This document shows positions 1 to 32,305 of a stretch of DNA of 32,305 bases, piece after piece. How positions within the stretch are numbered: the first letter of the stretch is position 1; each line of letters begins with the position of its first letter. The stretch is from a virus (Duplodnaviria > Caudoviricetes). The stretch lies in the IMG/VR virus record IMGVR_UViG_3300046751_000070, positions 1-32,305 of that record; one strand, given 5' to 3'. The position numbers were made by a program, and so were the translations under genes. The notes below the pieces were generated by a model, which did no database searches, was not told the origin of the DNA, and was given only the letters and a program-made list of their open reading frames with translations.

Positions 1-476
1 TGTAGTGTAATTGATGAAACACCACCCGCTTGTGAAAGATATTCACTATCGTTTGTACCCGCCGCTCCACCCGCGCCAATAACATAAGTGGCGTTGTGAA
101 ACCTACTTGCTTTACCGTACAGTAATAAGGGATGGCCACCTCGTCCTCCCTGTGCAGCAAAAGAACCACTTTGATCATACCCCCCGCCACCACCGCCACT
201 AACCATAAACACCCACATATAATCATCATCAGCTACATTAGCTGGTTTGGAATAAGTGCCGCTTGTCGTAAACGTGCTGTCAGGATTACTGAAATTTGGA
301 TTAACTATTTGGTCTGGGCCTGTGCTTATAGTTCCCCAAGCTGCCGTTCCAGCACTAGCGTAGGTTAATACTTGGTCTGCTGCGCCACCAGCGGGGATGT
401 GATTGTTGCCGCTGCCTGTTGGGTGAACGTATGTTGCAACGTGACTGTTTGTTGCTGCGTCTCTTGCTCTAGTCAT
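1..476 (-). CDS. Second glycine-rich tail fibre/receptor-binding-like protein (3' end runs off the window; absent from ORF track)
   Basis: Manual translation MTRARDAATNSHVATYVHPTGSGNNHIPAGGAADQVLTYASAGTAAW...FTTSGTYSKP...VFMVSGGGGGG...VIGAGGAAG, open to the edge; ATG at 476 overlaps the upstream TGA (ATGA). Confidence 0.85.
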   Translation of the reverse strand, partial: MTRARDAATNSHVATYVHPTGSGNNHIPAGGAADQVLTYASAGTAAWGTISTGPDQIVNPNFSNPDSTFTTSGTYSKPANVADDDYMWVFMVSGGGGGGYDQSGSFAAQGGRGGHPLLLYGKASRFHNATYVIGAGGAAGTNDSEYLSQAGGVSSITL

Positions 477-754
477 TCTACTAACTCCCACAGACAAGTA
501 TCTTCATTAAGCCTGTAATTACCGTCTGGTTTTTGTGGGATAAAAGCATCCCTATTTGCGTCATAAGTCATACCGACCCCTGCAAAGTTTTTTCGCAGTG
601 GTGTACCGCCAAGACGGTGCTGACCGCCGTATGTGTTGTAAGAGGTTTGCACCCAGCGACCAGCAATGTTGTCCACAAGATTTTCAACAAACTCTGCTTC
701 CGCAACAATTACTTGCTGGACAATGCTGTTAGTTACTTTTGCATAATGTGCCAT
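473..754 (-). CDS. Small protein accompanying Gly-rich tail fibres (putative fibre assembly/accessory protein)
   Basis: MAHYAK..VIVAE..WVQTSYN..LRKNFAGVGMTYD..DAFIP pattern typical of aquatic phage fibre-associated proteins; AAGGA RBS. Confidence 0.75.
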   Translation of the reverse strand: MAHYAKVTNSIVQQVIVAEAEFVENLVDNIAGRWVQTSYNTYGGQHRLGGTPLRKNFAGVGMTYDANRDAFIPQKPDGNYRLNEDTCLWELVE

Positions 755-764
755 TATCTTTCCT

Positions 765-3119
765 TTATGTTGGGTAGCGGATTATAACGATGCCTGAACC
801 GCCGTTAGAGCCATCGCCCGTAGCACCATTTCCCGCTCCACCACCGCCAGTATTTGCCTGTGCAGCCGATGGAGCGCCGCTAGCAACACTGTCAGCACCA
901 CCGCCAGCACCACCCGCAACTGCGTTAGGACCACCAGCACCACCACCTCCATAGTAACCTGAGTCACCTGTTGATGTTGCCGTCGCAAAAGTAGAGTATG
1001 TATTTATTCCCGCACCGCCAGCACCGCCAGTAGAAGTTCCATTTGCCCCTGCCGCGCCAGCACCTCCACCACCACCGCCACCCGCAACACCAGATGGATT
1101 GTTTCCACCCGCATTTCCTTGACCCGAAGTTCCCGCACCGCCAGTACCGCCAGCACCACCGCCACCTCCTGATCCACCGTCCCTACCAAGACCAGGATAC
1201 AGTTGATTAGAGTACGAATACCCACCGCCACCGCCACCGATTGCAGAAGGATAAGCAGCGTCAGCATTATTCGCGAGGGTAGTATTTCCTCCATCGCTCC
1301 CAGTGTTGGCGACGCCTTTGGCACCTCCCGCGCCAACAGTAACTGTGAATGAAGCGGAGCCAATGGTTGTGGTTGCGTAAAGTATACCTCCTGCTCCACC
1401 ACCACCTGAAGCATAGTCCATTCCACCAGCAGTACCGCCACCACCACCGCCACCCGCAACCAATAAATAATTTATCACACCCGAACCAGTTGCTGTAAAA
1501 GTACCTGAAGAAGTAAACGTATGATAAGTATAACCACCAGCGGTAGTGACTGTTCCACCTGTTCCAGTTAATTTTGCAACAGGCACACTTCCAATTCCAA
1601 CATTTTCCCAGTAATTATTTCCAGCGGTGGCGTCTTTGAGAACATACATAAATCCTGTTGTTGTGTTTATCCATATATGCCCAACACCTGACGCTGGATT
1701 GGTTGATAAAGTAGGGTCGGACGAACTAACCGTTGTGTCGCTAAGTGACGCAAATGAACCCGCTGGACTTGCCCATGCAGCCGCACTTGCACCGCTATTA
1801 ACGGTAAGAACCTGACCAGCAGAACCAAGTGTGGCTGGTAAAGCTACCTTACCCGTTGTGCTTATTGTTCCCGTAACTGCAACATTACCAGCAAATGTCC
1901 CGCCTGTTGAAGCCGCTACAGTATCAGCCACCGTAAATGATTTAAACGCTACAACTGCTAAATGGTCATTAAGTGCTGCGCCACTAGCCAGAACAATAGA
2001 CGTTCCGCTGGTCGCTGTGTAGTCACTGCCGTTATCCAGCACGATGCCGTTTAAGGTTACAATGAGATTACCAGCCGAATAACTCAGCGTAGCCGAATTG
2101 TTGTCTGCTCCGCTAAACGTAGTCTGCCCAGCGGTAGCCGTAAACTCATAGTCCAGTAAACTTACAGCACCCGCGCTTGTCGCAAGTATCCAATTCCCGC
2201 CGTCATAAACTTTCATGCTTCCTACAGCAGAATCGAAAAATAGCGAACCAGAAACTAGCGCATTACCGTCGTTGTCTACGGATGGTTCGCTAGACTTACT
2301 GCCTAAATAGCGGTCATCGAATGTATCGAATGATGCCGCCGCTGCCGCCGCTGAGTTAGCCGCCGCACTTGCAGATGCCGCCGCATTTGTTGCGTTAGTC
2401 GCCGCTGCCGACATCGTTGGGGCCACACCCGCGACTGTTGCGATATTTGCGATCACACCAGTAGCTGCAAGATCGTCCATGTTCTGGATGTTGTCTGTAG
2501 TTGCCAATGCGGTGATCTCGGTGGATTTCCCTGCGACCGTGTTGACGTTAGTGATCGCACCAGCGACCGTATTGACGTTACTGACGGACCCCGCGACTGT
2601 GTTTAGGTTCGTGGTGTTCAACGCATTGAGTTGCGTTTTGTCACTACTTGAGAGCCAAGTGTTTTCTAAATAGTTTTTCGTCGCGACGTCTTGTGCCGCT
2701 GTAGGATCAGCGACGTTTGTGATTCGCTGTGCACCAGCGTCGAACAGGTCACTAGCGTTTTTAGACAACACGATCTCTGCGACGTCGTTGGCCTCTTGGG
2801 CCAGATAGAATGCTTGGAGACTATCTTTGTCGAGGATTTCGTCAGACAACACTGAGCCGGTCTGGTAGTCCACTAGCCGTGTGTTTGGTGAGGTAGCACG
2901 TTTAAGCACCACGACATCACCGGCAGTTGGCCCAGTGTTTAACTGGATGCGCGTACTGGTCGCGAAGGTGAATGCAGTTGTTGCTGTACCGTTGACCGTA
3001 ACGCTGACATGAGATTGAGACAGGTAGGGAAACGACAAGTCAAACTGCCGGTTCTGTGGATCAGCTAGTCCAGCTTTATTGGCATCGACATTGAAAACGT
3101 CACGGGCATTAGCCATCAT
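765..3119 (-). CDS. Tail fibre protein (T7 gp17-like N-terminal adaptor, coiled-coil shaft, Gly-rich C-terminal domain)
   Basis: FDLSFPYL..VSVTVNG..VLKRAT..LVDY..GSVL..LD..SLQ..YLAQE adaptor motif; NVNTVAG repeats; C-terminal HTFTSSGTF/LLVAGGGGGG/GGSGIVIIRY. Confidence 0.93.
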   Translation of the reverse strand: MMANARDVFNVDANKAGLADPQNRQFDLSFPYLSQSHVSVTVNGTATTAFTFATSTRIQLNTGPTAGDVVVLKRATSPNTRLVDYQTGSVLSDEILDKDSLQAFYLAQEANDVAEIVLSKNASDLFDAGAQRITNVADPTAAQDVATKNYLENTWLSSSDKTQLNALNTTNLNTVAGSVSNVNTVAGAITNVNTVAGKSTEITALATTDNIQNMDDLAATGVIANIATVAGVAPTMSAAATNATNAAASASAAANSAAAAAASFDTFDDRYLGSKSSEPSVDNDGNALVSGSLFFDSAVGSMKVYDGGNWILATSAGAVSLLDYEFTATAGQTTFSGADNNSATLSYSAGNLIVTLNGIVLDNGSDYTATSGTSIVLASGAALNDHLAVVAFKSFTVADTVAASTGGTFAGNVAVTGTISTTGKVALPATLGSAGQVLTVNSGASAAAWASPAGSFASLSDTTVSSSDPTLSTNPASGVGHIWINTTTGFMYVLKDATAGNNYWENVGIGSVPVAKLTGTGGTVTTAGGYTYHTFTSSGTFTATGSGVINYLLVAGGGGGGGTAGGMDYASGGGGAGGILYATTTIGSASFTVTVGAGGAKGVANTGSDGGNTTLANNADAAYPSAIGGGGGGYSYSNQLYPGLGRDGGSGGGGGAGGTGGAGTSGQGNAGGNNPSGVAGGGGGGGAGAAGANGTSTGGAGGAGINTYSTFATATSTGDSGYYGGGGAGGPNAVAGGAGGGADSVASGAPSAAQANTGGGGAGNGATGDGSNGGSGIVIIRYPT
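2529..2609 (-). repeat. Three 10-aa-period N(L/V)NTVAG repeats in the tail fibre shaft
   Basis: NLNTVAGSVS-NVNTVAGAIT-NVNTVAG; 30-nt periodic DNA repeat. Confidence 0.85.
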
Positions 3120-3129
3120 TACGTCCTTT

Positions 3130-6100
3130 CTATTTGTAACCGCCGGTCGCGACGTTGAAAATTTGCTGGTAGAGTTTAAACGGCAAGAGTTTCTGCGCGG
3201 TCTCTAGCCGATTGTCTTCGAAAGCCAAATTAAAGGTGTCGGTAAGCAGACCCGCTGACGGCCCAAGCACTAGAGACAGTCGTGCGTTCTCGCGGCTGTA
3301 TCGTGATGCGCCTTCCGACATTCCCGTTTGGGTCGCAATGGCGTCGATGGGTGTACTTAGGTACGTCAGGAATCCTGATCGATCTATCGCGTCATACGCC
3401 CACGAACCCGCGTCCCGCTCTTTGATCTCGCCGTAACGCAGCATGTCTTTCGCACCAACAACGGCAGTACCCAAGGCGAGTGCAAAGGCAAACGAACTGA
3501 ACGCTTGCATGTCCCCGTAGTTTGCCATTCGTTGAAACGCAGGGACCATAAACTTTGTCATCACGACAAACCCGTAAGTCTGGAACTGACCAATCATCTT
3601 AGCGTACTCGTTGGACATCAGAAACGGTGTGTCACCTTTGGACGGTGTCATCACGGCACGGTTCGCAGCGTTCTCCAAAGCAATCAAAACGTCTTGGTGC
3701 GCTGTTTGTCCGTCACGTCCTTCTTTGAGCCAACGATGCATTCCAAGTTCAAAGACACCCGCATCGTTCTCTTTGGGTGGGTATTTTTTGAACATCTTCT
3801 GGATATTACGCATCTCAGTCGATCCGAGACCTGACGCTGCAAGCTGTGCTATTTTGCCTTTGGCTATTGGATCATTGGCAGAAGCCGCCGCGAGTAAGCT
3901 GTCGTAATCCTTTGAGAGACGGGTAAAATTGTTCTGCATTTCGACCATCGCCAACATTTTGAGGCGCGAGTTCCACCACATCATACCACTGGCATACGAG
4001 GTGGTATCGGACAGTCCACGCATGATCCTATCGACACTGCTTGTGGTGTAATGCTTGACGGTCCCATAGTCACCAACGCCAGCTTGCAGTCGAGCATCGT
4101 CAGCACCGTTCATCGCCATCGTCCGGTTGCCGTGACCCATCAGTTCTAGTGCGTAAGCGAGACTTTTGATCTCGGCGTTACCCATGTTGCGTAGTGTCTG
4201 ATTGAGTGCTTTTAGATTGCGATAGGACATCGTGCCGAAACCGGTAGTCAGTGCCGTGTTTGACAGGTCGGTCAAGCTGGGGATCACAAAGCCAGAGCCG
4301 TAGCGAATGTAGTTAAACTCACGGACTTTTTGCATCGTAAAGTTCAACAAGGATTCGGGATCGGCGGGTAGGTCTAATTGCCCAAGCTGTCGTTGGACAC
4401 CCAGTTCGACGTCCTTGGTTGCCTTCAGTCTTTCGTTGTCCAGCTTGTTGATCTGCTTTTTCGTTGCGCCTTCACGCTGTGCCTTTGCGATCATGTCGAG
4501 GTAATCGTCATCGACTGCTTTGATCATTCCTTGCAGAATTTCCGTTTCGCTTCCACCAAAGTGTCCAAAGGTTTTTCTGAAGGCCATGCGCTGGGCGATA
4601 TCGATGTTGGCACGGTAAAGACTTTCGTACATATCGTTTTTTAGAATGCCTAGTTTGTGGGCTTCCCGACGCTGTTCGTTTGTCAGCTTGATCATGCGCT
4701 CTTTGAGGCGCGACGATTCCAGCACGTCTGTCGATAGTGCACCGCGTGGTGCTTGAGAACTTGTGCGAGATCCGAGTGTGTTCGTCAGTTCTTCAACGTA
4801 CTGTTCGAGTGGCTGATCGTTTTCTTTGCGCTTGGTCAGACGCTTGGCTTGCTTCAGTTTACGCTTGGCTTTCCGTGCACCTTTGGCTTGGTCATTCATG
4901 GCTGCGCGGCGTAGCTTTTTGACGGTCAAAAGTTGCTTACGCTTCTGCGTAGCGTCCACGACGTTTCGTCGCAGTGGGTCAATCTTAGCGTCTAACTTGT
5001 CGAGTTCTTTGTCCAGCTTTTTGATAGCTTGAGTGTTCTTATCGATCTTACCCTGCAAGTAACTGATACGGGTACTGCGTGGCTGTTTAGCTTTCACACG
5101 ACCTTCAGCATCCGTTCTGATCGGCTTATCGATATTTGCCAGATCGATGTCAGCCGCCGTAAGATTTGCTTCAGCGTCTAGCACTTCTTTTTTAGTCGCG
5201 GTTTGACCACGATAGTTCACCATGTCCAGAAGTGCCTTAGCTTCCTTCACGGTTTCTTCAGCTTGCAGACGCATCTTTTGTCCTGGGCGTCCGGTCTTGA
5301 CCATCTGGTCGATGTCTTTCTGACGCTGCTTGGCTTCCGCTTTTAACTTGCGGAGTTCGTCCAGCATACGATCATTCTTGGCCTTGCGATTGTCACGGTT
5401 CAATTTCCGCTGATCGCGTCTTGCTATTTGTTCTAGCAGAATGTCTTTTGCTTCTTTGACTGACGCTTTGATGATGTCGAAGTTGGTAGACCTAAACTCG
5501 GCAGCGGCTCTTACAGCTTCTTTTCGCGATGCAGTCGCTTCTAAATCGGCGTCCTCTTCCATCTTCTGGAGTTTCTTTAGGTCAGTCCGGTAGAGGTCGC
5601 CGGTCCACTCGCCCAGTATTTCGTTCTTGGCGGTAGCACCTTGTTCGACCGTATATACAGTCGGTTCACCATCCGAATTCTTGACCGTGACGTCTTCGAC
5701 ACCAAGCTTTCCAAATTGTTCTTTGGTCATCCCAAAAGTTGCTTCAAGAAACTCTTCTGTCGGATCGTCTGCAAACAGTTGCATGAAGAAGTTCCGAGCC
5801 GCAATCGGACTGCGTCTAATAGCCTTGCCGTCCCACAATTGTGGCGACACGAACTTGCGACCCAGACGTTCCTTTTCGGTCATCATACCGAGTTCAACCA
5901 GTTCGTCTTCCAGACGCAAATTGTAGTCGTGAAGAACATTAGCTTGCTCTTTGGCGCGTTGGATCACCATCATGGCGTTCCCTTTGCCAAACCGGTCGAT
6001 CAGGTTGTCGATCACGGCGTCATCAATGTCTTCATGTGCCGCTTTCGCAATGATGTCTTCGAACTCGGTTTTGCTGATGGCACTGGTAGTTTCTTCAACG

Positions 6101-7419
6101 GCTTTAGCCTCACCGGACGCCATTGGTCCCGCTGCGACGTCGGACGCTAGACCTTTAAGATTGGCTCCAAGATCGGCGGCTTTTTCTTTAGCAGTCCGCA
6201 AGCGACCGGCGTCAGCACCAGCAAGGTCAAAACGTAGCTTTTCGAAAGCCTCGTTGACCGGCCCCAAGATTTCCATTCGGAAGGTCATGATGCGGTTCGT
6301 TGCGACTTCTTCCATCGATCTGGTAGCCACACCAGCTTCAGCGGCCTCGTCAATCATCCCACCACGGTTGTACAGTTGAGACGTGATGTCTCGGAACGTG
6401 CCACTGTTGGACGTCATGCCACGAATGAGAGGCGATGCGCGACCTACCGTCTTTGTGACGGCAGCAAGACCGGCAGCACCAACTGCTTTGACACCAGCAC
6501 GGGCCACACCTTGTCCCATCAATGCGCCACGTTTAGCCATCTCGCTAGACTTTACAGCCGCCGCACCAACAGATCGACCGGCACCCGTCTCTGCGACCGC
6601 CTCGTACACCTGTTTGCCGTCTCTGGTGACACGCTTGAGTACGACACTTTCTGACAGTGACTCTCCAAGACCACGGACGCCCATGCTGACTTTGCTGTCA
6701 GGCCTAAAGACATAATTCGGGTTCGATGGGTTCAGAAAGCTGTCACCACGTCGAGCCGACACGAATAGCCCAAGACCACCGCCGAGACCGGAAGACAACG
6801 CAGTGTTCAATACGCTTTCTTCGATGGTCCGCACGTCGTTCATCAAGTGCAAACCGGCTTCTTGCACGACACTGAATTGTGCACCAGCCGTGGCCCATTT
6901 GGCTGGCTTACTGTTCATTAACTTGCCGACTTTACTGGCGGTCCCTAAACGCTTCGCAATGTTGACCCCAGGTATTAGCGTGGAGATATCAACAATGGAC
7001 CCAATGCCACCAAGCAGCATTCCAAAGCCACTACCGTTCTGTAGCTTCGCACGGTCTGCAACTTGTGCGCGGAACGATGCCACACGGGCCTCGTATTGTT
7101 GCTGCGAGTAGACCATGTCAAACTGACCGTCTTTGACGAAAGCTTCCATGTCGTTGTCTTTGTCACGGTTCGCGTTCCAGTGCGCGTAGACATTAAAGTT
7201 TTCGTCAGGCCGGTAGTTCCATGAGTTAGCGTCACGACCACGGTCGAACCCGTAGCGGATCGTGCTGCCGATCCACGTTTCTTGCATCCACATTTCACCG
7301 GCTGTGCCTATGACGCCGAGACCTTCTACGTTGTCTGTGGAGTAGCGGCGGGGGATCGATTGGACCGTCTCGACGTTTGTCTGAGTCGTGGTCTGTTGGA
7401 CCGTCTGTTCTTCAGCCAT
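3130..7419 (-). CDS. Large internal virion/ejection protein (gp16-like), 1429 aa
   Basis: Size and position before the tail fibre; Gly/Ala-rich hydrophobic N-terminal helices; C-terminal AVMTP..GD.P..QFQ.Y and LGP.AG patterns; AGGAG RBS. Confidence 0.85.
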   Translation of the reverse strand: MAEEQTVQQTTTQTNVETVQSIPRRYSTDNVEGLGVIGTAGEMWMQETWIGSTIRYGFDRGRDANSWNYRPDENFNVYAHWNANRDKDNDMEAFVKDGQFDMVYSQQQYEARVASFRAQVADRAKLQNGSGFGMLLGGIGSIVDISTLIPGVNIAKRLGTASKVGKLMNSKPAKWATAGAQFSVVQEAGLHLMNDVRTIEESVLNTALSSGLGGGLGLFVSARRGDSFLNPSNPNYVFRPDSKVSMGVRGLGESLSESVVLKRVTRDGKQVYEAVAETGAGRSVGAAAVKSSEMAKRGALMGQGVARAGVKAVGAAGLAAVTKTVGRASPLIRGMTSNSGTFRDITSQLYNRGGMIDEAAEAGVATRSMEEVATNRIMTFRMEILGPVNEAFEKLRFDLAGADAGRLRTAKEKAADLGANLKGLASDVAAGPMASGEAKAVEETTSAISKTEFEDIIAKAAHEDIDDAVIDNLIDRFGKGNAMMVIQRAKEQANVLHDYNLRLEDELVELGMMTEKERLGRKFVSPQLWDGKAIRRSPIAARNFFMQLFADDPTEEFLEATFGMTKEQFGKLGVEDVTVKNSDGEPTVYTVEQGATAKNEILGEWTGDLYRTDLKKLQKMEEDADLEATASRKEAVRAAAEFRSTNFDIIKASVKEAKDILLEQIARRDQRKLNRDNRKAKNDRMLDELRKLKAEAKQRQKDIDQMVKTGRPGQKMRLQAEETVKEAKALLDMVNYRGQTATKKEVLDAEANLTAADIDLANIDKPIRTDAEGRVKAKQPRSTRISYLQGKIDKNTQAIKKLDKELDKLDAKIDPLRRNVVDATQKRKQLLTVKKLRRAAMNDQAKGARKAKRKLKQAKRLTKRKENDQPLEQYVEELTNTLGSRTSSQAPRGALSTDVLESSRLKERMIKLTNEQRREAHKLGILKNDMYESLYRANIDIAQRMAFRKTFGHFGGSETEILQGMIKAVDDDYLDMIAKAQREGATKKQINKLDNERLKATKDVELGVQRQLGQLDLPADPESLLNFTMQKVREFNYIRYGSGFVIPSLTDLSNTALTTGFGTMSYRNLKALNQTLRNMGNAEIKSLAYALELMGHGNRTMAMNGADDARLQAGVGDYGTVKHYTTSSVDRIMRGLSDTTSYASGMMWWNSRLKMLAMVEMQNNFTRLSKDYDSLLAAASANDPIAKGKIAQLAASGLGSTEMRNIQKMFKKYPPKENDAGVFELGMHRWLKEGRDGQTAHQDVLIALENAANRAVMTPSKGDTPFLMSNEYAKMIGQFQTYGFVVMTKFMVPAFQRMANYGDMQAFSSFAFALALGTAVVGAKDMLRYGEIKERDAGSWAYDAIDRSGFLTYLSTPIDAIATQTGMSEGASRYSRENARLSLVLGPSAGLLTDTFNLAFEDNRLETAQKLLPFKLYQQIFNVATGGYK

Positions 7420-7451
7420 TACACGGCTCCTGTTTATCTCGATTTACTGGA

Positions 7452-9938
7452 CTATTTGCGGAGTATGGGACGTTTAGATTTACTCACGCCACCAATGTTT
7501 GCCGCAATACGGTCACCCATGTTTCCAAGGTTGATCGAAATGTCTGTCTGCCATTTCTTACCGGCAGCTTTCAGTTCTTCTTGCCGAGCAAAGCCAATCA
7601 TGGACGCTTGTTCAGTCAGTGTGGCTGACGATAGTGCTTTAATAGCGTCAACTTCTCGTCCTGACTTCAATGCTTCATAGAATGTTGTGCGTTTACTTCC
7701 CTCGTTAAAGTCATAAGTGTCCGTAATGACGGTTTCACCCGCATCGTTTATCTTAAAGTTAAATACACCAAGACCTCTGGCAATTCTTGTTTCGGGATCA
7801 AATAGCCCTTTCAATAAGGGTTCTTTAAGGATCGTTTCGTTTGTTGTCCCTAAGTCCTCGTATTTGATGTAAGAACGTCCGTCCGCTCTGGCTATCCGTA
7901 TAGCTTCACGCATGGCATCCAACCCACCTTCGTTGAAATCGGCAGACGTTAACTTGCCCCCAGGACGCGCAGCGTTGCCTAAGAAGTTCACGAACTCAGA
8001 TGTCCCAAAGGACTGTACGGCTTTCGTTACGCTTTCAATTGTGTCCAATGCGTAGTCCGCTGCAACTCCCGCCGCTTCACCAGCAACGTCAAGTGCTTCA
8101 CCAACAAACGATCCAATCACTGCACCGGCACGATTGAAGACCGTACCGTCTTCGATATAGGCGTCCATAAGTGTTCCTTCAGAATCGTAGACTTCACCGC
8201 TAGTACTGATGGTGACCTCAAAGTCTTCTTCAGCGGTGTCAGTAATGGTGCCGAATGTGTAGTTCGATTTGTCTAAGACTTTACGGTTACGCTCAAGGAC
8301 CGATTGTACCGTCGATAGACGATCCTCTGTGTCTGCTTGTGTTGCCGCTGCGCGTGACGCTCTTTCAGCTTTCTTAAATGCACTAACGGTAGTCATGTTG
8401 GTATCGTCTAGGAATGCTTCTTCACTAACCGGCTCCATCGTTGGCACGGCGTTCTTTGGATCGTCGCGACCTTCAGTGTATAAGAAGGTCGATAGATTGC
8501 CATCTGTGCCAATCACGATCTCATCGCCCTCGACCAGTTCACCGGCGTCTCTTGCGGCGATATAATCACGGGTGTTGTCGAAGAACATCGCGCTCTCCAT
8601 ATCGACGTCAAGTTCTGCCAGCTTGTCATTCATTGATCCGCTGATCTGCTTGAGAGCGTCGTTCATTTCTGTAGACATCCCAGCGTTCTCAATCGCCGCT
8701 CCGAGTTCTTCCGCAAGTGAAGTAACTTCAGGTCCAACAGGTGGTGGTCCTAATCGTGAGACAGTGATTTCACCGTCTTGGTCAGGTACGACAACAGGCA
8801 CGATGTTGTTGTCTATCGCAGTGTCCACCGGTGTTGGCTTTTCGACGCCCAGCGCGATCTCTAGCTCACTCACAAGTGCTTCCGTTCCGACACTGTCGGG
8901 CCGCAATTGTGGGCGTAACGATCTGGCGACACCACCAGCCGACGCGGGTACGGGCATATCGTCAGGTCTCAATCGTGGTTTTAGTGAACTCTGCAAGCCA
9001 CTATCTGGCTTTGCCGTTGGTCTCAGCCGTGGGCGTAATGATCGCTTGAGACCACCACCTTGGACCTTTGCGCCCTGATTGGGTCTCAATTGTGGTTTCA
9101 ACGAGGTCTCTGGAGCAGTGACTTTACGTGGCACAGGCATCCCAAACATCGCTGCGTAATTACTTTCAGACTCCCCACTGATTATCTCGTCTGACCGATA
9201 CTGGGCAAAATGCATCGCTTCTTGCTTTCGACGCAACGCCAACGATTTGTTTTTCGATCCGTTGGACTTGTCGCGTATCTCAGTGATTGCCTTTTTGACG
9301 TCGCCGTTCTTTATGTGTTTCACTAAGTTCGGACCCAGTAGCGCAGGGTTGTGCATCACTAGTGACGTTAAGGTCATACGCTGGGGTCCGCGCAGTGGTG
9401 CACCATCTGTCAACTCAGAGATCAGCTTGTCTGCTTGGGCGACTTGGGCCTCATATAGTGCACGGCTGTCACGGCTGCTAATACCTTCAGTGCCGTCCAT
9501 CAACGCTTGCATCTGCTTGGGGGTCTTTCCGAGTACACCCGCCGCCAGCGCATAGTTCTCTGGATTGTCCAGATTGAACTCGTAGCCAATTACATTACGA
9601 CCAATCGCGTCTTTTTGTACGTTTTGACTGAACACGCGGTGGCCCGTGATGAAATCAAAACGATCACGATTGTAGTCACCAGCTTCCATGTCGAATGCTG
9701 ATGGTCCAATCTTTGAGTACACCTCGTTGTCCAGCATCTCAACGTATTCGCGATGTGGTAGGTCCAGCATCGTGTCCTCGACCGTCACACCAATCGTCGG
9801 GCTGACGAACCCCCCGTCGCGATATGCACCACGATGCAATTCGTTAAGCAGACTGTTGTATTTAGCTTCGTCTCCGACGTCGTTAAGTGTGCTGTAATCA
9901 ATAGGATTTTCGATGAGATAGTTGCTAATGGTGTCCAT
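7452..9938 (-). CDS. Internal virion protein with degenerate GH24 lysozyme domain, SLxPxLRP repeats and a C-terminal DxYDFN domain
   Basis: KDAIGRNVIGYEFNLD...LALRRKQEAMHF resembles GH24; lies between gp15-like and gp16-like genes. Confidence 0.75.
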   Translation of the reverse strand: MDTISNYLIENPIDYSTLNDVGDEAKYNSLLNELHRGAYRDGGFVSPTIGVTVEDTMLDLPHREYVEMLDNEVYSKIGPSAFDMEAGDYNRDRFDFITGHRVFSQNVQKDAIGRNVIGYEFNLDNPENYALAAGVLGKTPKQMQALMDGTEGISSRDSRALYEAQVAQADKLISELTDGAPLRGPQRMTLTSLVMHNPALLGPNLVKHIKNGDVKKAITEIRDKSNGSKNKSLALRRKQEAMHFAQYRSDEIISGESESNYAAMFGMPVPRKVTAPETSLKPQLRPNQGAKVQGGGLKRSLRPRLRPTAKPDSGLQSSLKPRLRPDDMPVPASAGGVARSLRPQLRPDSVGTEALVSELEIALGVEKPTPVDTAIDNNIVPVVVPDQDGEITVSRLGPPPVGPEVTSLAEELGAAIENAGMSTEMNDALKQISGSMNDKLAELDVDMESAMFFDNTRDYIAARDAGELVEGDEIVIGTDGNLSTFLYTEGRDDPKNAVPTMEPVSEEAFLDDTNMTTVSAFKKAERASRAAATQADTEDRLSTVQSVLERNRKVLDKSNYTFGTITDTAEEDFEVTISTSGEVYDSEGTLMDAYIEDGTVFNRAGAVIGSFVGEALDVAGEAAGVAADYALDTIESVTKAVQSFGTSEFVNFLGNAARPGGKLTSADFNEGGLDAMREAIRIARADGRSYIKYEDLGTTNETILKEPLLKGLFDPETRIARGLGVFNFKINDAGETVITDTYDFNEGSKRTTFYEALKSGREVDAIKALSSATLTEQASMIGFARQEELKAAGKKWQTDISINLGNMGDRIAANIGGVSKSKRPILRK
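8898..9104 (-). repeat. Four SL(K/R)P(Q/R)LRP peptide repeats
   Basis: Copies at 9081-9104, 9018-9041, 8964-8987 and 8898-8921. Confidence 0.95.
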
Positions 9939-9947
9939 TTGAATTTC

Positions 9948-12461
9948 CTATTTAACTAAGTAGAACGGCTTGGGACCACCACTGCCATAGCGGGTGGGTT
10001 GATACTCACGCGGCGTAAGAGCGAGACGCTCAATGTCTGCCTGAGTCAATTTAGGTGTTCCAATAAATCTCGGCATGACAATCAATTCGTACTCACCAAT
10101 CGCCCCATCCCCACCGTATCCAGTATAGATTGGCTCTAAACGAATTCCTGGTCCAAAGATTGCCACGGCGGCTGCACGATCTAGTGCCAGATCACCTGTG
10201 AAAGTCTGGCTGTATTCCCAATTCGCTGAGTTAGACAAAAAGCCACGCTCTTTACCGGACGGGTGATACCGGCTGTCTACTTGTATCGCTTGACCGACTT
10301 GAAGTGATACGGGCATTCCGTTTTCGTTAACAACGATCTGTGAGTTATCTCCGAGTCGAGGTATAGGTTTCGCTGTAAGTGTACCTTCAGTGAAGATCGA
10401 AAACGCACCATTTTCAATGTTCGATATGTCATTCTCCAAGGTCGCAACGGTGTCTTCGACTTCTCCGGTAGCCGTGTTGAGAACCGCTTTGCCCAGCACG
10501 ATACCACCAGCCGTGTTGGTTGCTTGCCGTCCAGACTTGACGATGCCATTTTGAACCCACATTTGATTTGACACAGCGTTGAATGCCGCTTGTTGGACAT
10601 CCTCAGTGCTGTAGTCACGATCTTGCGACATCTGATAGGCCACGTACACTTTACCAGCCGCCCTCAGTTTACGTTGAGTCTCAATGTCAATCCCACTGAT
10701 TGATGACCATAAACCTGTAAATCGCCACTCATTTAAAAGCTGACGCTGTATCATCGCGCCCATTGCGTCTTCGTTAAACAGTTCAGTGACAGTTTGCTCA
10801 CGTTCACGTTCATTAGCGGCATCAGGCACTAGGATTTCACCCATGCCTTTGCCGTCTAGTTGCTGCATTGCTTCAATAAAACCTGGATTAAAAGTCTTGG
10901 CAGCGGCAGCTTGTGGGGATGCACCATTCCGCATTTCGATAAACGCCGCCTCTGCGCCGAGTTTTGCAGCAAAGTCGTTCTTTGGTAACAATGAGGCTAG
11001 ACTTGCGCCGGTCGGATCGGCAATCATCAAGGCTTCCAATGCGTATGATTGCTGTGCTGGATCGCCCGACGTCAGGTGTGACGCAAACTTCTGTTGTACA
11101 TTCTTAGGGAAATTACCCGCACCGAAAGTCTGAACGTGATTTTTCAAGAATGCCCCAGCTTTTACTGACGCGCCATCGACACCCATTGGTGCATTCCGAT
11201 TAAGCCAATCGAGGGATGCGGATTTGTTTTCGGATGGATCATAGGATGGTGCGGGTGGCAATCCATTAGCCACGTTGTTCATTGCGACCTGATTGAAATG
11301 GTATTCAGCAAGCTTTGAGCGTTCTGTGTTGATGTCTTTTTTGAACGCAGCGATCTGCGTCATGGAAATCCCTGGAGTATTCTGCATCTTTGCGACTACG
11401 GCAGACCCTCTGTTTCCAATCAGGGCTAGCTTTGCGTACTCGTCCTGAGTGTTCGAAAGTTGCGTATTGAAATCTGAAGACATCTGAGAGAACGCTTGCT
11501 GTCCCGCCATTGTCGTGTTTCGTTGCACAGCGTCCATCAACGAGGTCTCTGCTTTCGCACTCATGATGGGAAACTTCTGAGCGATTGACGGCATCTGAGG
11601 CGCAGACGGGTCCATTGGGTCTTGCGCTTGGTAGTTCATATGAGCAATGAATTTAGCGATCCCGTTCTGGGACATACGTCCGGTCATCGCAGCGTTCACC
11701 ATGATCCCCAAGTTTCTTGCTTGGAGTTGACCGGTCGTTTCGCCAGCCCGTGATGTACCGCCTTTAAGGATCGAATTGAACGCCGCTGCCGTGATCTCAG
11801 GCTGTGCCATCTTGTTGTAGATCGACCGGCGATACTCTAGATCAGACGCGGCCTTTTGAAGTCGAACAGTTTCTTGAGCGGCGGTAACCCGTGCGGACTC
11901 GTAATTGCTGGCCCATGCGGTTTGCATCGCCATGTTAACTGTTGGGTCATCCGTGCCATCTTGGTAATTGTCTCGCCAGTAAGCTGACGCATTTGCTTCG
12001 AAAGTGCTAGGTGCACGTTGCGCTTGCGCGAGGGCAAAATCGGAATACATCCGTGACCCAATGTTTGCACCAAGTGAAGACTTAAAGGTGTCAACGAAAT
12101 GTTTATTCCCCTGTTGTTCGGGACTTGTAGTGCTTAACGCTGCGCCTACGTCGCGAGACTTTGGGTTCTCCATGTAATAATCAGTCGCGGAGACAGTCGC
12201 TTGTTTCTTCATGTCCACAGCGTATTCTTGCGCTTCGATCTTTTGGTTCTGAAAGTGCGCGTCTTGGAAAGTACCAATAGTTTGCGAAACGGAGCCAAAG
12301 AACTGATTAAAGGCATTCGTAAGGTCACCACGAAACGGGTCTAGCCCAGCACCTTCGCTCTGTATCTGGGGAACTTCTTGAGCAAACGATTGCGTTTTGA
12401 CACCAGCGAGACCACCAGTGGCTCCACGATAGTTGGTCTGTGACCGAGCCATTCTAGCCAT
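9948..12461 (-). CDS. Internal virion/ejection protein (gp15-like), 837 aa
   Basis: Position after the gp14-like gene, size and helical Ala/Gln-rich composition; assignment by synteny. Confidence 0.75.
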   Translation of the reverse strand: MARMARSQTNYRGATGGLAGVKTQSFAQEVPQIQSEGAGLDPFRGDLTNAFNQFFGSVSQTIGTFQDAHFQNQKIEAQEYAVDMKKQATVSATDYYMENPKSRDVGAALSTTSPEQQGNKHFVDTFKSSLGANIGSRMYSDFALAQAQRAPSTFEANASAYWRDNYQDGTDDPTVNMAMQTAWASNYESARVTAAQETVRLQKAASDLEYRRSIYNKMAQPEITAAAFNSILKGGTSRAGETTGQLQARNLGIMVNAAMTGRMSQNGIAKFIAHMNYQAQDPMDPSAPQMPSIAQKFPIMSAKAETSLMDAVQRNTTMAGQQAFSQMSSDFNTQLSNTQDEYAKLALIGNRGSAVVAKMQNTPGISMTQIAAFKKDINTERSKLAEYHFNQVAMNNVANGLPPAPSYDPSENKSASLDWLNRNAPMGVDGASVKAGAFLKNHVQTFGAGNFPKNVQQKFASHLTSGDPAQQSYALEALMIADPTGASLASLLPKNDFAAKLGAEAAFIEMRNGASPQAAAAKTFNPGFIEAMQQLDGKGMGEILVPDAANEREREQTVTELFNEDAMGAMIQRQLLNEWRFTGLWSSISGIDIETQRKLRAAGKVYVAYQMSQDRDYSTEDVQQAAFNAVSNQMWVQNGIVKSGRQATNTAGGIVLGKAVLNTATGEVEDTVATLENDISNIENGAFSIFTEGTLTAKPIPRLGDNSQIVVNENGMPVSLQVGQAIQVDSRYHPSGKERGFLSNSANWEYSQTFTGDLALDRAAAVAIFGPGIRLEPIYTGYGGDGAIGEYELIVMPRFIGTPKLTQADIERLALTPREYQPTRYGSGGPKPFYLVK

Positions 12462-12462
12462 T

Positions 12463-13044
12463 TTATGCCCCTATTCCCTTGATCGCGTTTAGCTGTTGTT
12501 GTTGTCCGTAAGCATTTGCACCAATCGACAACATCGTTGATGTCTTCTGGAGTTTCGCCGTGGTTTTACGTGCAGAAACTTCAGCCAGCGTGTTGGTTGT
12601 CTGATTTTGAGCCAGTGTCGTGCGGCTAATGTAGTTCTGCTTGGCAGCACCTTTTTGACTTTCGAGCGCCAACAGTGCGTTCTGTGAGGTCTTGTCGAGC
12701 CTCGTATAGTTCAACGCATTTCCATACGCTTCTTCAAACAGGATCGTACCAAGACTTGCGTCGGACAAAGCTGTTTCAGTTGCCCTCATTGTGCCTAGCG
12801 ACTCGTTTGCTGCGCGAAGGGCGTCTGACTTTTCGTCAAAATCGCGTGACTGTTCGTCAGCCATTTGCCTGTTGGTTTCTTGATACTCGGCTTTGGTTTG
12901 CGCTTGGGCCGCTGCGTACTCTTGCTGTAACTGCGCGTTGGCTCTTTCAGCCGCTTGGTTAGCTTGGGCAATAGCAGCACGTTCAGCCGCCTGTGCGTTC
13001 ATCATCTGCAAGCCCATCAGACCGGCTGTTATTGGATCACACAT
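12463..13044 (-). CDS. Internal virion protein (gp14-like), 193 aa; start revised to MCDPIT
   Basis: MCDP N-terminus typical of gp14-like proteins, Gln/Ala-rich helical body; ATG at 13044 follows the gp12 stop. Confidence 0.85.
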   Translation of the reverse strand: MCDPITAGLMGLQMMNAQAAERAAIAQANQAAERANAQLQQEYAAAQAQTKAEYQETNRQMADEQSRDFDEKSDALRAANESLGTMRATETALSDASLGTILFEEAYGNALNYTRLDKTSQNALLALESQKGAAKQNYISRTTLAQNQTTNTLAEVSARKTTAKLQKTSTMLSIGANAYGQQQQLNAIKGIGA

Positions 13045-13049
13045 GATGT

Positions 13050-15368
13050 CTACCCCGCTCTCGTTATTTCGTTGAACAATCCGGTGTAATCTATCGACGT
13101 AATGTTCATGGGTTTCTCTGTGTCGTTCAGTATTTGGATTTCCACAGTGTCTGATCGTGACATCACAGGACACTTAAATGACCCCAAGGGGGCAATCGCA
13201 GGGACACCAATCAGGTTGGCTCCAGACCCGACGATCCGTCCCGTGAACTGAAAGGTCTTAGCGTCTCGAAAGTCAGCGGTGACTTGCACCTTAAAGTGAC
13301 CCGTGTCCTTGAAGTTGAACTTCATGTTTTTCAACTGGAACCGTCCGGTCGTGATGGTCGTTTGCTGACTTGATGGATCACGCGGGTACAGCTTCGAGAG
13401 GATCACGCGAGAGGTGAACGTGGTCCCAACGATAGCTGCACCGCCGCTAAAGTCTCCAACCGCTGTGATCGTTGTGCTAGTCGGGTGCGAGACATTTAGA
13501 ACTTCACCAACGAGGCCGGTTGTAAAGTCGGTAGACAACACGACCGTCGCGGCGTTTTGATGTGGATACGGTGTGGTCCAAGTAGTCAGGCCCGTACCGG
13601 CGGCATAGGTTCCCGTCAGTGATACCTGACGATCCATGCTGATCTGATAGGGATGCTTTTCGTTTGACAACTCGTAGCGCAAGAAGATTTTCTCAAAGAC
13701 GGTCGTGCCGTTGCGCGTGAGGACCATGAACAGTTCACCGTTGATGATCTCCATGTACTTAATGACCGAGCCGGTTCCAAAGGTCCATTTTGTCCAAGCT
13801 GATTGGGCCTTGGTGTTTCCGTCCATGTACATCTTGTAGCAGTAGAGTGCGTTTGGTTCTGACTCACTGAGGACAAATATGAGATCATTAGTCGGATCGC
13901 CGGTCATACGCACGATGGGCGCAGGGACATACGAAAGGGCGTGAAGCGTAATGTCTTGAGCGACGTTTGACACCGACGTGTCATCGTATTGATACTCAAA
14001 GACAATCGCATCGCGTCCAGACTGAGCCGCAAAGTACAGCGTGTTACCAAGCGTAATCGGGCGGCACTTTGGTTCGGTCAAATAGGTCGTTGCGCGATCC
14101 ACACTGGCAGTCGATGGGGCCAGCTTCTCGGACCCGCTGACTTCGAACTGCGCCTTGTCACTGGTCAGAAAGAGTGACTTACGGAACGCCGTAGCGTGGA
14201 CCAAATTGTTCACCGTGTCTGATGAAACAGTTAGTCCAAACCCATCGCTGTCTAATGATTGTGTCGAAAAGTCAGGCCAAAATGTAAAGTACTTACCGGA
14301 CTGCGAAAAGAACACCGTCTCGCCAGACACAAAGCCCAAGCGGTTGCGGTGGTAAAACAATGCGGTAACCTTCGATCCCACAAAGTCTGGATCAGGAACC
14401 GTTTCGATATCCCCTGCGATCCGACTAGCGTAGGTTCCCTGTTTGAACGTAAAGGTTCCATTAGCGTTTCGAATGAGAAAGTGCGGCATGGTCGTGGCGT
14501 CAAAGGCATTGTCAGCATAAGGGTCGGCACTTTCGACCCAACCGCCTTCGTCGGGATCAAACTTGGCCCAATAGCCAAACTGTTCGCCGTCCACGTTTGC
14601 ACCGACGCGAATGTTGTATCCGGTGGGTGCGGTCAGCGGTAAGTATTCCCGTTTCGACACGACCTCAGTCATGCTCCACGGTCCATATGTCGCGTCTGAT
14701 CCAGCGTGTGCGATGGTAAACGCGGCGTTCCCTTGGATTACAATGGTCTGGTCGAGTACCGTGTGGGTAAACCCAGAGGGCAGCGAGATGTTCGAATTGA
14801 TATTCGATTGGACCTCAGTGCCACTAATAGAGTTCCCAGAGTAAGACCAAATGGTACTGGTTGATCCACCCGTCGTTATGCTGATTGAATAACTAGTCGC
14901 ATTGTTCGTGGTCCGACAGTTGATCAACGCTTTGTACGGATCGGTGTAGGTGCTGGCAGTCATCGCCACGGTTTTCTGCGCGTTGGCGATCACAGTGTAA
15001 TCTGCCAGTGTCACGAAAGACACATCGTCTCGTTCCGCACCCGTAATGTAGGCCACACCGTTTGGCGTGGTGACGGTCTTTTCGACACCATCAAGATCAA
15101 ACACTTTGATCGTATTGTTATTTACGACAATCATGTATTGTTCGGCTGTGTCACGCGCGTATGCATAGATCGCCGGTTTGTGACTAGCTGAGATACTCGA
15201 CATGTTCGAAATGTGTCGGCTCGACGGACGGCTTTCGACACCACCGTTGACCACTGAGACCAATACGTTTTCTGCTTCTTGTACTTGTCCTGGGAGCCTG
15301 ACGGGATCGGGTTGTCGGCTGACACCTTGGTACAGCGTTTTGATCGCTTGTTGGACTAGTTTACCCAT
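13050..15368 (-). CDS. Tail tubular protein B / nozzle (gp12-like)
   Basis: LYQGVSRQPD N-terminus, TMPH.L.R, PDFVG, HRNRLGF, QSAWTKW, GRFQLK motifs. Confidence 0.95.
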   Translation of the reverse strand: MGKLVQQAIKTLYQGVSRQPDPVRLPGQVQEAENVLVSVVNGGVESRPSSRHISNMSSISASHKPAIYAYARDTAEQYMIVVNNNTIKVFDLDGVEKTVTTPNGVAYITGAERDDVSFVTLADYTVIANAQKTVAMTASTYTDPYKALINCRTTNNATSYSISITTGGSTSTIWSYSGNSISGTEVQSNINSNISLPSGFTHTVLDQTIVIQGNAAFTIAHAGSDATYGPWSMTEVVSKREYLPLTAPTGYNIRVGANVDGEQFGYWAKFDPDEGGWVESADPYADNAFDATTMPHFLIRNANGTFTFKQGTYASRIAGDIETVPDPDFVGSKVTALFYHRNRLGFVSGETVFFSQSGKYFTFWPDFSTQSLDSDGFGLTVSSDTVNNLVHATAFRKSLFLTSDKAQFEVSGSEKLAPSTASVDRATTYLTEPKCRPITLGNTLYFAAQSGRDAIVFEYQYDDTSVSNVAQDITLHALSYVPAPIVRMTGDPTNDLIFVLSESEPNALYCYKMYMDGNTKAQSAWTKWTFGTGSVIKYMEIINGELFMVLTRNGTTVFEKIFLRYELSNEKHPYQISMDRQVSLTGTYAAGTGLTTWTTPYPHQNAATVVLSTDFTTGLVGEVLNVSHPTSTTITAVGDFSGGAAIVGTTFTSRVILSKLYPRDPSSQQTTITTGRFQLKNMKFNFKDTGHFKVQVTADFRDAKTFQFTGRIVGSGANLIGVPAIAPLGSFKCPVMSRSDTVEIQILNDTEKPMNITSIDYTGLFNEITRAG

Positions 15369-15370
15369 TG

Positions 15371-15967
15371 TTATCTCCCCGATATCGGTGAGTTGCGGTA
15401 AGTCGCGTAAGACATGTACGCACTGCTAGTCAGAATGTTGTTGTCTTCATTTTCGGCTTCCATGTCCATCAGAGCCGCATAGCCTTCTTGCTCTTGTCGA
15501 GCCGCAAAGCTGTCGAGCAACGTGCTGCCCATCGCGGACTCTTGGAACTTACGGGCCGCACGGAATGCGATGTAGTTCTGTAACTCAAAGTTTAGCGCAT
15601 CGAAATCTAGCGAGATCAATACGTCTACTTTGAGATCACGGTCGAAGGTGTAGACGTACTTGCCGATATCAAACAGTTTGCGTTTACCGTCTTGTTTGCG
15701 GACCGTCACGTTGACGTCCTTATCGTCGCCAACTGTGTCTACTCGAAGGTACTGGTCTGGCACCATTATTTCGTTGTCACTGTTTCGACTAAGCGTGATG
15801 CCTAGTTCTGAGTTTTGTTGCCAACCTTTTGCAAGAACCTCTTTGACCGTCTGGTCCAGTTTGAGTTCGGCGGCTTCAGCGTCGGGCAGACCACTAGCCA
15901 AACTAGACACCGGTGTTTCACCAATGACATTCAGAATGATGTTGACTGCTTCAATCTTTGTCAGCAT
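15371..15967 (-). CDS. Tail tubular protein A / adaptor (gp11-like)
   Basis: EAVNIIL.VIGE.PV.SL, V.AKGW..N, YI..RAARKF motifs; GGAGA RBS. Confidence 0.95.
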   Translation of the reverse strand: MLTKIEAVNIILNVIGETPVSSLASGLPDAEAAELKLDQTVKEVLAKGWQQNSELGITLSRNSDNEIMVPDQYLRVDTVGDDKDVNVTVRKQDGKRKLFDIGKYVYTFDRDLKVDVLISLDFDALNFELQNYIAFRAARKFQESAMGSTLLDSFAARQEQEGYAALMDMEAENEDNNILTSSAYMSYATYRNSPISGR

Positions 15968-15984
15968 TGGGTTTCTCCAAATTC

Positions 15985-16027
15985 AAAAAAAAAGGGACAC
16001 CCACAGTTTTACCCGTGGATGCCCCTT
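15985..16027 (-). terminator. Intrinsic terminator after the capsid gene (T-phi position)
   Basis: AGGGGCATCCACGG-GTAAAA-CTGTGGGTGTCCCT stem with G:U pairs, then a run of 8-9 T. Confidence 0.9.
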
Positions 16028-16034
16028 AGATCGT

Positions 16035-17039
16035 TTAGGCTTTCTTAAATTCGATAGCCATTTCTGGACGCATAGTACCGTGACCAACGAACATTTTGCT
16101 TACGACAAAATCTTCAAGACGTCTAACGTCGCGCTCAGTTTCCATGCTGATGTCGAGCAACTTGACGGTCGCCACAGCTTGTGGACACCACATGACACCA
16201 ACGGTGTTTGTGTAGTTCGCCCGATACTTGCTGTAGACGGTAGCTGTTGACGTCTCGTTGGTAGTTGGCATGTTCCGCGATTTGCAGATTGTCACACCGT
16301 CGATTACCATCGTGTCAGCACGTCCAGCAACACCACCGGTATTCGGCTGACCCGCAAAGTCGCGGTTCAATACGAGATACTGATTGGAAGCGTCTTGAGC
16401 GTACTTGATCGCGTCAAAGACCTCAGTGGTCACAGCGAGATATCTCGGCATGTCCTCTGGTACGTCTTTGTTGAACAAGCGGATGTTTGCGTCGCGGATA
16501 GCTTCGATCCACTCCTTACCGTTGTACACGCCGCTGCCGTTTGGTGCGAGACCAGTGTCAGTAATTGACTCACCACCAGGAAATGGTGACGCAGCCGCTT
16601 GACGGGCGGCGAGAATCAATTGACGGAACACGTTCTGGTCAAACACTTTAGCAAGCGCACGTCCCATCTCGGCTGAGATGATAGAACGCATGTCGAAGTG
16701 TGACAGGATACGGTCGAGGTCTGCAATCGCGTAGTGAGACACAAGGATGTCATCTACGTTGATTGTCAGTTCGCTTGTGCTGAAATCATTGCCGAGCATT
16801 TCCTGCCCAGGAGTATGATATTCACTGGTTGCTTTCCAAGTTTTCGGAAAGCGATACGACTTCGCGCCACCATTGAGTGATTTCACGGTGTGCTTGTCGA
16901 GGGTCACAGTCGCGTTATCGAAAGCGGTAAGAACTTCACCACCAAAGATATCAAGATATAAGCTACGGTTGTCTAGTGATCCACCAGACGTCGCGCCTTT
17001 ACCAAAGCGTACTGGACTACTGTTATCGCCAAAGGCCAT
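16035..17039 (-). CDS. Major capsid protein (gp10-like), 334 aa; start revised to MAFGD
   Basis: LYLDIFGGEVLTAF, GAKSYRFP, YHTPG, EMGRALA..FD, GHGTMRPE; GGAGA RBS before ATG 17039. Confidence 0.97.
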   Translation of the reverse strand: MAFGDNSSPVRFGKGATSGGSLDNRSLYLDIFGGEVLTAFDNATVTLDKHTVKSLNGGAKSYRFPKTWKATSEYHTPGQEMLGNDFSTSELTINVDDILVSHYAIADLDRILSHFDMRSIISAEMGRALAKVFDQNVFRQLILAARQAAASPFPGGESITDTGLAPNGSGVYNGKEWIEAIRDANIRLFNKDVPEDMPRYLAVTTEVFDAIKYAQDASNQYLVLNRDFAGQPNTGGVAGRADTMVIDGVTICKSRNMPTTNETSTATVYSKYRANYTNTVGVMWCPQAVATVKLLDISMETERDVRRLEDFVVSKMFVGHGTMRPEMAIEFKKA

Positions 17040-17231
17040 TTCAGTCTCCATTTGGTTAAGATTTAAAGGTTTCTTTTCGCCTTCGTCTTTTCCACATGGA
17101 TTGTCCGACGTATCGGGTCGCATCTGTAATCAGTGTAGGGCTAGGTCACTTGGAGACTTGCCGATCTCAGTCAGTAACCTCGGTTGCCGTCAGCGGGGCA
17201 AGTGCATTCGGCAGAAGCACGACCGCAAAGC
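17040..17231 (-). promoter_or_regulatory. Structured about 190-nt leader of the capsid gene
   Basis: Hairpins at 17202-17220, 17184-17201, 17144-17179 and CCGA-TACG-TCGG at 17105-17116. Confidence 0.5.
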
Positions 17232-17259
17232 AAAAAAATAGAGGGCGTTAAGCCCCCTA
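17232..17259 (-). terminator. Intrinsic terminator between the scaffold operon and the capsid leader
   Basis: TAGGGGGC-TTAAC-GCCCTCTA followed by T7. Confidence 0.8.
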
Positions 17260-17262
17260 AGA

Positions 17263-17394
17263 TTATTTCTTGGGAAATCCCTTTTTCATATTCGAGTACG
17301 ATTTAGCACTCACAGTTGATTTTGACTTGGGCCGAGACGTTCCTGCCTTCTTTCGGGCATTCATGTTGGCATATAGACCTTTTTTCTTTGGCAT
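17263..17394 (-). CDS. Small highly basic protein, 43 aa (absent from ORF track)
   Basis: MPKKKGLYANMNARKKAGTSRPKSKSTVSAKSYSNMKKGFPKK; TAATG overlap with the scaffold stop; followed by a terminator. Confidence 0.8.
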   Translation of the reverse strand: MPKKKGLYANMNARKKAGTSRPKSKSTVSAKSYSNMKKGFPKK

Positions 17395-18200
17395 TATTCT
17401 AAATCCCATTGTGCACGTTGCATTTTCATAGCGACCTGTTGTCTAAACGCTGGGTCACTTTGGTAAGCAGGGTTCGACATGTCCGCTTTCATTTCCGCTT
17501 TAGATCGATAGCCAGACGATGTGGACGTGGTGATACCCGTACCGTTTAGCAGTGAGGGTTCACCTGTTGATTGCTGTTGTCGGGTTCGTAGAGCATCGAT
17601 TGCGACCGTCCAATCAGACGATCCGAGCATTTCGTTATAGCGATTTAGTTCTGTTTCTGGGACGTTGTCTTTCGCCCAGTTCGACAACGCATTCCATTCC
17701 GCTTCACCGCCGGCATAATCGATTGCTTCCTTGGTGCTGGCCTCTTGCCGGTACACCATGTTATCGACATACGTCTTAACAAGTTCACGTTGCAGACCCA
17801 CTTTAGCCAATGCGGCGTATGCCTCATCTGACAGATCACCATTGGTCTGTATTTGTGTCTGTAGTTCTGACGGGTCCAGACCGGCGGTAGTAACGATGTC
17901 AGCCACAGCCTCGTCGTTGCTTTCAGTTTCGTTAGTAGGCGTAGCGTCTTCCGTCGCTTCAGCTTTCGCTGGTTCTGCCGGTTTACCATTGAGACGATAA
18001 TCAAGTTCTTTTGCGTGAGATTGCCAATCGTATTGGCCTGTTTCAGCGTTGTAAAACTTGTCATGTCCATTGTCTGGTTTTGGCTCCACTGGTAGTTTCT
18101 CAACCGGATCAACTTCTGCCACTTCACGATTTTGGAACTTGTCAGCCATCGCTTTGTTGTATTCTGGACTGCCTTCTGTGATCGTTTCTTGTTCTGCCAT
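17394..18200 (-). CDS. Capsid scaffolding protein (gp9-like)
   Basis: Acidic; GDLSDEAY..L.K.G, AGGE..W..L..WA, Y.S..EM..DM..P.Y..DP.FR..V motifs. Confidence 0.93.
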   Translation of the reverse strand: MAEQETITEGSPEYNKAMADKFQNREVAEVDPVEKLPVEPKPDNGHDKFYNAETGQYDWQSHAKELDYRLNGKPAEPAKAEATEDATPTNETESNDEAVADIVTTAGLDPSELQTQIQTNGDLSDEAYAALAKVGLQRELVKTYVDNMVYRQEASTKEAIDYAGGEAEWNALSNWAKDNVPETELNRYNEMLGSSDWTVAIDALRTRQQQSTGEPSLLNGTGITTSTSSGYRSKAEMKADMSNPAYQSDPAFRQQVAMKMQRAQWDLE

Positions 18201-18208
18201 GCTTACCT

Positions 18209-19735
18209 CTACTGTTGCATTACTTGTTCACCAGCCATGCCGCCGACTGCTTGACCGGCAGCACCCGCCATCGCTTGTGCGCCTTGCATCATGGCTTGCT
18301 GTTGTTGTTGTTGCTGTTGGATTTCTTGGACTTCTTCTTCAGACCGGACAGCGTCTGGAAGGTTCAGACCGTGGAACGCTTTGCCCAAAAGTTCGCTGAA
18401 CTTAACGTAAGCCAGCGTCTCAGGTGGCATCCCTTGGATAAACTGAAGTGCCGTTTGGACACGCGAAATGTCTTGCTCACGACCCAGTGCTTCGAGACCT
18501 GTCAGGATCACGGGTTCAATCATTCCGTCAGGCCACGGCGGTAGCTGTCCACTTCGTTTCATTTGGAGAACAAGACGCGACATACGGGCTTGCTGCATGT
18601 CAGCGTTCAGTTGCGAATAGACACCACCAAGAGTTCCTTCGAGTTGTTCGGTCATCTTGCGGACTTCAAACGCTGTGGTACGTTCCGAGTCCCTTACGGT
18701 CTCCGCGCCCATGAGAAACGCCGCCGACAGTTCGCGTGTTTGTCTTTCGAGTTCGTTAGCACACAACTGCATTCCGCTGTTGTTCGCGAATTGCAACATC
18801 ACGACGTCTTCTGGGTTGCCTACTATGATGTCGCCGTTGTTAGCCTTCGCGAACCGACGTCGCAAGTTGAGACCACCGGCAGCATTTGGACGGATCATGG
18901 TGACGTTGCGACTAGCCATTGCGGCCCCGTCGAGCATCGATTTCGACAAGGCGTCACATGTGCGTAGGTCTGGCAGATGCTCATCGACCTTGCCGCGACC
19001 GTAGTCCTCGCCAATCACACTGGTGTAGCGCAATGCATTGTACGGAAGCGTTTCGTATTTGCCCTCAGACCCAGCGACCTTCTTGCCGTTGATCTCCTGA
19101 TAGCAAACGAAAATGCCCGTCTTGTCCATCTTGCAGTGCGTGTAAAGAGGCACAGAGTTCTGTGAGAAATCATCAGCCGCCACCAGTTTCCGTGCGGATT
19201 CTGGCAGTGCTTCTGGACTGAGGTACTCTTCAGTGATGATCTCTTTGACAGCACCGGTGATATCACGCGACACGCAATATTGGTCTAAACGAAAGACACG
19301 AATAGAGTTGTCGGGCTGCATCATTTCGAGGGCATTGCCGGTGACCAAAAGATACTGGAGCGCAAGGTTAGTCGCACGTCGCCATTGTTTTCTTTCGATC
19401 TCCGCTTGGATTAACTGTTCGGAAAGCACCAAGCCCTGCACGATGTCAGTACCAATAGCCATTTCGCCTTGGGCAATACGTGCCTCTGGTGGGATATCCA
19501 GCTTGAACGATGGTTTCCCTGGGGGATACATCGCAACCATTAGCCGAGCCGAGAGAGACACAACGGCTCTTGCGCCGAGACCTTGGTACGGTTCGGGCAT
19601 CGTGCTGTGTTCGTTGTGTCCCTCTGGGGGCATTAGATACGGAATGGTCAGTTCAGCACAATCCCGCGCTCGGCGTAAGTACGGATCACGCTTCGCCTTC
19701 ATTTTAGCGTAACGGGCTTTAGCAGTTTCTGCCAT
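18209..19735 (-). CDS. Portal / head-tail connector (gp8-like)
   Basis: ARDCAELTIP, YQGLGARAV..LS, GEDYGRG, ERTTA.EVR, LGGVYS, TGLEALGR; poly-Gln C-terminus. Confidence 0.97.
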   Translation of the reverse strand: MAETAKARYAKMKAKRDPYLRRARDCAELTIPYLMPPEGHNEHSTMPEPYQGLGARAVVSLSARLMVAMYPPGKPSFKLDIPPEARIAQGEMAIGTDIVQGLVLSEQLIQAEIERKQWRRATNLALQYLLVTGNALEMMQPDNSIRVFRLDQYCVSRDITGAVKEIITEEYLSPEALPESARKLVAADDFSQNSVPLYTHCKMDKTGIFVCYQEINGKKVAGSEGKYETLPYNALRYTSVIGEDYGRGKVDEHLPDLRTCDALSKSMLDGAAMASRNVTMIRPNAAGGLNLRRRFAKANNGDIIVGNPEDVVMLQFANNSGMQLCANELERQTRELSAAFLMGAETVRDSERTTAFEVRKMTEQLEGTLGGVYSQLNADMQQARMSRLVLQMKRSGQLPPWPDGMIEPVILTGLEALGREQDISRVQTALQFIQGMPPETLAYVKFSELLGKAFHGLNLPDAVRSEEEVQEIQQQQQQQQAMMQGAQAMAGAAGQAVGGMAGEQVMQQ

Positions 19736-19746
19736 TGTATTACCCT

Positions 19747-19989
19747 TTATTGGTTCGTGTTGATGCCAGTGCCAACTGACCGTGCGGGACTACCGCTGCC
19801 CAGTTCAATTCTGAGATTGCTGCGAATGGACTTGCCCTTTTTTTTGTTGGACTTCGCCGTCGTATACGCCTGTGAATCAGGCAGAATTGCTGCGCTGGGC
19901 GTGGGTGCTGTCGGGGCTTTTAGTTCCGGTGGCGGCGGCGGGGGTGGTGGCGCAGGGGGTGGCGGGGGTGGACTTTTAGGGAAGCACAT
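19747..19989 (-). CDS. Small Pro-rich virion protein (gp6.7/gp7.3-like)
   Basis: MCF N-terminus, poly-Pro tract, basic KKKG...LRI.L...G.N C-terminus, directly upstream of portal. Confidence 0.75.
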   Translation of the reverse strand: MCFPKSPPPPPPAPPPPPPPPELKAPTAPTPSAAILPDSQAYTTAKSNKKKGKSIRSNLRIELGSGSPARSVGTGINTNQ

Positions 19990-20444
19990 TATGTTAACCT
20001 TTTTTGGAGAGCGACTGAGGGTTCTTCGAAGCCCATAGTTTCGTAGAGCGCGAGGGTACGATCGTGGTGAACACCGGTTGAAACGCCGAGACTGATTGTC
20101 ATGACACCAATGTCTCTAGCCCACGCCTCGTATGCCTTGATTAAACGCATCGCAGCGATCCCGCCTCGCTTGTCCTGTTGAACAAACAGAGCGAGATCAG
20201 CCGCGACACGATCCTTGGAGAACCACTGGGAGTACGCGGTGCCAAGGAAACCACCGACCACGACAAAGTCATTCGTACAGACCAACGCACAGTAATCTTT
20301 TGGATTATCGATAGCGGTGCGTACCAGTTGTTTGACCTTTTCGTGGTCGAAATAGTACTGACTGAAGCGCGGTGACTCGAAGTGCATAAGAGCGGCAAGA
20401 GCCATCACGACCGGCAGATCGTTATGTGTCATGGGTCTGATCAT
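19989..20444 (-). CDS. GNAT-family acetyltransferase
   Basis: MIRPMT..D, LFV...KRGG..A.RLI.AYE.WA, LYE.MGF. Confidence 0.88.
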   Translation of the reverse strand: MIRPMTHNDLPVVMALAALMHFESPRFSQYYFDHEKVKQLVRTAIDNPKDYCALVCTNDFVVVGGFLGTAYSQWFSKDRVAADLALFVQQDKRGGIAAMRLIKAYEAWARDIGVMTISLGVSTGVHHDRTLALYETMGFEEPSVALQKRLT

Positions 20445-20614
20445 TCACCGGCCTCATAGTCTTCTTTAATCAGAACAAGCCCGTCGATGAATTCACGGAC
20501 GGCTGCGTAACGATGCGCCAAGATGACATCCTCATCGAACTGTATGCATCGACGGGGATGATGTTTGTCCAACGCTTCGATAAACTTGAGTGTTTCTAAG
20601 GGAAGGTCATCCAT
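20441..20614 (-). CDS. Small hypothetical protein, 57 aa (absent from ORF track)
   Basis: MDDLPLETLKFIEALDKHHPRRCIQFDEDVILAHRYAAVREFIDGLVLIKEDYEAGE; GGAGA RBS; ATGA coupling to the GNAT gene. Confidence 0.8.
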   Translation of the reverse strand: MDDLPLETLKFIEALDKHHPRRCIQFDEDVILAHRYAAVREFIDGLVLIKEDYEAGE

Positions 20615-20807
20615 TGGCAGAAGTCTCCGCTTGGTTCCACCGCTGAAAATCCTCTTCGAGAACTTCTTGTGTCCGATAGCTGGCCTTACAGATCGGACAC
20701 TGTCGTTTGCGGCGGGTGTAATAAACGTCGTTACGGATTACTTGCGACGTGAAGACTACTTTAGTCGCGTGATTGCCACACACATTACAGCCCACAAGGT
20801 TCATCAT
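20607..20807 (-). CDS. Stand-alone NrdR-type zinc-ribbon protein, 66 aa; start revised
   Basis: CNVCG..TKV....TRRKRQCPICKASYRTQE matches the NrdR N-terminal CxxC..RRRRxCxxC..TxE pattern; no ATP-cone; ATGA overlap with upstream ORF. Confidence 0.75.
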   Translation of the reverse strand: MMNLVGCNVCGNHATKVVFTSQVIRNDVYYTRRKRQCPICKASYRTQEVLEEDFQRWNQAETSANG

Positions 20808-20935
20808 AGGCCGGTCCCTTTCCACAGTTTGAGTTGCGCTTCAGCTTTCGCCAATTCGTGGCGAAGTTCGTCTGCTTCCTTCTTTGTGATTTCATAAAGT
20901 TCTTGGAGTTTTGCGTGGGTTTCACGATCAATCAT
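20804..20935 (-). CDS. Small coiled-coil hypothetical protein, 43 aa (absent from ORF track)
   Basis: MIDRETHAKLQELYEITKKEADELRHELAKAEAQLKLWKGTGL fills the gap after nrdJ and is coupled to the next gene. Confidence 0.65.
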   Translation of the reverse strand: MIDRETHAKLQELYEITKKEADELRHELAKAEAQLKLWKGTGL

Positions 20936-20940
20936 GTCGT

Positions 20941-22902
20941 TCACCGTATTGGACATGCGCCAGTGGCACATTCATCGTCCATTAGTTCTTCGAGCGTGTT
21001 GTACAGTTCGATGTCTACCGGAAGTAACTTATCGTTGTACTCATAGAACGTCTCAGCATCGACAACTTCTTGGGGCAGATATTTGTATCCCAAGTCTTCT
21101 GCCGTTTTTGATGGATCATTACGAAACAGCCAAGATACCCCAACGTATGAGTCCCAGTTCGCAAGTAACCAATCGACAATACCATCAGCTTCGCTTGGGT
21201 CATAAGATATCGTGACGGAACAGTTCTGCTCGACGTAATGTTCCATTAGCATCTTGTAGCGGCGTAGCTGGTCGATAGCACTTTCGAGGTTCACTTGTTT
21301 ACCATTGACCGAGTCGAACTTGAGGTCTTTCCACTCGACCGGAAAGGTCACCAAGACTGCGTCTGGGTCCATTGGGTTCTGAATGACCTTGTAGTTCGCA
21401 GCTTGAAGCATCCCCAGTATCGGGTCGTGTCTACTAAAGTTCACGTTGTTGAAGATGTAACGACCGAGCGGTTTGTGCACACCTTCTGGACAGTCCATGA
21501 TCTTGCTTAAAGTGCCACTTGGTTTGACCGTCGTGACATTCTTAGGGCGTGGAGTTCCCAGTTCGTCTGACATACTGTAAGCAGCTTGGACCACAATGTT
21601 TCGCAGTGACTTCAGATCGTAAGCCGACAGGTGACCACTGACGATGCCTGTTAGCCCCACACCGCACAACCTCAAAAAGTCGTTGTTCTGTTGCCAAGCC
21701 TCTTGCAGAATGCCGTCATTAAAGTTCACACACGTTTGTCGATAGTTAGCACGGGCGACAATCTTTGCAGCATGGTGCAAGCCATTGGTATCACCTACGA
21801 ATTTACTAACGTCGATCTCGCATAGATTGCATACGCTCTTGTCAGAAAGCAAAATCTCCGCGCACGGGTTGCATCCGTCGAACCAAGGTGCCCTCGCTCT
21901 GGCAGCTTCACCGTTAATAAATCCTGGCTCCGACCCGTTGCTGTCAATCATTAACTGAAAGATCGATGAAAGTTCTTTGCGGCTTGGCTTCTGGTTGAAG
22001 ATCAGCGAGTTGTTCGACTGAGAGCGTTGCGGATTGTCTATCCAATGTTCGTTCTTCGCCGTGGCGAACTCTTCCCATTCGGCTGATCCGTACTCAACTA
22101 GACAAATTTCTGCGCTGCGACGGCTCGACAAAACTGTGCCTAACCAGTTGACGATATCCAGAATGTCCATCTTCTTGAGCAACTGACCGGCACGTTTAGA
22201 CATGATCGTCGCGATAGCTGTGAACGCTTTGGCAATCGCAGCGTCACCCGATGATATCCAACCGTAACCTGCAAGTCGGTCACCGGCTGGGCGTATTTGA
22301 CTAAAGTCGAGAACAAGAGTGTCCGCTGGATACTTACCAGCCATCAGTTTGCCGACAGCTTTAGCCCACCCCTCTGCAGAGTCACCAACAGCAATCGACC
22401 AGACCTTTTTGTCTTCATCCCAACGCTCGACGTTGTGGTCGCAGCCGCCTTTAGCTTTACGCTTGGACCGTTTGACCTCGACGTTCATTGGTTTCGTAAA
22501 GCCATTCAACGTGCCAGCCCGTGGTACAAAGCCGACGCCAGCACCTTGCAATAGGAGCCACAAGATATCGACAAGGTCACTGACAGTTTTGGCGTGGGTA
22601 AACGAACAGTTAAACATCGATGCTTCACGACGCTTGCTGATCTCTGTGCCACCAAGCCAAAGCGTCCGTCCACTCATAGAAACTTTGCGGTCCATCATTA
22701 AGCTTTTTAGAACGGCGAGTTCGTTGTGCATCACGTTGGTGACTTCTTTAGCCCCAGCCGCACGACACCAGAGCCAGCCCTGATGGTCGATCACACGATC
22801 AACTGTTTGTTCCCAGCTTTCGAACTTCGTACCGGCGTCATCCAGAGGACGGTTGTATGTGCGGCGCGTGATAATCTGTGCGCGTGTCGATGGTGATCTC
22901 AT
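20941..22902 (-). CDS. nrdJ: Class II (adenosylcobalamin-dependent, monomeric RTPR-type) ribonucleotide reductase
   Basis: RTYNR, GRTLW, FNCSF, RRSAEI, NPCAEI, CNLCE, TTVKPSGT, C-terminal CATGACPIR; no beta subunit nearby. Confidence 0.93.
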   Translation of the reverse strand: MRSPSTRAQIITRRTYNRPLDDAGTKFESWEQTVDRVIDHQGWLWCRAAGAKEVTNVMHNELAVLKSLMMDRKVSMSGRTLWLGGTEISKRREASMFNCSFTHAKTVSDLVDILWLLLQGAGVGFVPRAGTLNGFTKPMNVEVKRSKRKAKGGCDHNVERWDEDKKVWSIAVGDSAEGWAKAVGKLMAGKYPADTLVLDFSQIRPAGDRLAGYGWISSGDAAIAKAFTAIATIMSKRAGQLLKKMDILDIVNWLGTVLSSRRSAEICLVEYGSAEWEEFATAKNEHWIDNPQRSQSNNSLIFNQKPSRKELSSIFQLMIDSNGSEPGFINGEAARARAPWFDGCNPCAEILLSDKSVCNLCEIDVSKFVGDTNGLHHAAKIVARANYRQTCVNFNDGILQEAWQQNNDFLRLCGVGLTGIVSGHLSAYDLKSLRNIVVQAAYSMSDELGTPRPKNVTTVKPSGTLSKIMDCPEGVHKPLGRYIFNNVNFSRHDPILGMLQAANYKVIQNPMDPDAVLVTFPVEWKDLKFDSVNGKQVNLESAIDQLRRYKMLMEHYVEQNCSVTISYDPSEADGIVDWLLANWDSYVGVSWLFRNDPSKTAEDLGYKYLPQEVVDAETFYEYNDKLLPVDIELYNTLEELMDDECATGACPIR

Positions 22903-23330
22903 TATAAAATGTCCTCAAGATATGGGGGGCGATATGTGGTTGGCTTCAAGACTTTGCCGTTGGCACTATAGACAGCACCATCGTCACTGAACTTTGTCAT
23001 GTTCGATGCGTGAACACGCTCGTATGCCTTTGAAAGATTGAGACCAAACGTGGCGGCAAACCCACTGAGGGTGTACTGAACGTCAGCAAGTTCTTTCAGT
23101 AGGTGAGCCTTCAGTTCGATGGCTTGCTCGACTGTCACTGGTTCAAAATCAACATCGTCCATCTTGTCAATTGCATCTAAGACCTCATCGACTTCTTCAG
23201 CCAAAAACTTGAAACGCTTGTAGCATTCAGCTTTGGTGAACTCGACGTTCAGCGGGTGTCGTGCAGCTTCTGCGAATTCCTTGTAAGTTTCTTCTCGGTT
23301 CAACAGTTTATCCAGTGCGATCCTAGTCAT
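22902..23330 (-). CDS. MazG-like / PRA-PH family NTP pyrophosphohydrolase
   Basis: LAEEVDE, KELADVQY..G, RVHASNMTK, GKVLKP..Y.PP.L. Confidence 0.9.
   Translation of the reverse strand: MTRIALDKLLNREETYKEFAEAARHPLNVEFTKAECYKRFKFLAEEVDEVLDAIDKMDDVDFEPVTVEQAIELKAHLLKELADVQYTLSGFAATFGLNLSKAYERVHASNMTKFSDDGAVYSANGKVLKPTTYRPPYLEDIL
22913..22959 (-). promoter_or_regulatory. Candidate tandem NrdR-box-like sites upstream of nrdJ
   Basis: CCCCCATATCTTGAGG (22928-22913) fits the C.A.AT.T.G core; weaker CGGCAAAGTCTTGAAG starts 31 bp upstream; both lie inside coding sequence. Confidence 0.35.
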
Positions 23331-24297
23331 TGCTCACGACCTTTGTTGAACTCTTTGATGAGCCTCTGGAGATACCACTGCGCTTTTTGGAGGTCCGCTT
23401 CCGGTCTGCCTTTGGTGGCGTATCGGCTGACGTACTTGATGACGTTGCTGACGCAGACCGCTTCGTTGCCTTTGAGTTTCTCGCAGACTGCAAGACTGTA
23501 ATCGATGGTTTCGATACCGTTGCGGAACTTGTAGTGCGCTGGGCTGATGGTTTGTGCCAGATCGTTTCCGTTGGATGCCATAATTTTACTTCTCCCGTAG
23601 TGTAATTGTAATCTTCGAACCGCAATATCCTTGCGAGTTGCATCATGGTGATTGCGTATTTTGTGGTCAGTCGGTTATCGACAAACGCTGCGACGGTGGA
23701 CTGCCAAAGGTTTTGTTGACTGCCGCTGTCGAGTATCTTCTCGGCTTTCGCTGGGCCAATCCCTGGAATGCCTCGGTAGTTGTCTACGCTGTCACCCGTC
23801 AGGGCTTGCTTGTAGATCAACCGGTCAGCCATCCCACGGTTTGTCCTAAGTGGTCTGGTCATGCGGTCGGGGTTGTAGAACTTTGTAGGCAGGGTCATCA
23901 TGTCTTTGTCGATACTGATCACGACAGGGTTCGTAAGGTCGGGATGACCACTGAGAATTCCCAACACATCGTCGGCTTCAAGACCGGCGAAGTGGACCGA
24001 CTGATGTTTGTCTTTTAGGTACTCAATGACCGCACTGAGTGCCGGTGGGCTTTCAGAACCTTTGCGGTTCCCTTTGTATTCGGGGTAGATGTCGTGTCGA
24101 AAGTACACCCGTGATGGACACGACCAGCACATGATGATTTTGTTTGGTTTAACTACCCGTGTCCAGTGTTCGACCAACAAGTCAGCCTCACGGATCGCGG
24201 TCTTTGGGTCTCCGATTAAGACGTCATCGAAGCGGTCCATAGTTTTTGCAGCCGCCCGATACGCAATGATATCGGCGTCAATAAGCGCAACAGTCAT
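23323..24297 (-). CDS. 5'-3' exonuclease (gp6-like) with an extended C-terminal tail
   Basis: LIDADIIAY, YKGNRK, LEADDVLGI, SIDKD, LTGDSVDNYRGIPGIGP, LARILR, KLWHP. Confidence 0.93.
   Translation of the reverse strand: MTVALIDADIIAYRAAAKTMDRFDDVLIGDPKTAIREADLLVEHWTRVVKPNKIIMCWSCPSRVYFRHDIYPEYKGNRKGSESPPALSAVIEYLKDKHQSVHFAGLEADDVLGILSGHPDLTNPVVISIDKDMMTLPTKFYNPDRMTRPLRTNRGMADRLIYKQALTGDSVDNYRGIPGIGPAKAEKILDSGSQQNLWQSTVAAFVDNRLTTKYAITMMQLARILRFEDYNYTTGEVKLWHPTETIWHKPSAQRTTSSATVSKPSITVLQSARNSKATKRSASATSSSTSADTPPKADRKRTSKKRSGISRGSSKSSTKVVSND
23327..23581 (-). CDS. DUF3310 / T7 gp1.7-like nucleotide kinase domain protein
   Basis: PAHY..IETIDY..NVIKYVSRY..KG...DLQKAQWYL.RLI. Confidence 0.88.
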   Translation of the reverse strand: MASNGNDLAQTISPAHYKFRNGIETIDYSLAVCEKLKGNEAVCVSNVIKYVSRYATKGRPEADLQKAQWYLQRLIKEFNKGREQ

Positions 24298-24306
24298 ATG
24301 ATTTCC

Positions 24307-26040
24307 TTAGTGTGTTTCGAGCCATGATTTGCCGATGTCGTATGACCCACTGGTCGGACAACGGAGACCTAATCGTTCCCCCGCAAGGGTGATTGCTTTG
24401 GCGAAGAGTTTGCCCAACGTCTCTGCGAGTTGTGGTTCGCACGACAGTTGGACTTCATCGTGCACGTTGGCGCAGTAGTGCCACCCAACAGGCCGGTCGT
24501 TCACCACAAGACCTTCGCTGACGCAGAGGTCGTAATGAAAAACTTGTACGGCTTTCTTCATAAGTATCGCCCCGCACGATTGGAGCAAAAAGTTTAACGC
24601 CGAGTGTTCACTCTTGGTCGGTACACGACGCTTATCGACACCCAAGATGTAGCCCTTTTGGGATTTCTTAACGACGATGTCTGAAAGTTTACCGAGACCC
24701 ACGACACCCTCACCGATACGCTTACGTGCCTCTTTGCCCTTGAGTGGACTACCGGCGTCCCGTAAAATTTCGGAAAGTTTGCGGTCGGACGCACCGTAGA
24801 GGTATGCATATGTGAGACGTTTTACGTCATTCCGATTTTCAATTTGTACCAGCTTGCCGGTCATCGAATGGACGTCGGTGCCTTTGTCTTTGTCGCCTAG
24901 TAGTAGCTGATCGCGATACCGACCTTCATCGAACAGGCCCAAGTATGACGCAAGCATTCTCAGTTCGAGCGCGTCTGCGTCGATCCCTACGAGTAGGTGA
25001 CCAACGTCTGGCTTCCAGACCTCACGCATCCGTGGGTCTTTCTTATCGATTTGCCCCATGTTCGGGCCGAAATGTGAGCATCTCGACGTGGTTGTCCCAA
25101 TAGTATTGACCTTGCCGTGGACATAACCACGACGGCTGACACACTTGAGCCACCCGCTGTCACCCTCACTGATCTGAGAGAGTTGCTTTTGGCACCTAAA
25201 GTATCTGCTTAGTGCTTTGGCTTCTGGGTACTTGAGGATCGACAACACGCCTTCATCGATCTGTGGACTACCGGCGGGGGTGAAGACTTTGGGTTTCCAA
25301 TTGTACTTAGCGATCAGGCGTTCAGCGATCTGCTTACGGCTTCCAGGATTAAAGATTTCTATACGATCCTTGAGACGCTTGCCGGTCTTTTCGCTCCACC
25401 TTTCGTGCGTGATGGGCGGGAAGATTTCTTGCAGTTCCGCTTCGATCTCCACCATCTCGCCACGCATCTCCACCGCCAACGCTTGTGCCGCTTCGACGTC
25501 TAGGCGAAACCCGTGTTGCTCTTGCAGATGGATGACCCACGCGAAGTCATGCTCCAATTGAATCGCAGCACCCAGCGTGTAATCAATCAGCGTCTGTAGG
25601 TGCTGATAGACTTTGGTCGTTACGGCGACGTCTTGATCGCAGTACGCCCCCATCTCTGGCGTGAAGCGAGACCAATCGTCGTGGTCTCCCTTTTCGAATC
25701 CCAACTGTTCACCCCACGCCGCGAGGCTGTGACGTCTGCCGGTAGGTTGGACGAGGCGTGAGACAATAAGACTGTCCCAGATCAAGTGGCGATCCATCAC
25801 GTCATCACCGTAGATCATCGCGAGTGCTGGGTAATCGAACCCAATTCCATTGTGAAATACGACACGGTCGGCGGTGCGTAGTCGGGCGAGGCCGTGCGAG
25901 ATCGGTGGGTAGTCAGGGTGATCGGCGTAGCACGTCACCGTGCCATCCAGTGTGCCAATCGAAATGCAATGCACTTTGGTTAGCTGATGGAGTAGTCCAT
26001 CTGTTTCAATGTCGGCAATAAGAATATCCGGTTGATCCAT
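24307..26040 (-). CDS. Family A DNA polymerase (gp5-like); start revised to MDQPD
   Basis: ExoI DIETDGL, ExoII HNGIGFD, ExoIII YCDQDV; motif A DADALELR, motif B KRLTYAYLYG, motif C VHDEVQ; GAGGA RBS. Confidence 0.96.
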   Translation of the reverse strand: MDQPDILIADIETDGLLHQLTKVHCISIGTLDGTVTCYADHPDYPPISHGLARLRTADRVVFHNGIGFDYPALAMIYGDDVMDRHLIWDSLIVSRLVQPTGRRHSLAAWGEQLGFEKGDHDDWSRFTPEMGAYCDQDVAVTTKVYQHLQTLIDYTLGAAIQLEHDFAWVIHLQEQHGFRLDVEAAQALAVEMRGEMVEIEAELQEIFPPITHERWSEKTGKRLKDRIEIFNPGSRKQIAERLIAKYNWKPKVFTPAGSPQIDEGVLSILKYPEAKALSRYFRCQKQLSQISEGDSGWLKCVSRRGYVHGKVNTIGTTTSRCSHFGPNMGQIDKKDPRMREVWKPDVGHLLVGIDADALELRMLASYLGLFDEGRYRDQLLLGDKDKGTDVHSMTGKLVQIENRNDVKRLTYAYLYGASDRKLSEILRDAGSPLKGKEARKRIGEGVVGLGKLSDIVVKKSQKGYILGVDKRRVPTKSEHSALNFLLQSCGAILMKKAVQVFHYDLCVSEGLVVNDRPVGWHYCANVHDEVQLSCEPQLAETLGKLFAKAITLAGERLGLRCPTSGSYDIGKSWLETH

Positions 26041-26044
26041 TTTG

Positions 26045-27655
26045 TTACATGTCCTCAATGTCATCAAAGTTGTCTGGGTTTGCTTCATAGAGAGTTGCTG
26101 TATCGTGGTCGTACACAAGGTGACCCATTGGTCCCGTTATGCCCACGTATCGATTCTTTAAACACGCGACCTTCAGTATGTCTTCACCACCGGAAGCGTC
26201 ACGACTGACAGCGACCACGGTGTCTGCGAGTTGCGCCACCGATTGTGATCCACGCAGGGACGAAAGTGTTGGTTCGGCTCCGTCTTCGAACCCTTTGTCA
26301 CCACCTGATCTGCGTAGGTGGCTGATGAGTATGATCGAACAGCCGTACTGTTCGCTGAACTGACGCAGCTTCGACATTGTGTAGTCGATCTGTTGTCTCT
26401 CGGACCCCGTGTTGCTGACCATAAAGTCTGCGCCACTGAGCAAGATCGACAGGTGATCTAACACCACGAACTTTGCGCCCAACGCGACCACCATGTATCT
26501 CATTTTCGCTAACAGGTGGTCACTGTCTGCCGAGCCAAAATGATCGAACAGCGTCACCAATCCGTGTCCAAGTGACGAGTCAAATGCGTCTTTGCGCTGG
26601 GCCTCGGTCAGATCGTTGGGTAAATGCAGTGGTTTTTTTGCAGCAAGCGACATGAACCGTAGTGCTGTACGGCTGACGCTCTCTTCAAGCGCGATGTATG
26701 CGACAGGTTGCTGTTGATTTACCGCCAGATCGTAGGCCAACTGAGCCGAGATCGTACTTTTGCCAACGCCTGACCCAGCCGTGAGAACCAAGAGTTCACG
26801 GTCACGCAGACCATAAAGTATTTTATTCCAAGTCGGAAACGGATACGGCGCACCCATGTCGATATCTTTGTTAATGTCATCCCAAAGTTCCTTTGCGTTA
26901 ACGACACCGTCAGGTCGTTGGGTTTTCGCTTCGTAGACACACGAAATTAGTTCCTTCACGCGACCAGCGATCAGCATCTCACCAGCATCTTTAAGAGGCG
27001 TGGTGGCGATCTTAGCTTTCCCTGGGGTTATCAGATCGGCACACTTTTGTGCTGCTTCCGCACCCGCTTGGTCGTTGTCGAACATAAAGACCACCTCGTT
27101 GAAACCTTCGAGGAACTCAATGTTTCGGGTGATCGCTTTGGGACTGCTTTGTGCACCACTTGGGATCGACACAACAGGCCATGTTGGGTTCACTTGGTGG
27201 TACGCAAGGCAGTCGATTTCGCCTTCAGTCACGACGATACGCTTGCCGCCTTTGTTGGTCCACAGATGCTGACCGAATAGCTGCACCTCAGTCATGTCGC
27301 CGGTCGTGTAGAACTGCTTGCCAGCCGCTCTGATCTTCTGGCCTACAAGCTGACCGGATTGATCGCGATAAGGTGCTACGTGCACCGGCTTGCCGTTCTG
27401 TTCTGCGATTTGGTAGCTGAATTTTTTGCAAGTCTCTTCACGTATCTTGCGGTTCTTTAGTGCCGAATAGTAACCACTGGTAATCAGGTTGCTCACTGGC
27501 TGTTTCCTTTTTGGGCGTATGGTCTCTCCCTGCGAACTGTATTTCGAACAGGAGAAACAAAAAGTGTGGTCCGTGTAGACACTCAGAGCGTCCGACGAAC
27601 CACACGCACTGCACGGCTGGTGGGTCTCAACCAAGGCCACGTTGCTGCGCCTCAT
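26045..27655 (-). CDS. Primase-helicase (gp4-like); alternative GTG start at 27637
   Basis: Zn finger CSACGSSD..CFSC, TOPRIM TEGEID and FDND, Walker A AGSGVGKS, LDHL, LRGS..AQLAD. Confidence 0.97.
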   Translation of the reverse strand: MRRSNVALVETHQPCSACGSSDALSVYTDHTFCFSCSKYSSQGETIRPKRKQPVSNLITSGYYSALKNRKIREETCKKFSYQIAEQNGKPVHVAPYRDQSGQLVGQKIRAAGKQFYTTGDMTEVQLFGQHLWTNKGGKRIVVTEGEIDCLAYHQVNPTWPVVSIPSGAQSSPKAITRNIEFLEGFNEVVFMFDNDQAGAEAAQKCADLITPGKAKIATTPLKDAGEMLIAGRVKELISCVYEAKTQRPDGVVNAKELWDDINKDIDMGAPYPFPTWNKILYGLRDRELLVLTAGSGVGKSTISAQLAYDLAVNQQQPVAYIALEESVSRTALRFMSLAAKKPLHLPNDLTEAQRKDAFDSSLGHGLVTLFDHFGSADSDHLLAKMRYMVVALGAKFVVLDHLSILLSGADFMVSNTGSERQQIDYTMSKLRQFSEQYGCSIILISHLRRSGGDKGFEDGAEPTLSSLRGSQSVAQLADTVVAVSRDASGGEDILKVACLKNRYVGITGPMGHLVYDHDTATLYEANPDNFDDIEDM

Positions 27656-27863
27656 AGACAGACGCCGAGCGGTTCAGCACGTACTCAACGAACCGCTGAC
27701 CGGTCGGATCGATCTTCCGTTGTCTAATGAAAGAGTACCCAATGACTTCAAGGTCTTTGATCCTTCGAGGCAACGCACGGATGCGGTACATGCTCCGCGC
27801 TTCCATGTCGTTGATCCGATAAGTGATCCGAAAGTGACGTTTTAATGTGTCGATTTGCGACAT
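27627..27863 (-). CDS. Small winged-helix DNA-binding-like protein
   Basis: I..MEA...Y.I..L..RI.DL...GY.F.....D.TG..F.EY.L pattern; AAGGA RBS. Confidence 0.7.
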   Translation of the reverse strand: MSQIDTLKRHFRITYRINDMEARSMYRIRALPRRIKDLEVIGYSFIRQRKIDPTGQRFVEYVLNRSASVYEAQQRGLG

Positions 27864-27865
27864 GT

Positions 27866-28291
27866 TTATCCCTTTGAGTTTGCGTAGTGAATTACGATTG
27901 CTGGTGCCTCATCTGGTTCAGCGTATCGTTTGCTGATTGTCAGACAGTTCACCTGATCGTCATCCCACCAGATTCCAGAATGTGTAGTGAGGCTGTCGAG
28001 TATACCTTTGGCGTAATTATCGACGTCGCCCCGTGGATACGCACGTTTGCCAGTGCGTGGCTTTGGCACCACGGCTTCGACCACCACGTCTATAGGTCCG
28101 CTCATTGGTTCTGCGACGTGGTTCTCTAAAGCCTTTTGCATTTCTAAACGAAAAGCTTGGTAGGTCTTGCCGTAGTAAGTTCCCCAACGAGACACGCGAG
28201 GTCGTGACGCTGGGACCGGAGTGACTGCGAGATGTATTGTCAGCGCAGCCGCTCCGAGGTGACGCACTGCGCTAGATGTCGAACTCGTCAT
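27866..28291 (-). CDS. rusA: RusA-family Holliday junction resolvase (start uncertain)
   Basis: PVPASRPR, GDVDNYAKGILDSL, W.DDDQV, KRYA. Confidence 0.85.
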   Translation of the reverse strand: MTSSTSSAVRHLGAAALTIHLAVTPVPASRPRVSRWGTYYGKTYQAFRLEMQKALENHVAEPMSGPIDVVVEAVVPKPRTGKRAYPRGDVDNYAKGILDSLTTHSGIWWDDDQVNCLTISKRYAEPDEAPAIVIHYANSKG

Positions 28292-28817
28292 CGTCATCGT
28301 CCGAGGACTGTTCGCTTGCAGCGATGTCCGCAAAGTCATCATTGCCAGCGTTACGTTTGTCGCAAAGCATCACATTTCGAAGCTGGCCTGACACACCTTT
28401 GTTGCCACCAGTTTCGTAAGGGTTCAATGCGAATGACGCTCGAACCAGATCGCCTGACATTGGGACCATACCGTCTGGCAGTGGCTTCTTGGTGTCATCA
28501 ATAAATCCTGGCTGGTACTTGGACTTACATGTGATCGTCCAGTGACCGTGGAATTCTTCCTTCTTGTTCTCATCGCCATCTTTGTGCGGCATCCGTAGAA
28601 CTTTAGGTACGCTGCCGAATTCTTTCTCAGCGAGGTCGTTGGAGAACTCTGCCATTTGAGCGATGAAAGTTTCGACCGTTGGGTCACCTTTTTTGAGGCA
28701 CAAGGTAACCTTGTATTTACCGTCAGAATATTGCTGACCCTCGTCAGGAGTGTTTAGCCACGCATAAGCAGCGGTTGCGGGTGGAGATACTACGATTTTG
28801 GTTGGGCGTTTAGCCAT
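28272..28817 (-). CDS. Single-stranded DNA-binding protein (gp2.5-like)
   Basis: YAWL..PD..G.YKV.L, SGD.VR, GVS.QL..V, acidic tail DDDDDEFDI. Confidence 0.9.
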   Translation of the reverse strand: MAKRPTKIVVSPPATAAYAWLNTPDEGQQYSDGKYKVTLCLKKGDPTVETFIAQMAEFSNDLAEKEFGSVPKVLRMPHKDGDENKKEEFHGHWTITCKSKYQPGFIDDTKKPLPDGMVPMSGDLVRASFALNPYETGGNKGVSGQLRNVMLCDKRNAGNDDFADIAASEQSSDDDDDEFDI

Positions 28818-28837
28818 TCGATTGATCCTTTAGATAC

Positions 28838-28873
28838 AAAAAAAAGCCCCCACTGAAATTAATCAGCGAGGGC
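28838..28873 (-). terminator. Intrinsic terminator after the RNAP gene (early terminator position)
   Basis: GCCCTCGCTGA-TTAATT-TCAGTGGGGGC followed by T8. Confidence 0.9.
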
Positions 28874-28980
28874 AAGGTGGCTGCGAAATTGCAGCTAGGG
28901 AGAAAGCCAACCGGATGGGTGTACAGTTGGCAAAAGCCGCCGCTTGGTACAGAGGACACACTTTAAAGTTGACCCACCGA

Positions 28981-31485
28981 TTACGCGAAGAAATACGGGG
29001 CTTCTAGCACCTCTTTGGGGTCGAAAGTTCCCTGCACTGGTGGCTCCGGTAGGTCTGCACCTTGGGCGGTACGTCTGACATAAGGGTGGAACTCATCAGC
29101 AATCCAATCGCCCTTAAAGATGTCGGCGGCGGTGGACCGGATGCTGTTTCTCATCATGTCCACGTTGGACGGATGGACTGCGAATGAATCGTGTATGGCA
29201 CACACGTCCGTAACGCCCTGCACTTTGAGATCGACAATCATCCGGTGCATCAACGCGGCATCCAGCGAGTGAATCACGTTGGGTGACGCTCCGAGTGCTT
29301 GCTTGCGGCTGTTGAGACCACCGAGCGGGTTCTCGTCCCACAAAAAGTATGACCCCATGACGGTCTTGATGTCCGTCTTGCTGACGTTCCAGTACGATTG
29401 CTGGATCGTTGTGCCGGCTGGTGTGCGCCACCGCATCGCCACACCTTTTTCTGCCAGTGCCGTGGCGACTTGCTGGAAGTAATCCATGATCGGTCGGCTG
29501 GCGACCACGGTTTGCTCCAAAGCAATCACCAGTTTGTCCCGTAGGTACGCCGCGTTCTTCAGAAGATCACCGTCCAGCTTGTCCACAAACCCGTCAGAGA
29601 TCAACTGGTCTTGTATGCCTCTTGGGGTGACACCATACGAGGTGGTCATACACGCACGTTTGCATTCAGCGCGGCCCACGTTGCCAACCCAGCGGTGCGC
29701 CTCTTCTGTGCGCTTGCCCATGCGGATGTCTTCAGCGATCAGAGCGTTCACCACGTCGGCGGTCTCACTGTAGATGTCAAACCGTGCGTCTTCCGACGAA
29801 CAATTAGTCAGCTTTGCGCCAACCGGATCGCGTCCAAGCAGTGACATTAACTGAAGCCCGTTGTTCGAGCCGTCTTGGTGTACCGGCAGGGTAGACAGAA
29901 AGGTCTCAGGGTTGTCACAGCCAGTGGCAGCGGTCCACTCCATGCACGTCTGGAGAAACTCAAGTGGACTGTCTGCACTTGCCCAGAACTGAAAGCCGTC
30001 GAAGGGTTGCACTGCGCTGTCCTCAATGAGGTCGTGATGTTCAGCCGCCCAGACCTGCATTTCGTCAAAGGTCACCTTGTCGTTTCCGTAGGTGTTACAC
30101 AGTCGGACAGCCAACCAGTAAAGACCACGCGGACCCAGTGCGACACCATTGGCAAACCGCATGGTCCCACGCGCCAGCCCGTCACCTTGAGGGTTCCAAT
30201 CTGGGGTTGTGTAGTAGAAGCGGCCCCGTGTGTCCATCTTGATCGGGTGGAACAGTTCGAGACCACGGTGGTCGTTGGACAGATGGAACTTGCGGATCGC
30301 ACTCTCACGTTTGCTGACGTCACTGGCGTTCTTTTCGTGCAGCTTGGTCAGATTGTATTTCCACTGCGCCCGTTCCTTTTTGGACATGCGTTCCCACTTA
30401 TCGTCTTCAAGACGGTCGGGCAGTTCGACAGGGTCTGGCTTTGGAAGATACTCAATGATCTCTAGACCCTGATTGTATATCTCCATCGCCACATCCAAGA
30501 TCGGCTCGTCAACACAGTACGGCACAGCACCAAGACTGTTGGCGGCGTCGAGCGTGGTCTGGCTGACAGGATCAGTGAGGCTAGCTGTGTGCTTGTGTAG
30601 ACCACCACGTATGAAGTCCAGTTTGACCATACAGTAGCCACCCTTGTAGCGGCCCAGACGCTCACACCACTTCCACGGTTTGGACGCTATCAGCATTGGT
30701 TTGATCGCGGGGGTGACCACCTCGACACGGCTGTGGATGTCTTCGATCATCGCTTGACACTCGTTTGACAGAAAGACTTGTCGTTGTGTCTTGTTCCGCA
30801 TCTGCACGTATTTCAGAATGAAAAACCCGTTGGTGTGTTCGACGGCTAGCTGCAACAGTTTGGCCCCGATGTGTCCTCTCTGATCGCGAGACCAATCAAG
30901 CGTTTCGATCTCATCGATCTTGCGGGTCCAGTTGCCCCACTGGCGCTGATTGAAATTCTTTGCGCGACTGATCAGCTTGGCTGCAAGGTCGGGACCACCG
31001 GTCTCTTGCGACGTCTTCTTGCTTGTCGCTTGCCACCGTTGGAACTCAATCTGTTGGCGCACTGCCACACCGATTTCCAAAGTGATCGAAGTGGCTGATC
31101 GACCGTGACAAAAGTCACCAGTGCGTATCCCCAAGATCGTCTTAACGGTCATCATCGCCAGCTTCTCGGCACTGATGAACGAGATGTGCCACCACCAGAC
31201 TGCGCGACTACCCTTGCCGCTGTTGACGATCCCTTCGATCGCTGCGTCTTGCGCGTCTTCGATTGCAGGGACTAAGGTTCGCATCATGTCGGCAAAAATC
31301 TTCCGACCGGCGGCAGTCTCTGCCAGCTTCAGTTTGGGGTCCAGAAGCGAATCGCGATACTTCTTTATGCCCTCATCGATGCCAGCCATTTCGTGAATGA
31401 TCTGTATTTCTTCGAGTGTTCCTGCGTTGTCATAAGCTACTGCGCGATCTTCTGGTGTGTCCAAAAGTGTGTCATTTTTTGTCAT
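28981..31485 (-). CDS. T7-like single-subunit DNA-directed RNA polymerase
   Basis: MDTRGRFY, NPQG, motif A QDGSNNGLQ, motif B R...KRACMT.SYG, SPNVIHSLDA, motif C IHDSF, C-terminal YFFA. Confidence 0.98.
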   Translation of the reverse strand: MTKNDTLLDTPEDRAVAYDNAGTLEEIQIIHEMAGIDEGIKKYRDSLLDPKLKLAETAAGRKIFADMMRTLVPAIEDAQDAAIEGIVNSGKGSRAVWWWHISFISAEKLAMMTVKTILGIRTGDFCHGRSATSITLEIGVAVRQQIEFQRWQATSKKTSQETGGPDLAAKLISRAKNFNQRQWGNWTRKIDEIETLDWSRDQRGHIGAKLLQLAVEHTNGFFILKYVQMRNKTQRQVFLSNECQAMIEDIHSRVEVVTPAIKPMLIASKPWKWCERLGRYKGGYCMVKLDFIRGGLHKHTASLTDPVSQTTLDAANSLGAVPYCVDEPILDVAMEIYNQGLEIIEYLPKPDPVELPDRLEDDKWERMSKKERAQWKYNLTKLHEKNASDVSKRESAIRKFHLSNDHRGLELFHPIKMDTRGRFYYTTPDWNPQGDGLARGTMRFANGVALGPRGLYWLAVRLCNTYGNDKVTFDEMQVWAAEHHDLIEDSAVQPFDGFQFWASADSPLEFLQTCMEWTAATGCDNPETFLSTLPVHQDGSNNGLQLMSLLGRDPVGAKLTNCSSEDARFDIYSETADVVNALIAEDIRMGKRTEEAHRWVGNVGRAECKRACMTTSYGVTPRGIQDQLISDGFVDKLDGDLLKNAAYLRDKLVIALEQTVVASRPIMDYFQQVATALAEKGVAMRWRTPAGTTIQQSYWNVSKTDIKTVMGSYFLWDENPLGGLNSRKQALGASPNVIHSLDAALMHRMIVDLKVQGVTDVCAIHDSFAVHPSNVDMMRNSIRSTAADIFKGDWIADEFHPYVRRTAQGADLPEPPVQGTFDPKEVLEAPYFFA

Positions 31486-31726
31486 TCGTTAAGTCCTTGA
31501 ATTCAGTAAGTTATTAATCGAAGCTTACTGTAGCCTGTTGATCGGTATCGATTTTTCTTAGGGTTTCAAGGGACTTTGGATCATCAACCGGTATGGCTTA
31601 TTTATGGCGAACTGTGCGTGTACACAGTGATGATCTTCAGTAGTCCCTTGAAGTCGTTGTCTTTTCGTCATCCTTCTGACGTCATGTCGGGTACAGTAAA
31701 CTCGAAGTGTGTCCGACAGTGCGCCA
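31454..31726. other. Candidate attP region
   Basis: Direct repeats RGTGTGTC(C/A) at 31454, 31466, 31706 and a degenerate copy at 31718; IHF-like sites at 31490-31502 and 31507-31519; central inverted repeats; downstream of the integrase. Confidence 0.55.
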
Positions 31727-31747
31727 AAAAAAAACAGTAATCAAGCG

Positions 31748-31957
31748 TCAGTTTAAAAGTATTTTTCTCAGTGTCCGATAGTGGAGCGACCGTTGGACCC
31801 AAAGCATCACAAGAAGACCGATAGTGACTAGCGGATGAAGGATCACAAAGAACCAGATGTTGATCTCTTCGTAGGTCATGCCGAGTTCTTTACCCATCAC
31901 CACCAGTATCTCTATGCAAAGGTAGAACAGGTCGTTTATCATTTGATCATAAGTCAT
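31748..31957 (-). CDS. Small membrane protein, 69 aa
   Basis: GMTYEEINIWFFVILHPLVTIGLLVMLW hydrophobic segment; overlaps the integrase stop; GGAG RBS. Confidence 0.7.
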   Translation of the reverse strand: MTYDQMINDLFYLCIEILVVMGKELGMTYEEINIWFFVILHPLVTIGLLVMLWVQRSLHYRTLRKILLN

Positions 31958-32305
31958 GCGATTGCTCCAATATGTCTACGGCTTGATCTGCCAGTGCTGA
32001 TGGTGACAGGTGGGCGTACCGTTCTGTCATTGAGGTGTTCGAGTGTCCAAGCAATTTGCTGACACCGTAGAGTGACATCCCGCCTTGTACTAGGCGTGAC
32101 GCAAAGGTGTGACGCAGCGAGTGCGGGGTGAACCTACCGTACCGCTTGATCATCGACGGTGTGTTGAGACCAGCGCGGGTGATGGCGTCACGAATGGACT
32201 TACGGTCACCAGCCATTGGTTCCTTATCGTGCTTCCAAGACGGGAAGACATACGGGTGGTTGCCGTACTGTGCGTGACGTCGCTGTAAGACTTCGCGCAG
32301 ACGTG
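31947..32305 (-). CDS. int: Tyrosine recombinase/integrase, C-terminal part (5' truncated by the window)
   Basis: Frame open to the edge (RLREVLQRR..YVFPS); catalytic HSLRHTFAS, LLGHS and TERYAH motifs. Confidence 0.95.
   Translation of the reverse strand, partial: RLREVLQRRHAQYGNHPYVFPSWKHDKEPMAGDRKSIRDAITRAGLNTPSMIKRYGRFTPHSLRHTFASRLVQGGMSLYGVSKLLGHSNTSMTERYAHLSPSALADQAVDILEQSHDL

Follow-up and report, generated by a model that had tools for sequence, protein, structure and literature searches.

Short-tailed phages are generally considered to open and hold a path through peptidoglycan by means of muralytic domains on their ejection proteins. In podoviruses these domains, such as the SLT domain of T7 gp16 and the phiKMV-type lysozymes, cut mature peptidoglycan, and internal virion proteins are described as variably carrying tail-lysozyme and passenger domains (PMC4819975). 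The domain described here is likewise an accessory cell-wall domain on an ejection protein, but it has no known muralytic fold, though it often lies beside one, and we propose that it targets the lipid-linked precursor.

A second point of comparison is the colicin M family (PF14859: ColM, PaeM, syringacin M and pectocin M1/M2), together with DUF3289 (PF11692) T6SS effectors and the C-terminal domain of BtpeA (PDB 9jdi), which differ from the phage domain in being bacterial effectors with immunity proteins. BtpeA is presumably a wall-precursor phosphatase. It is mentioned by name in PMC13402684 and PMC13699834; further ColM-fold toxin domains in bacteria appear in PMC12419801, and other background in PMC11148199 and PMC12135965. 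In the literature surveyed, mostly open-access text, we found neither a phage virion protein described as having a ColM-fold domain nor virion proteomics for a carrier of the domain. The family that we report is a real, widespread, unnamed and wall-associated phage domain; its remote kinship with ColM is likely, and its activity is putative.

Phage genome and gene setting

The window, which is the whole stretch of DNA that was analysed (32,305 nucleotides), is a linear virus record of 32.3 kb with an estimated completeness of 73% (CheckV). Its minus strand carries a T7-like gene set: RNA polymerase, primase-helicase, DNA polymerase, portal, scaffold, capsid, tube, nozzle, a gp14-like protein, proteins of 837, 828 and 1429 aa, and a T7-type tail fibre. 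Among the 20 cultured phages listed, none has an RNA polymerase more than about 28% identical to that of the window. Preceded by an AGGA-type ribosome-binding site, the 828-aa gene has the 837-aa and 1429-aa genes, both assigned to the virion, as its immediate neighbours; the tube, nozzle and gp14-like genes lie upstream of it and the tail fibre downstream (Table 1), and the order of this nozzle-to-tail-fibre block is identical in a relative (L003). Pfam and PHROG searches gave no match for the 837-aa neighbour; the 1429-aa neighbour matches phrog_16310 (function unknown), has no Pfam match at E≤1 and yielded no muralytic domain.

A complete relative (G001, 44 kb), the C-terminal domain of which is 98% identical to that of the window, additionally codes for a terminase, a 3TM holin, a Peptidase_M15 endolysin and an integrase. 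We infer from gene order that the 828-aa protein resides in the virion, and its gene position, the separate lysis cassette and the cargo-type fusions of the family make its ejection probable.

Beside its T7-like RNA polymerase the complete relative has a tyrosine integrase (L041:13115-14254) and a small, upstream putative regulator (L041:12463-12792), which suggests that this relative is a temperate T7-like phage. The window encodes a B12-dependent (class II) ribonucleotide reductase and a MazG-like gene (20941-22902, minus strand), as cobaviruses do, and combines them with a T7-like RNA polymerase.

Table 1 Features of the 828-aa gene and its neighbours in the window
Feature	Position	Strand	Basis
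1429-aa downstream neighbour, gp16-like	3130..7419	-	Size and position only
828-aa protein, inferred internal-virion (ejection) protein	7452..9938	-	ORF, gene order
C-terminal domain, aa 641-808, unnamed phage family	7515..8018	-	tblastn, profile search, AF2 model
Motif D740-x-Y742-D743-F-N-(x3)-K749-R750	7689..7721	-	Translation of the 828-aa ORF
G724, invariant glycine before beta-hairpin	7767..7769	-	147/147 rows
Four S-L-[RK]-P-x-L-R-P repeats, aa 279, 300, 318, 340	8898..9104	-	Motif search
Lysozyme-fold (GH24-like) domain, aa ~97-250	9189..9650	-	Pfam PF00959 E=0.0027, below cut-off
837-aa upstream neighbour, gp15-like	9948..12461	-	Size and position only, inferred
gp14-like small internal virion protein	12463..13173	-	Pfam T7_gp14 E=0.0014, below cut-off

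Layout of the 828-aa protein

The protein consists of a lysozyme fold, the S-L-[RK]-P-x-L-R-P repeats, an acidic linker and the ColM-like C-terminal domain, with no transmembrane segment (maximum 19-residue hydropathy, 1.17). A hidden Markov model of six lysozyme domains from family members matches residues 113-250 (E=4e-10), and the same N-terminal domain in the complete relative scores 22.4 bits, above the Pfam cut-off. At four other loci (L030, L032-L034) the C-terminal domain follows lysozyme domains with acidic catalytic motifs, within or beside internal-virion genes. The 828-aa protein has this layout, but the Glu motifs of family lysozymes (HEGF/EEGF) align to HRVF, and the GH24 signature Glu-x8-Asp-x5-Thr is not intact: R101 occupies the Glu column, D110 is retained and V116 replaces Thr. 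All four close relatives that cover the region also have Arg in the Glu column. With residue roles assigned from T4 lysozyme, the fold is likely to be inactive, and the ejection genes of the window phage yielded no further muralytic domain. The first-pass annotation, which imagined a wall gap made without a muramidase, overlooked the lysozyme fold.

Motifs of the S-L-[RK]-P-x-L-R-P type are common in periplasmic proteins of Rhodobacteraceae. A similar repeat motif occurs in eight other family members, six of which carry PG_binding_1.

A widespread phage domain family

Only residues 633-807 are common to cultured phages by tblastn, in 11 records at 41-43% identity, all of cobavirus type (SIO1, ICBM1/3 and CRP-4); known cultured carriers are roseobacter phages only. 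A profile built from 22 domain sequences retrieved 890 representatives at E≤0.001 (192 at ≤1e-10), in which the domain stands alone or at the C terminus of proteins of 129-2388 aa. We aligned 146 of the best 150 representatives with the 828-aa protein (147 rows). The family core is TxG...G...Dx[YF][DN]FN...INLG, and G724 is predicted from spacing to be the counterpart of ColM G197. Position 740 is Asp in 135 rows and Asn in 11, position 742 Tyr in 135 and Phe in 12, and position 743 Asp in 78 and Asn in 67; F744 (130 rows), N745 (128), Y693 (137), D695 (124) and G734 (138) are similarly kept. The two acidic positions of the motif are D/D in 77 rows, D/N in 56 and N/N in 10. Within the 20-member clade around the 828-aa protein KR or RR is common, and the D/D form occurs in the outer branches; with a cobavirus query, 48 of 61 matches are N/N.

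Among 145 representatives scanned with Pfam, a hand tally gave LysM, PG_binding_1, phage lysozyme, SLT or CHAP partners in 49, with wall-domain partners above the Pfam cut-off in 45; crAss cargo domains occur in two and LPD38 in one. The two proteins with the crAss virion cargo domain (PF25725; P0190 and P0204) suggest that the family may reach phages of Bacteroidota.

Cobavirus carriers

SIO1 gp23, ICBM1 gp35 and CRP-4 gp36 share the C-terminal domain at the identity given above, and a protein of ICBM3 is a Foldseek match in BFVD to the window domain (E=4e-18, TM 0.80). The cobavirus genes differ in being stand-alone (about 257 aa), annotated as hypothetical and in having NxYNFN in place of DxYDFN. 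They follow the internal-virion genes and a lysozyme-like gene. In CRP-4 the lysozyme-like gene and the domain gene (gp37 and gp36; L007:7217-8531) start with near-identical N-terminal peptides, a candidate packaging or ejection signal; if it is one, the annotated ‘endolysin’ would be virion cargo.

Several cobavirus-type proteins (P0052, P0055, P0056, P0059, P0060 and P0062-P0066) have one common N terminus and very divergent C-terminal domains, with DxFNYN, DxYDWN and DxYDFN versions, a pattern like that of polymorphic effectors. The annotated SIO1 gp23 in NC_002519 (L009:7755-8357) stops just past the motif, whereas in a resequenced SIO1 record (L010) the frame runs to its full 257 aa, so the short end is likely to be a sequencing error in the older record.

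Comparison with colicin M

Translation confirmed the motif, D740-T-Y742-D743-F-N-E-G-S-K749-R750, and the ColM motif and spacing given in the first-pass annotation agree with colicin M of plasmid NC_009837: D226-K-Y228-D229-F-N-A-S-T-H235-R236, followed by E241-x-L243. The spacing from Asp to ExL is equal (E755-x-L757 in the phage protein). As first noted, the segment from LG to Asp is shorter (16 versus 29), and Asp to GK is longer (53 versus 26), a 27-aa insert. DxYDFN(x4)R occurs once in six frames, with about 1e-4 expected in the 9,172 residues of the 15 main ORFs, and the looser DxYD(x6)R has an expectation of 0.06 in the same residues; both figures are post hoc, as the pattern was chosen after it was sighted.

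Across the family the likeness thins. The ExL and KxQ anchors of the first-pass annotation add little: the E755 column is Glu in 19 of 90 ungapped rows, and K794-W796 is gapped in 124 of 147. The His at +9 of the motif is K749 here and His in one of 147 rows; ColM rows themselves have it in 21 of 29 and lack it in 6. Arg at +10 (R750) is found in all five close relatives and in 21 of 147 rows, and the full DxYD(x6)R in 8. Of the residues singled out for conservation, D740 and Y742 hold strongly, D743 alternates with Asn and R750 is mostly absent. The family as a whole does not share the His/Arg pair.

Arg at column 750 and Arg in the following helix (column 779) are nearly exclusive (3 rows with both, 18 with the first, 82 with the second and 44 with neither), a pattern confounded by phylogeny (8 and 10 changes); the column 779 Arg is possibly a relocated catalytic residue.

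The Pfam Colicin_M profile matched neither the 828-aa protein nor its C-terminal domain, the six-frame genome or any of the 145 family representatives, and a self-built ColM model gave 8.2 bits at most. The DUF3289 profile gave no match in the window genome, the domain of the 828-aa protein or the 145 representatives, and the family model did not score the one DUF3289 sequence tried. The gene also lacks a bacteriocin layout (TonB box, receptor domain and adjacent immunity gene); its domain sits behind a lysozyme fold among virion genes. The idea of an ejected bacteriocin-type enzyme is partly supported.

In the AlphaFold2 (AF2) model of the domain (pLDDT 79; core 81-95), as in the ColM family, DxYDFN ends a hairpin strand preceded by Gly, with Arg at +10 in the 828-aa protein and a predicted ColM-like order of elements, but the whole-domain structural alignment is weak. 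VIA gave whole-domain, order-preserving alignments to ColM-family chains and BtpeA only, Foldseek ranks are enriched for the ColM family, an ESM search points to two ColM-fold families, and a motif-free N-terminal segment has a profile match to the ColM side. Every structural score is sub-significant, and two of three motif-free segments fail to align in place. A true relationship to ColM is somewhat more likely than not.

Possible functions

We propose that the capsid carries the 828-aa protein and that ejection delivers it into the host periplasm, where the probably inactive lysozyme fold, perhaps with the basic repeats, would hold it at the wall, by analogy with the LysM/PG_binding_1 partners. 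The C-terminal domain, predicted to be a remote and shortened relative of the ColM catalytic fold, would present D740, Y742 and D743 to the pyrophosphate-sugar head of lipid II, the ligand expected by analogy, probably through a metal, as in ColM/PsyM (PMC8469651). Putative cleavage or sequestration of lipid II would stall local peptidoglycan repair around the DNA-ejection channel as the conduit forms. The whole proposal, that an ejected ColM-like module engages and probably cuts lipid II, is tentative, falling somewhat short of an even chance; taken alone, catalysis by the domain is rather unlikely.

In ColM, the D226A/E/N, Y228A, D229A, H235A and R236A mutants all have <2% activity (same source), a result that speaks for weak or no activity at a site that lacks His and sometimes carries Asn in place of Asp. 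Against this stand the His-less ColM rows; DUF3289, reported to round cells even though it has no HR; and a pectocin M1 module that lysed cells from the periplasm despite being catalytically dead (PMC5821083). How we divide likelihood between the proposal and its two main rivals follows from this opposition.

The first rival holds that DxYDFN arose by convergence on a fold with no relation to ColM, which would make the domain a new wall-acting enzyme or binder, such as a peptidoglycan or envelope-polymer hydrolase. The sub-significant scores and displaced segments fit this, as do LysM or PG-binding architectures, which are those of wall hydrolases; the restriction of order-preserving alignments to ColM-family chains and BtpeA, the Foldseek enrichment, the ESM result and the motif-free N-terminal match speak against it, and we consider it unlikely. 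Slightly less likely again is a ColM-derived, non-catalytic domain, the role of which would be to bind lipid II or newly made peptidoglycan and so anchor or position the ejection channel, or else to sequester the precursor. The absent His and mostly absent Arg, the N/N version stably kept in cobaviruses, the similarly inactive-looking partner lysozyme and the lytic dead pectocin would all suit it, but the retention of D740, Y693, D695 and N745 is what a catalytic or metal site would typically show, and the near-exclusive Arg columns, phylogeny permitting, hint at relocation.

A late lysis protein that blocks wall synthesis from inside and aids burst is very improbable: the stand-alone cobavirus gene does lie between the lysozyme-like gene (annotated endolysin) and a spanin (PMC6775973), but the window gene sits in the ejection block, its product has no transmembrane segment, the complete relative owns an M15 endolysin and holin, and the shared CRP-4 peptide suggests common packaging. 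A purely structural, ligand-free part of the conduit is about as improbable, for although ejection proteins are largely structural and activity of the domain is a prediction only, the domain is mobile, has a polar conserved motif and is common to T7-like phages and cobaviruses when the rest of the protein is not.

Implications

The phage domain defined here is widespread and unannotated, accompanies wall-binding and wall-cutting modules and resembles a stripped-down colicin M. It is tractable: a soluble domain of 170 residues, with natural D/D and N/N variants and cultured carriers in SIO1, ICBM1 and CRP-4. Even without the ColM link, it is a new cell-wall-associated family that deserves a name. 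If it acts on lipid II, virion-delivered envelope effectors would gain a new class, and viruses would join bacteriocins and T6SS effectors as carriers of the ColM fold. That many environmental phages inject a compact ColM-type enzyme that destroys periplasmic lipid II at the entry site is doubtful. If true, wall repair (or wall growth) would be blocked during DNA ejection by an enzyme that works alongside a muramidase in many members and replaces it in the window lineage, in which the lysozyme domain lacks its catalytic Glu; the domain family, with at least 890 sequence clusters, would then give its phages an entry mechanism aimed at the wall precursor, not the wall.
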